Positions 1-64,000 of a DNA stretch of 64,000 nt are shown piece by piece. This DNA comes from Candidatus Sungiibacteriota bacterium. Its GTDB lineage: Bacteria; Patescibacteriota; Minisyncoccia; Sungbacterales; HO2-52-23. Each line of letters starts with the position of its first letter. Within the stretch, counting starts at the first letter, position 1. Under the pieces are notes generated by a model. That model had not been told where the DNA came from. It did no database searches and saw only the letters and a program-made list of their open reading frames with translations. Location of the stretch: assembly GCA_016432465.1 (NCBI GenBank), contig CP066690.1:317538-381537 (forward strand), written 5' to 3'. A program made the position numbers and the translations under genes.

Positions 1-12
1 CCTTCTTACTCA
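1..12 (-). CDS. 5' end (ATG + first codons) of a minus-strand gene that continues beyond the window start
   Basis: Reverse complement of bases 1-30 reads ctgggcAAGGAGGagtgATGagtaagaagg: strong RBS followed by ATG at 12..10; only 4 codons visible. Confidence 0.3.
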
Positions 13-207
13 TCACTCCTCCTTGCCCAGCCTTATTTGGCTGGGACTTGTTGAGTTGAGGTTTCTCGTCTTGCTCGCCTTAGCCGCAGAAAACGTTTTG
101 GTGTTTGATTTTATTTATCCTTTAAACACCTCCCTTTTAGATTCAAAGACCATACCTGAATCCAAAATACTACCGATTCAGGCGCTTATCCTAATATATA
201 GTTTAGC

Positions 208-255
208 AAAAAAAAGCGGCCTTGTCAAGAGCCCATGGGCTCGTTGAACAAGGCC
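208..255 (-). terminator. Rho-independent terminator for the 269..835 gene
   Basis: GGCCTTGT...CAAGGCC hairpin with inner GAGCCCATGGGCTC palindrome, followed on the minus strand by a T-run (A8 at 208-215 on the plus strand). Confidence 0.6.
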
Positions 256-268
256 TAATTTATTTTCG

Positions 269-835
269 CTACTGCAAGCTCTCGGGAACCTCGGCCGAAG
301 AAACTACTTTTGAAGAAACAAGTACCCCTTCAGTGATTTCTTCTGCTTCAATTTTCAGAAAAACAGGCATTCTTTGCTCAATCCTTACAAAAACAGGGAC
401 AAACTCTGACGTCTTGCTACAGAAATCCAGGGCAACGTAGGTCGGATTCCCCTTGTCTCCACGCTTCCAACAGGAGAAACCAAAGGGTTTCTCCTCTCCC
501 TCACGCGCCAGCATCATGTCTAACCGGCCACGTTGGGGATCTCGGTTGTCCATTTTTCTCCTGAACACCAGGCGCCGCAAAAGTTTACTTTCCTCGGTGA
601 AACGCGGTACGAAAATGAGTCTTCCACCCACATCCGGTCCTATTTCGTAAGCAGGATGGTAGTAGCGCGCCACCCTATCATCGTGATAATCCATGGGTGG
701 GATTGACGCCGGGACCGAAACTAGGGGATTCGGCTGTGGGACCACGTCTTTGGGAAAGGTTGTTTCCAGCGCTACCTTAAGGTCGGGGCCAAAAATCTCT
801 CCTGGGAACTTAAGCCAGATCAGTTTGGGTGGCAT
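269..835 (-). CDS. hypothetical protein
   Basis: 188-aa ORF immediately downstream of 846..1652 (co-oriented, 10-nt gap); no recognisable motifs. Confidence 0.5.
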   Translation of the reverse strand: MPPKLIWLKFPGEIFGPDLKVALETTFPKDVVPQPNPLVSVPASIPPMDYHDDRVARYYHPAYEIGPDVGGRLIFVPRFTEESKLLRRLVFRRKMDNRDPQRGRLDMMLAREGEEKPFGFSCWKRGDKGNPTYVALDFCSKTSEFVPVFVRIEQRMPVFLKIEAEEITEGVLVSSKVVSSAEVPESLQ

Positions 836-845
836 CGGACGGCCC

Positions 846-1652
846 CTACTTCCTTCGTTCCCGTGTTGCCATCAAATGCAAACCGCGCATGGCCACAACA
901 AGCTGAAGAGAGTTAATGCGGTCAGTGATGTACAGAATAGAACCATTCATAATAGTAACCAACCTGCGCAAAAACTTATCAATCAGATGCGAATACTTTG
1001 CACCTATCTTCTCACACTCCTCCATCAGGATCTGGCAGATAGTCAGTGCCCGACGACTCATAGCCAGAAGTTCATCACATCTATCCGGATTATCTTCCCA
1101 CTTCTCTTGGGCAAGATAGGTCCTAAGACCCTTACTAATCTCGCCCACAGCTTCAACCAAAGCCATAACCCACGATCCGGTCAACTCCTCGCAACCAAAC
1201 GTATCTTGTGGACGCTCCCCCAACTTAATAGCCATAATTGACGCCAAAGAGGGCTTGTAGCTGCCAAAAAAAATGTATCCAGCTGCCTGCTCATAAATCA
1301 ACGCTTCGATCGCCTCTTTAAGTGCCCGAAATCTAATAGCCGAAGAACGACCCAGTCTACGCAATCTAAAAATCCTTGCACAGTTGGTGATCAACCCTTC
1401 ATGGACAGTTTGAACATCATCCCTACCTGCCCCGGAATTACAAAACTGGATAAGTTGCTTTGCCAAAGACCTGATAACATTGTCGAGTTCGTAAGCCAAC
1501 TCTATCTGTTGCTTTTGGCTAGAAAAAACATCCTCGGCACGAACTCCAAAGTAAGCTAAGTCTTCTTGCAAGGCAATTATTATATCTTCAAGGCTGATTT
1601 CTTCACCTTCTAGTTCGGGCGCACCAACACCCTTCATTTGATCCATTGACAT
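846..1652 (-). CDS. hypothetical protein
   Basis: 268-aa ORF; RBS aggaggtaggtaATG on the minus strand upstream of 1652; no recognisable motifs. Confidence 0.55.
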   Translation of the reverse strand: MSMDQMKGVGAPELEGEEISLEDIIIALQEDLAYFGVRAEDVFSSQKQQIELAYELDNVIRSLAKQLIQFCNSGAGRDDVQTVHEGLITNCARIFRLRRLGRSSAIRFRALKEAIEALIYEQAAGYIFFGSYKPSLASIMAIKLGERPQDTFGCEELTGSWVMALVEAVGEISKGLRTYLAQEKWEDNPDRCDELLAMSRRALTICQILMEECEKIGAKYSHLIDKFLRRLVTIMNGSILYITDRINSLQLVVAMRGLHLMATRERRK

Positions 1653-1872
1653 TACCTACCTCCTCTTTCTATAGAGGTTTCGCCTCTATAGTCCACGGTG
1701 GTTGAGCCGCAGTTTCAAAGAACTGCTGAAAAGACGCAAACTAGCCCTTAAAAAGGCGGTGTTTATGGCCTTTCAGCAATACCCTTTTTCTATAATACCA
1801 TAATACGTGAACTTAAGTCAAGTTGACAGTATTGAAGAAAATTAGTATACTTCAAAGTAAGGAGGGTTCCTA

Positions 1873-2910
1873 ATGAACCTTGAAAAGGGTGAACCTAACA
1901 CACCCGATAAAGATAAACCGCCCAATATTACGGCCCAAGCGGTCCTCTACCACCCCACGGCTCCAACTACCATATGGATGATACATGACTTAGGAGATCG
2001 GGAACTTTCATGTAATCCGGAAATTCTTGAATTTTACGGCCACACCCGAAAACCGCCCGGCCTTGCCAATCCCGGCGGCGGACTGGAAAGAGGAGAAACC
2101 GTAATACAGGGAATCCGTCGCGAGATACAAGGAGAAACCGGATTTTTGGATTTTGAAATCGTGCCACTTGATTCCACCCGGCTTGACCTTTTGCGATACA
2201 GACATAAAGGCGGACACCAAGTTTTAATGCTGGAGGCGCATCTACGCTCTCTTCAACAGGGCAAAATACTTGAGCCGGAAGAAACAGATGGCGGCTGGTG
2301 GTTTGACCTTGCTGAGTCTCTGATTAGTCAGCTGATGGAATGTCCGGAAAAATTTAGTAAGGACCTATTCTATTGGTCGCATATTCGCAGATTACTGCTG
2401 GCCGTGAGCCAGCGTGATAGGCAACTTCGTTACGACGGATCTGCTGGGGCCTGTATCGGTCATCTTGTGCATCCTTCGGGGCGATTGGTTTTCCAGGTGG
2501 GCGTAGGTGATACGCGTTTTCCCAAGGCAGGGTTTAGAATTCCGTCGCAAACCAAAAAACCCAAAAAAGATTGGTATGATTTTCTGCGCTGGCTTATAGA
2601 AAATAAAATTGTAGACCCCGACCCTGATGTTGTATACCAATTTTTCACGGAAGATATCATCATGGCCAAAAATGCTGAAGAGTTAATAGAGGGAACTGCC
2701 GCTTCCATAGAACTTAAACTAAAAAGTGTGGAGGAAACAAATCCCGAGAAAGGCACAAAAGAAGAGACTGATGCTGGCGACAACGAAGAAGAGCCTGACA
2801 TCTTGCGGTGGCAGGACGCAATTATAGAGGCTCGGGACTTTGCTAGAACTTGTGCGGAAGAGGACGAGCGGTGGAAAAAATGGGCAGAAGCAAATGCCCG
2901 ATCCGACTAA
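1873..2910 (+). CDS. Nudix-hydrolase-domain protein with long C-terminal extension
   Basis: RBS AAGGAGGG 6 nt upstream of ATG 1873; N-terminal region contains GGLERGETVIQGIRREIQGETGF, which fits the Nudix box GX5EX7REUXEEXGU with one E->G substitution. Confidence 0.55.
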   Translation: MNLEKGEPNTPDKDKPPNITAQAVLYHPTAPTTIWMIHDLGDRELSCNPEILEFYGHTRKPPGLANPGGGLERGETVIQGIRREIQGETGFLDFEIVPLDSTRLDLLRYRHKGGHQVLMLEAHLRSLQQGKILEPEETDGGWWFDLAESLISQLMECPEKFSKDLFYWSHIRRLLLAVSQRDRQLRYDGSAGACIGHLVHPSGRLVFQVGVGDTRFPKAGFRIPSQTKKPKKDWYDFLRWLIENKIVDPDPDVVYQFFTEDIIMAKNAEELIEGTAASIELKLKSVEETNPEKGTKEETDAGDNEEEPDILRWQDAIIEARDFARTCAEEDERWKKWAEANARSD

Positions 2911-2948
2911 CCGACCCCGGGGCCTTTCCTGTGAAGGGCCCCAACGTC

Positions 2949-2985
2949 TTGACCCAAAACCTACGGGCACTATAATGCCCGTAGG
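2949..2985 (+). promoter_or_regulatory. sigma70-like promoter with a 10-bp inverted repeat bracketing the -10 box
   Basis: TTGACC (2949-2954), 16-nt spacer, TATAAT (2971-2976); CCTACGGGCA (2960-2969) and TGCCCGTAGG (2976-2985) are exact reverse complements. Confidence 0.5.
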
Positions 2986-3022
2986 TTGCTCCAAGTCTCA
3001 AAGGAGCAAGGAGGAAAAACGC

Positions 3023-3895
3023 ATGAAACGAACGACCGTTCTGGTTGCGACACTCCTGCTTGTTTTGGTGTTTGGAACTTCTTCGGCCTTGGCCAGCGTA
3101 GACATTGGCGGATCTCCCGGTATCTCTGGTAATCCTGAATTTTGTAATCGTGATCTTTCTACTTATAGCTACGAGGCGTGTCTGGCTTCCCTTGCCACCA
3201 ATATGGGGCATGAACTAAAGGCGCTGAGGAAGCAAGTGGCAAGGGAAAAAGGAAAACTGGCTAGAGCGCAAAGACGGTATAAGGCTGAAGTGACAAAGAA
3301 CCATGAACTTGTCAAAAGCGTGGCTAACCTAGAGGAAATGCTTAATACAGCCAAAGCTAAGCTCGCCACCGCCAAAACTCAACTTGGCAACGAGAAAGTA
3401 ACAAATACTTCGCTGCGCGGAAAACTAGATACGGCCGCCAAAACAAACAGCGGTCTATACAGCGAGAATACACAGTTGAGGATTTTTGCCGGTTTCCTAA
3501 TTTTGGTGGGCTTTGTTGTAGGGGGATTCTTTGCCGTTAAAGGACTCGGAGTGCGAAAGGCCGGCATGGGATCCGGAGAAAAGCCCCAAACCGAGAGACC
3601 AGCGTGGGACCTAAACCCCGCACCCCCTGCTACCGAGACTCATACGAACGTAATTAGATATCAGGGACTGGAAATATCTATTGAAAACAAAACTATAGTA
3701 GTAAGGGGTAGTAACCCGGACGCGGTGTTAAAGGTTGGCTTTGCTTGTCCGGAATGCCCCAAACATGGCCTTACGGCCGTAGGGGCTGGCAAATGGCGTG
3801 AGCATATAGCAAAATCGCACCAGGAACTTCTGGCCACACCTGCGCCGGCACCAACCACGGCACGAACCCTGATAGGAGTTCAGGACACAGCATAA
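3023..3895 (+). CDS. secreted/membrane coiled-coil protein with C-terminal C2H2-like zinc-binding motif
   Basis: RBS AAGGAGCAAGGAGG then ATG 3023; signal peptide MKRTTVLVATLLLVLVFGTSSALA; heptad-rich K/A/E region; one TM (FAGFLILVGFVVGGFFAV); C-terminal CPECPKHG...HIAKSH (C-x2-C-x15-H-x4-H). The longer track ORF 2840.. overlaps the upstream gene, so the internal start is preferred. Confidence 0.55.
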   Translation: MKRTTVLVATLLLVLVFGTSSALASVDIGGSPGISGNPEFCNRDLSTYSYEACLASLATNMGHELKALRKQVAREKGKLARAQRRYKAEVTKNHELVKSVANLEEMLNTAKAKLATAKTQLGNEKVTNTSLRGKLDTAAKTNSGLYSENTQLRIFAGFLILVGFVVGGFFAVKGLGVRKAGMGSGEKPQTERPAWDLNPAPPATETHTNVIRYQGLEISIENKTIVVRGSNPDAVLKVGFACPECPKHGLTAVGAGKWREHIAKSHQELLATPAPAPTTARTLIGVQDTA

Positions 3896-4121
3896 AAAAA
3901 CTTCAATCTACAGTAATCCCTTCGGTCTGCGCGGACGGCTCCTGATAAACTTGGGAGACCGGAAGCAAAGGCGTCCCGACTGGTCGGGGTCTGTGACGCA
4001 GAGAGGCTCCGGCCAACCGGAGAACTCAAAGCAACACAGTTCCTCGCGTCAGCGGGGAAGGGAAAGAAACAGTGGCGCCCCAAGCGCCACTTTATGATTA
4101 CCATTACCTTATATACCAAAA

Positions 4122-5312
4122 TCAGTTTGGAACAGGGGGAGTTTCGTTTTTTTCTTCCTTCAACACCCCAAGAGACATCCTGTGTTCTTGAGGATCAATC
4201 AATAAAATCTTAAACTGGTATTCTTTACCAAGTTCCAGCTCCGATCTCATTTTTATTTCTGTGCCAAACTCGGATATGTGAACTAAACCCTGAATTCCTG
4301 ACTCCAGCTGGGCAAAAGACCCAAAGGGGTTAAATTTGGTTACGCGGGCGCGAACCAAATCTCCTTTTTTATACTTTTCAGCTATTTTCACCCAAGGATC
4401 TTCTTTAAGCTGTTTTAAAGAAAGCGATACTTTATCCCCCTGAATGTCAATAATTTTTGCGCTGACCCTCTCCCCGAGTTTCAAAAACTCGCGCGGGTCT
4501 TCAACCAAAGACCAGTCAATTTCCGATACGTGAATCAGGCCCTCAAGTCCGGCCCCTTCGTCAAACCGCATAAACGCACCGAAGTCAACAACCCCCGTTA
4601 TTTCTCCTTCAACCACGTCTCCGATTTTATACTTAGCCAGGGCCGAACGCGTCCCTTCCAGGTCGCGACCGCGCTCGGTGAAAATTAACTTGTCTTCCGC
4701 CGGACTCAAATCAAGTATTTTTACCGTAAGCTTCTGGCCCACCAACTTTTGCAGTTCCTGAAAGATCCTCTCTTTGTCTCCGCCTTCTACCCGGGGGTAA
4801 TTTTTTGCGGAAAGCTGGGAGGCGGGAAGAAACCCCTTTACGCCGCGGGCCTCAAGTATGAGTCCTCCCTTATTGGCTTCCTGAACAGGCAGTTCTAAAA
4901 CCTCTCCCTGCTCCAGCATTTTTTTAAGATCGCTCCAGTTCTTCTCTGTCCCAGCCTCCTTCAGAGAAAGCTCAACATAGCCGTCTTCATTATCCGGATC
5001 AACTACTTTGACGCTTACTATATCGCCGGGTTTTAAATTTTTTATAATATCCTGCGCCGCATAATACTCGCGTCCGTACACAATGCCGCTACCCTGAAAA
5101 CCAATATCAATAAATAATCTGTTAGTCCGCCTTTCAATCACCGCCCCTTCTATAATATCGCCAGCCTTAAAAAGCCTGCTCCCCCCCACGGTTTTCAAAA
5201 GTAATTCCATGGGGTGTTTGCCGTGTAAAGACGTATCGGCGCTGGTTTTGTTATTATTTCCAGTTATCTCTACCATCTTGGTGAGTATACGGGATAAAAC
5301 TTTACCTAGCAA
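4122..5312 (-). CDS. rpsA: 30S ribosomal protein S1 (four S1 domains)
   Basis: Repeated S1-domain signatures (GDIIEGAVIE..., GDIVSVKVV..., GDVVEGEITGVVDFGAF..., GDLVRARVTKFNPFGSFAQL); exact start uncertain (several in-frame Met). Confidence 0.75.
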   Translation of the reverse strand: MLGKVLSRILTKMVEITGNNNKTSADTSLHGKHPMELLLKTVGGSRLFKAGDIIEGAVIERRTNRLFIDIGFQGSGIVYGREYYAAQDIIKNLKPGDIVSVKVVDPDNEDGYVELSLKEAGTEKNWSDLKKMLEQGEVLELPVQEANKGGLILEARGVKGFLPASQLSAKNYPRVEGGDKERIFQELQKLVGQKLTVKILDLSPAEDKLIFTERGRDLEGTRSALAKYKIGDVVEGEITGVVDFGAFMRFDEGAGLEGLIHVSEIDWSLVEDPREFLKLGERVSAKIIDIQGDKVSLSLKQLKEDPWVKIAEKYKKGDLVRARVTKFNPFGSFAQLESGIQGLVHISEFGTEIKMRSELELGKEYQFKILLIDPQEHRMSLGVLKEEKNETPPVPN

Positions 5313-5354
5313 GAGACGCTTCTCTGGCAGAAAAAATTATGCTACACTTAAAGA

Positions 5355-5999
5355 ATGGTTATCACTTGGCTGGGACACTCGTGTTTTAAAATCCAATCAG
5401 GAGAATTTGTTATTGTTACTGATCCCTTTTCTAAAGACATAGGCCTTACCCCGCCCCGTTTCCGGGCGGATATTGTCCTCTCCACCCACGGACATTATGA
5501 TCACTCCAACACCGAAGCCCTTACGGGGGATCCTTTTATTATCAGCGGACCGGGCGAATACGAAGCAAGGGGTGTATACATCCACGGCTTGACAACATTT
5601 CACGATAAAAATCAAGGTAAGGAGCGCGGCACCAACACGATTTATAAAATTTTGGTTGAGGGCATAAACTTGGTGCACTTGGGCGACTTTGGAGAAAAAG
5701 AGTTAAGAAGCACCACCCTTGAAGAAATTGGCGACGCCGATATCCTCATAGTGCCGGTAGGCGGAAAATACACCATAGACGCGGAGGAAGCGGCCAAGGC
5801 GGTAAAACAAATAGAGCCTAAACTGGTAATACCCATGCATTACAAAATTCCGGGCCTGAAAATTACACTTGAAGGCGTGGACGCTTTTTTAAAAGAGCTG
5901 GGTGCGGGAAAAATAGAAGCGCAGGAAAAGCTGGTAATCAAAAAGAAGGACCTGGGTGAGGGGGAAAAAACCAAAGTAGTTTTAATGAAGCCGGCCTGA
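5355..5999 (+). CDS. MBL-fold metal-dependent hydrolase (UPF0173-like)
   Basis: MVITWLGHSCFKIQ... and HGHYDHS (HxHxDH) metallo-beta-lactamase motif. Confidence 0.75.
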   Translation: MVITWLGHSCFKIQSGEFVIVTDPFSKDIGLTPPRFRADIVLSTHGHYDHSNTEALTGDPFIISGPGEYEARGVYIHGLTTFHDKNQGKERGTNTIYKILVEGINLVHLGDFGEKELRSTTLEEIGDADILIVPVGGKYTIDAEEAAKAVKQIEPKLVIPMHYKIPGLKITLEGVDAFLKELGAGKIEAQEKLVIKKKDLGEGEKTKVVLMKPA

Positions 6000-6045
6000 C
6001 CAAAACCAGCCTCCGGAAAACGCGGGTCTCACAAATCCCTAAAAA

Positions 6046-6429
6046 ATGAAACCGCTTATTAAGTTTTTAGATGCGATACGGCGCCTTCCGGAAGAAGTAA
6101 GACGCGCCCTGGCCATAACCAGCACTGTGGCTGCAGCGCTCATAATTTTTTGGGCGTGGCGCGCAGCCGTAGTATCGCGCCTGGAAAGACCCGAAGAATT
6201 TAGAATGGTTAGGGAAACACCGATTTCTACAGAAAAAAATGTTTCATCAGAACCCGATGTCCTCGCACCCTCTGCCGGACTCGTAGAAACATTTCAGTCT
6301 CTAGAAAAATTTATTGTGCCTAAGCAGGGGACCGACCAGAAAAGCATGGGGTCAAAAAGAAACATTCTTGCTAGTATCAGCAGCGGACTAGAAAAAGCGT
6401 GGAGGTATGTTTATGATCCGCTAAAATAA
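6046..6429 (+). CDS. hypothetical membrane protein
   Basis: 127-aa ORF with one TM (ALAITSTVAAALIIFWAW); stop overlaps the gyrA start (taaATG). Confidence 0.5.
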   Translation: MKPLIKFLDAIRRLPEEVRRALAITSTVAAALIIFWAWRAAVVSRLERPEEFRMVRETPISTEKNVSSEPDVLAPSAGLVETFQSLEKFIVPKQGTDQKSMGSKRNILASISSGLEKAWRYVYDPLK

Positions 6430-9400
6430 ATGAACATAGGCAGAATTCAACAAAGAGAAATAGTGGAGGAGATGCGCGAGTCGTACCTTGACTACGCCAT
6501 GTCGGTCATTGTTGCTCGCGCGCTTCCCGACGTAAGAGACGGCCTGAAACCAGTGCACCGCCGGATTTTGTATTCAATGCATGAACTTGGCCTGACGCAT
6601 TCAGCAAAAACAAGAAAATGCGCAACGATTATCGGAGACGTATTGGGTAAATACCATCCTCATGGCGACGTGGCGGTTTATGATGCGCTGGTGCGCATGG
6701 CGCAAGAATTTTCACTTCGTTATCCCCTCGTTGAGGGGCAGGGAAATTTTGGTTGTTTCACGCAAGATACAAAAGTAAAACTCACCGATGGGCGGGATCT
6801 TTCATTCGGAGAGTTGGCGGAGGAACTCAAGACCGGAAAAAAGAATTATACATACACCGTGAACAGTCTTGGGCTTGTTGGTCTCGCGGAAATAAAACAT
6901 CCGCGTCTTACGAAAAAGAAGGCCCGTGTTATCACCGTTGTTTTAGATAACGGAGAAACAATACGCTGTACGCCCGATCACCGATTTATGATGCGAGATG
7001 GAACATATAAAGAAGCCGGGTCCCTTACGGAACATGACTCGTTGATGCCGCTCTACCAAAAACTATCAACGAAAACAGACAGACTGCAACGGGAAGGATA
7101 CCTATTGGTGTACCAGCCCAAAAAAGACGAATGGGTTCCGGCTCACCACTTGGCTGACAACTATAATCTGACGCGCCATATCTACCAAAAAAATGCCGGC
7201 CGCGTACGGCATCATGTGGACTTTAACAAACTCAACAATAACCCGGACAATGTCAAAAGGCTTGGCTGGGGCGAACATTGGAAAATCCACTATACACATG
7301 CGGCAAAACAACACCAAAAACCGGAATATCGGGAAAAAATCGCGTACGGGCGACGGATGTATTGGGCGGACGAGAAAAACAAAGAACACCACCGAAGCTT
7401 ACTTGCGGAGCGAAATCGCGTTAACTGGCAAAATCCCGAGTACCGAGAACGAATGAAGACATTCCTAAGTCAAGTCAACACCGAATATGTCAAGAAGCAT
7501 CCGGAAAAGAGGAACGAGTTTAGCGAGCGGGCAACACGAACGCTCAAACGCCTGTGGCAAGATCCAGAGTACCGGGCGACGATGCATCAAAAAATCATCA
7601 AAGGGAACAAAAATCATGTCAGCAACAAAACAGGAAAGCTAAAATTTTTAAACATTTGTAAAGAAACACTGAATCGTTTTCAGATACTTGAAGAAAAAGT
7701 ATATGAGCAAGCGCGTAAAGAGGTATATCCATATGGACGGGCGCCTTTATGGAAAACCGGATTGCAAAAATACTTTGCCGGAGATTCAAACCTTGTTCAT
7801 CAGGAATTGTTTAAAAATCACCGAGTTATAAGGATTGAGGACAAAAATGAGTACGAAGACGTTTTTGATCTAACCGTTGACGGAACTCATAATTTTGCGT
7901 TAGCAGCAGGTGTTTTTGTACATAATTCAATTGATGGGGACGCCGCCGCACACTATCGCTATACCGAAGCCCGCATGACCAGAATTGCCGAAGAGCTCCT
8001 GCGCGACATTGAAAAAAATACAGTTGAATTTCGCGACAACTACGATGCCACCCGTAAAGAACCCGTAGTACTTCCTGCGGCTCTTCCCGCTCTCCTGCTT
8101 AACGGAACTCTGGGAATAGCGGTGGGAATGGCAACCAGTATTCCTCCGCATAATCTTGGCGAGGTAACTGCGGCCCTGATCCACTTTAGCGACCACCCCA
8201 AGGCCTCGCTGGAGGATCTAATGGAGTTTATCAAGGGGCCGGACTTCCCCACCGGAGGAATAATTTTTGACGAAAAAGAAATCCGCGCCTCTTACGCATC
8301 GGGCAAGGGGGCCATTTTAAATCGTGGTGTGGCCGAGATTGAAGAGGGCGGCCGCGGAGCGCACCAAATTGTAATCACGGAGATTCCGTATCAGGTAAAC
8401 AAGGCCGAACTAATAGAAACCATGGCCGGTCTCGTGCAGGAAAAGAAAATTGAGGGCATACGAGATATTCGTGACGAATCCGACCGGCAAGGCATGCGCA
8501 TAGTGATTGAACTTAAACAAGATGCGCATCCGCAGAAGGTTTTAAACAATCTTTACCGGCACACTGACCTTGAAAAAACGTTTCACCTAAACATGCTTGC
8601 TTTGGTGGATGGGATTCAGCCGCAGGTACTCTCCATAAAAGAGGTGCTGGAAGAATTTCTGAAGCACCGAAACCAAGTAGTAACCCGCCGCACCAAGTTT
8701 GACCTGACCCGAACCCGCGAGCGCCTGCATATTTTAGAAGGACTGAAAAAGGCGCTGGACCACATTGACCGCGTAATTGAAACTATTAAAAAATCCAGAG
8801 ACCGCGATGAAGCGCGTGAAAATTTAATGAAGAAATTTGCCCTAACGGAGCTGCAGGCCGCCGCAATTCTAGAGATGAAACTGCAGACGCTGGCCGGTCT
8901 TGAACGACAAAAAATAGAGGATGAACTCAAAGAAAAGACGGCACTGGCCAAAAATCTTGAGGCCCTGCTGAAAGATCCTAAGAAAATCACAGATGTTATA
9001 AAAAGGGAATTGCACGAAGTAAGGGAAAAATACGGAGACGAGCGAAAAACTAAAGTCATAAAAACATCCCCCAAAGAACTTTCCGAGGAAGATTTGATTC
9101 CCGCAGAAGAGGTAGTGGTGGTGCTGACTCGCGGCGGTTACATAAAACGGATAAAACCGGAACAATACAAAATGCAGAAGCGCGGCGGTAAGGGGCTTAT
9201 CGGGATGGAGACCAAAGAGGAAGACATGGTGGAACATTTGCTAACCTGCAATACTCACTCCAACCTTCTTTTCTTCACCAGTTCCGGAAAGATTTATCAG
9301 GTTCGGACCTACGAAATTCCGGAAGGAAGTCGTATCTCCAAAGGCAAGGCAATCTTTAACTTTTTGGCGCTTTCCAGCAATGAGCAGATAAACTCCCTTC

Positions 9401-10041
9401 TGGCCACTGCCGGAGCGAAAAAGGGAGAACGCGAGGGTTACATAGTAATGGTGACCAAAGACGGCGTCATCAAAAAGGTTACAGCTTCGGCTTTTGAGAA
9501 CGTCCGCCGCTCAGGACTAATTGCTCTAACCCTAAGGGGCGGCGATCTGCTGCGTTGGGCCAAACTAACGAGCGGCTCTGACGAACTTATACTGGTTACC
9601 AAAAAGGGACAGTCCATAAGATTTGCAGAAAAAGATGTGCGTCCCATGGGACGACAAGCCAGCGGTGTTCGGGCCGTACGTCTGAAAAAAGGTGATGAGG
9701 TGGTGGGTATGGACGTAATCAATAAGGAACAAGTAGCCAACGGTAAATTGCTGGTCATAATGGAGAACGGATTTGGCAAACACACGTTAGTTAAACAATA
9801 CAAAAGGCAACGCAGGGGCGGATCAGGCATAAAAACTGCCAAAATTACTTCCAAAACAGGAAATGTTGTCGGGGCGCGTATCGTGGACAAGGAAGAAACG
9901 GAACTAATCACTATATCCAAAAAAGGTCAGGTTATCCACACTACCCTTGCGGCCATACCCGTGCTCGGCCGCGCCACCCAAGGAGTAAGAATTATGAAAT
10001 TGGAAACAGGAGACGCGGTGGCTTCTATTACTGCGCTGTAA
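6430..10041 (+). CDS. gyrA: DNA gyrase subunit A, interrupted by an in-frame intein
   Basis: N-terminus ...[17 protein letters not shown]...GKYHPHGD...GQGNFG, then C-extein [17 protein letters not shown] (catalytic Tyr region), GyrA box and C-terminal beta-pinwheel repeats; 1203 aa against ~810 aa expected without the insert. Confidence 0.9.
6754..7926 (+). mobile_element. Intein (391 aa) in gyrA carrying an HNH-type homing-endonuclease region and NUMOD-like repeats
   Basis: Starts with Cys right after GNFG (tgt at 6754); block-B TPDH; ends VFVHN (His-Asn) followed by +1 Ser (tca 7927); internal [27 protein letters not shown] (I-HmuI-like HNH) plus three ~30-aa repeats ending NPEYRE(K/R)M / DPEYRATM. 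Confidence 0.8.
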
Positions 10042-10087
10042 TAAACCTCATTGTGCCCCTGCTCGTTGCTATAGTAAAATAAAGACA

Positions 10088-10663
10088 GTGGCTGCAGAAC
10101 AACCATCGGCTCTAAAAAATACCGGTACGACCAGCGGATTTCTTGATCCCGAACATATTGTCCGGTATTTTAACTTGCAAAAAGGAGACCACGTGGCGGA
10201 TTTTGGGGCCGGACACGGATATTTCACTATCCCTCTGGCCCGGACCGTAGGAGGAGACGGTAAGGTTTATGCTCTGGATATTCAGAAATCGGTTTTGGAC
10301 ATAGTGCGCGCCAAGGCTAAAATTGAAAACTTATTAAATATAGAACCGGTATGGGCAAATCTGGACGAGACGGGTGGATCAAAATTAAAGGATAAGTTCA
10401 TTGATTTTGTGCTGATCGCCAGTATTATTTTTCAAGCGGAAAAAAAAGAAAACTTGTTTTTGGAGGCTTACCGGATTCTACGCGATGGCGGGCGATTGGC
10501 GGTGATTGAGTGGGAAGAAACGCCAGTCGGAACATTTGGTCCGCCGTCCGAATTTCGGATAAAAAAGGAGTTAGTAAAACAATGGTCAAAGACGGCGGGG
10601 TTTTCGTTTGAACTGGAATTTGAAACGGGGTCGCACCACTACGGCTTAATGTTCAAAAAGTAG
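10088..10663 (+). CDS. class I SAM-dependent methyltransferase
   Basis: GTG start; motif I VADFGAGHGYFTIPLA. Confidence 0.55.
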   Translation: MAAEQPSALKNTGTTSGFLDPEHIVRYFNLQKGDHVADFGAGHGYFTIPLARTVGGDGKVYALDIQKSVLDIVRAKAKIENLLNIEPVWANLDETGGSKLKDKFIDFVLIASIIFQAEKKENLFLEAYRILRDGGRLAVIEWEETPVGTFGPPSEFRIKKELVKQWSKTAGFSFELEFETGSHHYGLMFKK

Positions 10664-10665
10664 TT

Positions 10666-11943
10666 ATGGCTCGTCCTCTAAATACAGTGCTTGTTGTGGC
10701 CGGACTGGTTGCGGTCATTTTGATTCTGGCTCTGGCGGGAATACTGCCGGGAAGGAAAACCGCCAAGCCCCAGCCCGCTACTTTGGAATTTTGGGGATTG
10801 AAGGACGATGACCTTTTGTGGCGTCCTATTCTGGAAAAATTCAGGAAGGAAAAACCCCACCTTACCGTAAACTATCGGCGTTTTGACGAAATCTCTTACG
10901 AAGAAAACCTTATCAACAAAATGGCCGAGGGCCGCGGTCCGGACATCTTTTTCCTAAAAAACTCATGGGTTGAAAAACATCGCGACAAAATTTTACCCCT
11001 GCCGCAGGAAGTTTTAAAATTTACCGTCAAAGATTTTCAAAAAACTTTTGTAGATGTCGCCTCTCAAGATTTAACCACCAGCGACAATCAAATCCTTGGT
11101 CTGCCCCTTTTTGTGGACACCTTGGCTCTTTTTTATAACAAAGATGTTTTTAACGCCGGGGGCGTGGCCGAAACGCCTAAAACTTGGGGCGAGCTGGAAG
11201 CTGTAGCCAAGAATCTTACCAAAAAAACTGCGGCAGGAGACATCACAAAGTCAGGAGTTGCTCTGGGCGGATCTTCCAACATTGAACACGCGCTTGAGAT
11301 TTTAAGCGCTTTCGTACTGCAGGGGGGTGATAAAATTATAAATCGCGCTAACATGGCGCTGGAACTTGGCGCCCCATCCCGGGAGGCTCTGGATTTTTAT
11401 ACCTCATTTGCCAACGCTAAAAACCCAAACTTTTCCTGGACATTGCGCCAACCTAAGTCTCTGGACGCCTTTTCGCAGGAGCTTACGGCCATGGCCCTTG
11501 GCTTTGCGGATGATCTGCCCAGGGTTAAAGCCAAGAATCCGCATCTTAACTTCGGCGTATCTTTTCTGCCCCAGCGCGCCGATGCCAAAACCTTTGTAAC
11601 TTACGGCAGTTATTTTTTCCCGACCGTATCCCGCCTTTCCAACAATCCGCTTCCTGCTTGGGAGTTTATTCTCTTTGCCGCATCGGCTGATTCTTCAGAA
11701 ATTTATACTAAAAACTCGGGGAAGCCTCCGGCCCGACGCGATCTTCTGGCGAAAAACGCCGCGGCCCTTGAACTGGATATTTTTTATCGTCAGGCCCTTA
11801 CGGCCAAAAGCTGGCCCATTACTGACGAAAAAATAACTCGCCGTCTTTTTGAAGATACGATAGAATCCGTAGTAACCGGGGGAAATACCACAGACACGGC
11901 CTTGAATCGTCTAAGGGAGAAACTTAGTCTTAGTCTGCCATGA
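10666..11943 (+). CDS. ABC transporter extracellular solute-binding protein (family 1, sugar-type)
   Basis: N-terminal membrane anchor, then typical SBP_bac_1-like sequence (WGLKDDDLLWRPILEKF..., LPLFVDTLALFYNKDVF). Confidence 0.6.
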   Translation: MARPLNTVLVVAGLVAVILILALAGILPGRKTAKPQPATLEFWGLKDDDLLWRPILEKFRKEKPHLTVNYRRFDEISYEENLINKMAEGRGPDIFFLKNSWVEKHRDKILPLPQEVLKFTVKDFQKTFVDVASQDLTTSDNQILGLPLFVDTLALFYNKDVFNAGGVAETPKTWGELEAVAKNLTKKTAAGDITKSGVALGGSSNIEHALEILSAFVLQGGDKIINRANMALELGAPSREALDFYTSFANAKNPNFSWTLRQPKSLDAFSQELTAMALGFADDLPRVKAKNPHLNFGVSFLPQRADAKTFVTYGSYFFPTVSRLSNNPLPAWEFILFAASADSSEIYTKNSGKPPARRDLLAKNAAALELDIFYRQALTAKSWPITDEKITRRLFEDTIESVVTGGNTTDTALNRLREKLSLSLP

Positions 11944-12947
11944 AAATTATCCGCTATCGCACGCTTTCTTTTTGGACCGCAACAACTGGTTTGGTTTTAA
12001 TTGCGGCTGTTTTCGCAATACCATTTTTTGTTTCTGCTCAAGGTATAATCCCGCAGTGTCCGGACCGAATTATTGTTGATTCTGCGGGCAAAGAGCTGCA
12101 AAGGATTCCCAACGTCTGTACGGCCTGCGACCTTTTTAACCTTTCTCAAAGTGTACTTAATTTTGTCTGGAGGCTATCTGCGGTAGGGGCTGCCCTGATG
12201 CTTGGTTACGGCGGGTTTTTGATGATTGTGCCGGGAATTGGCGGAGAAAAATCAGCAGCCATGTATGAGAAGGGTAAAAAGGTCCTAACCAACACAGTTA
12301 TTGGCCTTGTGATTATCTTCTTTGCATGGCTGGCCGTAGATACTATAATAAAAGTGTTGGGGGGGAAAATAGCAGCTGGCTTTGGCGAAAATACGGAATA
12401 TCTGGGCGGCGGAGGCTTTGAATTCGGACCATGGAACCGGATTAACTGTTCGCCCCCGGAAACCAGAAAAGTTGTAGCATCGCCCGCAACAAAACCAACA
12501 ACACCTACGCCAGCCCCCATTCCATCCCCCACCACTAGTCCAACCCTAAATCACGCCGAAGCTCTTGGGATTTTTGCTGCTAATCGTATAAAAATTGAAT
12601 CCAAGGGAAACTGTGATGACCGAAACAGCGCCGTCTGTACTTCTCTTGAGGGCCTAAGGAGAACCACCCTCAATCGTGTAGTACTGTTTAAACTGGAATG
12701 TAACTGCGAGGTTACCGTAAGCGGAGGAACAGAGACGGGACACGAAGCAGGACAGTTTAGTCATGCCAGCGGGTATAAGGTTGATATTAAAAGAACAGCA
12801 GCGGTTGACTCCTATATCACCCGTAACTACCGCAACGCAGGAAAACGCAGTGACGGAGCACAAATTTTTGTTGCGCCGGACGGAGCAGAGTTTGCGCGTG
12901 AAAGCAGTCACTGGGACGTAAGGGGGTGGGATGTAACCGTCCGCTAA
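11940..12947 (+). CDS. membrane protein with N-terminal TrbC/VirB2-like pilin domain, Pro/Thr linker and C-terminal Cys-containing domain
   Basis: Signal/TM, then two TM helices in the same arrangement as the small pilin paralogs downstream (LMLGYGGFLMIVPG...VIGLVIIFFAWLAVDTIIKVLGG); PTTPTPAPIPSPTTSPT linker. Confidence 0.55.
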   Translation: MKIIRYRTLSFWTATTGLVLIAAVFAIPFFVSAQGIIPQCPDRIIVDSAGKELQRIPNVCTACDLFNLSQSVLNFVWRLSAVGAALMLGYGGFLMIVPGIGGEKSAAMYEKGKKVLTNTVIGLVIIFFAWLAVDTIIKVLGGKIAAGFGENTEYLGGGGFEFGPWNRINCSPPETRKVVASPATKPTTPTPAPIPSPTTSPTLNHAEALGIFAANRIKIESKGNCDDRNSAVCTSLEGLRRTTLNRVVLFKLECNCEVTVSGGTETGHEAGQFSHASGYKVDIKRTAAVDSYITRNYRNAGKRSDGAQIFVAPDGAEFARESSHWDVRGWDVTVR

Positions 12948-13023
12948 AATTAATTAAGTAAACCTATGGATTACGTTTCAGCCACATTTTTAATCAATTT
13001 AATAGTTTTTTATATCGTCACCA

Positions 13024-13383
13024 ATGAGTTGGTTGAACTTTAGGAGGGTGTTTTTAGGATTTGGGGTCTGGCTAAACTGTGTTATACTTACCTTGGTTCG
13101 CTCAACTGTTGTTTTTGCTCAGACCGAAATTCCCAACCCCATCAAATCGCAAGACTTCGGGGAGCTGGTAAAAACCATTGCCCGGGGAATACAGACTATT
13201 GCCTTGCCCTTGGCCGTTGTGGCCATTGTTTTTGCCGGTTTTCAGATGATTATTTCGTCCGGCAACGAGGCCAAGCTCAAGGAGGCCAAAAAAACACTGA
13301 CTTGGGTTTTGGTGGGAACAGCCATTGTGGTTGGGGCAACGGTTCTGGCTGAAGTTATGGTAAACTTTGCCAAAACATTATAA
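13024..13383 (+). CDS. TrbC/VirB2-like (T4SS-type) pilin family small membrane protein
   Basis: Signal peptide ending ...VVFAQ, then two TM helices separated by a SGNEAKLKEAKK loop. Confidence 0.6.
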   Translation: MSWLNFRRVFLGFGVWLNCVILTLVRSTVVFAQTEIPNPIKSQDFGELVKTIARGIQTIALPLAVVAIVFAGFQMIISSGNEAKLKEAKKTLTWVLVGTAIVVGATVLAEVMVNFAKTL

Positions 13384-13420
13384 AAGGTCGACCTTAGTTA
13401 ATCACCATAGAAAAAATATA

Positions 13421-13774
13421 ATGTCTAAACTATTAAAACTCTATCCTACCTTCGTGGTCGGCGCTTCCCTTCTGCCGTTGGTGGCCGGGGCGCAAACCCC
13501 CCAAACTCTGTCAGACATCATTCAAAAGATTAGCGGCACCCTGCAAACAATTATTGGAGTCCTTTTTGTTCTGGCCACGGTCATATTTCTCTGGGGAGTG
13601 ATAAAATTTGTTGCCAGTGCCGGCGATGAAACTGCACGCAGCAAGGCCAAGGGTATTATGACTTGGGGCATAATTGGGCTGGCAGTAATGGCAGCCACTT
13701 GGGCAGTAGTTAATATACTGGTTAACTACTTCGTTGGCACTGATGCCGGCATACCACGGGGGCCGCGTCAATAA
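13421..13774 (+). CDS. TrbC/VirB2-like pilin family small membrane protein (paralog)
   Basis: MSKLLKLYPTFVVGASLLPLVAGAQT signal, two TM helices, SAGDETARSKAKG loop; ATG 13421 chosen over the track start 13367, which overlaps the upstream gene. Confidence 0.6.
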   Translation: MSKLLKLYPTFVVGASLLPLVAGAQTPQTLSDIIQKISGTLQTIIGVLFVLATVIFLWGVIKFVASAGDETARSKAKGIMTWGIIGLAVMAATWAVVNILVNYFVGTDAGIPRGPRQ

Positions 13775-13797
13775 CCAAAAATGTCAGCAACGAGAGT

Positions 13798-14046
13798 ATG
13801 ACAACCATTGCCGACCTCATTAAAAAAATAGAGATCGGACTTTTGAATCCGCTGATAAGTCTGCTTTTTGTTGTAGCCACGGTTGTTTTTTTCTGGGGCA
13901 TTATTCAGTATGTGATCGGTGGTCATGGAGACCCCAAAAAACTTGACCAAGGTAAACAGGCAATGTTTTGGGGAATTATCGGAATGTTTATCATGCTCTC
14001 GGCTTGGGCCATTGTAAATATTCTTGCGAATTTTTTTAAACTCTGA
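13798..14046 (+). CDS. TrbC/VirB2-like pilin family small membrane protein (paralog)
   Basis: 82 aa, two TM helices with a GGHGDPKKLDQGKQA loop; same architecture as the two upstream genes. Confidence 0.6.
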   Translation: MTTIADLIKKIEIGLLNPLISLLFVVATVVFFWGIIQYVIGGHGDPKKLDQGKQAMFWGIIGMFIMLSAWAIVNILANFFKL

Positions 14047-14143
14047 GAAGTAATTAGGTGATAATCCAACCCCGCCCTTTGGGTTTCTCCCCAAAGGGCG
14101 GGGTTGAAATTTGAGCAATTTTTGACTATGATAAAGTTGTGGG

Positions 14144-14250
14144 CTCGCCCCGTTAGAGATTTAGATTGGATATCCTGGTGCACGTTTAAGAACCGAAGTT
14201 AAAGGTATGACTTCTTTTTAGGGCTCACCCTACATCTCTAACGGGGCGAG
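14144..14250. repeat. MITE-like inverted-repeat element (copy Z) whose right arm abuts or overlaps the tRNA-Leu 5' end
   Basis: CTCGCCCCGTTAGAGAT (14144-14160) and ATCTCTAACGGGGCGAG (14234-14250) are exact reverse complements (17 bp) around a ~73-nt core; the same terminal motif recurs at 39025-39143, 39675-39776 and 34954-34967. Confidence 0.6.
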
Positions 14251-14327
14251 TAGCCGAATTGGTATAGGCGCTAGGCCTAGGACCTAGTGGTCGAAAGGCC
14301 GTGGAGGTTCGAGTCCTCTCTCGCCCA
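14244..14327 (+). tRNA. tRNA-Leu (anticodon UAG), type II with long variable arm
   Basis: Acceptor GGGCGAG/CTCGCCC+A, anticodon stem CTAGG/CCTAG, loop CCTAGGA, variable arm GGTC-GAAA-GGCC, T-arm GGAGG-TTCGAGT-CCTCT; position 33 reads C rather than U, which is unusual. Confidence 0.65.
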
Positions 14328-14367
14328 TTTGCCCGTGTAGTTTAACGGCAAAACAACCCCACCCTTT

Positions 14368-14440
14368 GCCCAAGTAGCTCAGTTGGTAGAGCACGATCAT
14401 GGTAAGATCGGGGTCCGCGGTTCGATTCCGCGCTTGGGCT
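14368..14440 (+). tRNA. tRNA-Thr (anticodon GGU)
   Basis: GCCCAAG-TA-GCTC-AGTTGGTA-GAGC-A-CGATC-ATGGTAA-GATCG-GGGTC-CGCGG-TTCGATT-CCGCG-CTTGGGC-T; all stems perfect. Confidence 0.85.
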
Positions 14441-14527
14441 GAACAAAGAGCGGGGTAAACGAGAGTTCAACTCTCTCCTCGGGCTCTGTTAAACATCGAG
14501 TGTTTAACATTAATTAATCAAATAGCT

Positions 14528-14656
14528 ATGGCCCAACTTAATCTCATACGATTGCAGTGTACTGTCTGCAAACGCATCAAAGCCGACGCGTCGGTCGGCT
14601 CCCCGACTTCACTATCGTATTTAAGATCGTGCGTCGGGGCTACTGGACTTAAATAA
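14528..14656 (+). pseudogene. 5' partial duplicate of rpmG (L33), frame-continued into unrelated sequence
   Basis: MAQLNLIRLQCTVCKR matches the L33 N-terminus MPQLNLIRLQCTTCKR of the intact gene 133 nt downstream (~75% nt identity over the first 48 nt); the second CxxC zinc-ribbon half is absent. Confidence 0.5.
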
Positions 14657-14660
14657 AAAT

Positions 14661-14822
14661 ATGCCGCAACTAAATTTAATAAGGTTACAGTGTACCACTT
14701 GTAAACGCTATAACTACTGGACGCGAAAAAATATCCGCAAAGTTGAGCGGAAACTTCAGTTTAAAAAATACTGCAAATGGGATCGGAAACATACACTACA
14801 TAAAGAAGCCAAGAAGACGTAG
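14661..14822 (+). CDS. rpmG: 50S ribosomal protein L33
   Basis: 53-aa ORF MPQLNLIRLQCTTCKRYNYWTRKNIRKVERKLQFKKYCKWDRKHTLHKEAKKT with CxxC...C L33 zinc-ribbon pattern; below the 60-aa cut-off of the ORF track. Confidence 0.8.
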   Translation: MPQLNLIRLQCTTCKRYNYWTRKNIRKVERKLQFKKYCKWDRKHTLHKEAKKT

Positions 14823-14836
14823 CTGTTCCTGAAAGT

Positions 14837-15001
14837 GGGTGCGTGGCGCAATTGGTGGCGCGTCGGTCTCCAATCCCGCCCTTTCATTGGGGGTGTAAGC
14901 TTAGCGGTAAACTGCGGGTCTCCAAAACCCGACTCCTCCGTTCGAATCGGAGCACCCCCGTTGAAAGGGCGGGACGAGCCCTGGCGCACCCGATACTAAA
15001 A
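14837..15001 (+). other. tRNA-like palindromic shell enclosing tRNA-Trp (5' half of a second tRNA-Trp-like sequence plus complementary 3' acceptor strand)
   Basis: GGGTGCG-TG-GCGC-AATTGGT-GGCGC-G-TCGGT-CTCCAAT (acceptor, perfect D-arm, anticodon stem/loop with CCA) at 14837-14884; far side CGCACCC (14995-15001) is complementary to GGGTGCG; inner 12-bp inverted repeat CCCGCCCTTTCA (14885-14896) / TGAAAGGGCGGG (14972-14983). Confidence 0.5.
14899..14970 (+). tRNA. tRNA-Trp (anticodon CCA)
   Basis: GGGGGTG-TA-AGCT-TAGCGGTAA-ACT-G-CGGGT-CTCCAAA-ACCCG-ACTC-CTCCG-TTCGAAT-CGGAG-CACCCCC-G; acceptor and anticodon stems perfect. Confidence 0.8.
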
Positions 15002-15102
15002 GATAACCGCAACCTGCGCGGTTATTTTGGTTGGGTTGGGCTGGACTTGATAGAAAGCTGTAAGAAAGCTAACCTAAAGTTTTTCCCGGCACACACGCAC
15101 TA

Positions 15103-15131
15103 TTGACACTTAGAAAGAAGTACGTTACAAT
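15103..15131 (+). promoter_or_regulatory. sigma70-like promoter for 15197..16078
   Basis: TTGACA (15103-15108), 17-nt spacer, TACAAT (15126-15131); RBS GAAAGGAGAG upstream of ATG 15197. Confidence 0.55.
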
Positions 15132-15196
15132 AATAGATAGAGCCGGGGCCAAATCTACGCCGGCTTCAGGAAAAAACTAGAAAGGAGAGTATAGGC

Positions 15197-16078
15197 ATGA
15201 GTAAAACAATGGTTGTTGCCCCAATCATTGGAGCACTCGTAAAGAGCGAGGATATTCTTGGAAAAGATAGAGACTGGAACGCTATCAATGGGGACCAAAG
15301 CTATTTTCTGGAACGGTTCTTTGCTGCCAAAAATGAACTTCCCAGATACTCAGATAAAGAGCTTCGTAGCTGGGTAAGCTGGGTAGCGTCGGAGCTGAAC
15401 GAGATCCTCAAGAAGGAAGGGTTTGACATTCAACTCAAAGACTTCGATCCAAGGACTTTCGGCGTCGTATCGATTCTTGATGTTCTAGTGGAGTGGTTAG
15501 CGGAGGGTAGCAAAGATAACCTTCGGGTCGGAGGTGTTAGTTACCCCGCGGTTAGGATGAAGCCCGCTGCTGAAGTTGATGGCACATTCAAAACCGTCTT
15601 TGAAGTTTATAGCTCACCTCGGCACCGGCATCCAATTGTAGTGCTTCATACAAAGTCTGGCGATAAACTTTACATGACAGTCGCTGATGGAGCCATGGAT
15701 GGTTTCCGTCTCACCACCAAGATCGATGAAATCCGCGGGAGCTTACAGCCCGATAGAACACGCTATACCTATCTGAGGTTTCCGATGGTTGATCTCAACC
15801 AAGAGATAGATATTAGTTGGCTAATCGGGATGTGGACTGGCCAAGATTCCATCTCTCAAGCCCTACAACAAACAAAGTTCAAAATGAACCAGTTGGGGGC
15901 AAGAGTAAAGAGTGCCGTAGCGATTGCAGTGACACGAAGTGTTAATCGGGAGGTTGGACTAGATATTGACCAACCCTTCTACCTCTGGATTGAAAGGGAC
16001 GGTGTTACGGTACCCGTAATGTATGCCTACCTCGATCAAGAGGACTGGAAAAACCCGGGCAATCTATCCGAGATGTAG
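15197..16078 (+). CDS. hypothetical protein (ORFan, appears GC-richer than surroundings)
   Basis: 293-aa ORF with strong RBS and its own promoter immediately downstream of tRNA-Trp; no recognisable motifs. Confidence 0.55.
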   Translation: MSKTMVVAPIIGALVKSEDILGKDRDWNAINGDQSYFLERFFAAKNELPRYSDKELRSWVSWVASELNEILKKEGFDIQLKDFDPRTFGVVSILDVLVEWLAEGSKDNLRVGGVSYPAVRMKPAAEVDGTFKTVFEVYSSPRHRHPIVVLHTKSGDKLYMTVADGAMDGFRLTTKIDEIRGSLQPDRTRYTYLRFPMVDLNQEIDISWLIGMWTGQDSISQALQQTKFKMNQLGARVKSAVAIAVTRSVNREVGLDIDQPFYLWIERDGVTVPVMYAYLDQEDWKNPGNLSEM

Positions 16079-16236
16079 GCACCAAGGGGTGTACGTGAGG
16101 AAACTCCGTACGCCCTATTTTTTATACAAAAGTGTTTGAGAAAGGCGAGTTTGACTTTTTTCTGAAATGGTCTAAACTATAGATAGTTTTGGGGAGACAG
16201 CATAGAACTGTTTTCCCGAGTAATCAACAAGGGAAG

Positions 16237-16404
16237 ATGACCATGGGGTGGACTACATCTTTTCTCTGTTATATCTTAGGACACAAATGGTGTGTCTTAC
16301 CTGACGAGCTTAGATACTCTCTTGTCAGTAGAATGTTGTGTCGGCGTTGTGGTGGTTCTAAGGTAACCGCCATACACGCCGCCTTGGGTGACGAAGACCA
16401 TTAG
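16237..16404 (+). CDS. small Cys-containing hypothetical protein
   Basis: ORF MTMGWTTSFLCYILGHKWCVLPDEL...CRRCGGSK (C/H-rich); preceded by AAGGGAAG and driven by repeated promoter module copy 1; start (16237 or 16243) uncertain. Confidence 0.4.
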   Translation: MTMGWTTSFLCYILGHKWCVLPDELRYSLVSRMLCRRCGGSKVTAIHAALGDEDH

Positions 16405-16410
16405 GGGGGC

Positions 16411-16446
16411 GTATGTGGGGTTGCTCTCACACACGCCCCGTTTTTT
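16411..16446 (+). terminator. Rho-independent terminator
   Basis: GGGGCGT...ACGCCCC 7-bp stem followed by GTTTTTTAT. Confidence 0.55.
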
Positions 16447-16540
16447 ATGCAGAAACTCCACTAAAATCTGGGGATGACCGCCAGCCGACTTCAAAGACTG
16501 ACGCGGATAAGAAAAGAGAAACCGAGCGAACATGCTCGGC

Positions 16541-16960
16541 TTAATCATAAAGTTGCCACGGGAGAGCTTCATTTCTGAAGTTAAACCCACGGGCCACTTT
16601 AAAGGCGGTAGTCAAAAATCTTTTTGTGGGCTCATCAAGCTTCTCAAAACTTTCCAACCAAAGTTTTTTCGTCTCCTCTGGTAATGCATACGCGTCAAAA
16701 TGGGGACTAGTGGTTACCACGCTTCCTGTCAAACATAATGCCCTTATAAACTCCGTTAGTTCTTCAGATTTCGGGTACGGTCCGTCCCAGTCAAATCCGA
16801 GATTCCCAAAGAAGTCGGGCTTTCCCGCTACGTGAGGCATATTCTTTAACTTGTAAAACAGCGTATGCCACGGTTCAGGAATGCGAAACGAAAACGGTAC
16901 CCCACCCTGATGCAACAAAAGAACTAAGTATTTTACAAAATCGCCCAGCGTTACTTCCAT
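16541..16960 (-). CDS. hypothetical protein
   Basis: 139-aa ORF; no recognisable motifs. Confidence 0.45.
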   Translation of the reverse strand: MEVTLGDFVKYLVLLLHQGGVPFSFRIPEPWHTLFYKLKNMPHVAGKPDFFGNLGFDWDGPYPKSEELTEFIRALCLTGSVVTTSPHFDAYALPEETKKLWLESFEKLDEPTKRFLTTAFKVARGFNFRNEALPWQLYD

Positions 16961-17452
16961 TCAAGTCTCCCTGCAAAATCTATCTACGAGTATACTAGCT
17001 TACTGCTTTATAAGTAGCAACCCAGTGTATAATGCAACCCAATTTTGGACTCTTGAGGGGAAGTCAAACTTCCCTGAGGCAAATAAATTGGTAATGACTC
17101 GGGCTGAAGCGTCAGCATAAATTGTATCAGTTAAAGTCGTTTTTATGTTTACGGGGTTTTACGAGGTTCAACCTCGTAAATAAGGATTTATCTTAACATT
17201 CATTAGACGATCGTCCATAGAGTGTTAAGATAAGTTTTAGCCGACTAAAAACCCCTCTTTTACTCCTTCTGCCGGTCGTTCCAACAAACGTCGGCTTTAC
17301 ATTTTTAAAGAGTTTACGAGGTTAAACCTCGTAAGATATACGCGCCGTTCTTTTTTATGCAAAAGTATCCGAAAGAGACGAGTTTGACTTTTTTAGTAGA
17401 CTTGTTAAAATTATATTAGTTCTAGCATCAGTTTACTGGAGGGAGGAAGACC
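16961..17452. repeat. ~490-nt noncoding region packed with hairpins and a duplicated promoter module
   Basis: TACGAGGTT-NN-AACCTCGTA hairpin twice (17167-17187, 17304-17322); ATCTTAACA...TGTTAAGAT inverted repeat; CGCC..TTTTTTATGCAAAAGT...TTGACT module shared with 16112-16180. Confidence 0.5.
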
Positions 17453-17650
17453 ATGGAACGAATGACGGTAAAAAAGAAAGTGGGCGAGACCGATAGAGTT
17501 TTGCTTTATGGGACTGACCATAATTACCACCTTATAGCTCGCACAGTGGATGATGTGGAAGTTGGCGACACGGTGGAATATGAGCCGTATGGGGTGAATT
17601 TTGGTTGGTTCAAGCGAGTAATTTATCGTCCCTCGTCAAAAGCGGTGTGA
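17453..17650 (+). CDS. small hypothetical protein
   Basis: 65-aa ORF with RBS GGAGGGAGGAAGACC directly upstream of ATG 17453; downstream of repeated promoter module copy 3 (TTGACT, 16 nt, TAAAAT). Confidence 0.5.
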   Translation: MERMTVKKKVGETDRVLLYGTDHNYHLIARTVDDVEVGDTVEYEPYGVNFGWFKRVIYRPSSKAV

Positions 17651-17728
17651 TAATATCAATCCGCTTTTTCATTTGATAATAGCTAAATTAAATGATAACT
17701 TTGGAACGAAGAACTCTTCATCCCCCAT

Positions 17729-18259
17729 ATGGCTTCTCTCTTTTTTATTTTTATAACTTTGGTGCTTGCCGGGGCGGTTTTATTTTTAATTATTGAGTTT
17801 TACGTGGTAATAATAGGAGAATTTTTTGGGGCCCCATACGTAAAATCTAAAAAAGACAAAATAAAAACAATGCTGGAGCTTGCCCAGATTAAACCCGGAG
17901 AAAAGGTGATTGATCTTGGTTCGGGAGACGGTTCTCTTGTGACTGAAGCCGCGGGGCGCGGCGCAGAAGCAATTGGTGTTGAAATAAACCCCTTTCTTGT
18001 CTGGTACTCAAGATGGCGTATCAAAAAAGCCAATCTTCAGGATAAGACAAAGATTATCCGCGGCGACTTCAGAAACTTTTCTTTGGATCAGGCGAATGTT
18101 GTTTTTCTTTATCTCTGGCCGGAGACAGTAGCAAAACTTAAAGAAAAACTTATCAGAGAACTGCGGCCGGGAGCAAGGGTTATATCCAACGGTTTTCCTC
18201 TTGCCGGCTGGCACCCTCAAGCCGCAGAAAACGGCGTATTTCTCTACCGGCGCCGCTGA
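17729..18259 (+). CDS. class I SAM-dependent methyltransferase with N-terminal TM helix
   Basis: Motif I VIDLGSGDGSLV; acidic motif II; post-I motif IGVEINP. Confidence 0.6.
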   Translation: MASLFFIFITLVLAGAVLFLIIEFYVVIIGEFFGAPYVKSKKDKIKTMLELAQIKPGEKVIDLGSGDGSLVTEAAGRGAEAIGVEINPFLVWYSRWRIKKANLQDKTKIIRGDFRNFSLDQANVVFLYLWPETVAKLKEKLIRELRPGARVISNGFPLAGWHPQAAENGVFLYRRR

Positions 18260-18305
18260 ATTGCCTTTATTTTATAAATGCCTATACTGGAAACTGGCAG
18301 AAAAC

Positions 18306-19829
18306 ATGGACGGAGATGAAATTCTAAAAATAAACGGGGAGATATTTCAAGTGGCCGAAGGAGGACAGAGGCCAACCAGCGCAATTACTAAAGAATATCT
18401 TGCCCAAAAAGGGCTTCCTGCTGATATTGCACTGACTTTCGAGGACGTGACCATTTTAGATTTTAAGTCTGACGTCCCTTCCCGCAGCGCTATTACCGAC
18501 ACCAAATCGCGTCTGGCCCGCGATATTTTTTTGCAAACACCTATTGTCTCGGCCAACATGGATACCATTACCGAATCACAGATGGCTATAGCTCTCGCGC
18601 GACTGGGAGGACTGGGATTCATACATCAATTTCTTCCCATAGAGCGAAGGGTGGAAGAAATAAAAAAAGTGAAACGCGCTGACAGCGGAGTCATTGAAAA
18701 CCCGTTTAACATTTCGCCCGAAGCAACCGTGGCCGAGGCAAAAAACTCAATGGAGAATTTTCAGATTTCCGGCCTCCTAGTTATTGACCCCGTAAGTGCC
18801 AAACTGGTGGGCATCATCACCTCCCGCGATGTCCGGTTTGAGACGATGCTTGAAAAACGAGTGGCGGAGGTTATGACCAACTCTCCGCTCATTACCGCCC
18901 CGCCCGGAACCACACTTGAACAAGCACGTGTAATCTTAAAGAAAAATAAAATTGAAAAACTGCCCCTGGTGGATAATGAGGAACGCGTAGTGGGCTTAAT
19001 TACGGCCAAAGACCTTCTAAAAATTGAGCAATACCCCAAGGCCCTCCGCGATCCAAAGGGCCGCCTTAGGGTGGGAGCAACCATAGGGGTCAGCGGAAAA
19101 TTTATAGAAGAGGCCGACCAGCTTCTCCGCGCCGGGGCAGACATTATCCTTATAGATACGGCTCGCGGATTTTCAACGAAACTTGAAGAAGCAATTAAAA
19201 ACTTAAAAAATTCTTTAGGAGAAAAAGTAATAATTGCCGCCGGCAATGTTGATACACCCGAGGGAGCGTTACTTTTAATAGAAGCCGGCGCCGATGCCGT
19301 GAAAATTGGAATTGGCGGAGGCGCGGTTTGTAAAACCCGTGAGGGCCCGGGAGTGGGAGTGCCGCAAATCAGCGCGATTGCCGAGTGTACGGCCGTTGCC
19401 CTTAAACACCGTGTCCCCATAATTGCGGATGGAGGAATTAGAGGCGGGGCTGATTTTTGCAAAGCATTAGCGGCCGGAGCTTCCACCGTAATGATGGGCT
19501 GGATGTTTGCCGGATGCGAGGAAACGCCCGGAGAACCTTTTTATGAGGACGGAGAGCAATGGAAGATTTATCGCGGATCGGCCTCGCTTGAATTTCAACT
19601 ATCGCGATCGGACCGCGACGAAGGAGAAAGAGTCCGCACGCCAGAGGGAGTGCCGAGACGCGTCCGCTACAAAGGGGAAGCCGCTGATGTGATACACGAA
19701 CTTATGAGCTACCTCCGCTCTTCTATGAGTTATGTAGGCACCTGGACACTGGAGGAGTACAGAAAAAAAACAAGGTTTAGGAGACAGACCATTTCCGGAT
19801 ACGAGGAGGGAAAACCGGCAAGACCATAA
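18306..19829 (+). CDS. guaB: inosine-5'-monophosphate dehydrogenase
   Basis: LTFEDVTILDF, tandem CBS region, active-site loop GIGGGAVCKTREGPGVGVPQISAI; ATG 18306 chosen because the longer track ORF overlaps the upstream gene. Confidence 0.85.
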   Translation: MDGDEILKINGEIFQVAEGGQRPTSAITKEYLAQKGLPADIALTFEDVTILDFKSDVPSRSAITDTKSRLARDIFLQTPIVSANMDTITESQMAIALARLGGLGFIHQFLPIERRVEEIKKVKRADSGVIENPFNISPEATVAEAKNSMENFQISGLLVIDPVSAKLVGIITSRDVRFETMLEKRVAEVMTNSPLITAPPGTTLEQARVILKKNKIEKLPLVDNEERVVGLITAKDLLKIEQYPKALRDPKGRLRVGATIGVSGKFIEEADQLLRAGADIILIDTARGFSTKLEEAIKNLKNSLGEKVIIAAGNVDTPEGALLLIEAGADAVKIGIGGGAVCKTREGPGVGVPQISAIAECTAVALKHRVPIIADGGIRGGADFCKALAAGASTVMMGWMFAGCEETPGEPFYEDGEQWKIYRGSASLEFQLSRSDRDEGERVRTPEGVPRRVRYKGEAADVIHELMSYLRSSMSYVGTWTLEEYRKKTRFRRQTISGYEEGKPARP

Positions 19830-19903
19830 TTGTACCTCCGATCCCTTTACAAATTATTTGAAACCTACATAATGGTCCGTAGGCCCTTGAAAGGAGAATC
19901 AGT

Positions 19904-22468
19904 ATGTCTGCACGTATAGGTGCTGAAGAGCTAAAAGAAGCCATTACTAAACTCAAGACCCAACCACGTTATTTAAGAGCTCCTTCCGGAAAAAAGGTTC
20001 TTAAAAAAGCAGTTAAGTCCGGACTTGATTGGAAAAAACTAGAAGAACTTTTTGGCAGATCACAATCAGCCATAGAAAAAGCGCTTAGTTATCATGGGGT
20101 TGCCAAGCCCCGTAATAAAACTTCTGATTATAGCGAAGAACAGCTAAAGATTGCAAAAGAAAAATATACTGCATCGTTTTTGGTTGAATCTAAACAGGGG
20201 TCGGCAGAACTTAGCCAACAAATGGTTCAAGCATTAAATGCCCAACGCCTACAGGAAGGTAAAAAAACAGTAAGTCTAAACGCGCTGCGCTGCGCCATAC
20301 ACGATCTTAAGCCCGATTGGAAATGGGGCTGGCCCGCAGCCAAAACAACCGCAACTAGTCCGCGGACTAAGCGGGAAGAAAAACCGCCAGAATTTCTCCA
20401 ACGACGCTGGCCCGAACCGGAAACAATAGAAGTACCACGTGACAAATGGGAACGTCCCGGAGCACGGGTTGCCTATCTTTCTTACAGCGCTTATAGAAAT
20501 AGCGGCTGGCGTCAAGGACTACCGCAGCTAGCCGTAGAAATCGCAGCAAACTACGGCTGTCACTTTCCGGTATTTGCCGGCGGACTGCTTGATAAGGAGT
20601 GGGTTCAAAAAGAGGTTAAAAGGCTGACCGCCAATTTTGGCAGAAGATACGCTGGTGAGATCACGGAGCATGTTAAAGACGAAATCGTTCGGGCGCTATT
20701 GTCCACTCTCCCTAAGTCCAAAAAACCAGACGGAAGCCTAGCGCGCTGGTATTTAATGGCCAGCATCCCTTACGACGGCCCGGAACAGCAGGCAGAGGCA
20801 ATTTTAAGAAGACTGCAGGAGCTGCGCGAAGACGTGAGACAATATAAAACCGGTGGCGAAAGAATAGAGATTAAACAACCAGACGGAAGACCAAGTATTT
20901 GGCATGGTGTGGTGCTTCCCAAAAAAAGACGTCTTTCCTCAAAATATATGAGCGCCAAACCAGAACGGGATATTGAGGACGTTGAAGATCAAACCTCAAG
21001 AGGTTATCCGGATCTTTGGGTGCATGGCACTTCGGCAACGGCCATCTTCAAACCCAGCGGTGAACGCGCGGTGCCCTATATAACTCTTCCGGCTATACAT
21101 AAACTAGAGGCCGAAAAAAAACAAATCGCGGAAAATCAGGTTGGTCTTGCCATTGTTGAGGAAATGCCGGACGGCGACCGTTTAATTCACTGGTGGAGTT
21201 TACGTGACCTCATTGCCCGTGAACGGGGATTTATTACCGGTATAAAAGAGGGCGCAACCGATCTTCACAAAAAAATCGTTGCCATTATAAAACGGGAAGG
21301 GGCACGCCACCCCGGCCGTTTGGCAGATGAACTTGGAATTGACCGGCAAACCCTAAATCAGGAAATTCAATTTCTGGTAGAACCGAAACGCTCCGGCCGC
21401 CTTACTTGGCCGGGACTACAGTATGACGAACACTCTCAACGATATGATTTCCACGGAGACTGGACTCAGGAGATGCTTCGCTATGCCCTACCCAGAGACG
21501 GCGAGGGCTGGCATGAAGATTCTTTTCTATTTTTTGGATGCTTGCATGCAGGATACACCACTACTGACTATGACTTTGTAGTAAAGAACTTCCCTGAAAT
21601 TATTCTTAAATATGGCATTAAGGTTCTGGCGGGGGTTGGTGACTTTATAGCGGGACTCCATCATAGCTTCATGCATAAAGGCGAAATTTTCCAGTTGAAC
21701 AATACCGAGCAGGAACAGTTTGCCGGAGAGATCGTGGCAACCGTAATCTATAAAGTCTTTACGGCCAGATTTGAGGAAGCACTGAAATTATTTGAGGGAC
21801 GAACCCCCACCACGGAAGAAATAACTTCTTTGGTTGATAAATCGCTTCTTCTCTTCCTGATTAAGAAAGGGAACCACGACACGTGGCAGGAATATGACGG
21901 CAATACTGCCCTACAGAAATTCTACGATACGTTAACCGCACTTCTTCCTTACCATCTTCGGGTCTATCTTGCAGGAAAGGGTTTTACTACTATTGATCCT
22001 ACGGCTATTGTCAGAAAAAAAACGGTTCTTGTGCCCGAACACAGGCCCGTCTACACCCTTCCCTCCGGAATAAATGTTGGTTTAACCCACCCCCACATGG
22101 CCCGCGCTGATACCACCTCTTTAAGAGCAGAAAAGGCGCTTAAGTTTTTCGCCCAAAGATACGGATGTCAGGTTGTAGGTGTAGCCAACTTCCACGTTGC
22201 AGTTTGCGCCCATAAATGGTGGCCTAAAAACGGACAGTGTGTTGTCATGCAAACGGGAACCGAGGTCATCCTTACAGACTTTGAGTATAACAAGCTGAAG
22301 GGTCTTGACTTCGGACCGCTACTCCTTAAAACACTTTCTTATAAAGGAAGAATTTACAGAACAACAATGGCGGCCTTTAATAAGCCGCTGCTTACTGAAG
22401 AGGAAATTCCGCCAAAATGGACGGACGTGACGAAACTCAAGAAGAGACTGGGACTTCTGGGATATTAG
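19904..22468 (+). CDS. large multidomain protein: N-terminal unknown region, central winged-HTH-like segment, C-terminal calcineurin-like metallophosphoesterase domain
   Basis: RBS GAAAGGAGAATC then ATG 19904; C-terminal third carries ordered phosphoesterase motifs FFGCLHAG (variant of GDxHG), GVGDFIAGLHH (GDxxD), KGNHD (GNHE), GLTHPH (GH/xH); HTH-like KKIVAIIKREGARHPGRLADELGIDRQTLNQEIQFLV. Confidence 0.55.
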   Translation: MSARIGAEELKEAITKLKTQPRYLRAPSGKKVLKKAVKSGLDWKKLEELFGRSQSAIEKALSYHGVAKPRNKTSDYSEEQLKIAKEKYTASFLVESKQGSAELSQQMVQALNAQRLQEGKKTVSLNALRCAIHDLKPDWKWGWPAAKTTATSPRTKREEKPPEFLQRRWPEPETIEVPRDKWERPGARVAYLSYSAYRNSGWRQGLPQLAVEIAANYGCHFPVFAGGLLDKEWVQKEVKRLTANFGRRYAGEITEHVKDEIVRALLSTLPKSKKPDGSLARWYLMASIPYDGPEQQAEAILRRLQELREDVRQYKTGGERIEIKQPDGRPSIWHGVVLPKKRRLSSKYMSAKPERDIEDVEDQTSRGYPDLWVHGTSATAIFKPSGERAVPYITLPAIHKLEAEKKQIAENQVGLAIVEEMPDGDRLIHWWSLRDLIARERGFITGIKEGATDLHKKIVAIIKREGARHPGRLADELGIDRQTLNQEIQFLVEPKRSGRLTWPGLQYDEHSQRYDFHGDWTQEMLRYALPRDGEGWHEDSFLFFGCLHAGYTTTDYDFVVKNFPEIILKYGIKVLAGVGDFIAGLHHSFMHKGEIFQLNNTEQEQFAGEIVATVIYKVFTARFEEALKLFEGRTPTTEEITSLVDKSLLLFLIKKGNHDTWQEYDGNTALQKFYDTLTALLPYHLRVYLAGKGFTTIDPTAIVRKKTVLVPEHRPVYTLPSGINVGLTHPHMARADTTSLRAEKALKFFAQRYGCQVVGVANFHVAVCAHKWWPKNGQCVVMQTGTEVILTDFEYNKLKGLDFGPLLLKTLSYKGRIYRTTMAAFNKPLLTEEEIPPKWTDVTKLKKRLGLLGY

Positions 22469-22575
22469 TTCAAAACAAAAACCCCCTCGGGGGTTTTTCC
22501 ATTTGGATTTGATAAAAACAGCAACTTATGCCTATAGTAGACCTAGACTTTTGAAATCATGAAAGGTGGTTGTTT

Positions 22576-24999
22576 ATGGCTCGTAAAAATAAGGGCCCCG
22601 GACGAGGCGGTGGCGCGCCTCCGCAAAACATTCTTCCCTGTATCTGGGCGTACGCACCCGTCTACTTTCCCGGTGCCGACCTCAAAATTTCAGTCAAGAA
22701 AAATCAGGAACTTATAGAAAGACTAACGGAATCGCCGTATATCATTGTTGCCAACGTAAGAGAAGAAGCGCAGGAAGACGCAGACGAAAATTTCCTACAG
22801 GTAAGTATTCTAGCAAAAGTGCTGCGGTTTAGCGAACAAAACAGCGCACTTATAATAGACCTTCGACTAAAAAAAAGAATAGCAATCGTGGGCTGGCCAA
22901 CAGCTAACATACTAAGACTGGCAGAGTGGGAAGACGTGTACGAAGAAAAACCAACGGAAGAGAATATGCAAAACCCGGAAGTTACCGCCAAAATCCTGAA
23001 ATTAATTGAGGCGCCAGCCCGCATACGTGAACTACCCCCAAGAATGCCAAGCGATTGGTTCAGTAAAGGAAGCCTGAACTCAACCATAGATCTCCTGGCC
23101 TATCTTCTTAACCTGCGGCGCTCCTCGCGTGTAATCACGAGGCTCCACGAAATTCTGGAGGAACTTAACATTATAAAAAGACTAGATCTCCTCGTCAAAC
23201 TTCTAGACGACATGGCTGCGCTGCCAGACAACTTCAAACCAGACCACCCGGCGGCCCAAACCAAGACGCCGGATACACCAAGCGGCGCTAGTGAGAACAG
23301 CCCGCAAAAAAGATACGAACAAATCAAGGATAAATTGCCGGAAGAGGCACGGAAAGAGATTGAAAAAGAGTTAGCCAGACTACGCCGGGGTATGCATCCA
23401 TCCGAAGCTTCCATGACCATGGACCACTTGGATCTTTTACTATGGCTACCTTGGGAAGTTTATACCGAAGATACAAAAGACCTGCGCGAAGTAAAAAAAA
23501 GTCTGGACGAAGACCACTGGGGCTTAGAAGATGTTAAAGAAAGAATACTGGAATTTCTGGCCGTAAGGCAGCTTAATCCTTCCGCCAAATCACCAATTCT
23601 TTGTTTTGTCGGACCGCCGGGTGTTGGAAAAACATCACTGGGACAGTCAATTGCGCACGCCCTCGGAAGAAAATTTGCGAGTCTCGCTTTAGGCGGCATG
23701 AGAGACGAGGCCGAAATCAGAGGACACGGCGGCACTTATATAAACGCTAAACCCGGCAAAATCATTGAAGAACTTTTAAGATGCGGCAGTGCCAACCCGG
23801 TATTTATGCTGGACGAAATTGATAAGGTTGGGCAGGACTGGCGAGGGGACCCGGCCGCGGCACTGCTGGAAGCACTAGACCCGGAACAGAACCACAGATT
23901 TTACGATCGGTATCTTAATGTTCGTTTTAATCTGTCACGGGTTCTGTTTATTACTACGGCCAATATCGTGGATACCATAGTTCCGGCATTGATAGACCGA
24001 ATGGAAATTATTGAACTCCCGGGCTATACGCCGCTGGAAAAACTAAAAATTGCGCAGCAACATTTGATAAAAAGAAGGAGAAAAGAAAACGGGTTCCCGG
24101 TAAAACTGGAGGATGGCAGTTTTGTGGATTTAAATTTCTCGGACGGAGCAGTATTAAAACTTATTCACCAGTATACCCAGGAGGCTGGGGTAAGAAATCT
24201 GGAACGGGAAATTGATGAACCATTCCGCAAAATAGCCAAAGAGATACTGATGGGCGAAATCCCATCCCAACATACAGTAGATATTACCAAACAAAATCTC
24301 CATATTTACTGCGGGAATCCGCCATTAGTAGAGCGTCAAGTGCCAGATACGCTGCCGCCGGGTGTGGTACCGATTCTAGCCGTATCTGATGCGGGTGGCC
24401 ACGTGTTTGAGGCAGAGGTAGAAAAAGGGTTTCACGCTGGCGGAAGAAAGATCACTATTACCGGTGTACGGGAATCGTTGGAATCAAAGGAGTCTGTAAA
24501 TAAAATAGAAGAGTCGTTAAAAATTGCGTTTGATGCCTTAACGATGTGCGGAAGAATACTCTTTGAACGTACGAGAGAACTTGAACAAGACGGCCCGCTC
24601 TTTGTCAGAGGTAACATAACTAACGGCGGAATACCCAAAGACGGCCCTTCAGCCGGCGTATCGCTTTGGTTAGCAACTTACGGCGCCCTTACCGGACAAT
24701 CGGTCAAACCAACCAAAGATACTCCCCTGCTGGCCGCCACCGGAGAAATCACGCTAAATCTAAATATGGTTCGCGTTATTGGCGGCATCCGTGACAAAAT
24801 TTTGGCGGCGCACCGATACGGCATTAAAAAACTTATCATCCCCAAAGATAACGAACCCGAACTTGAGGACGTTCCCAGAGAAATACTGGATGAGGTGGAA
24901 ATAATCCCGGTACAATCAATGCTGGAAGCGCTGGCCGTTGCTTACCCCGACGACCAACGCATAAAAAAATATATTGAAAAAGCACAGCAAGGCTCGTAA
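22576..24999 (+). CDS. lon: ATP-dependent Lon protease
   Basis: Walker A GPPGVGKTS, AAA+ region, S16 catalytic motif PKDGPSAGVS; RBS GAAAGGTGG before ATG 22576 (track start 22570 is a TTG). Confidence 0.9.
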   Translation: MARKNKGPGRGGGAPPQNILPCIWAYAPVYFPGADLKISVKKNQELIERLTESPYIIVANVREEAQEDADENFLQVSILAKVLRFSEQNSALIIDLRLKKRIAIVGWPTANILRLAEWEDVYEEKPTEENMQNPEVTAKILKLIEAPARIRELPPRMPSDWFSKGSLNSTIDLLAYLLNLRRSSRVITRLHEILEELNIIKRLDLLVKLLDDMAALPDNFKPDHPAAQTKTPDTPSGASENSPQKRYEQIKDKLPEEARKEIEKELARLRRGMHPSEASMTMDHLDLLLWLPWEVYTEDTKDLREVKKSLDEDHWGLEDVKERILEFLAVRQLNPSAKSPILCFVGPPGVGKTSLGQSIAHALGRKFASLALGGMRDEAEIRGHGGTYINAKPGKIIEELLRCGSANPVFMLDEIDKVGQDWRGDPAAALLEALDPEQNHRFYDRYLNVRFNLSRVLFITTANIVDTIVPALIDRMEIIELPGYTPLEKLKIAQQHLIKRRRKENGFPVKLEDGSFVDLNFSDGAVLKLIHQYTQEAGVRNLEREIDEPFRKIAKEILMGEIPSQHTVDITKQNLHIYCGNPPLVERQVPDTLPPGVVPILAVSDAGGHVFEAEVEKGFHAGGRKITITGVRESLESKESVNKIEESLKIAFDALTMCGRILFERTRELEQDGPLFVRGNITNGGIPKDGPSAGVSLWLATYGALTGQSVKPTKDTPLLAATGEITLNLNMVRVIGGIRDKILAAHRYGIKKLIIPKDNEPELEDVPREILDEVEIIPVQSMLEALAVAYPDDQRIKKYIEKAQQGS

Positions 25000-25031
25000 C
25001 GAGCCTTGTTTTTTGTTAAGATAACAAAATC

Positions 25032-26690
25032 ATGACGTTCAAAAACCGTAAAGAAGCGGGGGAAAAATTAGCAGAAGCGCTCTTAGGCTTCAAAAACGCC
25101 AAGAATACACTTGTCCTTGCGCTGCCGCGTGGAGGAGTTGTGGTTGGGTACGAAATTTCGCAGGCTCTCAATTTACCGCTTGATATTGTGGTACCGCGCA
25201 AAATTGGTGCGCCCTCTGACCCGGAGTATGCCATTGGCGCAATTACTGAAAGCGGAGAAGGAATTTTTAATACCCGGGAACTAGCCGGCATTGACCAAGA
25301 CTGGTTTAAAAAAGAAGTTGAAAAAGAGAAAAAAGAGGCGGAGCGCAGACTCAAGCTTTATCGCGGCAATCGTCCTTACTCCCAGCTTTTAGGAAAAATA
25401 GTAATTATCGTTGATGACGGAGTAGCGACGGGATACACCATGCGTGCGGCCCTTAAATCAGTACGCGGCCAAAAACCACAAAAAATAATTGTCGCAGTGC
25501 CGCATGGAGCCAAAGATTCACTGGAACAATTGCGTAAAGAAGCCGACGAGGTAATTTCTCTGATTGAGCCGGAGTGGTACGGAGCAGTTGGAATGTTTTA
25601 CGAAGAATTTCCTCAAACTACTGACAAGGAAGTAATTCAACTTTTAGGCGGAGTCGGGCGCAAAGAAACGCTCACAATCAAACATGACGAAAAAAGGAGT
25701 ATAAAATTTAGAGTATTTATCTTAATACTTATTGCGGCCGCGGGTTTAATTATAAATGAAGTCTACTTACCTCACACCAAATTTCTCAATGCCCAAACAG
25801 TAGAAATAGCGCCCGGTCTTGGCCCACGTAAAATTGCGGAGCTTCTTAAACAAAACGGCGTCATAAGATCAAGGTGGACTTTTATACTCTATACAGCACT
25901 AACCGGTCGGGCCTCTGACCTTAAACCCGGAAATTACGTATTCTTTAATTCTGCCGCAATCCCATCTGTTGTCCGTGACCTTGTACGCGGCGGAACTAAC
26001 GAGATCGCGCTTACTATTCCAGAGGGATGGAGCACTAAAGATATTGCCCGTTATCTGGAAAGTCGGGGGCTTGGAACCTACCACGATCTCCTAAAACTTA
26101 TATCTGTCCAGCCTCCGGGGTTGGACAAATTTGACTTTCTTAAAGATAAACCAAAAAACGCCGGACTTGAGGGGTATCTTTTTCCTGACACCTATAGAGT
26201 TTTTAAAAACGCAGTGCCGGAAGACATTGTGGTAAAAATGCTTGAAAATTTTGATAAAAAGCTGGGGCCGGAGCTACGTCAAGAAATTTCCCGCCAAGGA
26301 AAAACTACTTTTGAAATTATAACTACGGCCTCGCTCATTGAAAAAGAAGTGGTCTCGGACGAAGATCGCGCGCTAGTTTCGGGGATTCTTTGGAAACGGC
26401 TTGAAACTGGAGTTGGACTTCAGGTGGATGCAACCATAAATTATATCACCGGTAAAAAAACTACAAAAATTTCACGGGAGGAAACCCAAATTGACTCACT
26501 ATATAACACCTATAAATACCGCGGCCTTCCTCCGGGGCCAATTGCCAACCCCGGCCTTTCCGCTATCCGCGCGGCTATTTATCCCCAAGAGTCGCCGTAT
26601 CTTTATTATCTTTCCACACCCAACGGACAAACCATATTTTCAACAACGCTAGAAGAACACAATCTTGCTAAGGCAAAATATCTAAAATGA
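25032..26690 (+). CDS. possible fusion: N-terminal phosphoribosyltransferase domain + C-terminal MltG/YceG endolytic transglycosylase
   Basis: PRTase motif KIVIIVDDGVATGYTMRAA (res ~120-140); then TM RVFILILIAAAGLII and MltG-like region (PEGWSTKDIARYLE..., GLPPGPIANPGLSAIRAAIYP); a single continuous frame with no stop between domains. Confidence 0.6.
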   Translation: MTFKNRKEAGEKLAEALLGFKNAKNTLVLALPRGGVVVGYEISQALNLPLDIVVPRKIGAPSDPEYAIGAITESGEGIFNTRELAGIDQDWFKKEVEKEKKEAERRLKLYRGNRPYSQLLGKIVIIVDDGVATGYTMRAALKSVRGQKPQKIIVAVPHGAKDSLEQLRKEADEVISLIEPEWYGAVGMFYEEFPQTTDKEVIQLLGGVGRKETLTIKHDEKRSIKFRVFILILIAAAGLIINEVYLPHTKFLNAQTVEIAPGLGPRKIAELLKQNGVIRSRWTFILYTALTGRASDLKPGNYVFFNSAAIPSVVRDLVRGGTNEIALTIPEGWSTKDIARYLESRGLGTYHDLLKLISVQPPGLDKFDFLKDKPKNAGLEGYLFPDTYRVFKNAVPEDIVVKMLENFDKKLGPELRQEISRQGKTTFEIITTASLIEKEVVSDEDRALVSGILWKRLETGVGLQVDATINYITGKKTTKISREETQIDSLYNTYKYRGLPPGPIANPGLSAIRAAIYPQESPYLYYLSTPNGQTIFSTTLEEHNLAKAKYLK

Positions 26691-26740
26691 AGCTCTCTGT
26701 GTCAAAAACGCGGAGTATCTTGATTAGTACAAAAAAATTA

Positions 26741-26779
26741 GAGGGTGGGTCATACTGACCTACCCTCTAGTTCAATTTC
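26741..26779. terminator. bidirectional terminator hairpin
   Basis: AGAGGGTGGGTCATACTGACCTACCCTCT between convergent genes. Confidence 0.5.
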
Positions 26780-26828
26780 CTTCAGAAAACTATCAATCCA
26801 ATCGGCCTTTTCTTCGGGCCGAGCAAAT

Positions 26829-27047
26829 TTATCGGGCATTCTTTATAGCGTCGCAAAGGACCGCCCTGCCGACCCTCAGTGTATAATACGCCAAACACGC
26901 GTTGAAAACAAAAACACCACTATTACAAAATGCGGCTGATTCGTCCCGCATTACTAACACGGTTTCTCCGGCCTTAAACTCTTTTCCGCAAGTTGAACAC
27001 TTGGTAAGGGTTGGTTTCTCCCAAGGCGGATATCTTTCCTCCACCAC
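26829..27047 (-). CDS. small hypothetical protein (possible zinc ribbon)
   Basis: GTG start; CSTCGKEF...FCNSG...ACLAYY Cys pattern; weak evidence. Confidence 0.35.
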   Translation of the reverse strand: MVEERYPPWEKPTLTKCSTCGKEFKAGETVLVMRDESAAFCNSGVFVFNACLAYYTLRVGRAVLCDAIKNAR

Positions 27048-27080
27048 CCCTTTCTCCCTTCTCCCTAAGTAGGACTACGT

Positions 27081-27209
27081 AAATGAAGCTCCACGGGCAA
27101 GCCCGTGGTATCCACGGTTACACTTATCAAGCCTGCGGGCTTGCCCGTGAAGCGAAATCCCGCACCGAAGACCACCATTCATCCACGGGCAAGCCCGTGG
27201 TCTTCTGGT
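27081..27209. repeat. GC-rich palindromic repeat cluster (three copies of CCACGGGCAAGCCCGTGG-like hairpin, two orientations)
   Basis: 27084-27101, 27128-27142 (inverted: CGGGCTTGCCCGTG) and 27175-27192, plus flanking inverted repeat GCACCGAAGACC / GGTCTTCTGGTGC. Confidence 0.55.
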
Positions 27210-27239
27210 GCGTGGATAAAACAAGGCGGCTAGTATGCT

Positions 27240-27491
27240 CTATTCAACAGTTATGAATGTAACTTCTTGCGCCCTGATAATTTCTGTTCCGGTTGAATCA
27301 ACGACCTCCACCTCCGCCCATTTAATGAAGGTGGATGGAGACCTCCACTGATTAATCGCGCAACCTGTGATCCTAGCGAATTTCCTAATCGCATCGGACG
27401 CAGTAAAAACATGTCTTGAACTTAGGATAACAATTATTGGTGTCTCTGTGTCGTGGGCCTTACCCGCTTTATAGATTACAAAACCTTTCAT
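27240..27491 (-). CDS. hypothetical protein
   Basis: 83-aa ORF; no recognisable motifs. Confidence 0.45.
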   Translation of the reverse strand: MKGFVIYKAGKAHDTETPIIVILSSRHVFTASDAIRKFARITGCAINQWRSPSTFIKWAEVEVVDSTGTEIIRAQEVTFITVE

Positions 27492-27539
27492 CGCCTACCC
27501 CCCCTTCTGTCTACCTCAAACTTACCACATTATCAAAAT

Positions 27540-27588
27540 CTTGTCAATATTGACAAACAGTTGACAGAATCCTTACACTGTGCTACTA
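27540..27588 (+). promoter_or_regulatory. promoter region of the nfeD-flotillin operon containing a perfect 16-bp palindrome
   Basis: TTGTCAATATTGACAA (27540-27555) is its own reverse complement; second TTGACA (27560-27565) + 17 nt + TACTAA (27583-27588). Confidence 0.55.
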
Positions 27589-27629
27589 ATCTCAATTGGT
27601 TAGGCACCTTGATATCAAAGGAGCAGCTA

Positions 27630-28360
27630 TGTGGTTTATCGTAAAAGAATGGCTTACCTATACTTTTGGCAACCTTTTTGGATTTATGGAGTATCTGGAC
27701 AAGGTTTTTGTCTTTTGGACGTTTCTTGCAATTGCTATAGCCAGCGGAGGTCTTCTGCTAGCGACGTTTATTATTGGCGAGGTTAGCGAGCTTTTGGGTG
27801 ATATTTTTGGGGGAGCCGGAGATACTGACCACGACCTTGGCCACGGGGCTGACACTGACGTCGGTGCAGACCACGATGTTGATCATGACTTTGGACATCT
27901 GGACTCTGACATGGCCGGACTCTCCAGTCCTTCTTTTCTCTCTTTCAGAATACTGCTTGCCTTTTTTGCCGGCTTTGGAGTAACTGGTGCCATTGCTACC
28001 CACTACAAAGAGGCAGTAATCGTCAGCAGTCTTTACGGACTTGCGGTTGGAACAGTATTGATGATCCTGATGTATTTATTTGTGGCTCTTCTTGCCTCGC
28101 AACAAGCCTCATTCAACGTCAGCGAAAAAGACTTTATTGGAAAAGAGGGATACGTAACTGTAGAAGTACCCATAGGAGGCCTCGGACAAGTCCTGCTTGA
28201 TACTGGTGCTGGTTCTATTACCAAGCTTTGCCGGGCCATAAACGACGAACTAATTCCGGAAAGAAGCGTTGTTAAGATAGAAAGGACGTTGGGAGGAGTT
28301 GTATTAGTAAGCAGAGTCAAAACCGACCCCGTTGGCCAAGAGAAACGTCCCACCCCTTAA
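27630..28360 (+). CDS. NfeD-family membrane protein (stomatin/flotillin partner) with His/Asp-rich loop
   Basis: RBS AAGGAG then ATG 27630; TM helices, acidic/His stretch (DTDHDLGHGADTDVGADHDVDHDFGH), C-terminal OB-fold-like tail; sits immediately upstream of an SPFH gene. Confidence 0.6.
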
Positions 28361-28420
28361 GGGGTGGGACCGCAACGGGCCCCTCGCCAAAAAAGGCGAG
28401 ACCAGCAAAAGGAGGCTTGA

Positions 28421-30019
28421 ATGTTTGGATCGTTTCTGATACCGCTTCTCATTGTATTTGGGGCCTTCTCTTTCTTTGCCGGCCTTGCACTCTGGGCAAA
28501 GAGATTTTACAAGATCCCTCCTGACAAGGTAGCCATCATTACCGGTAGAAAAAGGCGGCTGGGAGAAGGCAAAGACGCCAAAGTAGTTGGTTACCGACTC
28601 GTACGCGGTGGCGCAACCTTTGTCTGGCCTGTTCGCGAAACCATTATGTATTTGCCGCTTAATCTTATTACCATTATGGTTGATGTCTCGAAAGCTTTTA
28701 ACAAAGATCTCGTACCGGTTTCTGTAGATGCGGTGGCTAACGTTAAGATCAAAGGCGAAGACACTGCCATTGCTAACGCGGTGGAATGTTTTTTGACCAA
28801 ACCTAACGAAGTTGAAAGCACGGTAAAACAGACACTGGAAGGACATCTCCGTTCAATTATAGGTACTCTTACTATTGAGGAGCTAAACTCTGACCGGAAA
28901 GCATTTTCTCAACGAGTTACTGAAGAGGCGGTGGTGGACCTTGAAAAAATGGGGATTGGTATAAACAGCATTGTTATCAAGAAAATTTCTGATGACCAAG
29001 GTTACCTGGAATCCCTCGGTAGAAAACGTACAGCTGAAGTAAAACGCGATGCCGACATTGGCGTTGCGGAGGCAGAGGCGGACGCTAAGAAAAAGACTAC
29101 AGATGCAGCTCGCGCTGCAGCAGAAATTGCTGCCGAAAACGAACGCCAGATTGCCGAGGCGCAAAAGAAGCTGGAAGTGCAAAGAGCAACCTATCAAGCG
29201 GAGATCAACAAAGAAAGGGCCACCGCAGAACAGGCTGGCCCCAGAGCCAAAGCCGAGGCAGAAAAAAGTGTCTTTGTCGCAATGGAAAATGCCAAAGCAG
29301 CTCAAGCTGGAGCTGCTGCAGACTACGAAAAACAGGAAGCGGGGCGCCGCGAACAGGCGCTTGTGGCTACGATTATAAAACAGGCTGATGCCGAGCGACA
29401 AGCAACAATTCTTGAGGCCGAAGGCAAAGCTGTCGCCAAAGTAAAAACCGCAGATGCGGAGAAACAGGCAGCAGAACTGGAAGCAGAAGGTAAAGCAGCC
29501 CTAGTCAAGCGTGCAGGTGAAGCTGAGGCTGAAGCTAACAGGGCCAAACTTCTGGCTGAAGCTGATGGTACAAAGGCCAAACTTCTGGCTGAAGCTGAAG
29601 GTATAAAGGCCAAACTTCTGGCTGAAGCCGAAGGTAAAGAGAAGTTGGCCGAGGCCCTAAAGAAACTGGATGAAGCCGGCCGGATGCTGTTTATCATGGA
29701 AAAATCGCCGGAAGTAATCACTGCGGTTGGAGAAGCTGGCGGTCAAGTAGCGCGCGGTATTTTTGAACCGCTGGGTGCATCGCTAGGGGCCATTGACAGC
29801 ATCAACGTATACGACTCTGGGGGTGGAAACGGCAGTGGTAAAACTGCAGTGGAAAGAATGACCAGTATTATCCCGGGTATAGTTTTTGACTTTCTGGCCA
29901 AAGCCAAGGCCAACGGCCTGCCCGAACTTGCCAGTCTGGTTACTAATGCTCTTCAGAGTATGAACGTCAGGGTGGAAAAAGATACAGAAGAGCCCCGGCC
30001 AGTTGAGGGTCAACAGTAA
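28421..30019 (+). CDS. flotillin-like SPFH/band-7 protein (FloT/YqiK-like)
   Basis: N-terminal TM, SPFH domain, long Ala/Glu/Lys coiled coil with tandem KAKLLAEAEG repeats. Confidence 0.8.
   Translation: MFGSFLIPLLIVFGAFSFFAGLALWAKRFYKIPPDKVAIITGRKRRLGEGKDAKVVGYRLVRGGATFVWPVRETIMYLPLNLITIMVDVSKAFNKDLVPVSVDAVANVKIKGEDTAIANAVECFLTKPNEVESTVKQTLEGHLRSIIGTLTIEELNSDRKAFSQRVTEEAVVDLEKMGIGINSIVIKKISDDQGYLESLGRKRTAEVKRDADIGVAEAEADAKKKTTDAARAAAEIAAENERQIAEAQKKLEVQRATYQAEINKERATAEQAGPRAKAEAEKSVFVAMENAKAAQAGAAADYEKQEAGRREQALVATIIKQADAERQATILEAEGKAVAKVKTADAEKQAAELEAEGKAALVKRAGEAEAEANRAKLLAEADGTKAKLLAEAEGIKAKLLAEAEGKEKLAEALKKLDEAGRMLFIMEKSPEVITAVGEAGGQVARGIFEPLGASLGAIDSINVYDSGGGNGSGKTAVERMTSIIPGIVFDFLAKAKANGLPELASLVTNALQSMNVRVEKDTEEPRPVEGQQ
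29543..29653 (+). repeat. 3 tandem copies of a 39-nt repeat inside the flotillin coiled-coil region
   Basis: gccaaacttctggctgaagctgatggtacaaag / ...gaaggtataaag / ...gccgaaggtaaagag, encoding AKLLAEA(D/E)G(T/I/K)K. Confidence 0.7.
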
Positions 30020-30020
30020 A

Positions 30021-30539
30021 ATGACAGAACCCGCTATACAGGAAAGGCACCAAGATCCGTCAAACAAAAAGGCACAAAGATACTACCCCCTAAACGACAG
30101 TGCAAAGATTGATGCCGTAGTTGTTCACTGCTCTGATCCGCGTTTTCAGGAAGCATTTAGACGCTTTATAAAAGAGGAACTTAAAATGGAGCATCCTGCA
30201 CCACTTGTTGTCCCGGGCAGTATAAGCTCTGTGGGACTTGAACTTGCTATGCCCAAACACTTGAAAACCCTTAAAGATCAGGTTGCATTTATGCTAAAGC
30301 ACGGAGAACGGCCGCGCCTTGTACTTATAAACCACGAAGATTGTCGCGCCTATGCAGCCTTCCATGGAAAACTGATGCATCTTCTGCTAAATAGACAGCT
30401 TGCTGACCTTAGAAAAGCTGCACAGATCTTTCAAAAGATTGTTCCTACTCTAAGCAACTTACCGATTTCGGTGTATATGGCCAGACTGGACGATAAAAAG
30501 CCGCCCGAGGAGCGGGTATACTTTGAAAAAATAGTCTAA
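30021..30539 (+). CDS. hypothetical protein (third gene of nfeD-flotillin operon)
   Basis: ORF overlapping the flotillin stop; start taken at MTEPAIQ; no recognisable motifs. Confidence 0.45.
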   Translation: MTEPAIQERHQDPSNKKAQRYYPLNDSAKIDAVVVHCSDPRFQEAFRRFIKEELKMEHPAPLVVPGSISSVGLELAMPKHLKTLKDQVAFMLKHGERPRLVLINHEDCRAYAAFHGKLMHLLLNRQLADLRKAAQIFQKIVPTLSNLPISVYMARLDDKKPPEERVYFEKIV

Positions 30540-30573
30540 ATAAAAAGAATGGGTCGTTTGACCCATTTTGTTT

Positions 30574-31059
30574 TTAGCTAAGTACTGGAAGCAGGACAAG
30601 TCCAAAGAACAGCGATAGAATACCAAAAAACATTTTTGACGAGTTTACCTCGTAAATGCCGTCCGGCCCTGTCTCAACGGAAAGATACAATAGCCGCGAT
30701 CCCAAAATTTGAAAAACATAGGCAAGTGCAATAACCAACAAACCGAATAGGGCAAACCAGGAACCAATCAACAAACCAGCAACACCTCCCAGGGGACCAG
30801 CAAGAAGCGTGCCAACTCCGGCCGAACCAGAAAGGACTACTAAACTCACTATGAAAGTAAGCAGGGCAGCAACTATTAAGTACCAGTGGTACAAAAAGTT
30901 AGCGGCCGACTTGAGAACTTTAAGGGGTGGTGTACTTTTCAGCACCATCACAAGCGAATAAAGAAAAGCTACGCCCAGTCCAAACATGGCTGACCCCCCA
31001 CGGATGAACCAGATAGGAGCTTTGTCTAAGCTAGCCCTATCTGGAGGTGCCACAACCAC
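30574..31059 (-). CDS. hypothetical integral membrane protein (4-5 TM)
   Basis: 161-aa hydrophobic ORF; a TTGTCAATGTTGACAG palindrome lies in its upstream region. Confidence 0.5.
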   Translation of the reverse strand: MVVAPPDRASLDKAPIWFIRGGSAMFGLGVAFLYSLVMVLKSTPPLKVLKSAANFLYHWYLIVAALLTFIVSLVVLSGSAGVGTLLAGPLGGVAGLLIGSWFALFGLLVIALAYVFQILGSRLLYLSVETGPDGIYEVNSSKMFFGILSLFFGLVLLPVLS

Positions 31060-31080
31060 CTTACAATATCAAGTGCTTTT

Positions 31081-31096
31081 TTGTCAATGTTGACAG
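31081..31096. promoter_or_regulatory. second copy of the TTGTCAAT-N-TTGACA palindrome, in the divergent region between 30574..31059(-) and rplJ
   Basis: TTGTCAATGTTGACAG, 14/16 identical to the perfect palindrome at 27540-27555. Confidence 0.5.
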
Positions 31097-31257
31097 GTTT
31101 TCTCACTTGACTAATTATTGTTTTCCTTTGTATACTTATCTTATCGTTCCAAAGACCGCCGGCAGGCAACAAAATGCCGCAAGTTTCCGGCAGAGGAGCG
31201 CTAAATAAATTTAGATAATTTAGCTTTGGTCTTTGGGCGGATATACGCCTATTTTTT

Positions 31258-31803
31258 ATGTTAACCAAGAGCCAGAAGCAAAAAATAGTTGAAGATCTTA
31301 CCGACAAATTTAAGCGAACCAAAATCGCGATTTTTAGCGACTTTCGGGGCATTTCTGTTGCCAAATCCCAGAATCTGCGGCGCCTATTGAAAAAAATAGA
31401 AGCAGAGTATAGGGTGGCCAAAAAGACACTGCTTGACCGAGTGCTGGAGAAACTTGGCTTGAACTTAAAAACAAAAAGTATGGAAGGGGAAATCAGTGTT
31501 ACTTTTGGCTACGGGGACGAGATAAATTCGGCCAAAACTCTGTTTAAGTTCGGCAAAGAGAATGAAACCTTTAAAATTTTGGGGGGAATTTTGGGTGAGC
31601 GAATCTTAAACGCGCAAGAGGTTATTGCGCTGGCTAAACTGCCGCCGCGCGAAGTTCTATTATCCAAACTTGTTAGTGTTCTTTCTTCTCCTATACAAGG
31701 ACTGGTTACGGTTCTTGGGGAAAATATAAGAAACTTGGTCGTCATTATTAATAAAATAAAGGAGGTAGAGGCAAGAAAGACGCAAATGGCTACGCAAAAA
31801 TAA
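31258..31803 (+). CDS. rplJ: 50S ribosomal protein L10
   Basis: MLTKSQKQKIVEDLTDKFKRTKIAIFSDFRGISVAKSQNLRR... typical L10 N-terminus. Confidence 0.85.
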   Translation: MLTKSQKQKIVEDLTDKFKRTKIAIFSDFRGISVAKSQNLRRLLKKIEAEYRVAKKTLLDRVLEKLGLNLKTKSMEGEISVTFGYGDEINSAKTLFKFGKENETFKILGGILGERILNAQEVIALAKLPPREVLLSKLVSVLSSPIQGLVTVLGENIRNLVVIINKIKEVEARKTQMATQK

Positions 31804-31861
31804 ACGCAATTGCGTTTAAGGTTGCGTGATCAGTTGCATTTACGATTGCTTCTAACACATT

Positions 31862-32239
31862 ATGGATAAAGAAAAATTTATAGAAACCATAGAAAAAATG
31901 TCAGTAATTGAGCTCTCAGAGCTCGTCAAGGCCCTTGAGGAAAAATTTGGCGTGTCTGCCGCCATGCCCATGGCCGTTGCAGCTGTTTCGGCCGGAGACG
32001 CGGAAGAAGGTGAGAAAAAAGAGGAAAAAACCTCTTTTGCGGTTGAACTTACCGGCGCCGGAGGGCAGAAAATACAGGTTATTAAGGCGCTCCGGGAAGT
32101 AACAACTCTTGGCCTTAAAGAGGCCAAAGACCTTGTGGAGGCCGCTCCAAAAGTGGTAAAAGAGGGTGTGGCCAAAGAAGAAGCCGAAGAGATCAAAAAG
32201 AAACTGGAAGAGGCCGGGGCAACGGTAACTATAAAATAG
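31862..32239 (+). CDS. rplL: 50S ribosomal protein L7/L12
   Basis: [31 protein letters not shown]..., Ala-rich hinge, conserved C-terminal domain [37 protein letters not shown]. Confidence 0.9.
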
Positions 32240-32246
32240 GAGACTT

Positions 32247-32888
32247 ATGGAACAGGTATTAGAAAAACTCTTTGAGTCGGTGCCAAGAGTCCGACTGCTT
32301 CGGCTTTTTATGCGAAATCCAGAGGCGGAGTTTACTTTTCCTGATATTGTAAAAAGAAGCCAACTACGCAGCCGTGCTCTCCGCGTAGAACTTAAAAAAC
32401 TTCTAAAAATCGGGCTTATTAAAAAGAAAAGGGCCATCCTCCGTTATGAAATTGTTAGGAAGTCACGATCTCGGAAAAAGCCACCCAAAATAATCATAAA
32501 AACCAAACGAACGCAGGTATTTTTAACTAATCAGGATTTCCCGTTTCTAAAAGAGCTTCAAGATTTAATCATAAGGGCCACTGCGGCTTCGCGTAAAAAA
32601 TTAATCAGACAAATAAAGGGGCTCGGCAAAATTAAACTTGCTGTATTGTCTGGAATATTTATAAATAGCGACAACTCCAGAACCGACCTACTTATTGTTG
32701 GAGATGGCATTAAAAAGTCGCTGATGGAGAAGTTTCTAGAGCAAGTAGAGTCAGAGCTTGGCAGATCGCTGCAATACACAGTTATGGACACGGCCGAGTT
32801 TAAATACCGGCTTGATATGTATGACCGATTCCTGCGGGATATTCTTGAATATCCGCACGATAAATTGATAAATAAGTTGCACGTGTAA
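32247..32888 (+). CDS. hypothetical protein (basic N-terminal region, possible wHTH)
   Basis: 213-aa ORF directly after rplL; Lys/Arg-rich centre; no confident domain call. Confidence 0.45.
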   Translation: MEQVLEKLFESVPRVRLLRLFMRNPEAEFTFPDIVKRSQLRSRALRVELKKLLKIGLIKKKRAILRYEIVRKSRSRKKPPKIIIKTKRTQVFLTNQDFPFLKELQDLIIRATAASRKKLIRQIKGLGKIKLAVLSGIFINSDNSRTDLLIVGDGIKKSLMEKFLEQVESELGRSLQYTVMDTAEFKYRLDMYDRFLRDILEYPHDKLINKLHV

Positions 32889-32892
32889 TTTC

Positions 32893-32929
32893 AAAATCGT
32901 CCCGGCCGGCCGGGACGATTTTGAAATTG
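32893..32929 (+). terminator. Rho-independent terminator
   Basis: AAAATCGTCCCGGCC/GGCCGGGACGATTTT perfect 15-bp stem. Confidence 0.7.
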
Positions 32930-32983
32930 CTTTTTAAAAATATCGGGCTAAAATATAGTCAGTGTGAAAACCGAATTCACACT

Positions 32984-33055
32984 GGGCGACTAGCTCAGTG
33001 GTAGAGCGTTCCGTTCACATCGGAAAGATCACAGGTTCGATCCCTGTGTCGCCCA
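32984..33055 (+). tRNA. tRNA-Val (anticodon CAC)
   Basis: GGGCGAC-TA-GCTC-AGTGGTA-GAGC-G-TTCCG-TTCACAT-CGGAA-AGATC-ACAGG-TTCGATC-CCTGT-GTCGCCC-A. Confidence 0.85.
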
Positions 33056-33211
33056 CACTTTAGAAAAACGCAAATTATCAAGGTCCGCCTCGCTTCGCTC
33101 GGCGATTTTATCGTAAGGTTCTGCCCACACAAAACGGAACTGGCGGTCGTGCGGTAAAAGAAAATTTTTCTATTATCAAAAACAGTTGAAATGGCCGACT
33201 TTTTGTTGCTA

Positions 33212-33240
33212 TTGACATAATATATAAAATTTGCTATAAT
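33212..33240 (+). promoter_or_regulatory. consensus sigma70 promoter for 33363..33956
   Basis: TTGACA (33212-33217), 17 nt, TATAAT (33235-33240). Confidence 0.65.
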
Positions 33241-33278
33241 ATAAACAGTGGGATTGCTCTTTGTTGTTGTCAATTTTT

Positions 33279-33331
33279 CCTTACAACACATTAATGCGGA
33301 AAATATATTTATGTGTTAATGTGTTGTAAGG
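33279..33331 (+). promoter_or_regulatory. perfect 16-bp inverted repeat in the 5' leader (operator or RNA hairpin)
   Basis: CCTTACAACACATTAA (33279-33294), 21-nt AT-rich loop, TTAATGTGTTGTAAGG (33316-33331). Confidence 0.55.
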
Positions 33332-33362
33332 AAATAAAAAAAACTTACGAAAGGAGGACACA

Positions 33363-33956
33363 ATGGGTGAGCATTACATGGCGGATGGTTTCTACCAAGG
33401 ACGAATCACTTCCATCAAACGGGCGGAGAGTAGGAACGTTTACGAGGACGAACATCGAAAGCAACTCGTTGTTTCAGTAGACGGCGTGCCCTTTCTGGTT
33501 CACAAGAGGGACGTTTGCCGCCCACTGAGACGTGGTGCGCTCGTGGTGTTCACGGCCAACGGCGGCTGGATCTCGTACGACCCATACAAGTTCGATCAGA
33601 AGTGGCATTACCGCATCGAGTGGCTGGCGGAGGAGGCCAAGAAAAGGAACGTGAAAGGTTCCCGGCATGGTTTCAAGGTGTGTGTCTTTGACCAGCTTCA
33701 AGTTCCTGTGCCGCACACCGATGTCTGGAAGAAAGGTCCATTCATGTCCGAGAAATTGAAGCCCGACACGGTTTTCCGTCCAGCTCTCAAGTTCCCCACG
33801 GACATGAATCGGCGTGACCAGAAATTCTTCCAGGGAACCATGCGCGCTATCGCAGCTGGCGTCCCCATCAACCCCCTTCCCGAAAGCGCCTACCGAGAGA
33901 GGTGTCCGCACTATCCGTTTTCGCCGTTCAAGGCGATTTGCGGAGATTGTGCATAG
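33363..33956 (+). CDS. hypothetical protein (appears GC-richer than surroundings; tRNA-Val-adjacent cassette gene A)
   Basis: RBS GAAAGGAGGACACA then ATG 33363; 197 aa; C-terminal CPHYPFSPFKAICGDC. Confidence 0.55.
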   Translation: MGEHYMADGFYQGRITSIKRAESRNVYEDEHRKQLVVSVDGVPFLVHKRDVCRPLRRGALVVFTANGGWISYDPYKFDQKWHYRIEWLAEEAKKRNVKGSRHGFKVCVFDQLQVPVPHTDVWKKGPFMSEKLKPDTVFRPALKFPTDMNRRDQKFFQGTMRAIAAGVPINPLPESAYRERCPHYPFSPFKAICGDCA

Positions 33957-34205
33957 CACCAACGACGGGTGGTCGAGCAAGACTCGATCACCCGTTTTCA
34001 ATTATACGAATTTGCCGCCAAAGATAAAATCTGATAGATTTTACTCGTGAGCAAGGCTCACGAAAAAACTTTAAATTGTCAAAAATCAGTCTGTCGCCGC
34101 CGAATTTTTTGCCCCCTCATTTTGCGGCTTTGCCGCAAAATGCGTTCGGACTATTTCCAGAATACTCCAGTGTGAATTCGAAATAGATAAACCCCAGGAA
34201 GAGCG

Positions 34206-34252
34206 CTTGATTCACATTCAAGGGGTCGTAGGTTCGACACCTGCATCGCGCA
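34206..34252 (+). other. tRNA-Val-like 3' half fragment (anticodon arm with CAC, T-arm, 3' acceptor strand; no acceptor 5' strand or D-arm)
   Basis: CTTGA-TTCACAT-TCAAG-GGGTC-GTAGG-TTCGACA-CCTGC-ATCGCGC-A; same architecture as the second half of tRNA-Val at 32984 but with different stem sequences. Confidence 0.5.
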
Positions 34253-34339
34253 GTAGTGGATTCTTAGTGCCAGCGCCGCGCTAAAAATATTTAGATTTCA
34301 GAAATTTTGTTGGTTCTAACCACAAATCCCCTCCCCCCA

Positions 34340-34368
34340 TTGACATCAGCGCCTAAAAAGAGTAATAT
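34340..34368 (+). promoter_or_regulatory. sigma70-like promoter for 34420..34878
   Basis: TTGACA (34340-34345), 17 nt, TAATAT (34363-34368). Confidence 0.55.
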
Positions 34369-34419
34369 GAAAATAGGAATGGGGCAAAGGCCTACAGTTA
34401 GGGCTCAGAGGAGGCACAG

Positions 34420-34878
34420 ATGCGTATTTTGAAAACAAGGTTCCGAGTACAAGACATTCAGAGGCTAAAAGAACGTGGAATTGTTCATAACTGCCACCTT
34501 CGTGGCACACCTTTTGACGAGGCGTGGAATGCCGCATACAACGACATGGTGGATATCAACGTCTGGTTTCCAAAGGACAAAGTGCCCGTGTGGATGAATG
34601 TGCGTGTTGACATGCAAGATGGGGTGCCGTGGCTCGTTAATGTGGTTTTCAAAATACCCGCGGCTATTCGGGACATTGAAGGACTTGCCAATGAATTGGC
34701 AGGCCAATTTAGTCTCAGCAAATACAGGGTTTCAATCAGCGCATATCACGCCAATCCTGATCTACAAAGTTTTGGTTCTTTCGGACGAGTTCTCCAAATT
34801 AACTCAAGTAACGAAAACCCCAAGAAACTTCTCTCGTTTTTGAGAGCGTTGGAAAAAAAACTACAGGCCGTTTCGTAG
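34420..34878 (+). CDS. hypothetical protein (cassette gene B)
   Basis: 152-aa ORF; no recognisable motifs. Confidence 0.5.
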   Translation: MRILKTRFRVQDIQRLKERGIVHNCHLRGTPFDEAWNAAYNDMVDINVWFPKDKVPVWMNVRVDMQDGVPWLVNVVFKIPAAIRDIEGLANELAGQFSLSKYRVSISAYHANPDLQSFGSFGRVLQINSSNENPKKLLSFLRALEKKLQAVS

Positions 34879-34953
34879 CACATCTAGTTGCCGCGCAAGC
34901 GGCCTTTTTTATTTAAAATCGAGGTTCGTCGTCTATAAAAGTGCATAAGAAGT

Positions 34954-35005
34954 CTAACGGGGCGAGCATTGCAAGGGTCACAGGTTCAAATCCTGTACTG
35001 CCCAT
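34954..35005 (+). other. chimeric tRNA fragment: tRNA-Leu 5' leader/acceptor motif fused to a tRNA-Val-like T-arm and 3' acceptor
   Basis: TCTAACGGGGCGAG (identical to 14237-14250 upstream of tRNA-Leu) + CATTGCAAG-GGTC-ACAGG-TTCAAAT-CCTGT-ACTGCCC-A; T-stem ACAGG/CCTGT matches the tRNA-Val T-stem. Confidence 0.45.
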
Positions 35006-35010
35006 TTTAA

Positions 35011-35037
35011 AACGGCAATCAAGACGATTGCCGTTTA
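35011..35037. terminator. bidirectional terminator
   Basis: AAACGGCAATC-aagac-GATTGCCGTTT, 11-bp stem with A/T runs on both sides. Confidence 0.6.
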
Positions 35038-35405
35038 CTTAAAATTAAGTCTGTTTTCATGTTGCCCCGCGGATTTATATCTATACGCACATAAAGAGAT
35101 TGGGGATCAAGTTCCTGCCAAAGAGTCTCAAAAATCTCGTCAGCTAGTTTCTCGTAACCAATGTATCTGTCCCGAAAACTATTAAACCAAAGTTTTAACG
35201 ACCTTAATTCCAAAAATCTTATTTTGGGAACATATCTGATGGTAATTCTCGCAAAATCGGGATACCCCTGTTCCTGACACTTCCAAGTAAGCTCTGGGAA
35301 GCATACACGGATCACTGGTGTATTTTGTACCTTTAATTTAAAGGATCTCGGCCTGGCTTCACTAATTTCTTTATCTCCGCGCAATTCTGACATCTTTAGG
35401 CCCAC
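35019..35405 (-). CDS. queF: NADPH-dependent 7-cyano-7-deazaguanine reductase (type I QueF-like)
   Basis: QueF motif ELRSLKLWFNSFRD (E-S/L-K-S/A-hy-K-hy-Y/F/W) and WKCQEQGYPDF resembling the QueF catalytic-Cys segment (CPxTGQPDF). Confidence 0.6.
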   Translation of the reverse strand: MGLKMSELRGDKEISEARPRSFKLKVQNTPVIRVCFPELTWKCQEQGYPDFARITIRYVPKIRFLELRSLKLWFNSFRDRYIGYEKLADEIFETLWQELDPQSLYVRIDINPRGNMKTDLILSKRQSS

Positions 35406-35456
35406 CGAAGGTGCTATGGGTTTATTGAAGTATAAAACATCGTTATTGTCTAGTTT

Positions 35457-36095
35457 TTAACAGCCACCTTCTAGAAAGTATGGCCTTAATCTATCTCTAG
35501 TGCTTGACCAAAGCGTAAAATCAATACCCATATCCATTGTTTTCCAGTTTGCCCTTTCCGGTCTCCCTACTAATTTTGCCAAAACCAAACGCAGATATTG
35601 GCGCGGGATTTTTTCCGGATCGCTTACCGGAAACACAAACATTTTACCAAGACGGTCAGTACAAAAAATGTAATATCGGTGAGATTCTCGTACCTTACGC
35701 AGATCATTAAGAGAAGCGGTTTCCTTACCTTCACCCAAACTTTTCGCAACATAAGACAAAACGTCAACATGTGTAGGTACCACATGCAAATGAGCGTGCT
35801 TGATGGTTTGTCCAACATCACCATGCTCAAAAAAGACCGGCCGTCTGCCTAAAACCACATACTCATACATATATTCTTCTTTCATCGCATCTAAAAGTCG
35901 TCTCAACCAATTGGAAACTGCTATCATCTCCTCATCACTTAAATCACCGAGACAGATCTTATGCGTTTTAGGAATAATAAGTGTATAGCCATCCTCAATT
36001 TGGCCAACCGACGCAATAATATATAAGTAATCATTTTCAAAGATCAATCGTTCTACAAAAGAATTTCTGTCGCAAAACACGCACTGGTTTTCCAC
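35457..36095 (-). CDS. HIT-family (histidine triad) hydrolase-like protein
   Basis: N-terminal CVFC, histidine triad HAHLHVVP; GTG start. Confidence 0.55.
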   Translation of the reverse strand: MENQCVFCDRNSFVERLIFENDYLYIIASVGQIEDGYTLIIPKTHKICLGDLSDEEMIAVSNWLRRLLDAMKEEYMYEYVVLGRRPVFFEHGDVGQTIKHAHLHVVPTHVDVLSYVAKSLGEGKETASLNDLRKVRESHRYYIFCTDRLGKMFVFPVSDPEKIPRQYLRLVLAKLVGRPERANWKTMDMGIDFTLWSSTRDRLRPYFLEGGC

Positions 36096-36216
36096 TTCAA
36101 GTCCCTATTTCGCCGTAACTTAGCTTATGATAGACTGATAGTTACATAAGTCAATGTTTAAAAATAATAAATTATATAATTGTCCAATAAACTGTCCATT
36201 ACCTGTTAAAGACATA

Positions 36217-36654
36217 ATGGACAAACTGTTAATTTCTATCGGACAGTTTCATGTTTTACAAAACATGCCTTCTGTAAAACGCCAATTTGGAGATATCGGA
36301 GAAAAAGAAGCGATTTGTTATTTAAAGAATAGTGGGTATCAAATACTAGATACAAACTATAGGGTCAAGAATCTGGGAGAATTAGATATCATTGGAGAAA
36401 AAAATAATAAGCTATTCTTTTTTGAGGTTAAAACAAGAGACGTGAAACATGAGAGTAACTTCCCCCACTGGACGAGTATAACCCCAAAAAAGAAAAGAAA
36501 TCTTAAGCGAATCTGTAACCTATACTTGGTAGACAAACAGTTTCCATCTAACAAAGAATGGCAGGTGGACGCAATTTTTGTTAAAGTTGATTTTAATACT
36601 AAGAATAGCTTTATAGAACATCTTGAAAATATACTCTGTGAAGAATATTATTAA
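36217..36654 (+). CDS. YraN/UPF0102-family endonuclease-like protein
   Basis: GEKEAICYLKNSGYQILDTNYRV...GELDIIGEKNNKLFFFEVKTR matches the UPF0102 core; region looks AT-rich. Confidence 0.5.
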   Translation: MDKLLISIGQFHVLQNMPSVKRQFGDIGEKEAICYLKNSGYQILDTNYRVKNLGELDIIGEKNNKLFFFEVKTRDVKHESNFPHWTSITPKKKRNLKRICNLYLVDKQFPSNKEWQVDAIFVKVDFNTKNSFIEHLENILCEEYY

Positions 36655-36778
36655 CTATGAAACTACGTGAAACGTAAAACGTGGAACACTGTATCATAGT
36701 ATAACTGTAGTACCGGTCTGCATAGCCAAGCGAGGTCTTAGCGGGCGCGACGAGTCCTTTTTATCTACCTAAATTTAA

Positions 36779-36852
36779 CGGGGTGTAGTATACCGGTAGT
36801 ACGCCTGCTTTGGGAGCAGGTAGACCGAGTTCGATTCTCGGCACCCCGACCA
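36779..36852 (+). tRNA. tRNA-Pro (anticodon UGG), CCA encoded
   Basis: CGGGGTG-TA-GTA...-CCTGC-TTTGGGA-GCAGG-TAGAC-CGAG-TTCGATT-CTCG-GCACCCCG-A-CCA. Confidence 0.75.
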
Positions 36853-36855
36853 TTC

Positions 36856-36894
36856 AAAACAAACCCGCCCTGATTATCGTGGCGGGTTTGTTTT
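36856..36894. terminator. bidirectional terminator
   Basis: AAACAAACCCGCC...GGCGGGTTTGTTTT. Confidence 0.65.
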
Positions 36895-36906
36895 AATGCA
36901 AAAATT

Positions 36907-37608
36907 TTAAACAAACACTAACCTTCGAAATTCTTCTGCATAACGCATGCCATATCTTTTTCCGATTTCTTCAGCGCGTTTAGTGAGAAACTCCCTAAAC
37001 TCTTCTCTGGTATGCGGGGCATGCGGCGCAAACTGGCTTTTGTGCATGAAAAGTGCCTTTAACTTATCTTCAAAAAAATCAGAAACATCTTCTGCGTAAT
37101 TCGGCTCCAAAGAACTTGATAAATAAAGTTCTCTTGTACTATGCGGTTCCACGCCATCTTCAAGTTGTTCGTGATAAAAATGCCAATTACCTGCTGGGAG
37201 AATACTGTTTATAACAACCCAGCCAATAGCCCTGTGGTCGCTATGGTTAATATAATTCTGCATAAAAACACTGGTTGGGTCCGGAGCAATAATCAAATCT
37301 GGCTTATATATGCGAATAAGTTTTACGACAATTTCCCTTGTTTTACGGTTGTCCTCAAGCTCACCATCCAAGTAATCAAGGTGCACCACCTCTTTAATGC
37401 CAATAAACTCAGCCGCATCTTTAGTCTCTTTTTTCCTTGTGGCGGCTACTTCCTTTAAATCTGCTTTGGGATCCTGCGAACCCTTTTCTCCTTTTGTCAT
37501 AATGACCAAAATCACCCTACTTCCCTCCTTTGCGTATTTAATCATTGTGCCGCCGCAACTTATTTCCGGATCGTCGGGGTGGGCATAAATTGCCAAAATT
37601 GTTTTCAT
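36907..37608 (-). CDS. PIG-L/LmbE-family N-acetylglucosaminyl deacetylase
   Basis: AHPDDPE motif near the N-terminus and conserved HxDH region (NHSDHRA). Confidence 0.7.
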   Translation of the reverse strand: MKTILAIYAHPDDPEISCGGTMIKYAKEGSRVILVIMTKGEKGSQDPKADLKEVAATRKKETKDAAEFIGIKEVVHLDYLDGELEDNRKTREIVVKLIRIYKPDLIIAPDPTSVFMQNYINHSDHRAIGWVVINSILPAGNWHFYHEQLEDGVEPHSTRELYLSSSLEPNYAEDVSDFFEDKLKALFMHKSQFAPHAPHTREEFREFLTKRAEEIGKRYGMRYAEEFRRLVFV

Positions 37609-37751
37609 GGATCTTTAAATTATAAAATAAAATAATTAAAATATAAATAGTTCTACGAAACTTGACATTGAACTAAAACGGTGCTAAAATAGTATAGAGT
37701 GGTGCACCGCCCGTCTTGGGCGGTATTTGAAAAACAAAAGGAGGGAACCCC

Positions 37752-38315
37752 ATGAAATTCATTCTTGCGGCGCTTGCTGTTGCGACGGTCATAGCACTGT
37801 CGTCGCAAACAACTGCTCCACCAGAAAAAGAAGCCGGGGATCCCTCAAAACGCAGTCAAGCCGTAAAGGGCGACTGTTGCGGGACTCTCGGACCCTTATC
37901 AGAATCAGTAGTCATTTTTGTAAGGGTTGGAAAAAGCGAGGTAATTCCCATTAAAAGCTATATGCAGTTGTGGTCAATTTATGCTTGGCACAGGATTGAG
38001 AGTGTACCTCGTATCTTAACCGCAAGCTGGTATGGCCCCAGATTTCACAGAAAAAAGACGTGTCATGGCGAACGGTTTAATATGTACAATCTGACGGCTG
38101 CCCACAAAGAACTTCCGGCAGGAACAATGTTAACGCTTAGGAATCCAAAAAATGGGAAAAAGACTTCAGTTAGAATTACCGACTGTGGTCCTTATATTGA
38201 GGGAAGAGAGCTAGACCTTTCTTTTCGTGCAGCTCGTGAGCTTGGATTTGTGAAAACCGGAGTTACGGAACTGATAGTTGAAGAAGTTTCTTTTCCCGCA
38301 CCAAAGAAAAAGTAG
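37752..38315 (+). CDS. RlpA-like double-psi beta-barrel lipoprotein/secreted protein
   Basis: Signal peptide; ASWYGPRFHRKKTCHGERFN...AAHKELPAGTMLTLRNPKNGKKTSVRITDCGPY matches the RlpA/DPBB core. Confidence 0.6.
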   Translation: MKFILAALAVATVIALSSQTTAPPEKEAGDPSKRSQAVKGDCCGTLGPLSESVVIFVRVGKSEVIPIKSYMQLWSIYAWHRIESVPRILTASWYGPRFHRKKTCHGERFNMYNLTAAHKELPAGTMLTLRNPKNGKKTSVRITDCGPYIEGRELDLSFRAARELGFVKTGVTELIVEEVSFPAPKKK

Positions 38316-38379
38316 GGCCTCAAAACGGGGCCCTAAAAAATTTGAAAAGTAATACTTATGTATTATAATTCTATAATCT

Positions 38380-38450
38380 GCGGGTGTAGCACAATGGTAG
38401 TGCGCTTGCCTTCCAAGCAAGATACGTGGGTTCGATTCCCGTCACCCGCT
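38380..38450 (+). tRNA. tRNA-Gly (anticodon UCC)
   Basis: GCGGGTG-TA-GCAC-AATGGTA-GTGC-G-CTTGC-CTTCCAA-GCAAG-ATAC-GTGGG-TTCGATT-CCCGT-CACCCGC-T; promoter TTGAAA...TATAAT upstream. Confidence 0.8.
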
Positions 38451-38553
38451 TCAAAAAAATAACCCCTTAGATATTGGGTTATTTTTTATACTGGTGAGGG
38501 GAAATAGAACCGCATAAACAAAAAAGCAAAACTTAATTTGCTTCTAAAAATGT

Positions 38554-38583
38554 TGCAGGGGGCTTCTGTGGTGGAAGCCCCCT
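38554..38583 (-). terminator. terminator for 38604..38861
   Basis: AGGGGGCTTC-tgtggtg-GAAGCCCCCT, 10-bp GC-rich stem. Confidence 0.55.
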
Positions 38584-38603
38584 ACTTCTTGGATCGCGTG
38601 GCG

Positions 38604-38861
38604 TTAGTAACCGAGATGGTCCGTCATTGTCCGAAGGACCGTGTCAGGGTCTGTGTCAGGCAAATAGAAACCTACCGCCTGCGGAGCACCATTGAGAACA
38701 TCTTCGGAGGGTTCTCCTAAGAGCTCCCGTAAGTCTTCTGCCTCTAGTCGGGGAGCCCACACCATGCAATACCCAAAGTGGTCCACGATGACAGGACCTT
38801 CTCCAGCCGCAAGCGAAGCCACGATTATACTGCTACTAACTTCATCGGTCACGATCTTCAT
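38604..38861 (-). CDS. hypothetical protein (appears GC-richer than surroundings)
   Basis: RBS AAAGGAGGAGTCAG then ATG at 38861 (MKIVTDEVSSS...); 85 aa. Confidence 0.5.
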   Translation of the reverse strand: MKIVTDEVSSSIIVASLAAGEGPVIVDHFGYCMVWAPRLEAEDLRELLGEPSEDVLNGAPQAVGFYLPDTDPDTVLRTMTDHLGY

Positions 38862-39024
38862 CTGACTCCTCCTTTCAGTTGTGGGCCCGTGGGCCTGGAA
38901 CATTACTAATCATAACATTTAGACCATTAAAAGTCAAGTTTTTTGAGTTAAGCCAATAAATCACGCGAAATTTGGAATAGCGAATAATCCGGGCCCTATA
39001 CTCCAACAGGTTCTAACATCATTC

Positions 39025-39143
39025 ATCCCGTTAGAAATAGGACGCGGACGGAGTTCTTTACATTTTACTTGTCATTTTTGGGCGAAAGTTACCCTGGAAA
39101 CAAAAGCCGTGTTTGGATACGCGTCCGCGATTTCTAACGGGAT
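39025..39143. repeat. MITE-like inverted-repeat element (copy X)
   Basis: ATCCCGTTAGAAATAGGACGCGGACG ... CGTCCGCGATTTCTAACGGGAT, imperfect ~22-bp terminal inverted repeats. Confidence 0.55.
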
Positions 39144-39429
39144 TCACTAACCCGCTTGTAACCGAAAATAAACCCTCCTACCTACTAACCACAGGGGCAC
39201 GAATAAAAATAACAAGAGTATTGCTGTAAATTCTCCTTGCTATCATCTCAAACTTTTCTGGTTAGTAAGTGGGGGGTAAACAGAAAGAATATGGAAAGTG
39301 AGAAATACCCATAGATACGAGGTTTTTGTTACGAACAGTGAAAAATTGTAACCGCCCGCCTTGACACATAATGAGTAATATGCAACTAATTTATTTAGTT
39401 CCCCATACCACTACATAAGGAGTAAACCA

Positions 39430-39621
39430 ATGGTAGAGATTCATAGACATCCGGTATGGCCGTATAGAGTTGTTTATGGTGAAAAACTTCGTGCAGGTGA
39501 CACCATTCAGTCTGACGATGTATACGATTCAACCTCGGGAAATTGGGAAAAGGCCCCATGTCCAGGTGTCATCTTACAAGAAGGTTGTAACACTTATTGG
39601 GTACGTCCATCACCTACTTAA
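39430..39621 (+). CDS. small hypothetical protein
   Basis: RBS TAAGGAGTAAACCA then ATG 39430; 63 aa; followed by a hairpin + T-run terminator (39636-39670). Confidence 0.5.
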   Translation: MVEIHRHPVWPYRVVYGEKLRAGDTIQSDDVYDSTSGNWEKAPCPGVILQEGCNTYWVRPSPT

Positions 39622-39674
39622 CAAGGTGGTGTGATTCTTCATCTATCCGTCAAGTGATCTTGGCGGTCTTTTTT

Positions 39675-39776
39675 ATCCCGTTAGAGATTTAGGTAATACC
39701 GAAATAATTAATACTCGCACTCCGCCGTCCTTATCGATGTCATAGAGAGCATTGCGTTCCGCATCTCTAACGGGAT
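39675..39776. repeat. MITE-like inverted-repeat element (copy Y)
   Basis: ATCCCGTTAGAGAT ... ATCTCTAACGGGAT, perfect 14-bp terminal inverted repeats around a ~74-nt core. Confidence 0.55.
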
Positions 39777-39869
39777 TTATTCAAAACTAGGCCTATACCC
39801 GCCCCTTGACATTACTTTATGACCGAACTATTATTGTAATATAAATTATTACAGTAACTGAAAACTATT

Positions 39870-40085
39870 ATGCGAAACATAATTAACCTTTCGTTGCCGC
39901 AGAAGATGACAGAAGTTGTAGAGGAAAATGTTAAAAAGGGCCATTTTTCCAGCAAAAGCGAATTTTTCCGCATGCTCCTTCGTCTCTGGATGGAAGGGAA
40001 ACTTGCGGAAGAACTTGAGGAAAGCCGTAAGGAACTGCGCGGAGGCAAAGGCAAACTACTGAAATCGTTTAAAAACTTCCGATAA
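39870..40085 (+). CDS. type II antitoxin, ribbon-helix-helix (CopG/ParD-like)
   Basis: 71 aa, RHH-like N-terminus (ISLPQKMTEVVEENVKKGHFSSKSEFFRMLLRLW); 9-nt gap to a RelE/ParE-like toxin gene; an inverted repeat TTGTAATA-taaat-TATTACAG sits upstream. Confidence 0.6.
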   Translation: MRNIINLSLPQKMTEVVEENVKKGHFSSKSEFFRMLLRLWMEGKLAEELEESRKELRGGKGKLLKSFKNFR

Positions 40086-40094
40086 GACGACCGT

Positions 40095-40352
40095 ATGCGG
40101 ATTTATTATTCCTCAAAATTTGAACGCGAATATAGAAAACTACCGAAGGAAATCAAGATAGTAGCCGAAGAAAAAGGCGTTATTTTCAGGAAAAATCCGT
40201 TTGACCCCCGGCTTGATACGCATAAATTACACGGTCGCCTGAAAGAGTACTGGGCTTTTTCTATTGTAGACAAATACCGGATTATTTTTGAGTTTGCAGA
40301 AAAAGACATAATCTGGTTTCATTCCGTTGGCGACCATTCAATTTATCAGTAG
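40095..40352 (+). CDS. type II toxin, RelE/ParE family
   Basis: 85 aa; MRIYYSSKFEREYRKLPKEIK...LHGRLKEYWAFSIVDKYRIIFEF...IIWFHSVGDHSIY matches the RelE/ParE fold signature. Confidence 0.6.
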   Translation: MRIYYSSKFEREYRKLPKEIKIVAEEKGVIFRKNPFDPRLDTHKLHGRLKEYWAFSIVDKYRIIFEFAEKDIIWFHSVGDHSIYQ

Positions 40353-40393
40353 AGAGAAAACCGAAAGTAAATAGAAAATGAAAACCGCGTTGA

Positions 40394-40882
40394 TTAACGC
40401 GGCAAGCTTTCTTGTAATTTTCTCCTCACAAAATACACAAATTGTTTGATGCCCCAGCCAACTCGCAGATATTTCCCGCGTCTATCAAATATCTCAAACC
40501 TTATTGCATCACCATTCTTTTTTATTGCTTTCAGAAAGGCATCTCTGTATCTACCAACATTTAACCAAACCAGCACAAGGTCGTATTTTGAAAATTTCCA
40601 CATTCCTTTTACCACTGCATCAGTTAATTCTTCTTGGGTTATTTTTGAATCGTTGGGATAAATATCGTAGCCCTTAACTACTTCCATTTCGCTCTCGCGA
40701 ACTATCGCATCATGTCCCAGTTCTACCGCGATACAATCCATCGCGGCGTATTCAAAGTCGGCAAGATGCGGGAGTGAAGCAAGAGACTTCTTTACCATTT
40801 TCCAGTTTTGTCCCAAATTATAGTTTCCGTGAAATGCACCAGGGTTGCACGGCAAAAGAATACACACTTTTTGACGCGACAT
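40394..40882 (-). CDS. hypothetical protein
   Basis: 162-aa ORF; convergent terminator hairpin CCGCGTT-gat-TAACGCGG at 40367-40387. Confidence 0.45.
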   Translation of the reverse strand: MSRQKVCILLPCNPGAFHGNYNLGQNWKMVKKSLASLPHLADFEYAAMDCIAVELGHDAIVRESEMEVVKGYDIYPNDSKITQEELTDAVVKGMWKFSKYDLVLVWLNVGRYRDAFLKAIKKNGDAIRFEIFDRRGKYLRVGWGIKQFVYFVRRKLQESLPR

Positions 40883-41094
40883 TCTTTGTCTTCCTATTTA
40901 GTAAAGGTTCTAAAAGAATCTGTATCATAAAAAAATAGGCGCGGCAAATGCTTGTTTCATGCCCTCAAAACAGGTTCTCCGCCTTCGTCGAGTCTGACTC
41001 GACTTCGGCGGACAAGTAACATCATACACTAACATGCTAGTCAGTAGAAAGTTCTCCGAAAGAAAATGGAAAATGGGCGATTACTCGCCCAATC

Positions 41095-41709
41095 TTATGC
41101 CCCGCGAGGAGAAAGCATACCGTGTTTTCCGCACTCCAAACAATCAAATGTGATTTTAACAGGTGAGCGGCGTAAATTTGTAGCGAATGCACTCTTTTTG
41201 CAATGAGAACAACGCACAGACACAACACCAACCTCTTCTAACGCCTCGGCAACAATTCGCAGAGGAACATTGTAAGTTCTGACAGCACCGTGCGGTGGTT
41301 TGAACGGCACTGGTTCTACAAACCGCTTCAAATTCTTGAACTCATACCGATAGTCGGCGGCACCGGTACCGATGTAGTCGCCGTTGCCAAATTCTCTATC
41401 AATCTGGTCTCGCTCATCTTCGGTAAGTTCTCGTACGGGCAGAAGTTCTCCAACGCCAACCAATACCATTCTTGGTGTGGTGTGCACTTCATCTTCAAGC
41501 CCGTGTGCCCCAACCACATCCCAAGCAGTGCTGGTTGAAGTATAAAGCAGCGTCAGGCCGGTATGCTTCCATCGCCAAGTTCTTGTTTTGGCAGAGAGTT
41601 TTCCGTTAAGGAGCAACTCGTTGTAAGGAAAATGGTTAGGAAGTGCAGGAATGGTCTTTTGGGCCATTGGATGCTCCTTAAGATAGTGTTCCGAGGTCAT
41701 TCGTATCAT
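41095..41709 (-). CDS. hypothetical protein with C-terminal zinc-ribbon-like Cys pairs (appears GC-richer than surroundings)
   Basis: 204 aa; CSHC...17 aa...CLEC at the C-terminus. Confidence 0.5.
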   Translation of the reverse strand: MIRMTSEHYLKEHPMAQKTIPALPNHFPYNELLLNGKLSAKTRTWRWKHTGLTLLYTSTSTAWDVVGAHGLEDEVHTTPRMVLVGVGELLPVRELTEDERDQIDREFGNGDYIGTGAADYRYEFKNLKRFVEPVPFKPPHGAVRTYNVPLRIVAEALEEVGVVSVRCSHCKKSAFATNLRRSPVKITFDCLECGKHGMLSPRGA

Positions 41710-41903
41710 ACTCCTGTTGGAATGGCAAGTAGGTGGTTGTTTCTGATAAAACAGGTCCCGCCTCGCTCACTTTGTGAGCGGGCGAGGCTCGCCTCGTCCC
41801 AGCTTTGCTGGGCGGGCGGCCCGCTTTTCAACAGGGGATTGCAAAAGTAGCATGGAAGTGCTACTTTTGTTTTTGGGACATTCAAAAAAAGAAAGGGGAT
41901 AAA

Positions 41904-42278
41904 ATGGACATTAGCCAAACCATATTGTTGGAGATGGGTATGAAGACTCTTCAACGGTCAATCCCAGAAGATGAACGCTGCCCAAGTTGTAAGGGGCGGG
42001 GTCAACTTCGTGTTGGTTGCGCATTATCACACGCGATATATAACACTTGTTATGTTTGCTTTGGAGGGGGCAGAGCAAAAGCATATCTAATCGGTGAAAG
42101 GTACAATGCAAAAGAAAAAGTAAAGCGGATAGAGTTATGTCCATCATGTAAACAGCACGCCAATTCTCTAAATATAAATAGGAATAAAAAACTAAACTCA
42201 AATGACTACCATTGCAAAAAAGGACACGGTTGGAGATTGAACAGAAACACAATGGTGATTGAAGAAATACCTGCATAA
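41904..42278 (+). CDS. small Cys-rich zinc-finger-like protein
   Basis: RBS GAAAGGGGATAAA then ATG 41904; CPSC...CxxC..CYVC...CPSC pattern. Confidence 0.45.
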   Translation: MDISQTILLEMGMKTLQRSIPEDERCPSCKGRGQLRVGCALSHAIYNTCYVCFGGGRAKAYLIGERYNAKEKVKRIELCPSCKQHANSLNINRNKKLNSNDYHCKKGHGWRLNRNTMVIEEIPA

Positions 42279-42430
42279 AGTATTAACTGCCTGGTCAACC
42301 AGGCTTTTAACTTATCCAAAACTCGGCATAAAATAGTTTTTAAGCAAACAAAGACAACCCCGTAGGGTTGTTTTGTTTTTGGGAGTTTTTTGCCAGATAC
42401 CTCCTCTCTTGTGTGATTAATGGTTAACTG

Positions 42431-42751
42431 CTAGAAGTTCTCGAAGACCGTGCCGACGGGATTGAGGACAAAAGCATCGCCCTCTCCTCCAACCACTACA
42501 GCCCAGGCCCTTCCTCTGTCAAACTCATCACCCTTCTTCTCGTCAAGGAGTGAGAATTCAACATAGGAGTTTCCGCCGTCCTCTTCGCAGAGGAAACAGG
42601 AGCGGTCAAGCTGCCCGAGGAGTGTATTCCGGGTATCCTCCTCGTCTACACGATCTCCTCGTACTTTTACGTCCACGTGACCGTGCGGAATATTTCCGTC
42701 CGGCCATCCGTGGCAGTACAACTCTGCCCTGATGAGTATCATCGTGCTCAC
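42431..42751 (-). CDS. hypothetical protein (appears GC-richer than surroundings)
   Basis: RBS AAAGGAGGTGAGCACG then ATG at 42751; 106 aa. Confidence 0.5.
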   Translation of the reverse strand: MSTMILIRAELYCHGWPDGNIPHGHVDVKVRGDRVDEEDTRNTLLGQLDRSCFLCEEDGGNSYVEFSLLDEKKGDEFDRGRAWAVVVGGEGDAFVLNPVGTVFENF

Positions 42752-42877
42752 CTCCTTTCTTAGTATTATTATATCATTTTTAATAAGTTATGTCAAATAA
42801 AACTGAGCACCAAACTCATTTCTTTGAAATGAGTGGGTCGCTCCAAGATTAATTCGTTTCAAACTGCGATAGTAAAA

Positions 42878-43150
42878 TCACTTCACCGCAGCTTTTAATG
42901 CCTTTCCCGCTCTGAATTTCGGGGTTACCGTCTCGGCAATCTGGATTTTCTGGCCAGTGCGAGGGTTCACGCCTGCTCGCGCAGTCCTTTTCTTCACGAA
43001 AAATAGCCCAAATCCGGAGACCAAAACCTCTTCGCCCTTTCCAAGGGCCTGCATAATAGTATCAAAAACCGTATCTACTGCATCTTCGGCTGTTTTTTTA
43101 CTGCCGCTTATTTTAGCGTGGACTGCGTCTACCAAACCCATTTTATTCAT
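42878..43150 (-). CDS. HU family DNA-binding protein
   Basis: 90 aa; MNKMGLVDAVHAKISGSKKTAEDAVDTVFDTI...GFGLFFVKKRTARAGVNPRTGQKIQI with typical HU arm. Confidence 0.85.
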   Translation of the reverse strand: MNKMGLVDAVHAKISGSKKTAEDAVDTVFDTIMQALGKGEEVLVSGFGLFFVKKRTARAGVNPRTGQKIQIAETVTPKFRAGKALKAAVK

Positions 43151-43215
43151 AAATTTTATAAAAAGTTAGACCATGACCTTTGTTTTAATTATAACAAAAA
43201 CTGACCTATCTATAA

Positions 43216-43338
43216 ACCCCCCCCACTTTCCCAGCGGGTATTGGACCCCGCGGGAAGGACTTCTACGGCGCCCATTCATCCCCGCAGCAATGGAAGTCTG
43301 ACTTCCTAAACTGCAGGGTATTCTGGGAAGGTGGGGGG
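43216..43338. ncRNA. candidate structured RNA/regulatory element bounded by complementary C8 and G6 tracts
   Basis: CCCCCCCCACTTTCCCAG (5') pairs with CTGGGAAGGTGGGGGG (3'); internal hairpins GGAAG-TCTGA-CTTCC and GCAG..CTGC; sits in the divergent region between HU and 43399 gene. Confidence 0.35.
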
Positions 43339-43398
43339 ATAAATTTTTTCTCTGTGGATATCTTTTACCAACGACCAGTGTTATAATAATTGTGTATA

Positions 43399-43683
43399 AT
43401 GCCCGAAAATAAGGCGCCAAACTATATTATTATAGCGATTGTGGTCATTACTATCGCTGTTTTGGGTTTTCTGGTATGGCGCTCAAAACAAACCGCTAAA
43501 AAAGCCGGACCCGAAGAGCAAAAACCATCAATGCAGCAAGTACTGGAAAATCTTACTGCCCCAAACACTGTACCAGCCATACCGGATAGGGGAGTCTTAC
43601 AATCTATTTCTGCTCCCAAAAAATCTACTCCCGCCAAAATTGATCCAAAAATTATTAATTCATTAACAGCACCCGCTAAGTAG
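43399..43683 (+). CDS. small membrane-anchored hypothetical protein
   Basis: N-terminal TM (YIIIAIVVITIAVLGFLVW), then Pro/Lys-rich tail. Confidence 0.45.
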   Translation: MPENKAPNYIIIAIVVITIAVLGFLVWRSKQTAKKAGPEEQKPSMQQVLENLTAPNTVPAIPDRGVLQSISAPKKSTPAKIDPKIINSLTAPAK

Positions 43684-43757
43684 CTAATAGCGGATGGCCA
43701 ATGGCCAATAGTGGATATATTTGCCATCAGCTGTCTGTCATTAGCTTAATAAAGACC

Positions 43758-44411
43758 ATGTCTCATTTCAAACACCCATCCACTATTGTCGCCTTTATTT
43801 TGGGGGCACTAATTTTTACAGCGCCGTTGGTGTTTTCCTTTACCGAACCAGGCTCGTCTCCACCCGGCGGAAATGTGCCGGCGCCGTTAAACATAGGCCC
43901 AACAGGCCAGTCCAAGACTGGTGGGCTTATATTAAATACCGGAGGCGCAGCCAACGGCCTTATTATTGATCAAGGAAACGTCGGAATCGGAACTTCCGGT
44001 CCCGGCTACAAACTTCATGTAAAAGGGGGGAACTTTAACGTAGAAAATGGGAAAGTCTTTCAGGGGGGCTCCGAACTTTTACCAGCCGGAGCAGTGCTTT
44101 ATTTTAACCTAACCTCCTGTCCCGGCGGATGGTCTGAACTCACGGCTGCTCGCGGTAGATATATTGTCGGACTTCAACAGGGTGGTTCTCTGGGGACAAC
44201 CGTAGGAACAGCTCTTTCCAACCAAGAAAACCGCGCCACAGGAAAGCATAATCACCAATTAGGGGGCCTTTGGGTAAATCAGGGCAATGGAAACAATCCG
44301 GCAGGCACTGCCAATCCAGAACGATGGGCCCCTTATGAAACTGGTTATGCGGGGGACGTGGATGGAACAAATGCTCCGTATATTCAACTTTTGGCCTGTC
44401 AGAAAAATTAG
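43758..44411 (+). CDS. phage-tail-collar-domain-like secreted/membrane-anchored protein
   Basis: N-terminal TM; C-terminal region LPAGAVLYFNLTSCPGGWSELTAARGRYIVGLQQGG...HNHQ resembles the phage tail collar / MdpB-like domain; start uncertain (43701 or 43758). Confidence 0.45.
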   Translation: MSHFKHPSTIVAFILGALIFTAPLVFSFTEPGSSPPGGNVPAPLNIGPTGQSKTGGLILNTGGAANGLIIDQGNVGIGTSGPGYKLHVKGGNFNVENGKVFQGGSELLPAGAVLYFNLTSCPGGWSELTAARGRYIVGLQQGGSLGTTVGTALSNQENRATGKHNHQLGGLWVNQGNGNNPAGTANPERWAPYETGYAGDVDGTNAPYIQLLACQKN

Positions 44412-44452
44412 CTCGCAGTTGCGGTTCCCTAGGCTATTTCAATACAGCACAA

Positions 44453-45322
44453 ATGAAACTACGATTTCACCAACGTATATTTCTTATCGGAATCTTCCTG
44501 ACCTTAGGAGTAGCTGGTATTTTAATTGTCAAAAATTCTGCCGCCAGCGCCAGCGTCTCCGACAACCTATCCGGTTGGGCTTGGAGTGAAAACATCGGCT
44601 GGATTAGTTTTAATTGCTCCAACTCGGGCTCCTGCGGCTCTTCCAATTACGGAGTAAACGTAAAAAATAACGGAGACCTTGAAGGATATGCTTGGTCTGA
44701 AAATATCGGCTGGATAAGTTTTGAGAAGAATGATGTCAAAAACTGCCCCTCTACTCCGTGTAATCCAAAATTCAATAAGGGTCCGGTAACAGTGGAAGGC
44801 TGGGCCAAGGCTCTGGCTGCCGACAACAACGGCTGGGACGGGTGGATTCACCTGAGGGGTTCTAATTATGGAGTTACGGCTAGCGGCTGCAGCTGGGACG
44901 GATATGCGTGGGGCTCTGATGTTTTGGGCTGGATTCATTTCAAAGGAGCAAACTACGGGGTTACGGGTTCGGGAGACGCCTGCGCAGTTGTCTGCAATGA
45001 CACAGTTGATAACGACGGTGATGGTTTTATAGACTATCCTGCTGACGTAGGTTGCTCTTCAACTACTGATATGGATGAGAGAAATCAGTGCACTGATGGT
45101 TTAGACAATGATGCTGATGGAAAAATTGATTTCCCGGCTGATTCCGGATGTACCAGTGCTCAAGATAACGATGAGCTGGACGTAACTCAATGTTCTGACG
45201 GCATTGATAATGACGCTGATGGCAAAATAGACTATCCCAACGATATTGGCTGCGCAACAGTCTCGGACAACGACGAGACAGACCCTCCGGAGCCATTTTT
45301 CAAAGAGGTTCCTCCTGAATAG
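44453..45322 (+). CDS. secreted Cys-rich repeat protein (GWxWSENIGWISF repeats + four CxDGxDNDxDGxIDxPxDxGC repeats)
   Basis: Signal anchor; two WSENIGWISF repeats; four tandem 22-24-aa Asp-rich Cys-bounded repeats (calcium-binding-like); C-terminus PEPFFKEVPPE. Confidence 0.6.
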   Translation: MKLRFHQRIFLIGIFLTLGVAGILIVKNSAASASVSDNLSGWAWSENIGWISFNCSNSGSCGSSNYGVNVKNNGDLEGYAWSENIGWISFEKNDVKNCPSTPCNPKFNKGPVTVEGWAKALAADNNGWDGWIHLRGSNYGVTASGCSWDGYAWGSDVLGWIHFKGANYGVTGSGDACAVVCNDTVDNDGDGFIDYPADVGCSSTTDMDERNQCTDGLDNDADGKIDFPADSGCTSAQDNDELDVTQCSDGIDNDADGKIDYPNDIGCATVSDNDETDPPEPFFKEVPPE

Positions 45323-45458
45323 ACAAAAAGGAAAGAGTAGACAAAATAAGCCATTCCACGGCAATATAATGCCGTGGAATTGCTTTTTGTGTAAAATGGG
45401 TGTATAATATAGATATAAAGACGGAGGCAAAGAAACCCTAAAACGGAGGAAAGAAAAA

Positions 45459-45974
45459 ATGAAGATAGCCGTACTTTTGGGGTTGCTTATTTTCGGAGCC
45501 TTTCAAGAGACACCCGTACCTTTTGTCAACGCCGGCCTTGAGCTCAAGGCCGCGCTCCCAACACACCCCACCATCAGTAATGTCGCCGCATGGCAGAGCG
45601 GCGAAGACATCAACGTCCGATTTGAGTATGCCGACCTCGCCGGCGGGATGGGCCAAGCCGAGTTTTGGGTACAGTGTTTCCAGGTCTGGCAACAAAAAGG
45701 CCTGGAGACACAAACGGTCTGGCCGCTCCTTAGGTTTGTCCTGCCCCAAGATCCACGCCACGACGCTGAACCCAACGGGACGTTTGCGGCCTCCATTCCT
45801 CTCTACTACATCACCCCCAGAGGCGGGTGGACAGGAGAGAGGTTGCGCTGCCGATTCTTCATCTACGGCGCGCGACAGGAGGTCGCTACAAGCGCCAACA
45901 GCAGTCAAACCGTCAGGAACTCCAGCAATATTCTGGAGATAGAACTGACGCCAACGCGGCAGCGTGAGGCATGA
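45459..45974 (+). CDS. secreted hypothetical protein (appears GC-richer than surroundings)
   Basis: RBS GGAGGAAAG then ATG 45459; signal peptide MKIAVLLGLLIFGAFQ; the overlapping minus-strand ORF 45438..45977 is judged spurious. Confidence 0.5.
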   Translation: MKIAVLLGLLIFGAFQETPVPFVNAGLELKAALPTHPTISNVAAWQSGEDINVRFEYADLAGGMGQAEFWVQCFQVWQQKGLETQTVWPLLRFVLPQDPRHDAEPNGTFAASIPLYYITPRGGWTGERLRCRFFIYGARQEVATSANSSQTVRNSSNILEIELTPTRQREA

Positions 45975-46123
45975 CACGTCCTAGATAGACCGAACAGTAG
46001 TTCAGAGCAGGGTAACCACCCCCTGCTCGTTCCTTTTTGTTAGAGACCATGTTTGTAGACTTAGTAGTCTACAACAAAACCACACTGGGCAAAGATTAAA
46101 AGCCGTGGTTTAATGAAAGCATC

Positions 46124-47617
46124 ATGACTTTTGTAAATAAAAAGACGTTACTGGTTCTACTAATTTTAGTGGTGTTGGTAGTATTCATCTATCCGCATCC
46201 GGCTGACGCTTTTTTCCATAAAAGTTTCTTCAAGTTTTTAAAAAAATTGCTTCCAATAATCATTATTGTTGCGGCGGCTGTTGTAGGCGGCATGGCGGTA
46301 TCGGGTATTATCCTTGTTAAGGCTATTGGCACGACAAGTCTTTTGATCGTAGGGACAGCAGTAGCCGTAACCTCGGTGCTGGGTTTGGACTGCGTTCTGC
46401 CCAATGTTGGTACTGACCCCAACTTTGTATGTAAGGGCACCACCGCCGCGCAAAGTTTTCTCGGTGGAGACAGAATTCTTGGATGCGATCCCTCGGCTGG
46501 GAGTACGCTTGGGGTAGATGTCAAAGCAAAAAGTGAAGATGGTCCAGTTGCGCTCACGGAACCGGCATTCTATAACGTGGCCTGGTGCATTAACGGAGTA
46601 AAAGCAGGGTCTATTCAGGATGAAGAAGGTACGGGAAAACAATATGTTGCCTTTGACAATGAAGGTAACAACGCAGTGCTCAGTGAGTGCGGTTGGGGCG
46701 GAAATAGATTTAGCGGAAGAGTGACGTCTTTTTCAGATTTTAATCAGGAACTGGGTGATTCCATAGATAAAGGCGGCGGTAAAAGAGAATACCAGGGAAT
46801 GAAAGTTGGAACATATACCTACACTGTCAACTGCACCCAACCCAAAACCGAAAGCGTGGACCTTGGCGAGGGTCGCATACGAGAATACGTGGTTGGCATT
46901 GAATCTTCTTCAGATACGGTTGTGGTAATAGTAAATCCAAAACAGACTGGCGGAGGCAGTACCGGAGGAGGACAGACAGGCGGCGGACAAACCGGAGGCG
47001 GACAAACTGGGGGTGGGCAACAACAGCAACAACAGCAGCAACAGCAGCAGCAAACACAACCTCAAGCCGGAACCCAATGCAATCCTCCTCGTTGGAATGA
47101 TATAAGAGTGGATGCGTGTCTGGACGAGGAAGGTGGTAAGGCAAACTGTGACAAAAAACAAGAGGCAGCCAATGGATGGTGCAGTATTGCTTGTGGGGGA
47201 GGAGAGGCATTGGGTTTTAACACTTTCTGGGACGATACTGGCCCCGGTACAAAATACGTACCCACTGGCAGAGTATGCCCAACCTGTAATTTCTACTTCA
47301 CCAGTGTTTCTTGCGGCAGACGCGAAGCGACCAAACCGCCACCGCCAGCCCCTGCGGCCATTATGAATTTCCTTGCTGCGCCAAAATCTATTAACCCCGG
47401 AGAATCCACAACTTTGTCTTGGTCTTCAATAAATGCGACTTCCTGCAATATAGATCAAGGAATCGGCCCTGTTGATACCAGAGGTTCTCGCTCTGTAAAC
47501 CCAACCAAAAGTACCACCTATACTCTGACCTGCTCCGGAGAAGGGGGCTCGCATTCTGCCAGCGTTACGGTTGATGTTTCCAAAATACCATTTCAAAAAG
47601 AAGTAGTGCCGGAATGA
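46124..47617 (+). CDS. large Cys-rich surface protein, paralog 1 (N-terminal TMs, Cys-rich domain, GGGQT/poly-Q linker, Cys-rich module, Ig-like C-terminal domain)
   Basis: Two N-terminal TM helices; (TGGGQ)x4 + Q12 low-complexity linker; C-terminal ~190 aa nearly identical to 50253..51674; ends KIPFQKEVVPE. Confidence 0.65.
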   Translation: MTFVNKKTLLVLLILVVLVVFIYPHPADAFFHKSFFKFLKKLLPIIIIVAAAVVGGMAVSGIILVKAIGTTSLLIVGTAVAVTSVLGLDCVLPNVGTDPNFVCKGTTAAQSFLGGDRILGCDPSAGSTLGVDVKAKSEDGPVALTEPAFYNVAWCINGVKAGSIQDEEGTGKQYVAFDNEGNNAVLSECGWGGNRFSGRVTSFSDFNQELGDSIDKGGGKREYQGMKVGTYTYTVNCTQPKTESVDLGEGRIREYVVGIESSSDTVVVIVNPKQTGGGSTGGGQTGGGQTGGGQTGGGQQQQQQQQQQQQTQPQAGTQCNPPRWNDIRVDACLDEEGGKANCDKKQEAANGWCSIACGGGEALGFNTFWDDTGPGTKYVPTGRVCPTCNFYFTSVSCGRREATKPPPPAPAAIMNFLAAPKSINPGESTTLSWSSINATSCNIDQGIGPVDTRGSRSVNPTKSTTYTLTCSGEGGSHSASVTVDVSKIPFQKEVVPE

Positions 47618-47639
47618 AGCTCCGACCAGCAAGCTGGTC

Positions 47640-47716
47640 GGTATTTGGCGAAGGAGAAGTTAAGTTCTAAAAAGTCCCGACCAGTCGGGGCTTTTTAGAA
47701 CTTAACTTCTCCTATC
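47640..47716. terminator. bidirectional terminator (long palindrome)
   Basis: GGAGAAGTTAAGTTCTAAAAAG-TCCCGACCAGTCGGGGC-TTTTTAGAACTTAACTTCTCC, >20-bp outer stem. Confidence 0.65.
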
Positions 47717-49182
47717 AAAACATTAAATTGATTGGCAAAACCAATACTTTCTATGCTGCCATCGGGTGTAAAAATACCCGCAATATCGCGCCTTCCGCTC
47801 ACAATAATCGGGACCCGCAGCCATACTGCCTCAATTCTGCGAAGATTATTTGTTAATGCCAGATAATTTTCTATTCCCAGCGGCACCCAAAGATTGCTTG
47901 AAGTATTTATAATAATATTTGCGCCGCCCCGAACCGCGCGCCGAAGCCGGGTGGGGTCATGAATCTCAAGACAAATAGGAGAGGCAATTTTGAGATTATC
48001 AAACAAAACCGTACCGCCCTTGCCAAAGGAAAATGAGTACTCGGGGTGAAACACGACGTTGTCGCCGTAGCGCGCCGCATTGGCTTGAGACCCCTTCAGA
48101 AACCAACCAAAATAAAACGGTCGCCATGTCCCAAATGGCCAGTACTCGCCGCCTATGGCCAGACTCCGTTTGTGATAAACCGCCTCCAGCTCGCCAGAAG
48201 GAGAAAAAAAGAGGTTTGAGTTATACTTCTTTCCCTGTTCAATTGTGGTTAGATTGGCAACCACGCGCGTCCCTGCCGAGCGCGCCAGCGCGCGATAGGA
48301 CTGGATCAAGCCTCCGTTATTTGTGATATTAAACTTTTGCAATGCTTCCTTATCAACGTCGTTGGTAACATTCACGTCAACAAGCGCCTCCGGCAGCGCC
48401 ACCAAGTCAACTTGACGCGCTGAAAGTTTTTCTTTAAGCGGCGCGAGAAACGCCTCAATGCGCGCGAGAAACTCTGCCTGCTTTTCCGGCGTGATCTCTA
48501 TGTTCCGTAACCCGTCAAATTCAGTGCCCAAGGGGTTTGTAGAAATAGCGGCAATACGAAAACTTCGGGGTAGAACTTCGTAGGCCTTGAGGCGGCTTGC
48601 AAGGGTCGCCGAAGAAATCTGCCATCCCAGCAGCAAAAAACCCACTGCCAGTAAAATAGGAATTAGGGGGCGTGAATGCCGCCGGTAGTAACCGAGGAAA
48701 ATCAACCAATTCACAAGTATCACAAAAAAACCCATACCCAAAAACCCTCCCCACCGCGCCAGACCCAAAAACGGACCTTGGCCCAAAATCGCCCCGGAAT
48801 TTATGGCAAATGAAGGGAAAAACCCACTTGCGGAAGCAAGATAGTCAAAAACGGCCCAAAATAGGGGCAAAGAAAAAATCGCCGCGCGTTCTCCCAAAAA
48901 ACGCCGCGCAACAAAAAATGCCACGGGAAAACCAAGAAATACAATGATGGGTATGCCAAAAACAACCGGGTCAAAAATAAAATAAACCGCACCCAAAGCA
49001 AAAAGGAACCGGTATATCAATGTCCCAAAAATCAGACGCCACAGCCGCCCCTCTTTTAAATAAAAAACAAAAAGTGGCACGGCAAACAAAAACCCCAACC
49101 ACCAGAAATTATACGGCGGCAGAGAAAAAATCTGCAGCGCCGCCGATACTACCACTAAAATAATCCACAGGCGTGCTTTCAT
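47695..49182 (-). CDS. lnt: apolipoprotein N-acyltransferase
   Basis: N-terminal polytopic membrane region followed by a C-N hydrolase domain (..EYWPFG.., ..ASPICLEIHDP.. with catalytic Cys context). Confidence 0.65.
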   Translation of the reverse strand: MKARLWIILVVVSAALQIFSLPPYNFWWLGFLFAVPLFVFYLKEGRLWRLIFGTLIYRFLFALGAVYFIFDPVVFGIPIIVFLGFPVAFFVARRFLGERAAIFSLPLFWAVFDYLASASGFFPSFAINSGAILGQGPFLGLARWGGFLGMGFFVILVNWLIFLGYYRRHSRPLIPILLAVGFLLLGWQISSATLASRLKAYEVLPRSFRIAAISTNPLGTEFDGLRNIEITPEKQAEFLARIEAFLAPLKEKLSARQVDLVALPEALVDVNVTNDVDKEALQKFNITNNGGLIQSYRALARSAGTRVVANLTTIEQGKKYNSNLFFSPSGELEAVYHKRSLAIGGEYWPFGTWRPFYFGWFLKGSQANAARYGDNVVFHPEYSFSFGKGGTVLFDNLKIASPICLEIHDPTRLRRAVRGGANIIINTSSNLWVPLGIENYLALTNNLRRIEAVWLRVPIIVSGRRDIAGIFTPDGSIESIGFANQFNVLIGEVKF

Positions 49183-49211
49183 CTTTTCTTTTAGTATACT
49201 ACGATTAAAAA

Positions 49212-49661
49212 ATGGAACCGACTCCTCCTATAATAAAAATCATATTTAAGATTTTGGCGCTTGCTATACTCATAGTCGCTGCGCTTTCTTTTATCGGCCT
49301 ATGGCTTCAGGTATTTTCCGCCAGAGCCGACTTTTGGTATATAATCCGTGCCGCAACTTTAGTTCTTCTTAACCTTGTGGGGTTTTACGGATTTTGGAAT
49401 ATGCGGACTTGGCTTGTGTCCATCCTTCTCCTAAACCTTATCAACATGGCGGTAAGCCAAGCCCTTGGCCTCGGCTCCTTCTCAACAGTAACTCTTTTGG
49501 TGGTGGTAGGCATTTTTGTCTTGGTGGCGCTGCTCCGCAGACACCTTAGCGGAAGGTACGAAGAGCCCCTGCCGCTTATTCTTTTTATCGGAGGCGCTCT
49601 CTTGAGCCATATCGCGGCTCGCTTTATAACCTCTGGTGCTGTTGACTTTTTCGTGAAATAG
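49212..49661 (+). CDS. hypothetical integral membrane protein
   Basis: 149-aa ORF with 4 predicted TM helices. Confidence 0.5.
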   Translation: MEPTPPIIKIIFKILALAILIVAALSFIGLWLQVFSARADFWYIIRAATLVLLNLVGFYGFWNMRTWLVSILLLNLINMAVSQALGLGSFSTVTLLVVVGIFVLVALLRRHLSGRYEEPLPLILFIGGALLSHIAARFITSGAVDFFVK

Positions 49662-49720
49662 GGGTATAATTAGAGTATAGTAAACCCCAAAAAGCCAGAA
49701 AACCAGAAAAGGAGGCAGAA

Positions 49721-50206
49721 ATGAAAAACAGGGGGTTCGCTCTTTTCACACTAGTTGCGGTGGCCCTCGTTTTTGGGGGCTGCGCAGTCGTCAATACCAG
49801 CGTAAGACCGAGTGCCCCGTTCCTCAACATCGACGGCTTCAATGCCGTCGAAATCAAGGGCAAGATCACGGACAAACAACGGGTCGAGGAGCTGAAGAAG
49901 TTCCTCGACGCCAAGATTGGGGGACTGGGCGAAGGGTCTGCTTCCCTCCTCATAGATTTCACCGTCTATGATGAGGGGGACGACCTCACACGCAGGATGC
50001 TTGGCTTTGGGGCGGGGAAGGTCCGCTTCGGAGCACAGGTGTCGATTCTGAAGAACGGACAGGCCGTATTTACGTGGCCTGTCTGGATAGATTCCAGCAT
50101 CACCGCTCACATCACGGTGGGCGGAATGCTGGAGAGGTTCGCCGAGAAGGTTGCGGCGGACCTTGCATCCATTCTTCGTAAGACCCCCCAGCCCTCAACG
50201 GGTTAG
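49721..50206 (+). CDS. putative lipoprotein (appears GC-richer than surroundings)
   Basis: TATAAT at 49667; RBS AAAGGAGGCAG; signal + lipobox-like LVFGGC. Confidence 0.5.
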   Translation: MKNRGFALFTLVAVALVFGGCAVVNTSVRPSAPFLNIDGFNAVEIKGKITDKQRVEELKKFLDAKIGGLGEGSASLLIDFTVYDEGDDLTRRMLGFGAGKVRFGAQVSILKNGQAVFTWPVWIDSSITAHITVGGMLERFAEKVAADLASILRKTPQPSTG

Positions 50207-50252
50207 GGGGTTTTATATTGTTTTAGTACTAAGAAAACATTATTATAAATTT

Positions 50253-51674
50253 GTGGACCAGAGACTTCGCACAAACACAAAGGATAACAAAGTAGCATGG
50301 AGACTACTGATCGTTTTTTTACTTATATCTTTATTACTGCCGTCCGCAACCTATGCGGCCATACTCCCATTTCCAATTATAATCGCCCTCATTGCGGCCA
50401 CCGGAATTGCCGTGACGATTGACTACGCCACCTGCGTCGTAAATGTCGTCTGGGGCGGATGCGGCAACGGCGGTAAGAGTTTTGAAGGAGAACGGGGGAT
50501 TGGTTGTGATCCTCGTTCCGATACGCTCGGCGTTGACGTGAAAGCTAATAATTCCGATGCGCCGGAACCTTTTAATGAACCGGCATTTTATAACATTAAC
50601 TTTTGTATAAAGGGCCCGTGGGCGGAATACACGGAAGGCGGGCAGAGTTTTAACACCAATAGAATGCAGTGCGGATGGAGCGGCAATAGATTTGGCAGCG
50701 AAGAGACCAGAAACTCCGGCAGCTTTCGGGAGTGGGGGGAATGGGGCGGTCCCGGAGGCTCAATTCCTCAAGGCATGAAAGCGGGAACCTATACTTATAC
50801 CCTTTCCTGCACAGGAGCATCCAAAGATCTTGAAGGAGGAGGACCAGAGCAGTCAGCTTCGGACACGGTGGTGGTCAATGTAACCGCAAAAACTACATGC
50901 GTTGCCGATACCTGGAGTTGTGGAGACTGGAGCTCTTGTTCAAACGGCAACCAAACCCGTTCGTGTAATAAAACCTTTGATTGTTCGTCAACAGACACTC
51001 CTTCGCCGCCAACTAGTCAGTCCTGTACAATCAGCAGTGAAACTGATGGGGGTAAAAAGGACGATGGAAGTAAAAAAGATGATGGAAGTAAAAAGGACGA
51101 CGGACAACAGCAACAACAACAGCAGCAAACACAACCCCAAGCCGGAACCCAGTGTAATCCTCCTCGTTGGAATGATATAAGAGTGGATGCGTGTCTGGAC
51201 GAGGAAGGTGGTAAAGCAAACTGCGATAAAAAACAAGAGGCAGCCAATGGGTGGTGCAGTATTGCTTGTGGGGGAGGAGAGGCATTGGGTTTTAACACTT
51301 TCTGGGATACTAGTGGTCCCGGTACTAAATACGTTCCTACGGGCAGAGTATGCCCAACTTGTAGTTTCTACTTCACCAGTGTTTCTTGCGGCAGACGCCG
51401 ACCACCTCCGGCAGCCATTATGAGCTTTATTGCCTCACCCCGCTCCATCAATCCCGGAGAGTCAACCACTCTTTCTTGGTCCTCATTAAACGCCACCTCT
51501 TGTAACCTTAATCAGGGCATTGGTTCGGTTTCCACCAGCGGTTCTCGCTCTGTAAACCCAACCAAAAGTACCACCTATACTCTGACCTGCTCCGGAGAAG
51601 GGGGCTCGCATTCTGCCAGCGTTACGGTTGATGTTTCCAAAATACCATTTCAAAAAGAAGTAGTGCCGGAATGA
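50253..51674 (+). CDS. large Cys-rich surface protein, paralog 2
   Basis: Same architecture as 46124..47617; (DGGKKD/DGSKKD)x3 + Q8 linker; C-terminal module near-identical at nucleotide level; the track ORF begins at ATG 50151 overlapping the upstream gene, an in-frame GTG at 50253 is an alternative start; start unresolved. Confidence 0.55.
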   Translation: MDQRLRTNTKDNKVAWRLLIVFLLISLLLPSATYAAILPFPIIIALIAATGIAVTIDYATCVVNVVWGGCGNGGKSFEGERGIGCDPRSDTLGVDVKANNSDAPEPFNEPAFYNINFCIKGPWAEYTEGGQSFNTNRMQCGWSGNRFGSEETRNSGSFREWGEWGGPGGSIPQGMKAGTYTYTLSCTGASKDLEGGGPEQSASDTVVVNVTAKTTCVADTWSCGDWSSCSNGNQTRSCNKTFDCSSTDTPSPPTSQSCTISSETDGGKKDDGSKKDDGSKKDDGQQQQQQQQTQPQAGTQCNPPRWNDIRVDACLDEEGGKANCDKKQEAANGWCSIACGGGEALGFNTFWDTSGPGTKYVPTGRVCPTCSFYFTSVSCGRRRPPPAAIMSFIASPRSINPGESTTLSWSSLNATSCNLNQGIGSVSTSGSRSVNPTKSTTYTLTCSGEGGSHSASVTVDVSKIPFQKEVVPE

Positions 51675-51699
51675 ATTCTAAAAAGTCCCGACTGGTCGG

Positions 51700-51990
51700 G
51701 ACTTTTTAGATTACCTTAAGAAAACTAAATTTTCTTCTAAGAGTGTGAACGGAGAGCGCGGTCGAAGCTATTTGGGTTTCCAGACAGTGGGAGGCGAAGT
51801 TTGCTTGGCCCGCCGAAGGCGGAAACTTCGCCGACCCTTAGTGAGGTCGCCGTCCCTAGGCGGCGAAGCCGCCGGTGGCTAGGCTCTTAAAGCCGCCATC
51901 CCGGCTAATGCCTAGGGAGATGCCGGCCTGAAGGGCCTAGGCACTGGACGACCGAATCGTGTCTGGAACCTAAATAGCTGAGGGAACCGC
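51700..51990. ncRNA. GC-rich, highly structured noncoding region (candidate ncRNA, family not identified)
   Basis: ~290 nt between convergent genes with many nested palindromes (GGCGGC-GAA-GCCGCC, CCTAGG...CTAGG, GCCGGCC..GGGCC) and no plausible ORF. Confidence 0.3.
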
Positions 51991-51994
51991 GCGA

Positions 51995-53533
51995 TTATCT
52001 TGCATACTCCACCACCCTTGTTTCCCTGATCACGTGCACCTTAATCTCTCCCGGATACTTTAGCTCGCCCTCAACCTGCTGGGCAATTTTTCGCGCCAGC
52101 TCCCGCGCCTCAAGGTCGTTTATTTTATCCGGGGTGACGAAAATGCGTATTTCCCGTCCGGCAGAAATCGCATAAGCCTTCTCTACTCCTTCAAACGAAG
52201 TCGCAATACGCTCCAAGTCCTCAAGGCGTTTTAAGTAATTTTCAATGGTATCACGCCGCGCTCCGGGGCGAGAAGCAGAAACAGCATCCACGGTCTGCAC
52301 AATAATTGATTCCAAGGTTTCGTACGGATATTCCTCGTGATGTGACTGCATGGCTTGAACCACTCGGTTATCAACTCCGAATTTTTGCAAAATTCTTCGG
52401 CCAATCTCAACGTGGGTTCCCGTAACCTCATGGTCAACCGCCTTGCCGATATCATGAAGTAATGCTCCTTTTTTGGCTATGGCCACGTCCCCGCCAACTT
52501 CCTCTGCCAGCATTCCTGCCAAATGCGTCATTTCAATGGAGTGCTGCAGTACGTTTTGACCGTAGCTGGTGCGAAATTTAAGCCTACCCAGAAGCGTGAT
52601 AAGCCTGGGGTCAAGATCAAAAATTCCAACCTCGTAAGAGGCTTGATCTCCGGCATCTTTAATTTGTTTTTCAATGTTCTCGCGTGCTTTGTCAGCCGCC
52701 TCTTCAATGCGCGCCGGCTGAATTCTCCCGTCCTGAATCAGTATTTCAAGAGCGGTTTTGGCAATCTGGCGCCTGACCGGATCAAAAGCGGATATTACAA
52801 TGGAGCCGGGCGTATCATCCACAATAATTTCCACCCCTGCGGCGCGCTCCAGAGCCTTAATATTGCGCCCTTCACGTCCAATAATTTTACCCTTCAGGTC
52901 GTCCGAGGGAATAACAACGGTGGTGGTAGTAACTTCCGAGGTGGTGGCTGTGGCCAGTCTTTGAATCAGCGCCGCCAAAATATTTTTTGCTCTTTTTTCC
53001 AAATCCTCTATGCCCATCTGTTCCAGTTTCTTTATTCTCATCATAAGGTCTTCAGCATGTTCTTTTTCAATTCGCTTCATTAGTTCTCCGATCGCCTGAT
53101 CTTTGGAAAGACCCGATACGCGCTCCAATTCCTTAAGAATCTCTTCGCGACGCGCCTCAACCTCGGCTTTGATTTCTTTTACTTTAGCCACGCGCTCCTC
53201 AAAATCTTTTTCTTTTTTTTCAAATTCCTGCACCCGCCTGTCCACCATGGCTTCTCGTTCCATCAACCGCTCCTCCAGTCTCCGAACCTGCGCGAGTCTT
53301 TCTTTTTCCTCGCTCTTTGCCTCCTCCAAAACCTTGGCTGCTTTTTCTTTGGCCTCCAACAATATTTCTTTGGACTCGGCCCTGGAATCATCAATTAGTT
53401 TTTTGAGTTTTCCCTCAATCGTTGACTTTCGCTGTTGGGCAATGAGCTGACGTATAAAATAGCCCAGAGCGATTCCAAGACCAAGCGCCAAAACTCCTAA
53501 TACGATAAATGTAGACATAAATTTACGGAGCAA
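51995..53533 (-). CDS. rny: ribonuclease Y
   Basis: N-terminal TM, long coiled coil, KH domain, HD domain (LLHDIGKAVDHEV...). Confidence 0.85.
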   Translation of the reverse strand: MLRKFMSTFIVLGVLALGLGIALGYFIRQLIAQQRKSTIEGKLKKLIDDSRAESKEILLEAKEKAAKVLEEAKSEEKERLAQVRRLEERLMEREAMVDRRVQEFEKKEKDFEERVAKVKEIKAEVEARREEILKELERVSGLSKDQAIGELMKRIEKEHAEDLMMRIKKLEQMGIEDLEKRAKNILAALIQRLATATTSEVTTTTVVIPSDDLKGKIIGREGRNIKALERAAGVEIIVDDTPGSIVISAFDPVRRQIAKTALEILIQDGRIQPARIEEAADKARENIEKQIKDAGDQASYEVGIFDLDPRLITLLGRLKFRTSYGQNVLQHSIEMTHLAGMLAEEVGGDVAIAKKGALLHDIGKAVDHEVTGTHVEIGRRILQKFGVDNRVVQAMQSHHEEYPYETLESIIVQTVDAVSASRPGARRDTIENYLKRLEDLERIATSFEGVEKAYAISAGREIRIFVTPDKINDLEARELARKIAQQVEGELKYPGEIKVHVIRETRVVEYAR

Positions 53534-53828
53534 GACTCATAAATACAAATAGCCCCCTTCGGGCCGCGGGGTAATGCGGATGAGGTTAAACCAAATTTAC
53601 CGATCCAGTTTTATCGGTGCCCTTAAAAACTTATAGTTCCTAAGAGAAATTAATAACACGTTAAACTATGAAGTGGTCAAAAACGGAAAGCTCACCGCAC
53701 ATTACCACCAGCCGACTATTTATAATTCTGTGCCTCTTTCCTAGTTTCCAATGATTTCAACTTTTGTAACTCCAGTATAGCAAACCAGGTTTCTGGTGTC
53801 AAATATTAACTGTGTTAAAATAGGAAAC

Positions 53829-55400
53829 ATGGCCAAACCCAAACCCCTGCTTTTAATAATTCTTGACGGCTTCGGCATCTCTTTGGAAAAAGAAGGTAAC
53901 CCTGTTTATGAAGCCAAAAAACCAACGCTGGATGAAATTGAGCGCAATTTTCCTTTTACCACGCTTCAGGCGTCCGGCGTGGCTGTTGGACTTCCGTGGG
54001 GAGAAGCGGGCAACTCGGAAGTGGGACATTTAACCATGGGCGCGGGACGCGTGATTTATCATCATCTGCCAAGAATTATAAACGCCATATCTGACGGTTC
54101 TTTTTTTAAAAATCCGGCGTTTATCGGGGCGGCGGAGCACGTCAGGAAAAATAAATCGCGGCTCCATATCGCGGGACTGGTATCTTCCGGCTCGGTGCAT
54201 AGCTACATTGACCATCTCTACGCGCTTTTGGACTTCACAAAAAAAGAGAAACTTGAGGAAGTACATCTTCATATTTTTACCGACGGCAAAGATGCCCCGC
54301 CGCAAGAAGGAGTAAAATTTATTGAACTGCTTGAAGAAAGAATAAAAAAAGAATGGCCCCAGACGCATCTAGCAACTGTCGTGGGAAGATTTTACGCCAT
54401 GGATCGCGACGAGAAATGGGAACGCATCCAGACATCGTACGGACTACTGACTGGTGGTAAGGGTGAAAAAATAACTTCAATTCCTGAATACATCAGAACC
54501 CAGTATAAAAAAGATTTAACTGACGAATTTATCGGGGCGGCAGTTGCGGACGGGAACGGAATCATAAAAGATGGCGACGCCTTGATTTTTTTCAACTTCC
54601 GTGAAGACTCTATGAGAGAACTTGCTCACGCCTTTGCGGATGAAGATTTTGATAAATTTCCGAGAAAGAAAAGTAAGAACTTATTCCTCGTGACCATGAC
54701 CGAATATCAAAAAGACCTCAAGGCCCATGCCGCTTTTGAGCCGCTGGATATTGGGTGGCCGCTGGCGCGGATTTTAGGTGAGGCCGGACTCCGGCACCTG
54801 CATATTGCCGAGACCGAAAAATACGCGCATGTGACTTATTTCTTAAACGGCGGCACGGAAAAACTTTTTCCGGGAGAGGAACGAATTTTGATTCCCTCCA
54901 TTACCGCCGCCCACTTTGACGAGGTACCCGAGATGCGAGCCAAAGAAATTACAGCCAAAATCTTGGAATATTTTGATACTTACGACGTGATCATTGCTAA
55001 TTTTGCCAACGCCGATTTAGTAGGACACTCCGGTAACTTTCAGGCAGCCATACGGGCCGTGGAGATTCTGGACGGGGCGCTACAGCAAATTATGAACGCG
55101 GTTTTAGCTTCGGACGGGGCCGCGCTGATTACCGGAGACCACGGAAATATTGAACTAAAAAGAAATGTCATCACGGGCGAGAAGTTAACGGAGCACTCTC
55201 TCAATGCCGTTCCCTTGTATCTTATTGGCAGAAAATTCCGCCTGACAAAACAACGCAGTGAGTCCGAAAGAGAAAAACAAAAAACCGAAGCGGGCGGCAT
55301 GTTAACTGATATTGCGCCCACAATTCTTGAGCTTTTGGGACTAAAAAAACCCGCCGAGATGACGGGCAAGGACCTGCTAAAAACACTACTTGGTCAATGA
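53829..55400 (+). CDS. gpmI: 2,3-bisphosphoglycerate-independent phosphoglycerate mutase
   Basis: MAKPKPLLLIILDGFG... and conserved iPGM blocks (GNSEVGHLTMGAGRV, ...ADLVGHSGN...). Confidence 0.85.
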   Translation: MAKPKPLLLIILDGFGISLEKEGNPVYEAKKPTLDEIERNFPFTTLQASGVAVGLPWGEAGNSEVGHLTMGAGRVIYHHLPRIINAISDGSFFKNPAFIGAAEHVRKNKSRLHIAGLVSSGSVHSYIDHLYALLDFTKKEKLEEVHLHIFTDGKDAPPQEGVKFIELLEERIKKEWPQTHLATVVGRFYAMDRDEKWERIQTSYGLLTGGKGEKITSIPEYIRTQYKKDLTDEFIGAAVADGNGIIKDGDALIFFNFREDSMRELAHAFADEDFDKFPRKKSKNLFLVTMTEYQKDLKAHAAFEPLDIGWPLARILGEAGLRHLHIAETEKYAHVTYFLNGGTEKLFPGEERILIPSITAAHFDEVPEMRAKEITAKILEYFDTYDVIIANFANADLVGHSGNFQAAIRAVEILDGALQQIMNAVLASDGAALITGDHGNIELKRNVITGEKLTEHSLNAVPLYLIGRKFRLTKQRSESEREKQKTEAGGMLTDIAPTILELLGLKKPAEMTGKDLLKTLLGQ

Positions 55401-55730
55401 CGGATGTATATACAAATCCCACAAGGCAAAATAAGGAGTTCCCTGCGTGTACCAGTGGCTCCAAAGATCTACCGCCACAAGACCAACCCCGATGAAAAAT
55501 GCCACCCTCGCTACGGTTAATATGACCTTCGTTGCGCCGAATCTCCAAAGAACTAAGCTTATCAAAAGAGATAAAAACCCCCAAAACATTTTATGAAGAT
55601 GGTATCCCGAAACAACAATCCAGTATTTATCCGGCGTATCCAGAAAGAATAGAAAAATCTGACGCGGTAGATCAAAGTATACCAATATCAAAAACGCCAA
55701 GGCAAGGAACACTGAGGAAAGACCCAACAC
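55386..55730 (-). CDS. hypothetical membrane protein
   Basis: 114-aa ORF with 3 TM helices; overlaps the gpmI stop by 15 nt. Confidence 0.45.
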   Translation of the reverse strand: MLGLSSVFLALAFLILVYFDLPRQIFLFFLDTPDKYWIVVSGYHLHKMFWGFLSLLISLVLWRFGATKVILTVARVAFFIGVGLVAVDLWSHWYTQGTPYFALWDLYIHPSLTK

Positions 55731-55802
55731 GGAAGCCCCCAGTCCCTAAGTTCTAATTTCACAATAGCATAATCCGACTAGAAAATCAAATCATATTATC
55801 TT

Positions 55803-55834
55803 AACATCACCTATGCGATCGCATAGGTGATGTT
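55803..55834. promoter_or_regulatory. 32-bp perfect palindrome
   Basis: AACATCACCTATGCGATCGCATAGGTGATGTT is exactly self-complementary. Confidence 0.6.
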
Positions 55835-55862
55835 ACGATAAAGTTGATGCCCAAACCAAAAC

Positions 55863-55935
55863 TATTTGCTGCTGTTTATCTTCCTCTTAATGATCTCGTC
55901 AATAATACCGTACTTCTTCGCTTCTTCGGCGTCCA
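55863..55935 (-). pseudogene. orphan duplicate of the clpP 3' end (last ~24 codons)
   Basis: Minus-strand translation [24 protein letters not shown] against genuine ClpP C-terminus [23 protein letters not shown]; ~80% nt identity to 56069-56141. Confidence 0.5.
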
Positions 55936-56051
55936 CCCCGCACTAAAATTTTGACTGCCGCGATCTTGAATAAAAAGCCCATTTTCATTTTTAACAGCTG
56001 TCACGTTGATCTCGCCAGCTTAGTCGGGGCGGCATAACTATAGTCAAAATT
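55936..56051. repeat. small inverted-repeat element between the clpP 3' duplicate and the true clpP end
   Basis: CCCCGCACTAAAATTTTGACT (55937-55957) vs reverse complement of AGTCAAAATTTAGTGACGGGG (56031-56051): 20/22 match. Confidence 0.5.
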
Positions 56052-56068
56052 TAGTGACGGGGCAAGTA

Positions 56069-56686
56069 TTACTTGCTGTTTGTTTTCCTTTTAATTATTT
56101 CATCTATAATGCCATACTTCTTCGCTTCTTCGGCGTCCATGTAAAAATCGCGGTCTGTGTCTTTTTCAACTTGCGTGAGCAGTTTTCCGGTATGTTTTGA
56201 TAAAATATGGCTTAAGCGCTCCTTGAGGCGCAGAACATGTTTGGCTGAAATTTCAATTTCGGTTGCCTGACCCTCAATGCCTCCGGCCATTACTTGATGT
56301 ATTAAAACTTCGGAGTTGGGGAGCGCAAAACGTTTACCCTTGGCTCCCGATGCTAAAAGTAAAGCCGCGCCCGAAGCCGCCATCCCAATACAAATAGTGG
56401 AAACATCCGGCTTAACGTACTGCATCGTGTCATAAACCGCCAAGGTCGCGGGCACCGAGCCGCCGGGGGAATTAATATAAAGCTTGATGTCCTTTTTCTC
56501 GTCCTCTGACTCCAAAAATAAAAGCTGGGCAATAATGGAATTAGCAATCGGATCCACAATCGGCCCGCCCAGAAAAATAATACGCTCTTTGAGAAGCCGC
56601 GAATAAATATCATAAGCCCGCTCGCCAAATTGCGACTTTTCAATGACGGTGGGAATTAAATATTGTGCAAAAATTTCGTCGTCCAT
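56069..56686 (-). CDS. clpP: ATP-dependent Clp protease proteolytic subunit
   Basis: Full-length ClpP with catalytic GMAAS and conserved blocks (YINSPGG, HQVMAGG). Confidence 0.9.
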
Positions 56687-56688
56687 AT

Positions 56689-58020
56689 TTACATTTTCTC
56701 CAAAAACTCAAAAACTTTTTGGTTCTTTAATATGCCTTTAGTATATTCCTTTAATTCTTCGGCGTCAATGTGCTTTTTGGCGTCCTCAACAGATTTGTAT
56801 TGGCTTAAAAGCTGATTAGCGCGTGTCTCAATTTCTTCTGCCGTCGGCTCTATTTTTTCTACTTTTGCGATTTCGCGCAGGACCAGCGCAATCCTCACCC
56901 TTTTTTCTGCCTCATCTCGCCAATCTTTTTGGAGCTCTTCCACGCCTTTTTTTATATGAAGCAAATAGTCTTCCCACTTCATACCCATCTGCTCTACGCC
57001 GGATTTTAATTCTGTAAACATTTTGTCAAGCTCGCCCTCAATTAATACGTCCGGGACTTCTATTTTTGTCTCCTCTGCAATTTTTTCAATAGTGAGCGCG
57101 CGCAGTCTCTGGATCTCTTTCTCTTCTTTTTCTTTACCAATTCCTTCACGGATACTCTTCTTTAGAGCCTCAACCGATGGAAAATCGCCAAGATTTTTGA
57201 CAGATTCATCAGTCAGTTCCGGCAACTTACGTTCCTGCACCAGTTTCATGGTGACTATAAAATCAAACGCTTTTCCGGCCATTGACTTTTCGTGCCAATT
57301 TTCCGGCGCAACAAGGGTAAATGACTTCTCGTCTCCGACTTTCATGCCAATAAGATTATCCTCAAATCCCGGCAGAAATTTTCCTTGACCAATAACCAAT
57401 GGGTGATTTTTGGACTCGCTTAAGATGGGGCTATTGTCTTTTACTTCTCCGCCGGAGGCGGATCCGCCTCGGGCGGAAAAGTCAATCTCGACCGTATCGC
57501 CGGATTGCGCCGGACGATCAACCGTAATCAGGGGCGCGCGCGATTCCCGGAGCCACTCCAATGTTTTCTCAACTTCTTCGTCGGTTATGGAAACCGCCTT
57601 TTTTTCTTTTTGTACTCTTCGGGCAATGACTTTATAATCAGACAGTTTTACTTCGGGCATTACTGCTAACCTGATTTTAAATTCTAAGTCGTTTCCGGGC
57701 ACAAGTTTGATTATAGTAATTTCCGGTCTTCCTATCGGAGGGCGACTTGGAGAAACCTCACCGCTGTCCAGCATTTTCTGCATCAGCTCCGGATAGGTTT
57801 TGCGTACGGCCAAGTCCGCCGCCCGCTCGTAAATCGCATTCTCCCCGAATTTTTGTTTAACAATTTCATACGGAGCTTTACCCCTGCGAAAACCCTCAAT
57901 TTCTGTTTCCTCCGAAATTAAAGTTGCCGCGCGCGCAAGATGCGGCTCAAATTCCCGAAAAGGAATACTTACATCTATCTCCGCTTGTGATTTTAGCGAC
58001 TTTGTGAAATTATAGTCCAT
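56689..58020 (-). CDS. tig: trigger factor
   Basis: N-terminal ribosome-binding domain, FKBP-type PPIase centre, C-terminal arm; sits immediately upstream of clpP as in the canonical tig-clpP arrangement. Confidence 0.85.
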
Positions 58021-58037
58021 AGTTCAATCCTTGAGGC

Positions 58038-58697
58038 TTGATTATGAGAAAGTATACTTGGCCTGTTTTTGTCGGATTTATCACCCTCCTGATGCTCCTG
58101 CTGCCTATTAAATTGGTCGGGGTGATAGTGACCTATTTCGACGACCTTTGGAACGTAACCGTCTGGCAACCTTTTCTGGGAAGAAGTTTACCGCTCGCGG
58201 GATTGATAGCATCTGTCGTTATCTTTTATCTCGTTGGTAAGTTAGCGGAAACGAAGTGGGGCATCTGGGTTAACGAAAACATCTTGCAGCATATTCCTAT
58301 TCTGGGGGGTTTTCTGTCCTCGTTTAACCCTAATACTAAAAAGGTTCTGGAAGAGACAAATGGATTTATAATCGCTCGTTACTTAAGCGAGTGGCGTCCG
58401 GCCAAATTAATGTCTGTCCTCAAAAAAAAGGATGGTTATTTTGGGGTGGTAATGTTCTTTACCTTCCCGCCCACGCCCCAGTTTATTCCCGATGACTCGC
58501 CAATTTATGTTTTGGAAAACCCCGAAGGAAAATATGACGTTATTCCCAACCGCGTCGCATTTAAACTGGAGGTATCGGCCGGCACTGCAGTTCCAGAGAA
58601 TTGCATAGAAGGAGCAGTACTGACTACTATGGGCGAATTCATTCGCGCCCGCAACCTGATAAGAAAACCTAATCCTACTAGTAACAACGGCTCTTAA
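58038..58697 (+). CDS. hypothetical membrane protein (DUF502-like)
   Basis: Two N-terminal TM helices followed by a soluble domain; family assignment tentative. Confidence 0.4.
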   Translation: MIMRKYTWPVFVGFITLLMLLLPIKLVGVIVTYFDDLWNVTVWQPFLGRSLPLAGLIASVVIFYLVGKLAETKWGIWVNENILQHIPILGGFLSSFNPNTKKVLEETNGFIIARYLSEWRPAKLMSVLKKKDGYFGVVMFFTFPPTPQFIPDDSPIYVLENPEGKYDVIPNRVAFKLEVSAGTAVPENCIEGAVLTTMGEFIRARNLIRKPNPTSNNGS

Positions 58698-58748
58698 GAG
58701 CCGTTTTGCTATACATAGATGTTAACCGTTGATCGCGTTTAGGTAGCC

Positions 58749-60839
58749 TTACAATAACCGAGCTATAAGCAAAGCAACAATGTTTACTATTTTTATCATG
58801 GGATTAATGGCGGGTCCTGCTGTATCTTTATATGGGTCTCCCACCGTATCTCCGGTGACTGCGGCTTGATGCGCCGGAGATTTTTTGCCGCCGTAGTTTC
58901 CTTCTTCAATATATTTTTTGGCATTGTCCCAAGCAGCTCCGCCTGAAGTCATGGAAATCGCCACAAAAAGTCCGGTCACAATAGAACCCACCAGTAGTCC
59001 GCCAAGCGCCTGCGGCGCGTTTGACCCAAGTACTACCACAAGTAAAATCGGCACAGCCACCGGAATCAGCGCCGGTATAATCATCTGACGAATCGCAGCC
59101 TTGGTCACAATATCCACTGCTTTATCATACTGTGGCTGGCCCGTGCCTGTTCCCGACGCCCCATTTTTATCTTTTAATAAGGAAGTCGGGATCCCGACAT
59201 CCGACGTAGCGTCGGATCGTCGGGACATAATTCCTTCTTTGTCCTTTTGAATGCTCTCCCAAAGCCCCGGTATCTCTTTAAACTGCCTTCGCACCTCCTC
59301 CACCACGCCCTGCGCCGCTTTCCCAACGGCCCGCATGGCAATGGAACTAAAAAGATAAGGCATCATACCGCCGATAAAAAGACCCACAATAACATAGGGG
59401 TCGGAAAGGTTGAAAAATACCGCCTTCCCAAAATTTTTCAGCTCTTCAACAAAAGACGCAAAAAGAACCAAGGCCGCGAGTCCGGCTGATGCAATAGCAT
59501 ATCCTTTGGTAATGGCTTTGGTGGTATTTCCCACCGCATCTAAAGGATCAGTGACCTTGCGTACTTCTTCGGGCAACCCCGCCATCTCAGCAATACCTCC
59601 GGCATTATCAGTAATCGGGCCAAAAGAATCTATAGCCACGATAATTCCGGCTTGAGCCAGCATGGTCATCGCGGCCAAAGCCACACCGTAAAGTCCCGCA
59701 AAAAGAAAAGCAAAAAGCATGCCGGCAGAAATTACCAGAATCGGAAACGCGGTTGCTTCCAGAGAATAGGCAAGGCCAATAATTATATTGGTGCCATGCC
59801 CGGTGAGTGAAGCGCGGGCAATTGCCTTTACCGGACGGAATTTTTTAGAAGTGTAATACTCGGTTGCAACCACCATCAAAGCAGTAACGCCAATACCGGC
59901 CAGAGCCGCCATAAAATAAGGATTTACGAGCGACCGATCAAGTGTAATAGCAAAAGCGGGCCACAAAAGTATGACGGCCATAAGGGAAGAGCCGATAAGT
60001 CCGCGGTAAAGCCCTCCCATAATTGAGCCGCCTTCTTTAACCCGCACTAAAAAACTGCCTAAAATTGAGGCCGCGATCGCAACACCTCCAATAATAAGGG
60101 GTAAAAGCACAATACTTTGATTTCCCGGGAAAAGCAGCGAGCCCAAAAGCATAGCCGCAATCGCGGTTACGGCATAAGTTTCAAAAAGGTCCGCGGCCAT
60201 TCCCGCACAATCTCCCACGTTGTCTCCCACGTTATCTGCAATTACGGCCGGATTTCTGGGGTCGTCTTCCGGAATCCCTGCCTCAATTTTACCTACTAAG
60301 TCCGCTCCCACGTCCGCGCCTTTGGTATAAATTCCTCCGCCAAGACGCGCAAAAATAGAAATCAAAGAACCCCCAAAAGCAAGACCCACGAGCGAAGAAA
60401 TATTTTGTGTAATAGCGTAAAAAAGACTTACGGATAAAAGTCCAAGGCCCACCACTAAAAATCCAGTTACTGAACCTCCCAAGAAAGCAACCCGAAACGC
60501 CTTGGACAGGCCGGATTTGGCAGCTTCTGTGGTGCGAACATTAGTATCTACCGCAGTCATCATACCCAGATACCCGGCCAGTGTTGAGGAAACAGCGCCA
60601 ACCAAAAATCCCATTGCGGTTTCTCCTCCAAAAACTTGCCAAATAATTATGGCCAAAACCAAAGCCACAAACCCAACCGTAGTATTTTGGCGCTTGAGAT
60701 AGGCCCTAGAACCAGCTTTTATGGCTTGCCAAATTTCAATTTGTTTTCCTGTTCCAGTCGGATATTTTTTTATTAAATAAATCAGCACCAAAGCAAAGGC
60801 GATGGAAACCAAAGAAGTTATTATTGGAAATAAAATCAT
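58749..60839 (-). CDS. hppA: membrane-bound proton/sodium-translocating pyrophosphatase
   Basis: ~16 TM helices; signature [18 protein letters not shown] and [10 protein letters not shown]. Confidence 0.85.
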
Positions 60840-60900
60840 AAACTATTTCGTCACAAAGCCTATACTGCCGACCGTCAATAAAACCCGGTGGGTAGTATAT

Positions 60901-62022
60901 TTATTCTCTGCGAACTAACTCTTCTTGATACTCTGAGTTGAAAAGTTCTATAAAGGACGAAGAATTTAAAGACTGGAGAAGGCCCAACCTTTGTAAACTA
61001 GAAATTAAATCTTGCAGGGATCCGCGGGCCATTGAAAGGTCCCCTTTGTAAAACCATTCTTTGCTGTGAATAACCCCGAAACGTCTGTAGTCTTCAATCT
61101 TATCCCTTACCGACGCGACCGAATCGAGGTCAACAATACGACAATCAAGGGTTATGTTATGACTGGTTAAGTATCCGTTGTGGAGCCCAAGGTTCCTGAT
61201 TTTAGCAACTTGCTGGCCCAGTGTCTTAACAAACCACTCGGTATACTCTTCCCAAGAAAATTTTTGAGGATCTTTCCCTAACTCCTGAGCAACTAAGGCC
61301 TTGGCATCGTCAAGGGCCATTCTCTCACGATCTTGACCACCACTCGCAAGATAATCTATACGCTCCGTTGTTCCAAAAGCCCGTACTTCGATAACCGGAT
61401 TCATTCCTTCTGGAATAATTTTAAGTCTTTTTGCTTCAAATACAGAAATTTTTTGTCCGTTTTCATCAACGATTTCCTCAAGGGATGCAATGGCAACTAT
61501 GCGATACGTTCTGATGCCTGAACGTAAAAAGTCTTCCGCATAATCCCAGTCACGAATTGCATGGGGATAATTAACCAAACCCAAGGCTTCATGCGGACCT
61601 TGTTCTATCACGCGTGCAACCTCCGCAGAGCCAGTATCAAAAGAGAGGTTAAAAACCCCTATCCCTTTAATACCTAAGTCACGATAACGTCTTCCTTGCT
61701 GATCCTCAAATACCACTGATCCGATAAGTCCGCTTCTGCCTCTGCCCGGTACCTCTTTATACCCCCTTTCCGGCATTACCGACACGTGATGTATTTTTTC
61801 TTCAGGGCTTTGGCTGGGCGTGGGTGTAAAAAAGTAAGCAAAAGGCAACGGTTTACCCTGTTCAATTTTGAAAGGAAGTGTTCCCTCAAACGCGGGATTT
61901 AGACTTATTACTTTATTCTTTACTTCAATGGCAGGCAACCTTAATTCCTTTCTTTTCTCAAGAAATTCTCCTCCGGTGCCGGTAATGGGTTTTTCAAGTT
62001 TTGGTTGTTCGGATCTCTCCAT
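60901..62022 (-). CDS. hypothetical protein, possibly kinase-like
   Basis: 373 aa; segment GLHNGYLTSHNITLDCRIVDLDSV loosely resembles a protein-kinase-like catalytic loop (H-x-D/N...N...D); weak. Confidence 0.4.
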   Translation of the reverse strand: MERSEQPKLEKPITGTGGEFLEKRKELRLPAIEVKNKVISLNPAFEGTLPFKIEQGKPLPFAYFFTPTPSQSPEEKIHHVSVMPERGYKEVPGRGRSGLIGSVVFEDQQGRRYRDLGIKGIGVFNLSFDTGSAEVARVIEQGPHEALGLVNYPHAIRDWDYAEDFLRSGIRTYRIVAIASLEEIVDENGQKISVFEAKRLKIIPEGMNPVIEVRAFGTTERIDYLASGGQDRERMALDDAKALVAQELGKDPQKFSWEEYTEWFVKTLGQQVAKIRNLGLHNGYLTSHNITLDCRIVDLDSVASVRDKIEDYRRFGVIHSKEWFYKGDLSMARGSLQDLISSLQRLGLLQSLNSSSFIELFNSEYQEELVRRE

Positions 62023-62041
62023 TTCAATAATGTTTCGTGCT

Positions 62042-63475
62042 TTAGGCAGCCCTTTTTTCTTCGGTTATTTCTTTCTTTGTTGTTTTCTTTGTTGTTTTCT
62101 TTTTCTTTTGTGTTTCAACCTTGCCATCCGTAGTCTTGGGTTCTTTTTTCTTTTCCTCTGATTTCGTCTCGCCCATTACCTCGGCCAGCGCTTCGCGGAC
62201 CCCTTCTGTAGAAACTGCCGGGGTTTTTTCTTCTTCGGGCGCCTCTTCAACTTGAGACTCTTCCGGTTTTTTGCTGGATCTTACATCAATTTTCCATCCG
62301 GTAAGTTTAGCCGCAAGACGCACGTTTTGTCCGCCCTTGCCAATAGCAAGAGAGAGCTGTTCGTCCGGCACAACCGCCCGCGCTTCTTTTCTTTTCTCGT
62401 TTATTTCAACATCAAGGACTTTGGCCGGAGACAAAGAGTGGGTGATAAACTCTGCCGGATCCTCGGACCATTCAATAACATCAATCTTCTCTCCCCCCAA
62501 CTCGTTTATAACCGTAGTAACCCGCACACCCCTTTGCCCCACCAGAGAACCCACAGGATCAATGCCCTCTTCATGAGATAGTACCGCAACCTTGGAGCGT
62601 GACCCCGGTTCGCGCGCCACGGATTTAATCTCCACGGTGCCCGATGCAATTTCCGGGACCTCAATCTCAAAAAGTTTTTTCAAAAGACGCGGGTGGGAAC
62701 GCGACAAAAACACCCCCGGCCCCTTAGGGTTTTTCTCAACTAAAGTAATCAGAACTTTAATACGATCTCCCACCCGGTAGCGTTCATAGGGAACCTGCTC
62801 CTCGGGTATTAAAATACCCACAGTTCTTCCAATATCTACAAAGATATTCCGCCCCTCAATCCGCTGGATCAATCCGCTTACAAGCTCCCCTTCTTTGGAT
62901 TTAAATTCATCAAAAACGGCCTCGCGTTCGGCTTCACGGATACGCTGTACAATCACCTGCTTGGCGGTTTGGGCCGCAATTCGTCCGTATTCCTCGTGAT
63001 ACTCAAGAGGAAACTCAAGTTCGTCTCCGGGTTTTATATCCTTTTTAATCTTGCGGGCCTCTTCAATCATCATGTGTTTTTCCTCATTAAAGCGTATCTT
63101 TTTAGGCTCTGTGTCTTCTGCTATTTCCGTCCCTTCCTTTTCCGCTTCAACCATTTCCTCTCTTTTCCGCTCCTCCTGGTCTCCAGCCTTGCCCTCCGCG
63201 GCTTCAACCAGCTTTCGGGCCCGCTCTTCCTCTTCAGCCTGAATCTCCTCTTCGGATTTAATCATAGTCTCATCCATCACAATCTTTATTTGCTTCATTT
63301 CTACCTTTCCGGTATCCGGGTCCATTTTGGCGCGAACAATTTGACCCCTCTGGCCATAGTCGCGCTTATAAGCCGCAGCCAAAGCCAGCTCTATGGTTTC
63401 AAGAATTTTTTCCTTGGGTATTCCTTTTTCATCGGCAATCTGCTGTATTGCCTGCGCAAATGATTTTAAGTCCAA
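62042..63475 (-). CDS. nusA: transcription termination/antitermination factor NusA (with acidic insertion and basic C-terminal tail)
   Basis: N-terminal NusA domain, S1 domain (GELVSGLIQRIEGRNIFVDIG), two KH domains (GIDPVGSLVGQRGVRV..., LAIGKGGQNVRLAAKLTGWKIDV). Confidence 0.85.
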   Translation of the reverse strand: MDLKSFAQAIQQIADEKGIPKEKILETIELALAAAYKRDYGQRGQIVRAKMDPDTGKVEMKQIKIVMDETMIKSEEEIQAEEEERARKLVEAAEGKAGDQEERKREEMVEAEKEGTEIAEDTEPKKIRFNEEKHMMIEEARKIKKDIKPGDELEFPLEYHEEYGRIAAQTAKQVIVQRIREAEREAVFDEFKSKEGELVSGLIQRIEGRNIFVDIGRTVGILIPEEQVPYERYRVGDRIKVLITLVEKNPKGPGVFLSRSHPRLLKKLFEIEVPEIASGTVEIKSVAREPGSRSKVAVLSHEEGIDPVGSLVGQRGVRVTTVINELGGEKIDVIEWSEDPAEFITHSLSPAKVLDVEINEKRKEARAVVPDEQLSLAIGKGGQNVRLAAKLTGWKIDVRSSKKPEESQVEEAPEEEKTPAVSTEGVREALAEVMGETKSEEKKKEPKTTDGKVETQKKKKTTKKTTKKEITEEKRAA

Positions 63476-63661
63476 ACTTGTGGCTTGTAACTTACAGCTT
63501 GTAGCTTTAAGAGATTTTCTCCTAACGCCTACAAGCTAATTCCTACAAGCTAGTAAAATGGGCCCGTTTCCACGGACCACCATCCAACATCTATCCATAA
63601 ATCTAGTATACCTCCCAGTAAAACCAATGTCAATAAGAAAAAGCCGGTTGCCCGGCTTTGT

Positions 63662-64000
63662 TCATCTATTTCCAAAAGGAACCAGTTTGTAGTCGGCGCG
63701 GCTTCTTAACCATTCTTCAATGTCCTGTCTATCCCTACGGAGCCATTTGATTTTTGATCTGATGGATTCAAGAACTTGACGCTTGGTCCTGTCCAGCCCC
63801 ATCCGACGTTCTTTCCGGAAAAAGGCCGCAACGTCCCTTAGCTCTTCCTCCGAAGAAAACCCAGCGGCAAACTCCACCATCATAGAAAGAAGTCCTAAAC
63901 CGGATCCTTCATAACGCCCCAGAAGTTTTTTCCAATTTCTTTTGACGAAGTCCCAAGCCGCACTTCTACCTACCGAGTGGGAGCCGATACCGGCAATAAG
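63662..64000 (-). CDS. C-terminal part of an M1-family aminopeptidase-like protein (gene continues beyond the window end)
   Basis: The minus-strand frame stays open through base 64000; ...AWDFVKRNWKKLLGRYEGSGLGLLS...FSSEEELRDVAAFF...IRSKIKWLRRD resembles the C-terminal (ERAP1_C-like) domain of PepN-type aminopeptidases. Confidence 0.4.
   Translation of the reverse strand, partial: LIAGIGSHSVGRSAAWDFVKRNWKKLLGRYEGSGLGLLSMMVEFAAGFSSEEELRDVAAFFRKERRMGLDRTKRQVLESIRSKIKWLRRDRQDIEEWLRSRADYKLVPFGNR

Follow-up and report, generated by a model that had tools for sequence, protein, structure and literature searches.

A lineage-wide C-terminal tag on exported surface proteins of Parcubacteria/Paceibacteria, a probable docking or sorting handle

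Three exported proteins with a common ending

The window analyzed here is a 64-kb stretch from a Candidatus Sungiibacteriota genome. Three genes in it encode exported, cysteine-rich proteins, designated P1, P2, and P3 (Table 1), which end in PFFKEVPPE (P1) or IPFQKEVVPE (P2 and P3). The original prediction of three secreted Cys-rich proteins with a common KEV(V)PE tail is borne out, as reading frames ending in KE[VIL]xPE-stop or [VIL][VPIL]PE-stop are confined to these three across all six frames of the whole window. Each carries a hydrophobic segment at its N-terminus with an A-x-A-like cleavage site, predicted to be cut between ...KNSAASA and SV in P1, ...PHPADA and FF in P2, and ...PSATYA and A in P3, and they contain 12, 16, and 22 cysteines, respectively (3.2-4.7%). 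The P3 reading frame opens at TTG 50151, with the true start probably at GTG 50253.

P1 consists of a signal peptide (helix 5-27, cleaved after SAASA), four GWAWSENIGWISF-type repeats, three acidic double-disulfide repeats, and the C-terminal tag. The four GWAWSENIGWISF-type repeats are modelled as an 8-stranded beta-barrel covering residues ~39-172, and the protein, with its three disulfide repeats, scores above the cut-off of NF033662 (acidic double-disulfide repeat protein; 44.1 bits versus 41). The terminator-like hairpin beyond the P1 stop indicates that the gene and its transcript really end just after the tag. In P2 the order is signal peptide, hydrophobic (TM-hairpin-like) segment, Ig-like domain, Gly/Gln low-complexity linker, Cys-rich domain, a further Ig-like domain, and the tag.

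Table 1. Features of the window discussed in the text (positions within the 64-kb stretch)
Feature	Position	Strand	Description
Tail-fibre-like exported protein	43758..44411	+	ORF opens 43701; directly upstream of P1, 42-nt gap
P1	44453..45322	+	289 aa, C-terminal end ...DPPEPFFKEVPPE
P1 C-terminal tag	45287..45319	+	PEPFFKEVPPE, long form (P-x-F-x-E-V-x-P-x)
Terminator-like hairpin	45353..45380	+	11-bp stem and T-run, 31 nt past the P1 stop
P2	46124..47617	+	497 aa, C-terminal end ...SKIPFQKEVVPE
Duplicated segment, copy 1	47029..47618	+	Cys-rich domain, last Ig-like domain, and tag of P2
P2 C-terminal tag	47585..47614	+	IPFQKEVVPE, long form, Q at -2 replacing the usual aromatic
Divergent Lnt-like enzyme	47695..49182	-	Between P2 and P3; nitrilase-superfamily, polytopic membrane protein
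Small multi-TM protein	49212..49661	+	Homolog (28% identity) immediately precedes P2/P3-family genes in arrangement-B loci
Lipoprotein	49721..50206	+	Lipobox VFGGC, DUF4410; directly upstream of P3
P3	50253..51674	+	P2 paralog, 473 aa from GTG 50253; ending identical to P2
Duplicated segment, copy 2	51104..51675	+	Partner of 47029-47618
P3 C-terminal tag	51642..51671	+	IPFQKEVVPE, DNA identical to P2 tag

The tail common to P2 and P3 was inherited through a ~590-bp duplication, the last ~590 nt of the two genes being 84-93% identical and the final 33 nt fully so, and their two endings therefore count as one observation. P1, in pairwise comparison, has no similarity to P2 besides the tail. Its codons for P-F-x-K-E-V-x-P-E differ from those of P2 and P3 (GAG/GAA, GTT/GTA, CCT/CCG) and the similarity ends at the stop codon, so that the three endings match as peptides and not as a DNA repeat. 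When homologs are considered, the match between P1 and P2/P3 is far beyond chance. The null reading, in which duplication explains P2 and P3 and the P1 match is coincidental, does account for the former, but the tag also occurs on homologs of P1, on homologs of P2/P3, and on at least 5 further families in many genomes (p of 1e-10 to 1e-30); this reading is already refuted, and we give it practically no credence.

Anatomy and distribution of the tag

The consensus of the tag is P(-4)-x-[F/W/Y](-2)-x-E(0)-[I/F/V](+1), followed in 72% of tails by the stop codon and otherwise by x-P-(x) or, in some homologs, by P-P and a ~20-residue amphipathic/hydrophobic helix, an arrangement found in ~10 GW-family homologs. 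The KEV(V)PE motif of the original prediction is thus real, but only as a local "long" variant, the constrained core being P-x-aromatic-x-E plus at least 1 further residue. In the P2/P3 family the tail consensus reads ...TP[KR][LV][RK]E[IV]xP[RY]. Proline occupies position -4 in 75% of tails even though it was absent from the search pattern, and conservation alternates between the proline, the aromatic residue, and the glutamate (i, i+2, i+4). These positions, and not the terminal residue, are the most constrained; the latter may be I, F, or V, and also G, K, N, T, H, or E. Past the glutamate there are 1, 3-4, or ~22 residues (~20-30 in extended forms), and just 1-4 in P1, P2, P3, and ~90% of carriers. 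None of ~118 tag proteins terminates exactly at the glutamate, and a proline at +3 is kept in all long and extended forms. With its 6-11 residues, the tag sits 3-6 residues after the last folded domain, and neither a TM helix nor a basic tail follows the motif in P1, P2, or P3.

This anatomy bears on several known types of C-terminal signal. The T9SS C-terminal domain (Por_Secre_tail), a beta-sandwich of ~80-100 aa, was ruled out by the length of the tag and the lack of any Pfam or NCBIfam match, and assignment as an OMP beta-signal or PDZ C-terminal ligand failed on the variable terminal residue and core-to-terminus distance. The eukaryotic organelle retention and targeting peptides KDEL/HDEL and PTS1 (SKL) are likewise very short and uncleaved, combine hydrophilic with hydrophobic residues, and form the very end of soluble proteins belonging to many families, in each case read by one receptor. 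They differ from the tag in that its terminal residue and the distance of that residue from the core vary, which indicates that the determinant does not lie in a free carboxylate at a fixed position. A glutamate followed by a hydrophobic C-terminus resembles PDZ class III ligands, and short-form tails do end in I, F, V, L, or Y after the glutamate, as would be expected of a recognition peptide whose free hydrophobic C-terminus is read by a PDZ-type C-terminal protease or quality-control factor (Ctp/Prc/HtrA-like). This is very unlikely, however, given the unfixed distance from core to carboxylate, the strongest constraint lying at -4, -2, and 0, long forms that end in E, Q, K, R, or P, and short forms that may end in N, G, H, or E.

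Still less probable is a signal at the level of translation, a nascent-chain or termination-context motif (for example, EF-P-dependent stalling at PPE) that would pause ribosomes at the ends of exported proteins. PP[E/D] is a strong stalling context and P1 ends in PPE-stop, but P2 and P3 have VPE instead, 72% of tails lack any proline past the glutamate, and neither the stop codons nor the sequence downstream of tag genes is conserved. The carriers are also large multi-domain proteins rather than small monitoring peptides upstream of sec genes.

The original prediction stood to be refuted by restriction of the motif to these paralogs or by an equal frequency in cytoplasmic proteins, and the distribution of the tag contradicts both. 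It forms the C-terminal end of 72 of the 120 P1 homologs, all from Patescibacteria (among those with the tag are P0001, ending in PEPKFKEIPPE, P0010, and P0011), and of all homologs recovered for the rare P2/P3 family (P0209, P0294, P0297, and ORFs in L081-L102), and it is carried by at least 7 unrelated families. The strict motif falls at 54 C-termini and 4 internal sites in P1 homologs and at no C-terminus in a non-CPR control set. In 1.28 Mb from related genomes, the tag ends 39 of 1311 genes versus ~2.9 expected, and 2 of 1400 shadow ORFs (binomial p=2e-30, Fisher p=1.4e-10 for the 39 genes). All 39 of these carriers have an N-terminal signal/TM (hydrophobic) segment, compared to 42% of all genes (p=6e-16).

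The domains preceding the tag include acidic-disulfide repeats, Ig-like, PKD, CARDB, and Big_2, and the same Ig-like domain occurs without the tag in Acidobacteria Pal proteins. The tag is real, selected at the peptide level, specific to the C-terminus and to exported proteins, and modular across families. It is a lineage-wide C-terminal tag of the ultra-small Parcubacteria/Paceibacteria (CPR) that was previously unannotated, and our literature search found no paper describing it. The central idea of the original prediction, a short signal conserved at the C-termini of exported proteins that otherwise differ, and distinct from the known TM-containing signals, is supported by these data. On the surface proteins that carry it, the tag probably serves as a docking or sorting handle.

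Genes adjoining the tag genes

The gene directly upstream of P1 encodes a tail-fibre-like exported protein with a lineage-specific N-terminal tag, FTEPGSSPPGGNVPAPLN, right after its signal peptide. Genes for proteins with this CPR-specific motif, [FW]TxP[TS]xxPPxGN[VT]xxP[LI]N, are immediate same-strand neighbors of 13 of 43 tail genes and of 40 of 1230 other genes (OR 12.9, p=3.6e-9), which demonstrates that tail genes are genetically linked to these N-tag fibre genes. The N-tag neighbors match PHROG tail-fibre profiles and the Bdellovibrio protein Bd2133 (PDB 8ond, E=4e-6). It is these neighbors, and not the C-terminal tag, that invite comparison with phage tail fibres and with the mosaic adhesive trimer fibres of Bdellovibrio (PDB 8ond, 8ojn); GNVGIGTxxPxxKLHV repeats are common to the Bdellovibrio fibres, the gene upstream of P1, and its relatives, and the CPR-specific N-terminal motif sets the N-tag proteins apart. 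The relation of the fibre proteins to the C-terminal tag is one of genetic linkage only. The cell that hosts the fibre genes presumably attaches to other cells.

Between P2 and P3 lies a divergent Lnt-like enzyme that matches both CN_hydrolase and LNT_N in Pfam and scores 118.7 bits against TIGR00546, under the equivalog cut-off of 132.9. A single-sequence search with it recovers no solved Lnt, and its profile matches solved Lnt structures at E~2e-9. K338, C404, and E406, the first two of them catalytic, show no variation and line up with the YxK and ICxE motifs of Lnt. In other genomes, too, the gene is found in synteny with the P2/P3 family. Two arrangements of these genes occur, and one of them includes an ICMT/PEMT-like methyltransferase as well. 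A lipobox protein occupies the position of the window's lipoprotein in L081, L094, L095, and L101, and the lipobox proteins at this position, including that of the window, have no detectable sequence homology to one another. The envelope context that the original prediction drew from lnt and lipoprotein genes holds for the P2/P3 family, but not for the tail in general; no Lnt homolog is found near any of 80 GW-family genes.

Sorting, end-capping, or docking

Short conserved motifs close to the C-terminus that recur on exported proteins of unrelated families are known from the sortase LPXTG, exosortase PEP-CTERM, archaeosortase PGF-CTERM, and rhombosortase GlyGly-CTERM signals. These, too, are lineage-specific with several carriers per genome, and the minority of tag homologs that have a hydrophobic helix past the motif resemble them. 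The tag differs from all of these in its motif and in the absence of a TM helix and basic tail from ~90% of carriers. The final 45 residues of P1, P2, and P3 contain no LPXTG-like pentapeptide, and a scan of the 1.28 Mb of related DNA for the sortase TLxTC signature yielded spurious matches only. Curated NCBIfam/TIGRFAM sorting-domain models had no match at E<=10 among 19 tag-bearing or neighboring proteins, although a very weak match could have escaped, since the speed filters of HMMER discard most of those above E~0.1. The analogy to sortase, exosortase, or rhombosortase drawn in the original prediction is accordingly unsupported, and no peptidase or transpeptidase consistently adjoins the tail genes.

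Covalent sorting could nevertheless take a different form, in which a membrane-associated transpeptidase or amidase cuts just after the invariant glutamate, with the 1, 3-4, or ~22 residues beyond it as the leaving group, and couples the freed C-terminus to peptidoglycan, to a lipid head-group, or to another protein, thus working like a sortase or exosortase with no need for a TM anchor. We consider this scheme unlikely. A post-glutamate segment that varies in length and is never zero, with no strict conservation at +1, is consistent with it, as are the motif-plus-anchor-like GW-family homologs, the essential absence of classical LPXTG/PEP-CTERM signals from the same 1.28 Mb, and the synteny of a Cys-nucleophile Lnt-like membrane enzyme with the P2/P3 family. 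Tag carriers also make up roughly 1-3% of genes, the typical range for sorting-signal regulons. Evidence to the contrary comes from the lack of a TM helix or basic cluster in P1, P2, P3, and most carriers, from the failure to find sortase, exosortase, rhombosortase, or YkuD signatures near tail genes, from the GW-family genes with no Lnt homolog nearby, and from the curated models that found no match. The proline kept at +3 argues further against cleavage, as the supposed leaving group would itself be constrained.

In a more specific version, which we regard as quite improbable, CPR would have a new covalent sorting pathway that needs no TM segment and recognizes its substrates by the tag, and the Lnt-like Cys-nucleophile enzyme could catalyze both a cut right after the glutamate and transfer of the new C-terminus to a lipid head-group or cell-wall amine. 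Such a cut would explain why 1, 3-4, or ~22 residues follow the glutamate and never 0, and, if true, a relative of Lnt would work as a C-terminal "sortase."

The tail might alternatively have no partner at all and act as a structural end-cap, packing on the last domain or shielding the C-terminus from carboxypeptidases, which are hindered by a proline at or beside the C-terminus. Its closeness to the last domain fits, as does an AF2 model in which the P1 tail has a pLDDT of ~88 with or without the N-terminal (GW) barrel. An end-cap is improbable, however: the tag is found behind domains of unrelated structure (disulfide knots, Ig-like, PKD, CARDB), it is missing from homologous Ig-like domains in organisms other than CPR, and 72% of tails have no proline past the glutamate. 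It would also leave the strong linkage to N-tag fibre genes unexplained.

Our leading but tentative interpretation is that the tag is a non-covalent docking peptide for a shared envelope partner; we infer both this role and the identity of the receiving protein. The i, i+2, i+4 pattern fits an extended peptide recognized on one face, consistent with a strand, and carriers may dock on their common partner by strand addition or groove binding. The best candidate partners would be the adjoining tail-fibre-like proteins, which have a conserved N-terminal tag of their own, with type IV filament subunits as a weaker candidate. The unchanged pLDDT of the P1 tail in the absence of the GW barrel gives no sign of docking in cis on that barrel. 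Several observations count against docking: the P2/P3 family has N-terminal membrane segments and would need no tag for retention, the homologs with an amphipathic helix past the motif resemble a classical motif-plus-anchor signal, and an ending that never falls at the glutamate also suits a leaving-group requirement.

The closest precedent for docking is PilC/PilY1, a Sec-exported protein with a TM-less terminal docking peptide or "plug," the last 10-12 residues of which insert into the minor pilin PilK by beta-strand addition (PMC13533445; bioRxiv 10.64898/2026.09.18.752573). Monoderm T4aP reportedly lack PilC/PilY1 and PilK, and the hosts of the tag are monoderm CPR. The tag proteins further differ from PilC/PilY1 in lacking the IPR008707 beta-propeller (Pfam, NCBIfam), with disulfide repeats or Ig-like domains in its place, and in sharing one consensus across at least 7 unrelated families with several genes per locus, while a PilC/PilY1 system has one or two such proteins, whose plug sequences are species-specific. 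The PilC plug is disordered, unlike the P1 tail in its high-pLDDT model, and proximity of tag genes to prepilin-type genes is not significant overall (p=0.17), with no such genes in the window. In both cases, though, a TM-less motif of ~10 residues forms the very end of a surface protein that is Sec-exported, is not a pilin, comprises several domains, and has variable adhesin-like N-terminal parts, and the tag may, by analogy with the plug, be an uncleaved docking strand. Genes of the GW family directly adjoin pilB or pilin genes in 7 of 68 loci.

The three tailed proteins of the window

The three exported Cys-rich proteins P1, P2, and P3 had been singled out in the original prediction for their common KEV(V)PE ending (hereafter the tail or tag), and the open reading frames (ORFs) and endings agree with that description. 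A six-frame scan of the whole 64 kb found KE[VIL]xPE followed by a stop only on these three ORFs. Each has an N-terminal hydrophobic segment and 12 to 22 cysteines. P1 consists of a signal peptide, four GWAWSENIGWISF-type repeats, three acidic double-disulfide repeats scoring above the cut-off of NCBIfam NF033662, and the tail. The four repeats are predicted by AlphaFold2 to form an 8-stranded meander barrel (mean pLDDT 86), for which Pfam has no model, and an exact-protein look-up returned no record of P1. In P2 and P3, a signal peptide is followed by a hydrophobic segment, an Ig-like domain, a low-complexity linker, a Cys-rich domain, a second Ig-like domain, and the tail, and neither protein matches a curated family in Pfam or NCBIfam. 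The most likely start of P3 is the GTG at 50253, which gives a standard signal peptide (…PSATYA/A) and no overlap with the upstream gene.

P2 and P3 are paralogs, ~40% identical in their N-terminal halves and 84-93% identical over the last ~590 nt (47029-47618 versus 51104-51675), where even the tail codons are the same. Because they are paralogous with near-identical ends, we treat the pair as a single observation. Outside the tail, P1 and P2 share no detectable similarity; the P-F-x-K-E-V-x-P-E of P1 is written in different synonymous codons, and DNA similarity ends at the stop codon, so the common element is a peptide and not a DNA repeat. These same features rule out overlap with a terminator as the source of the resemblance. 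A strong terminator hairpin lies 31 nt 3' of P1.

The linker of P2 (46930..47075) is (GGGQT)x4 then Q12, and that of P3, at the same position (51010..51110), is a run of GGKKDD/GSKKDD repeats then Q8. Their position directly 5' of the 590-bp duplication suggests that gene conversion or a partial duplication had the poly-Q tract as its boundary. Between P1 and P2 lie two nearly co-extensive ORFs on opposite strands, 45459..45974 (+) and 45438..45977 (-); the product of the former carries a signal peptide, and the fetched loci contain no homolog of it.

Features of the window and of the fetched loci (L, locus; P with four digits, homolog)
Feature	Position or members	Remark
P1	44453..45322	ends …DPPEPFFKEVPPE
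P2	46124..47617	ends …SKIPFQKEVVPE
P3	50151..51674	same ending as P2
Window N-tag fibre gene	43758..44411 (ORF from 43701)	42 nt upstream of P1
Tailed families	GW family; P2/P3 family; P0256; L004 5481-7883; L059 3636-7187; L059 7322-8614; L063 7761-9962 / L070 2405-5071	
P2/P3-family members	P0209, P0294, P0297, second paralog in L081, ~20 ORFs in L084-L102	L084-L102 are metagenome loci
Motif-plus-helix homologs	L034 9932-11149; L048 10007-11317; L062 646-1959; L074 3126-5312; L014 9302-11173; L050 8009-11311; P0117	
Methyltransferase arrangement	L082 4440-5132; same position in L088, L090, L091, L093, L097; L082 2007-2630	
Spermine/spermidine-synthase-like protein	L081 7617-9189; L086 1757-3469; L089 7837-9549; L095 2677-4383; L099 7857-9563	

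Consensus and spread of the tail

P1 belongs to what we call the GW family. Its homologs number more than 4,000, and all of those with an organism name are Patescibacteria. Among the best 120 of these >4,000 homologs, 72 end in [FWYILMV]-x-E-[IVFLTYM], 45 of them stopping directly and 27 continuing with x-P-(x). The stricter motif P-x-[FWY]-x-E-[IVFLTY] occurs 54 times at the C-terminus versus 4 times internally in the 46,260 residues of the best 120, and at none of the C-termini of 120 control proteins, mostly non-CPR. Numbered from the glutamate as 0, the consensus of 120 non-redundant tails is P(-4, 75%)-x-[F 61%/W/Y](-2)-x-E(0)-[I 47%/F 27%/V 10%](+1), followed by a stop in 72% (short form) and by x-P-(x) in 28% (long form). 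Pro -4 lay outside the search pattern and is nonetheless frequent, an independent argument that the motif is real. The KEVPPE and KEVVPE of the window are the long form, with Q at the consensus aromatic position in P2 and P3.

In a larger set of 1,726 non-redundant C-termini, the glutamate is followed by 1 residue in 62 cases, by 3 in 11, and by 4 in 20; 5-9 residues follow occasionally and ~20-30 in some, and 0 or 2 never. The +1 residue is mostly I, F, or V, with G, K, N, T, H, and E also found. Constraint falls on P-x-Φ-x-E together with one or more residues after it. Recognition of the tail as a PDZ or protease ligand is a less likely reading; the distance of the free carboxylate from the core is not fixed. 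A translation-pause motif is likewise less likely, and stop-codon read-through joining the short and long forms was rejected, as the stops are TAA 25, TAG 12, and TGA 2 with no conserved in-frame continuation. In about 10 GW-family homologs, LP[LF]PE[YF]xE[VI]PP is followed by a hydrophobic helix of ~17-25 residues and no basic tail; of 8 such helices, 3 are significantly amphipathic, and this form is possibly a membrane-anchored version of the tag.

To gauge the spread of the tail, we used 1.28 Mb made up of the window and 80 loci that surround GW-family genes in GTDB species representatives (Giovannoni-, Niyogi-, Kaiser-, Nealson-, Yonath-, Taylor-, Harrisonbacteria, and others), with ORFs called crudely. 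A loose tail pattern catches chance matches such as the …MREY of SecY, and counting needed an aromatic -2 and/or Pro -4. The tail ends 39 of 1,311 non-overlapping ORFs, against ~2.9 expected from the internal frequency of the motif (binomial p = 2e-30), and only 2 of 1,400 shadow ORFs (Fisher p = 1.4e-10); pure chance is among the less likely explanations. An N-terminal hydrophobic segment is present in all 39 tailed ORFs versus 42% of all ORFs (p = 6e-16). Both counts support the existence and the specificity of the novel, unusually short C-terminal signal on exported proteins that had been proposed.

Tails with Pro -4 end at least 7 sequence-unrelated families, in which acidic-disulfide repeats, Ig-like 'TYTLTC', PKD, CARDB, and Big_2 domains precede the tail. 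The P2/P3 family is rare, with four matches among 1.84 billion representatives, and every full-length member found ends in the long form (…TPKLREIIPR, …TPRLREVIPR, …TPRVREVAP, …EPTRREVPP[RY], …TPKLKEIAP). With full-length P2 as the query, low-complexity Gly/Gln matches dominated, and this search was kept as a negative control only; the C-terminal region of P2 retrieved mostly the Ig-like domain of Acidobacteria Pal proteins, lipoproteins in which this domain occurs without the tail.

Parcubacteria and their relatives are abundant, uncultured, ultra-small, and thought to live attached to other cells; to our knowledge, hardly anything is known of the organisation of their surface proteins. One short tag on many otherwise unannotatable exported proteins offers a simple sequence rule for listing the surface or attachment proteome, and a concrete peptide for binding, pull-down, and metaproteomic work. 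We rate it as belonging among C-terminal recognition tags, and its interest lies in its being widespread, cleanly defined, and directly testable.

Proposed docking, possible covalent sorting, and the gene neighbourhood

In P1, P2, P3, and ~90% of carriers, the motif is followed by neither a TM helix nor a basic cluster, the sorting-domain models of NCBIfam and Pfam gave no match even at E≤10 (HMMER filters drop most matches above E~0.1), and signature scans for sortase, YkuD, rhomboid, SPase, HtrA, and Ctp found nothing consistent near tail genes. The sortase-like mechanism that had been suggested is therefore unsupported. The literature searched holds no description of such a C-terminal tag in CPR bacteria, nor anything on the acidic double-disulfide repeat or on Lnt in Patescibacteria, and the tag appears undescribed in the libraries and literature searched. 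Classical signals (motif, then TM segment, then basic cluster) are all but missing from the 1.28 Mb, with a single exception, a 231-aa protein (L044 5227-5922, minus strand) that directly adjoins a GW-family gene and has a textbook PEP-CTERM-like end, …IVPEPSTLTLLFLSICLGGFILNQSAKRI; this end, unexpected in CPR, belongs either to a real exosortase substrate or to a binning/assembly chimera.

Covalent sorting with cleavage after the glutamate, the main rival to the docking discussed below, accounts for the variable, never-zero extension after this residue and for the motif-plus-helix variants, but it must also account for the conserved Pro +3, and no enzyme for it and no evidence of cleavage were found; we regard it as unlikely. 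If the tag were nevertheless covalently processed, it would represent a new class of bacterial protein-sorting signal for which a membrane anchor is unneeded.

For a TM-less motif at the very end of exported proteins, the nearest known parallel in behaviour is the Sec-exported adhesin PilC/PilY1. Two 2026 papers show that its last 10-12 residues form an uncleaved 'plug', which binds the minor pilin PilK by β-strand augmentation and is sufficient for localisation to the tip (PMC13533445; bioRxiv 10.64898/2026.09.18.752573). Unlike PilY1, the proteins described here lack a β-propeller and have a tag common to many families; since monoderm type IVa pili (T4aP) are also reported to be without PilC/PilY1 and PilK, the tagged proteins fall outside the PilY1 family. 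By analogy, the tag may tentatively be read as a docking tag through which diverse surface proteins would attach non-covalently to one common envelope partner. We favour docking on the basis of the PilC/PilY1 analogy, of conservation that alternates at i, i+2, and i+4, the pattern predicted for an extended peptide that is recognised along one face, and of linkage to fibre genes. A structural end-cap is less likely. Docking of the tail in cis on the GW barrel is unsupported, as the tail of P1 is modelled at pLDDT 88 with the barrel and 88-89 without it. A model of the acidic repeats plus tail gave no significant fold-search match.

Tail genes cluster with one another and with genes for tail-fibre-like exported proteins that bear an N-terminal motif of their own (N-tag), [FW]TxP[TS]xxPPxGN[VT]xxP[LI]N[VI]Gxx(x)QxKxGxL, directly after the signal peptide. 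Its core, [FW]TxP[TS]xxPPxGN[VT]xxP[LI]N, is present in 38 of the 1,311 ORFs (the window copy and 37 genes of L001-L080), always N-terminally (0 internal) and never together with the tail or GW repeats in one protein, and the motif has no match in Pfam or NCBIfam. An N-tag gene is the immediate same-strand neighbour of 13 of 43 tail genes versus 40 of 1,230 others (OR 12.9, p = 3.6e-9). PHROG tail-fibre families match N-tag proteins down to 7e-32, and the window copy matches the Bdellovibrio fibre protein Bd2133 (8ond; E = 4e-6) via GNVGIGTxxPxxKLHV repeats. The N-tag fibre proteins would be the best candidate partner for docking, and a docking tag paired with tail-fibre-like proteins bearing their own N-terminal tag makes a defined hypothesis. 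Type IV filament subunits would be a weaker candidate. The GW gene is followed by pilB at a distance of 62-87 nt in 4 loci and by a pilin gene at 16-82 nt in 3; in 17 of 68 loci, pilB is on the same strand and less than 10 kb away. Tail genes and other genes do not differ significantly in their closeness to prepilin-type genes (p = 0.17), and the window contains no prepilin-type genes.

The Lnt-like enzyme and other genes

A divergent Lnt-like enzyme, encoded between P2 and P3, is syntenic with the P2/P3 family in two gene arrangements from roughly 6-8 independent genomes. It scores below the Lnt equivalog cut-off and as a single-sequence query finds no solved relative; with a profile, the Lnt proteins of E. 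coli and P. aeruginosa are found at E~2e-9, and neither the catalytic Lys nor the catalytic Cys varies. An Lnt homolog is absent from all 80 GW-centred loci, and Lnt was rejected as a general partner of the tag. In P2/P3-family loci, a small multi-TM protein and/or a lipobox protein is often encoded directly upstream; the upstream lipoproteins have no detectable homology to one another and do not form a single family.

In one of the two arrangements, genes for an ICMT/PEMT-family membrane methyltransferase and a Methyltransf_3 protein flank the tagged gene beside the Lnt-like gene; a possible carboxyl- or lipid-modifying pathway so close to a protein tagged at its C-terminus is suggestive. In the other, a membrane protein of ~570 aa with a spermine/spermidine-synthase-like domain is encoded between the Lnt-like and P2/P3-family genes.

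A 335-aa protein with a T4SS_pilin (VirB2/TrbC-like) domain is encoded at 11940..12947 of the window. The P2/P3 family has hydrophobic N-terminal regions, made of a signal peptide and a Gly/Ala/Val-rich hairpin, that look similar to it in layout but do not match the T4SS_pilin model. Mean protein identity to the window is at most ~63% for every fetched locus. The window is an ordinary Parcubacteria-type CPR chromosome encoding Lon, RNase Y, NusA, trigger factor, ClpP, and an intein-containing GyrA (6430..10041), in which the Intein_splicing domain spans ~119-499 of 1,203 aa.

Follow-up and report, generated by a model that had tools for sequence, protein, structure and literature searches.

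The 3' ends of two paralogous surface-protein genes, encoded on the chromosome of an uncultured groundwater-type bacterium of the Patescibacteria (Parcubacteria-type CPR), form a mosaic of three strata with distinct degrees of divergence. This mosaic is probably best explained by two or more gene conversions with short tracts, which would have occurred at different times between old paralogs in direct orientation. The module in question terminates in an Ig-like domain and a short C-terminal tail.

Two paralogous genes in direct orientation

Within the analysed stretch of 64 kb, hereafter termed the window, both paralogs are found as full-length open reading frames with their own starts and terminators. 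They constitute direct repeats 4.07 kb apart, which flank lnt and two small envelope genes, a gene set that is also found on Logan contigs. The features of the locus are as follows:

46124-47617, plus strand: paralog 1, 497 aa, described from its ORF and translation, the alignment of the paralogs, hydropathy and Cys positions
46124-46402, plus strand: N-terminal region of paralog 1 (aa 1-93), in which a Kyte-Doolittle scan shows three hydrophobic segments
46421-46951, plus strand: N-domain of paralog 1, homologous to 50445-50897 in paralog 2 (pS 0.79, dN 0.46)
46942-47053, plus strand: linker and polyQ of paralog 1, with 15-nt tandem units at 46942-47010 (TRF) and a CAA/CAG run at 47017-47053
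47695-50206: genes enclosed by the direct repeats (Pfam), which are the next three
47695-49182, minus strand: lnt
49212-49661, plus strand: 149-aa membrane protein
49721-50206, plus strand: DUF4410 lipoprotein-like gene
50253-51674, plus strand: paralog 2, with a likely GTG start at 50253 and the architecture of paralog 1
50898-51026, plus strand: additional Cys-rich W-x-x-W-S-x-C insert of paralog 2
51052-51104, plus strand: DG[G/S]KKD repeat linker of paralog 2, followed by Q8

Paralog 1 starts with a signal-like segment and two further hydrophobic segments, followed by a β-rich N-domain, a linker of TGGG[S/Q] repeats with Q12 after it, an 8-Cys domain, a hinge rich in Pro, the Ig-like domain and the 10-residue tail IPFQKEVVPE, and it was matched by no family of Pfam or NCBIfam. 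The ORF of paralog 2 opens at 50151 with a TTG codon overlapping the upstream gene, but the GTG at 50253, directly followed by a signal-peptide-like segment, is the likelier start. The linkers (TGGG[S/Q] x5 and Q12 versus DG[G/S]KKD x3 and Q8) and the peptide strings given in the earlier note are correct, and the note had described the N-terminal halves as diverged, in line with the properties of old paralogs at saturated dS. The N-terminal domains share a protein identity of 34% (tblastn) to 47% (MAFFT), and the DNA upstream of the CAA/CAG run is not alignable. We found no evidence for an active variation of the N-terminal halves.

The N-domain and the 8-Cys domain are orphan domains without relatives in the databases searched. 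No homologues of either domain were detected in a word-indexed search of 5.8 billion proteins or in back-translated scans of GTDB genomes and JGI metagenomes, and there was nothing in Pfam even at E ≤ 10, in NCBIfam or among PDB sequences. The same protein, genome and metagenome collections contained no orthologues of either paralog. A phmmer search with the whole 186-aa module retrieved 17,176 representative proteins at E ≤ 1e-3, but all 150 matches listed hit the Ig part, and the search is thus swamped by the Ig-like repeat and uninformative on the Cys-rich domain. AlphaFold2 models calculated without a deep alignment reached a pLDDT of about 30 for the Cys-rich domain and an unreliable mean pLDDT of 40 for the N-domain.

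Several candidate relationships were not supported. A relation of the N-domain to the Ig-like repeat obtained an hhalign probability of 15%, with only the TYTYT-C strand matching. A motif resemblance of the Cys-rich repeat to thrombospondin type-1 (CSxxCGxG; WSxxxWSSCS...QTRSC) had no counterpart in Pfam, where TSP_1 did not match even at E ≤ 10. For an N-terminus of the TrbC/VirB2 or T4SS_pilin type (PF04956, PF18895), paralog 1 showed an insignificant match to TrbC (E = 1.8) and paralog 2 none. A genuine PF18895 protein is encoded elsewhere in the window (11940-12947).

Strata of divergence in the shared 3' module

The existence of a shared 3' module, as proposed in the earlier note, was confirmed by an alignment of 47029-47618 with 51104-51675, which extends over 590 columns with 86.4% identity. 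The 5' edge of this homology falls within a CAR run that is flanked by unrelated tandem-repeat linkers. The module and its surroundings contain the following elements:

51104-51675, plus strand: copy 2 of the 3' module, in paralog 2
47029-47323, plus strand: stratum 1, polyQ and 8-Cys domain, 20 differences in 295 nt from 51104-51398 (93% identity)
47324-47341, plus strand: 18-nt indel encoding EATKPP in the Pro-rich hinge, in paralog 1 only
47343-47482, plus strand: stratum 2, 67% identity with 46 differences in 140 nt, covering the hinge and the Ig-like domain in its 5' half
47483-47618, plus strand: stratum 3, 0 differences in 136 nt from 51540-51675
47620-47713: 3' flank of gene 1, with a private hairpin (47620-47645) followed by a palindrome with 30-nt arms (47652-47713)
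51676-51710: hairpin of the gene 2 terminator, matching the reverse complement of 47666-47700 at 34/35 positions

The differences in stratum 1 comprise 16 synonymous and 4 non-synonymous changes, with 16 of the 20 located at third codon positions. Over the codon range 47030-47323, pS is 0.26 and pN 0.017, and the corresponding dS of about 0.32 and dN of 0.017 result in a dN/dS of about 0.05, which is best explained by strong purifying selection on the Cys-rich domain. In stratum 2, where 32 of 46 differences are at third codon positions, synonymous sites are saturated (pS 0.78 for 47342-47491) to the same extent as in the N-domain, and this stretch (47343-47482) would not have been converted. 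Stratum 3 extends over the 3' half of the Ig-like domain and over the tail, the stop codon and one further base, with zero differences at the approximately 31 synonymous sites of 47492-47614. The boundaries between the strata are sharp, as the identical tract directly adjoins the 67%-identical one. When the 66 differences were permuted 20,000 times over 572 sites, an identical run of 136 nt was never reached, and the result was likewise 0/20,000 if the Ig part was treated alone. Together, the predominance of third codon positions among the substitutions between the copies and the lack of a bias towards A indicate that the copies diverged neutrally under purifying selection and were not subject to targeted mutagenesis.

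In light of these strata, the description of the module as nearly identical in the earlier note applies to 47029-47323 and 47483-47618 but not to 47343-47482, nor to the position of the indel. An identical run at the 3' end does exist, although with 136 nt it is shorter than the proposed 150 nt or so. The claimed identity of the downstream terminators was not borne out. The hairpins are similar only (32/35 identities between 47665-47699 and 51676-51710 in direct orientation, compared to the 34/35 in inverted orientation) and they are placed differently, with 46 extra nucleotides in copy 1, including the private hairpin, separating the stop codon from the common hairpin. The palindrome at 47652-47713, whose 3' arm holds the final codons of lnt including its stop codon, acts as bidirectional terminator, and the hairpin of gene 2 is located where the syntenic genome L001 (GCA_964412615.1) contains a bidirectional terminator of its own.

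Probable gene conversion and competing explanations

The proposal of the earlier note that gene conversion or recombination maintains the module is supported by three synonymous strata in a single frame (saturated, around 0.3 and zero), by their sharp breakpoints and by the extreme length of the identical tract. We find two copies in one genome, tracts of identity beyond chance and a homogenisation that extends to synonymous sites, and latter is not explained by selection at the level of the protein. The conversion as process and the number and order of its events are what we infer from the sequence. The duplication would be ancient, as suggested by synonymous sites that are saturated both in the N-domain and in the Ig-like domain over its 5' half. 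Subsequently, two or more events of non-reciprocal homologous recombination between the copies would have replaced parts of the 3' module. The older tract would reach from the CAA/CAG run to the end of the Cys-rich domain and has since acquired almost only synonymous changes. A very recent tract of 136 nt would take in the second half of the Ig-like domain together with tail and stop codon. The homogenised part would correspond to that end of the protein which is exposed and under functional constraint. Both paralogs are absent from the syntenic relative L001, which instead contains its own pair of flanking paralogs with a common 5' module of 300 nt at 96% identity, indicating that the homogenisation of modules recurs in this gene cluster.

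As an unlikely alternative, recombination at the CAA/CAG run could have transferred the entire 3' module once from one paralog to the other or introduced it into both of them, and a diverged Ig-like domain, encoded at another genomic locus or on foreign DNA, could later have replaced the 5' half of the Ig-like domain in one copy. Such a course of events would account for the 5' edge of homology in a low-complexity run between unrelated linkers, and a third-party donor is plausible since Ig-like domains of this type are very common, often in tandem arrays, as seen in the 17,176 proteins retrieved by phmmer, and also occur in phage structural proteins (phrog_2155). However, the window contains no third copy of the module, and the 5' halves of the two Ig-like domains are collinear, in frame, 67% identical and carry a signature of purifying selection, as expected for original paralogous sequence. 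Since a separate recent event would still be needed for the 136-nt tract, this explanation is not simpler than successive conversions.

It is very unlikely that the 136 nt are held identical without recombination by constraint at the nucleotide level, as would be imposed by an RNA or DNA element, for example a regulatory site, an antisense feature or an sRNA derived from the 3' end. Although the identity stops exactly one base after the stop codon and a related terminator follows both genes, the folding energy of the tract is no better than that of shuffled sequences (z = +0.38), Rfam finds nothing at this position, and the complete lack of change at some 31 synonymous sites next to saturated ones is not the normal outcome of such constraint.

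An assembly artefact, which the earlier note had raised against its own proposal, is excluded for the edges of the repeat by independent assemblies. Logan contigs assembled from six runs match the window at 100% identity, with the region of the gene pair covered by SRR12113384/385/428/430 and the RNase Y side by runs 424/430/431. Contig L002 ends at 47046 within the CAR run. A further contig spans 47589-51185. It includes the last 30 nt of the identical tract at its start, and at its end it extends by 30 nt into 51156-51214, a stretch of 59 identical nucleotides that is the first in copy 2 to reach a length of 31 nt or more. Contig breaks located k-1 bases inside repeat edges are expected of a graph with k=31 (k being inferred) that branches at a true repeat, and the branching of independent contigs at these edges implies that the shared module is not an artefact of the assembly of the window. 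The support from Logan concerns the repeat edges, with 47047-47588 and 51186-51675 located outside the retrieved contigs. An exact-sequence look-up of paralog 1 returned no match, the gene being broken at the repeat in public assemblies. An apparent shared 3' end resulting from a collapsed, duplicated or chimeric join is thus extremely improbable. The identical tract has about the length of one short read, but the copies differ at 66 positions, by the 18-nt indel and in their flanks, and contigs from several runs reproduce the left flank of gene 1, the transition from the identical tract into the private downstream region and lnt, and the entry into the module in gene 2.

Programmed variation of the Ig-like domain, either by a diversity-generating retroelement (DGR), which are common in CPR, or by a switch between expression site and silent cassettes, is hardly credible: the variable stretch 47343-47482 next to an invariant 3' stretch superficially resembles a VR/IMH layout, but a DGR target is rejected by the spectrum of mostly synonymous third-position substitutions (32/46) without adenine bias and no reverse transcriptase was found among the ORFs scanned with Pfam, whereas an antigenic or phase-variation cassette is rejected by two copies only in 64 kb that are both complete genes with own starts and terminators rather than truncated or promoterless donors, and by an exchanged part that is the conserved 3' end.

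Gene conversion between the paralogs would have a counterpart in the Helicobacter pylori genes babA/babB and homA/homB, whose 3' segments undergo concerted evolution (Pride and Blaser, 2002, as summarised in PMC3960876) and, according to the same summary, are kept alike by RecA-type intragenomic gene conversion. Both cases concern surface paralogs in one genome with diverging 5' and middle parts and similar 3' segments. As far as described in that source, the homogenised part in H. pylori is a membrane β-barrel anchor, whereas it contains no membrane segment in the pair studied here; chimeras in H. pylori switch adhesin expression, whereas we see no chimeric or switching forms; and concerted evolution was demonstrated there with many strains, whereas our case consists of short tracts of different ages in one population. 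The proposed mechanism is an ordinary and familiar one, which here would act on a C-terminal unit carried by many CPR surface proteins.

The terminal Ig-like domain and its tail

Residues 411-486 or so of paralog 1 correspond to a widespread bacterial Ig-like repeat (55% identity to P0001) that is not covered by any Pfam model. This repeat (INPG-S-TL-W...NA..C...G...GS..V.P...T.YTLTC.G.GG) is found in Pal/OmpA lipoproteins and giant surface proteins, whereas the paralogs contain a single copy, of a subtype specific to Patescibacteria (IDQGIG.V.T.GS), which is located at the terminus and precedes the tail. Two features are relevant for the description of latter:

47585-47614, plus strand: tail IPFQKEVVPE of paralog 1 (51642-51671 in copy 2), a probable variant of the C-terminal motif P-x-[FWY]-x-E-[IVF]-x-P-x of Patescibacteria
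44453-45322, plus strand: neighbouring surface protein with GW-repeats and acidic double-disulfide repeats, ending in PFFKEVPPE, with 7/9 tail residues as in the paralogs

The terminal Ig-like domain and tail can be aligned up to the final residue with C-termini of GW-repeat surface proteins of other Patescibacteria, namely P0177 (262-348 of 348), P0230, P0167 (181-268 of 268) and P0189 (277-359 of 359), with 52-58% identity and E-values of 1e-25 to 1e-29. Of 120 matches of this GW family, 62 carry the tail P-x-[FWY]-x-E-[IVF](-x-P-x), compared to 1 of 150 control proteins, the unit of Ig-like domain and tail being defined in this analysis and not a curated family. In 53 of 63 family tails (84%), F, W or Y is found two positions before the invariant Glu, where the paralogs have Q, with F one position earlier (PFQKEVVPE), and the equivalence of their tail to the family motif is thus not certain. 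A similarly shifted variant is found in P0243 (PFLREVIP). An AlphaFold2 model of the tail is of low confidence (pLDDT 41-50).

The earlier note had interpreted the pair as a variable surface with a constant anchor. The constant part is supported by the terminal Ig-like domain and tail being common to other Patescibacteria surface proteins, but the anchor is not, as there is no hydrophobic helix at the C-terminus. The paralogs end 4-6 residues past the motif without a subsequent hydrophobic segment, and the predicted hydrophobic segments are all confined to the diverged N-termini, with none after aa 93, leaving aa 1-93 of paralog 1 as the only candidate membrane anchor. If anything, the layout would thus consist of a variable membrane-proximal and a constant distal part.

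Tripartite C-terminal sorting signals include LPXTG/sortase, PEP-CTERM/exosortase, PGF- and PEF-CTERM/archaeosortase and GlyGly-CTERM/rhombosortase (bioRxiv 10.1101/2023.06.07.544157). As in these systems, to the extent covered by this source, a short conserved motif is located at the extreme C-terminus of otherwise unrelated surface or secreted proteins in one lineage. In the tripartite signals, however, the motif precedes a transmembrane helix and a basic tail, whereas the Patescibacteria tail stops 0-3 residues past the motif and lacks a hydrophobic segment. Membership in any of these groups was rejected, as the paralogs end with ...KIPFQKEVVPE and a stop codon, contain no hydrophobic segment beyond aa 93 and have no NCBIfam or Pfam match, and no known sorting-signal model of either collection matched the tail itself. 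The literature searched contained nothing relevant on a C-terminal motif of Patescibacteria, which is no proof of its absence.

The unit of Ig-like domain and tail would serve as a short tag for recognition, docking or processing rather than as membrane anchor. More tentatively, the Ig-like domain followed by P-x-[FWY]-x-E-[IVF](-x-P-x)-COOH might represent an undescribed, helix-less C-terminal tag for sorting, docking or processing, possibly recognised by a surface partner or a processing enzyme, with the paralog pair displaying a tag that is actively re-homogenised by gene conversion while the rest of each protein diverges. This tag is a more interesting lead than the conversion itself.

CPR bacteria are thought to live attached to host cells, and to our knowledge their surface proteins are almost entirely uncharacterised. 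The described locus would show that ordinary RecA-type gene conversion acts on surface-protein paralogs even in small CPR genomes, and the homogenised tract would mark the part of the protein that is kept constant by the cell. This part belongs to a C-terminal unit common to many otherwise unrelated surface proteins of Patescibacteria, which consists of an Ig-like domain and a short acidic and aromatic tail without membrane helix. If this unit is indeed a sorting or docking tag, it would provide a sequence handle to predict the surface proteome of CPR bacteria and to find the machinery that recognises it.

Extent and independent confirmation of the shared 3' module

The two paralogous surface-protein genes share their 3' ends, which a repeat finder delineates in two blocks, 47029-47323 against 51104-51398 at 93% and 47345-47618 against 51402-51675 at 84%. 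A global alignment detects no DNA similarity between the paralogs 5' of the CAA/CAG run, and nothing of the module occurs a third time in the 64-kb window. For paralog 2, the GTG at 50253, directly 5' of a signal-peptide-like segment, is the likelier start. The genes, the strata of the module in gene 1 and the tail sites are as follows:

46124-47617, + strand: ORF of paralog 1, translating into 497 aa
50151-51674, + strand: called ORF of paralog 2, opening at a TTG within the upstream gene
47029-47323: polyQ and 8-Cys domain, 20 differences in 295 nt
47324-47341: 18-nt indel encoding EATKPP, in gene 1 only
47343-47482: hinge and 5' half of the Ig-like domain, 46 differences in 140 nt
47483-47618: 3' half of the Ig-like domain, tail and stop, no differences in 136 nt
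45293-45319, 47585-47614 and 51642-51671: tail sites

Translation and alignment of the paralogs bear out the peptides and linkers quoted in the earlier note. Its identical 3' stretch of about 150 nt measures 136 nt (47483-47618), and the downstream terminator, described there as identical, is only related, with 32 of 35 positions matching in direct and 34 of 35 in inverted orientation. The terminator of gene 1 is shifted by 46 nt, which hold a private hairpin. The linkers just 5' of the module (46942-47053 and 51052-51135) are tandem repeats at the DNA level (15-nt x4, 18-nt x3 and CAA/CAG runs) and are likely prone to slippage.

That the shared module would be an assembly artefact is contradicted by independent Logan contigs, which were retrieved via exact-protein look-ups of neighbouring genes and which, in the runs SRR12113384, -385, -424, -428, -430 and -431, are 100% identical to the window. 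A contig spanning 44748-47046 breaks off within the CAA/CAG run, where the module has its 5' edge; this break is possibly due to a run length that varies within the population. Another contig, spanning 47589-51185 and present in four samples, opens with the last 30 nt of the identical tract and closes with the first 30 nt of the 59-nt stretch 51156-51214, the first in which the copies are identical over more than 31 nt. These breaks match those of a de Bruijn assembly at a genuine two-copy repeat, with a k of 31 that we deduce from the 30-nt overhangs, and thus independently confirm both the continuation of the identical tract into the private downstream region of gene 1 and lnt, and the entry of gene 2 into the module. 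This confirmation concerns the module edges, the only parts of the two modules that the retrieved contigs cover. According to a preprint, SRR12113421 derives from groundwater at Modesto, California (metagenome of He et al. 2021), and the adjacency of accessions suggests the same provenance for the six runs named above.

Divergence strata within one reading frame

The 66 differences between the module copies are placed very unevenly, and a clean run of 136 nt was reached in none of 20,000 permutations of the differences over the whole module, and in none of 20,000 when restricted to the Ig part. Nei-Gojobori counts along the paralogs reveal three ages within one reading frame. The N-domain (pS 0.79, dN 0.46) and the 5' half of the Ig-like domain (pS 0.78, dN 0.15) lie on either side of a polyQ and Cys-rich segment with a pS of 0.26 (dS ~0.32) and a dN of 0.017, whose first 68 codons carry no replacement, and the 3' half of the Ig-like domain is unchanged between the copies. 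Third positions account for 16 of the 20 changes in the polyQ and Cys-rich segment and for 32 of the 46 in the hinge and Ig 5' half; this predominance, together with the absence of an adenine bias among the module differences, speaks against mutagenesis of the DGR type. The differences reflect ordinary neutral divergence under purifying selection. The identical 136-nt tract shows neither unusual RNA folding (z = +0.38) nor a match in Rfam.

In the best-supported reading, an ancient duplication would have given rise to the paralogs, the 3' module would have been overwritten by gene conversion in two or more short tracts that differ in age, and the Cys-rich domain would be under strong purifying selection. 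The closest described parallel is found in the babA/babB and homA/homB genes of H. pylori, whose 3' segments evolve in concert (PMC3960876).

The surface-protein island and its surroundings

Within the window, gyrA with an intein, IMPDH, Lon and L10 were assigned by Pfam, and RNase Y, iPGM, ClpP, trigger factor, H+-PPase and NusA by synteny with the annotation of L001 (GCA_964412615.1), a contig of a relative that is syntenic with the window at 64-77% DNA identity. Six tRNAs are also present. The intein of gyrA (6430-10041) occupies about 6784-7926, with Pfam Intein_splicing covering aa 119-499 of the 1203-aa GyrA. In a 335-aa protein encoded at 11940-12947, a significant N-terminal T4SS_pilin domain (PF18895) is followed by a linker rich in Pro and Thr and then by an uncharacterised domain at the C-terminus.

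The gene order in L001 is HU, lnt (+), 95 aa, 255 aa, GW protein, 201 aa, terminator, RNase Y (-) and iPGM. Both paralogs are absent from this contig, and lnt, encoding apolipoprotein N-acyltransferase (47695-49182 against L001 2368-3600), is inverted and relocated, lying in the window between the two direct repeats. The paralog pair is thus lineage-specific and located in a rearranged surface-protein island. L001 carries a 300-nt 5' module of its own (3933-4232 against 5541-5840, 96% identity) in two surface-protein genes flanking the GW-repeat gene, whose 3' parts differ, mirroring the 3' module of the window; homogenised modules therefore recur in the cluster. The same island encodes small secreted proteins (43701-44411; L001 3881-4648 and 5552-6157) with a conserved N-terminus, consisting of a hydrophobic helix followed by FTEP-x-S/G-S-PP-x-x-NVP, with Gly-rich repeats and a weak tail-fibre-like match (phrog_9942, E = 0.005).

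A near-perfect palindrome with 30-nt arms (47652-47713) holds the last five codons and stop of lnt in its 3' arm, so that the mirror arm reads GEVKF-stop on the + strand too. Its core hairpin recurs after gene 2, matching best when inverted (34/35), and the two hairpins are thus inverted repeats bracketing lnt through gene 2. Between the terminator of gene 2 and the 3' end of RNase Y lies an intergenic element of ~240 nt (51745-51992; GC ~60% against 46% for the window), whose multi-branched fold is closed by a long stem of ~25 bp and has an MFE of -137.5 kcal/mol for the + strand (z = -6.6) and of -129.6 kcal/mol for the - strand (z = -8.2). It has no match in Rfam and is absent from syntenic L001, and three independent Logan contigs break inside it at 51892.

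Protein architecture and the C-terminal unit

Both paralogs begin with a hydrophobic N-terminus, which has three hydrophobic segments in paralog 1 and a signal-like plus one further segment in paralog 2. There follow the beta-rich N-domain, the tandem-repeat linker, polyQ, the 8-Cys domain, the proline hinge, the Ig-like domain, which contains two Cys, and IPFQKEVVPE as the tail; an additional Cys-rich insert is present in paralog 2. Neither protein matches Pfam or NCBIfam. Searches of protein, genome, metagenome, Pfam and PDB collections detected no relatives of the N-domain or the Cys-rich domain, for which AlphaFold2 gave no usable model. The Ig-like domain, a very widespread repeat, has matches in 17,176 representative proteins. 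It shares 55% identity with the Ig-like module that Pal-type lipoproteins of other phyla carry, and it also matches the phage structural-protein family phrog_2155.

Three genes of the window end alike, in PFFKEVPPE for the GW-repeat protein (44453-45322) and PFQKEVVPE for both paralogs. The homologues of the former belong to named Patescibacteria (Giovannonibacteria, Niyogibacteria, Kaiserbacteria, Minisyncoccota). Among its 120 best homologues (P0157-P0276), 62 have P-x-[FWY]-x-E-[IVFLT] at their C-terminus, either as the last residues or with just x-P or x-P-x after it, compared to 1 of the 150 Ig-repeat proteins of all phyla that served as controls; if the aromatic position is left free in the pattern, 53 of 63 tails still have F, W or Y there. 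With Q at this position and F one earlier, the paralogs carry a variant of the motif, and a similarly shifted case is found in P0243 (PFLREVIP). The penultimate domains vary between acidic disulfide repeats, Ig-like, PKD and CARDB. The terminal Ig-like domain and tail of the paralogs align, right up to the final residue, with the C-terminal ends of P0177, P0230, P0167 and P0189 at 52-58% identity (E 1e-25 to 1e-29), whereas internal Ig copies of these proteins match less well. These alignments and the tail counts define the constant module as a lineage-wide terminal unit.

Of the 'constant anchor' proposed in the earlier note, the constancy is thus retained and the anchor is not, as candidate membrane segments are confined to the diverged N-termini. 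Except for P0273, none of the 120 homologues has a hydrophobic helix after the motif, for which there is no curated model in Pfam or NCBIfam and no published description as a Patescibacteria C-terminal tail in the literature searched. In the AlphaFold2 model, the tail is of low confidence (pLDDT 41-50). As its most likely role, we tentatively propose a tag for recognition, docking or processing. The shared module is real and the conversion mechanism a familiar one; what merits pursuit is less the conversion itself than the terminal tag and both orphan domains.
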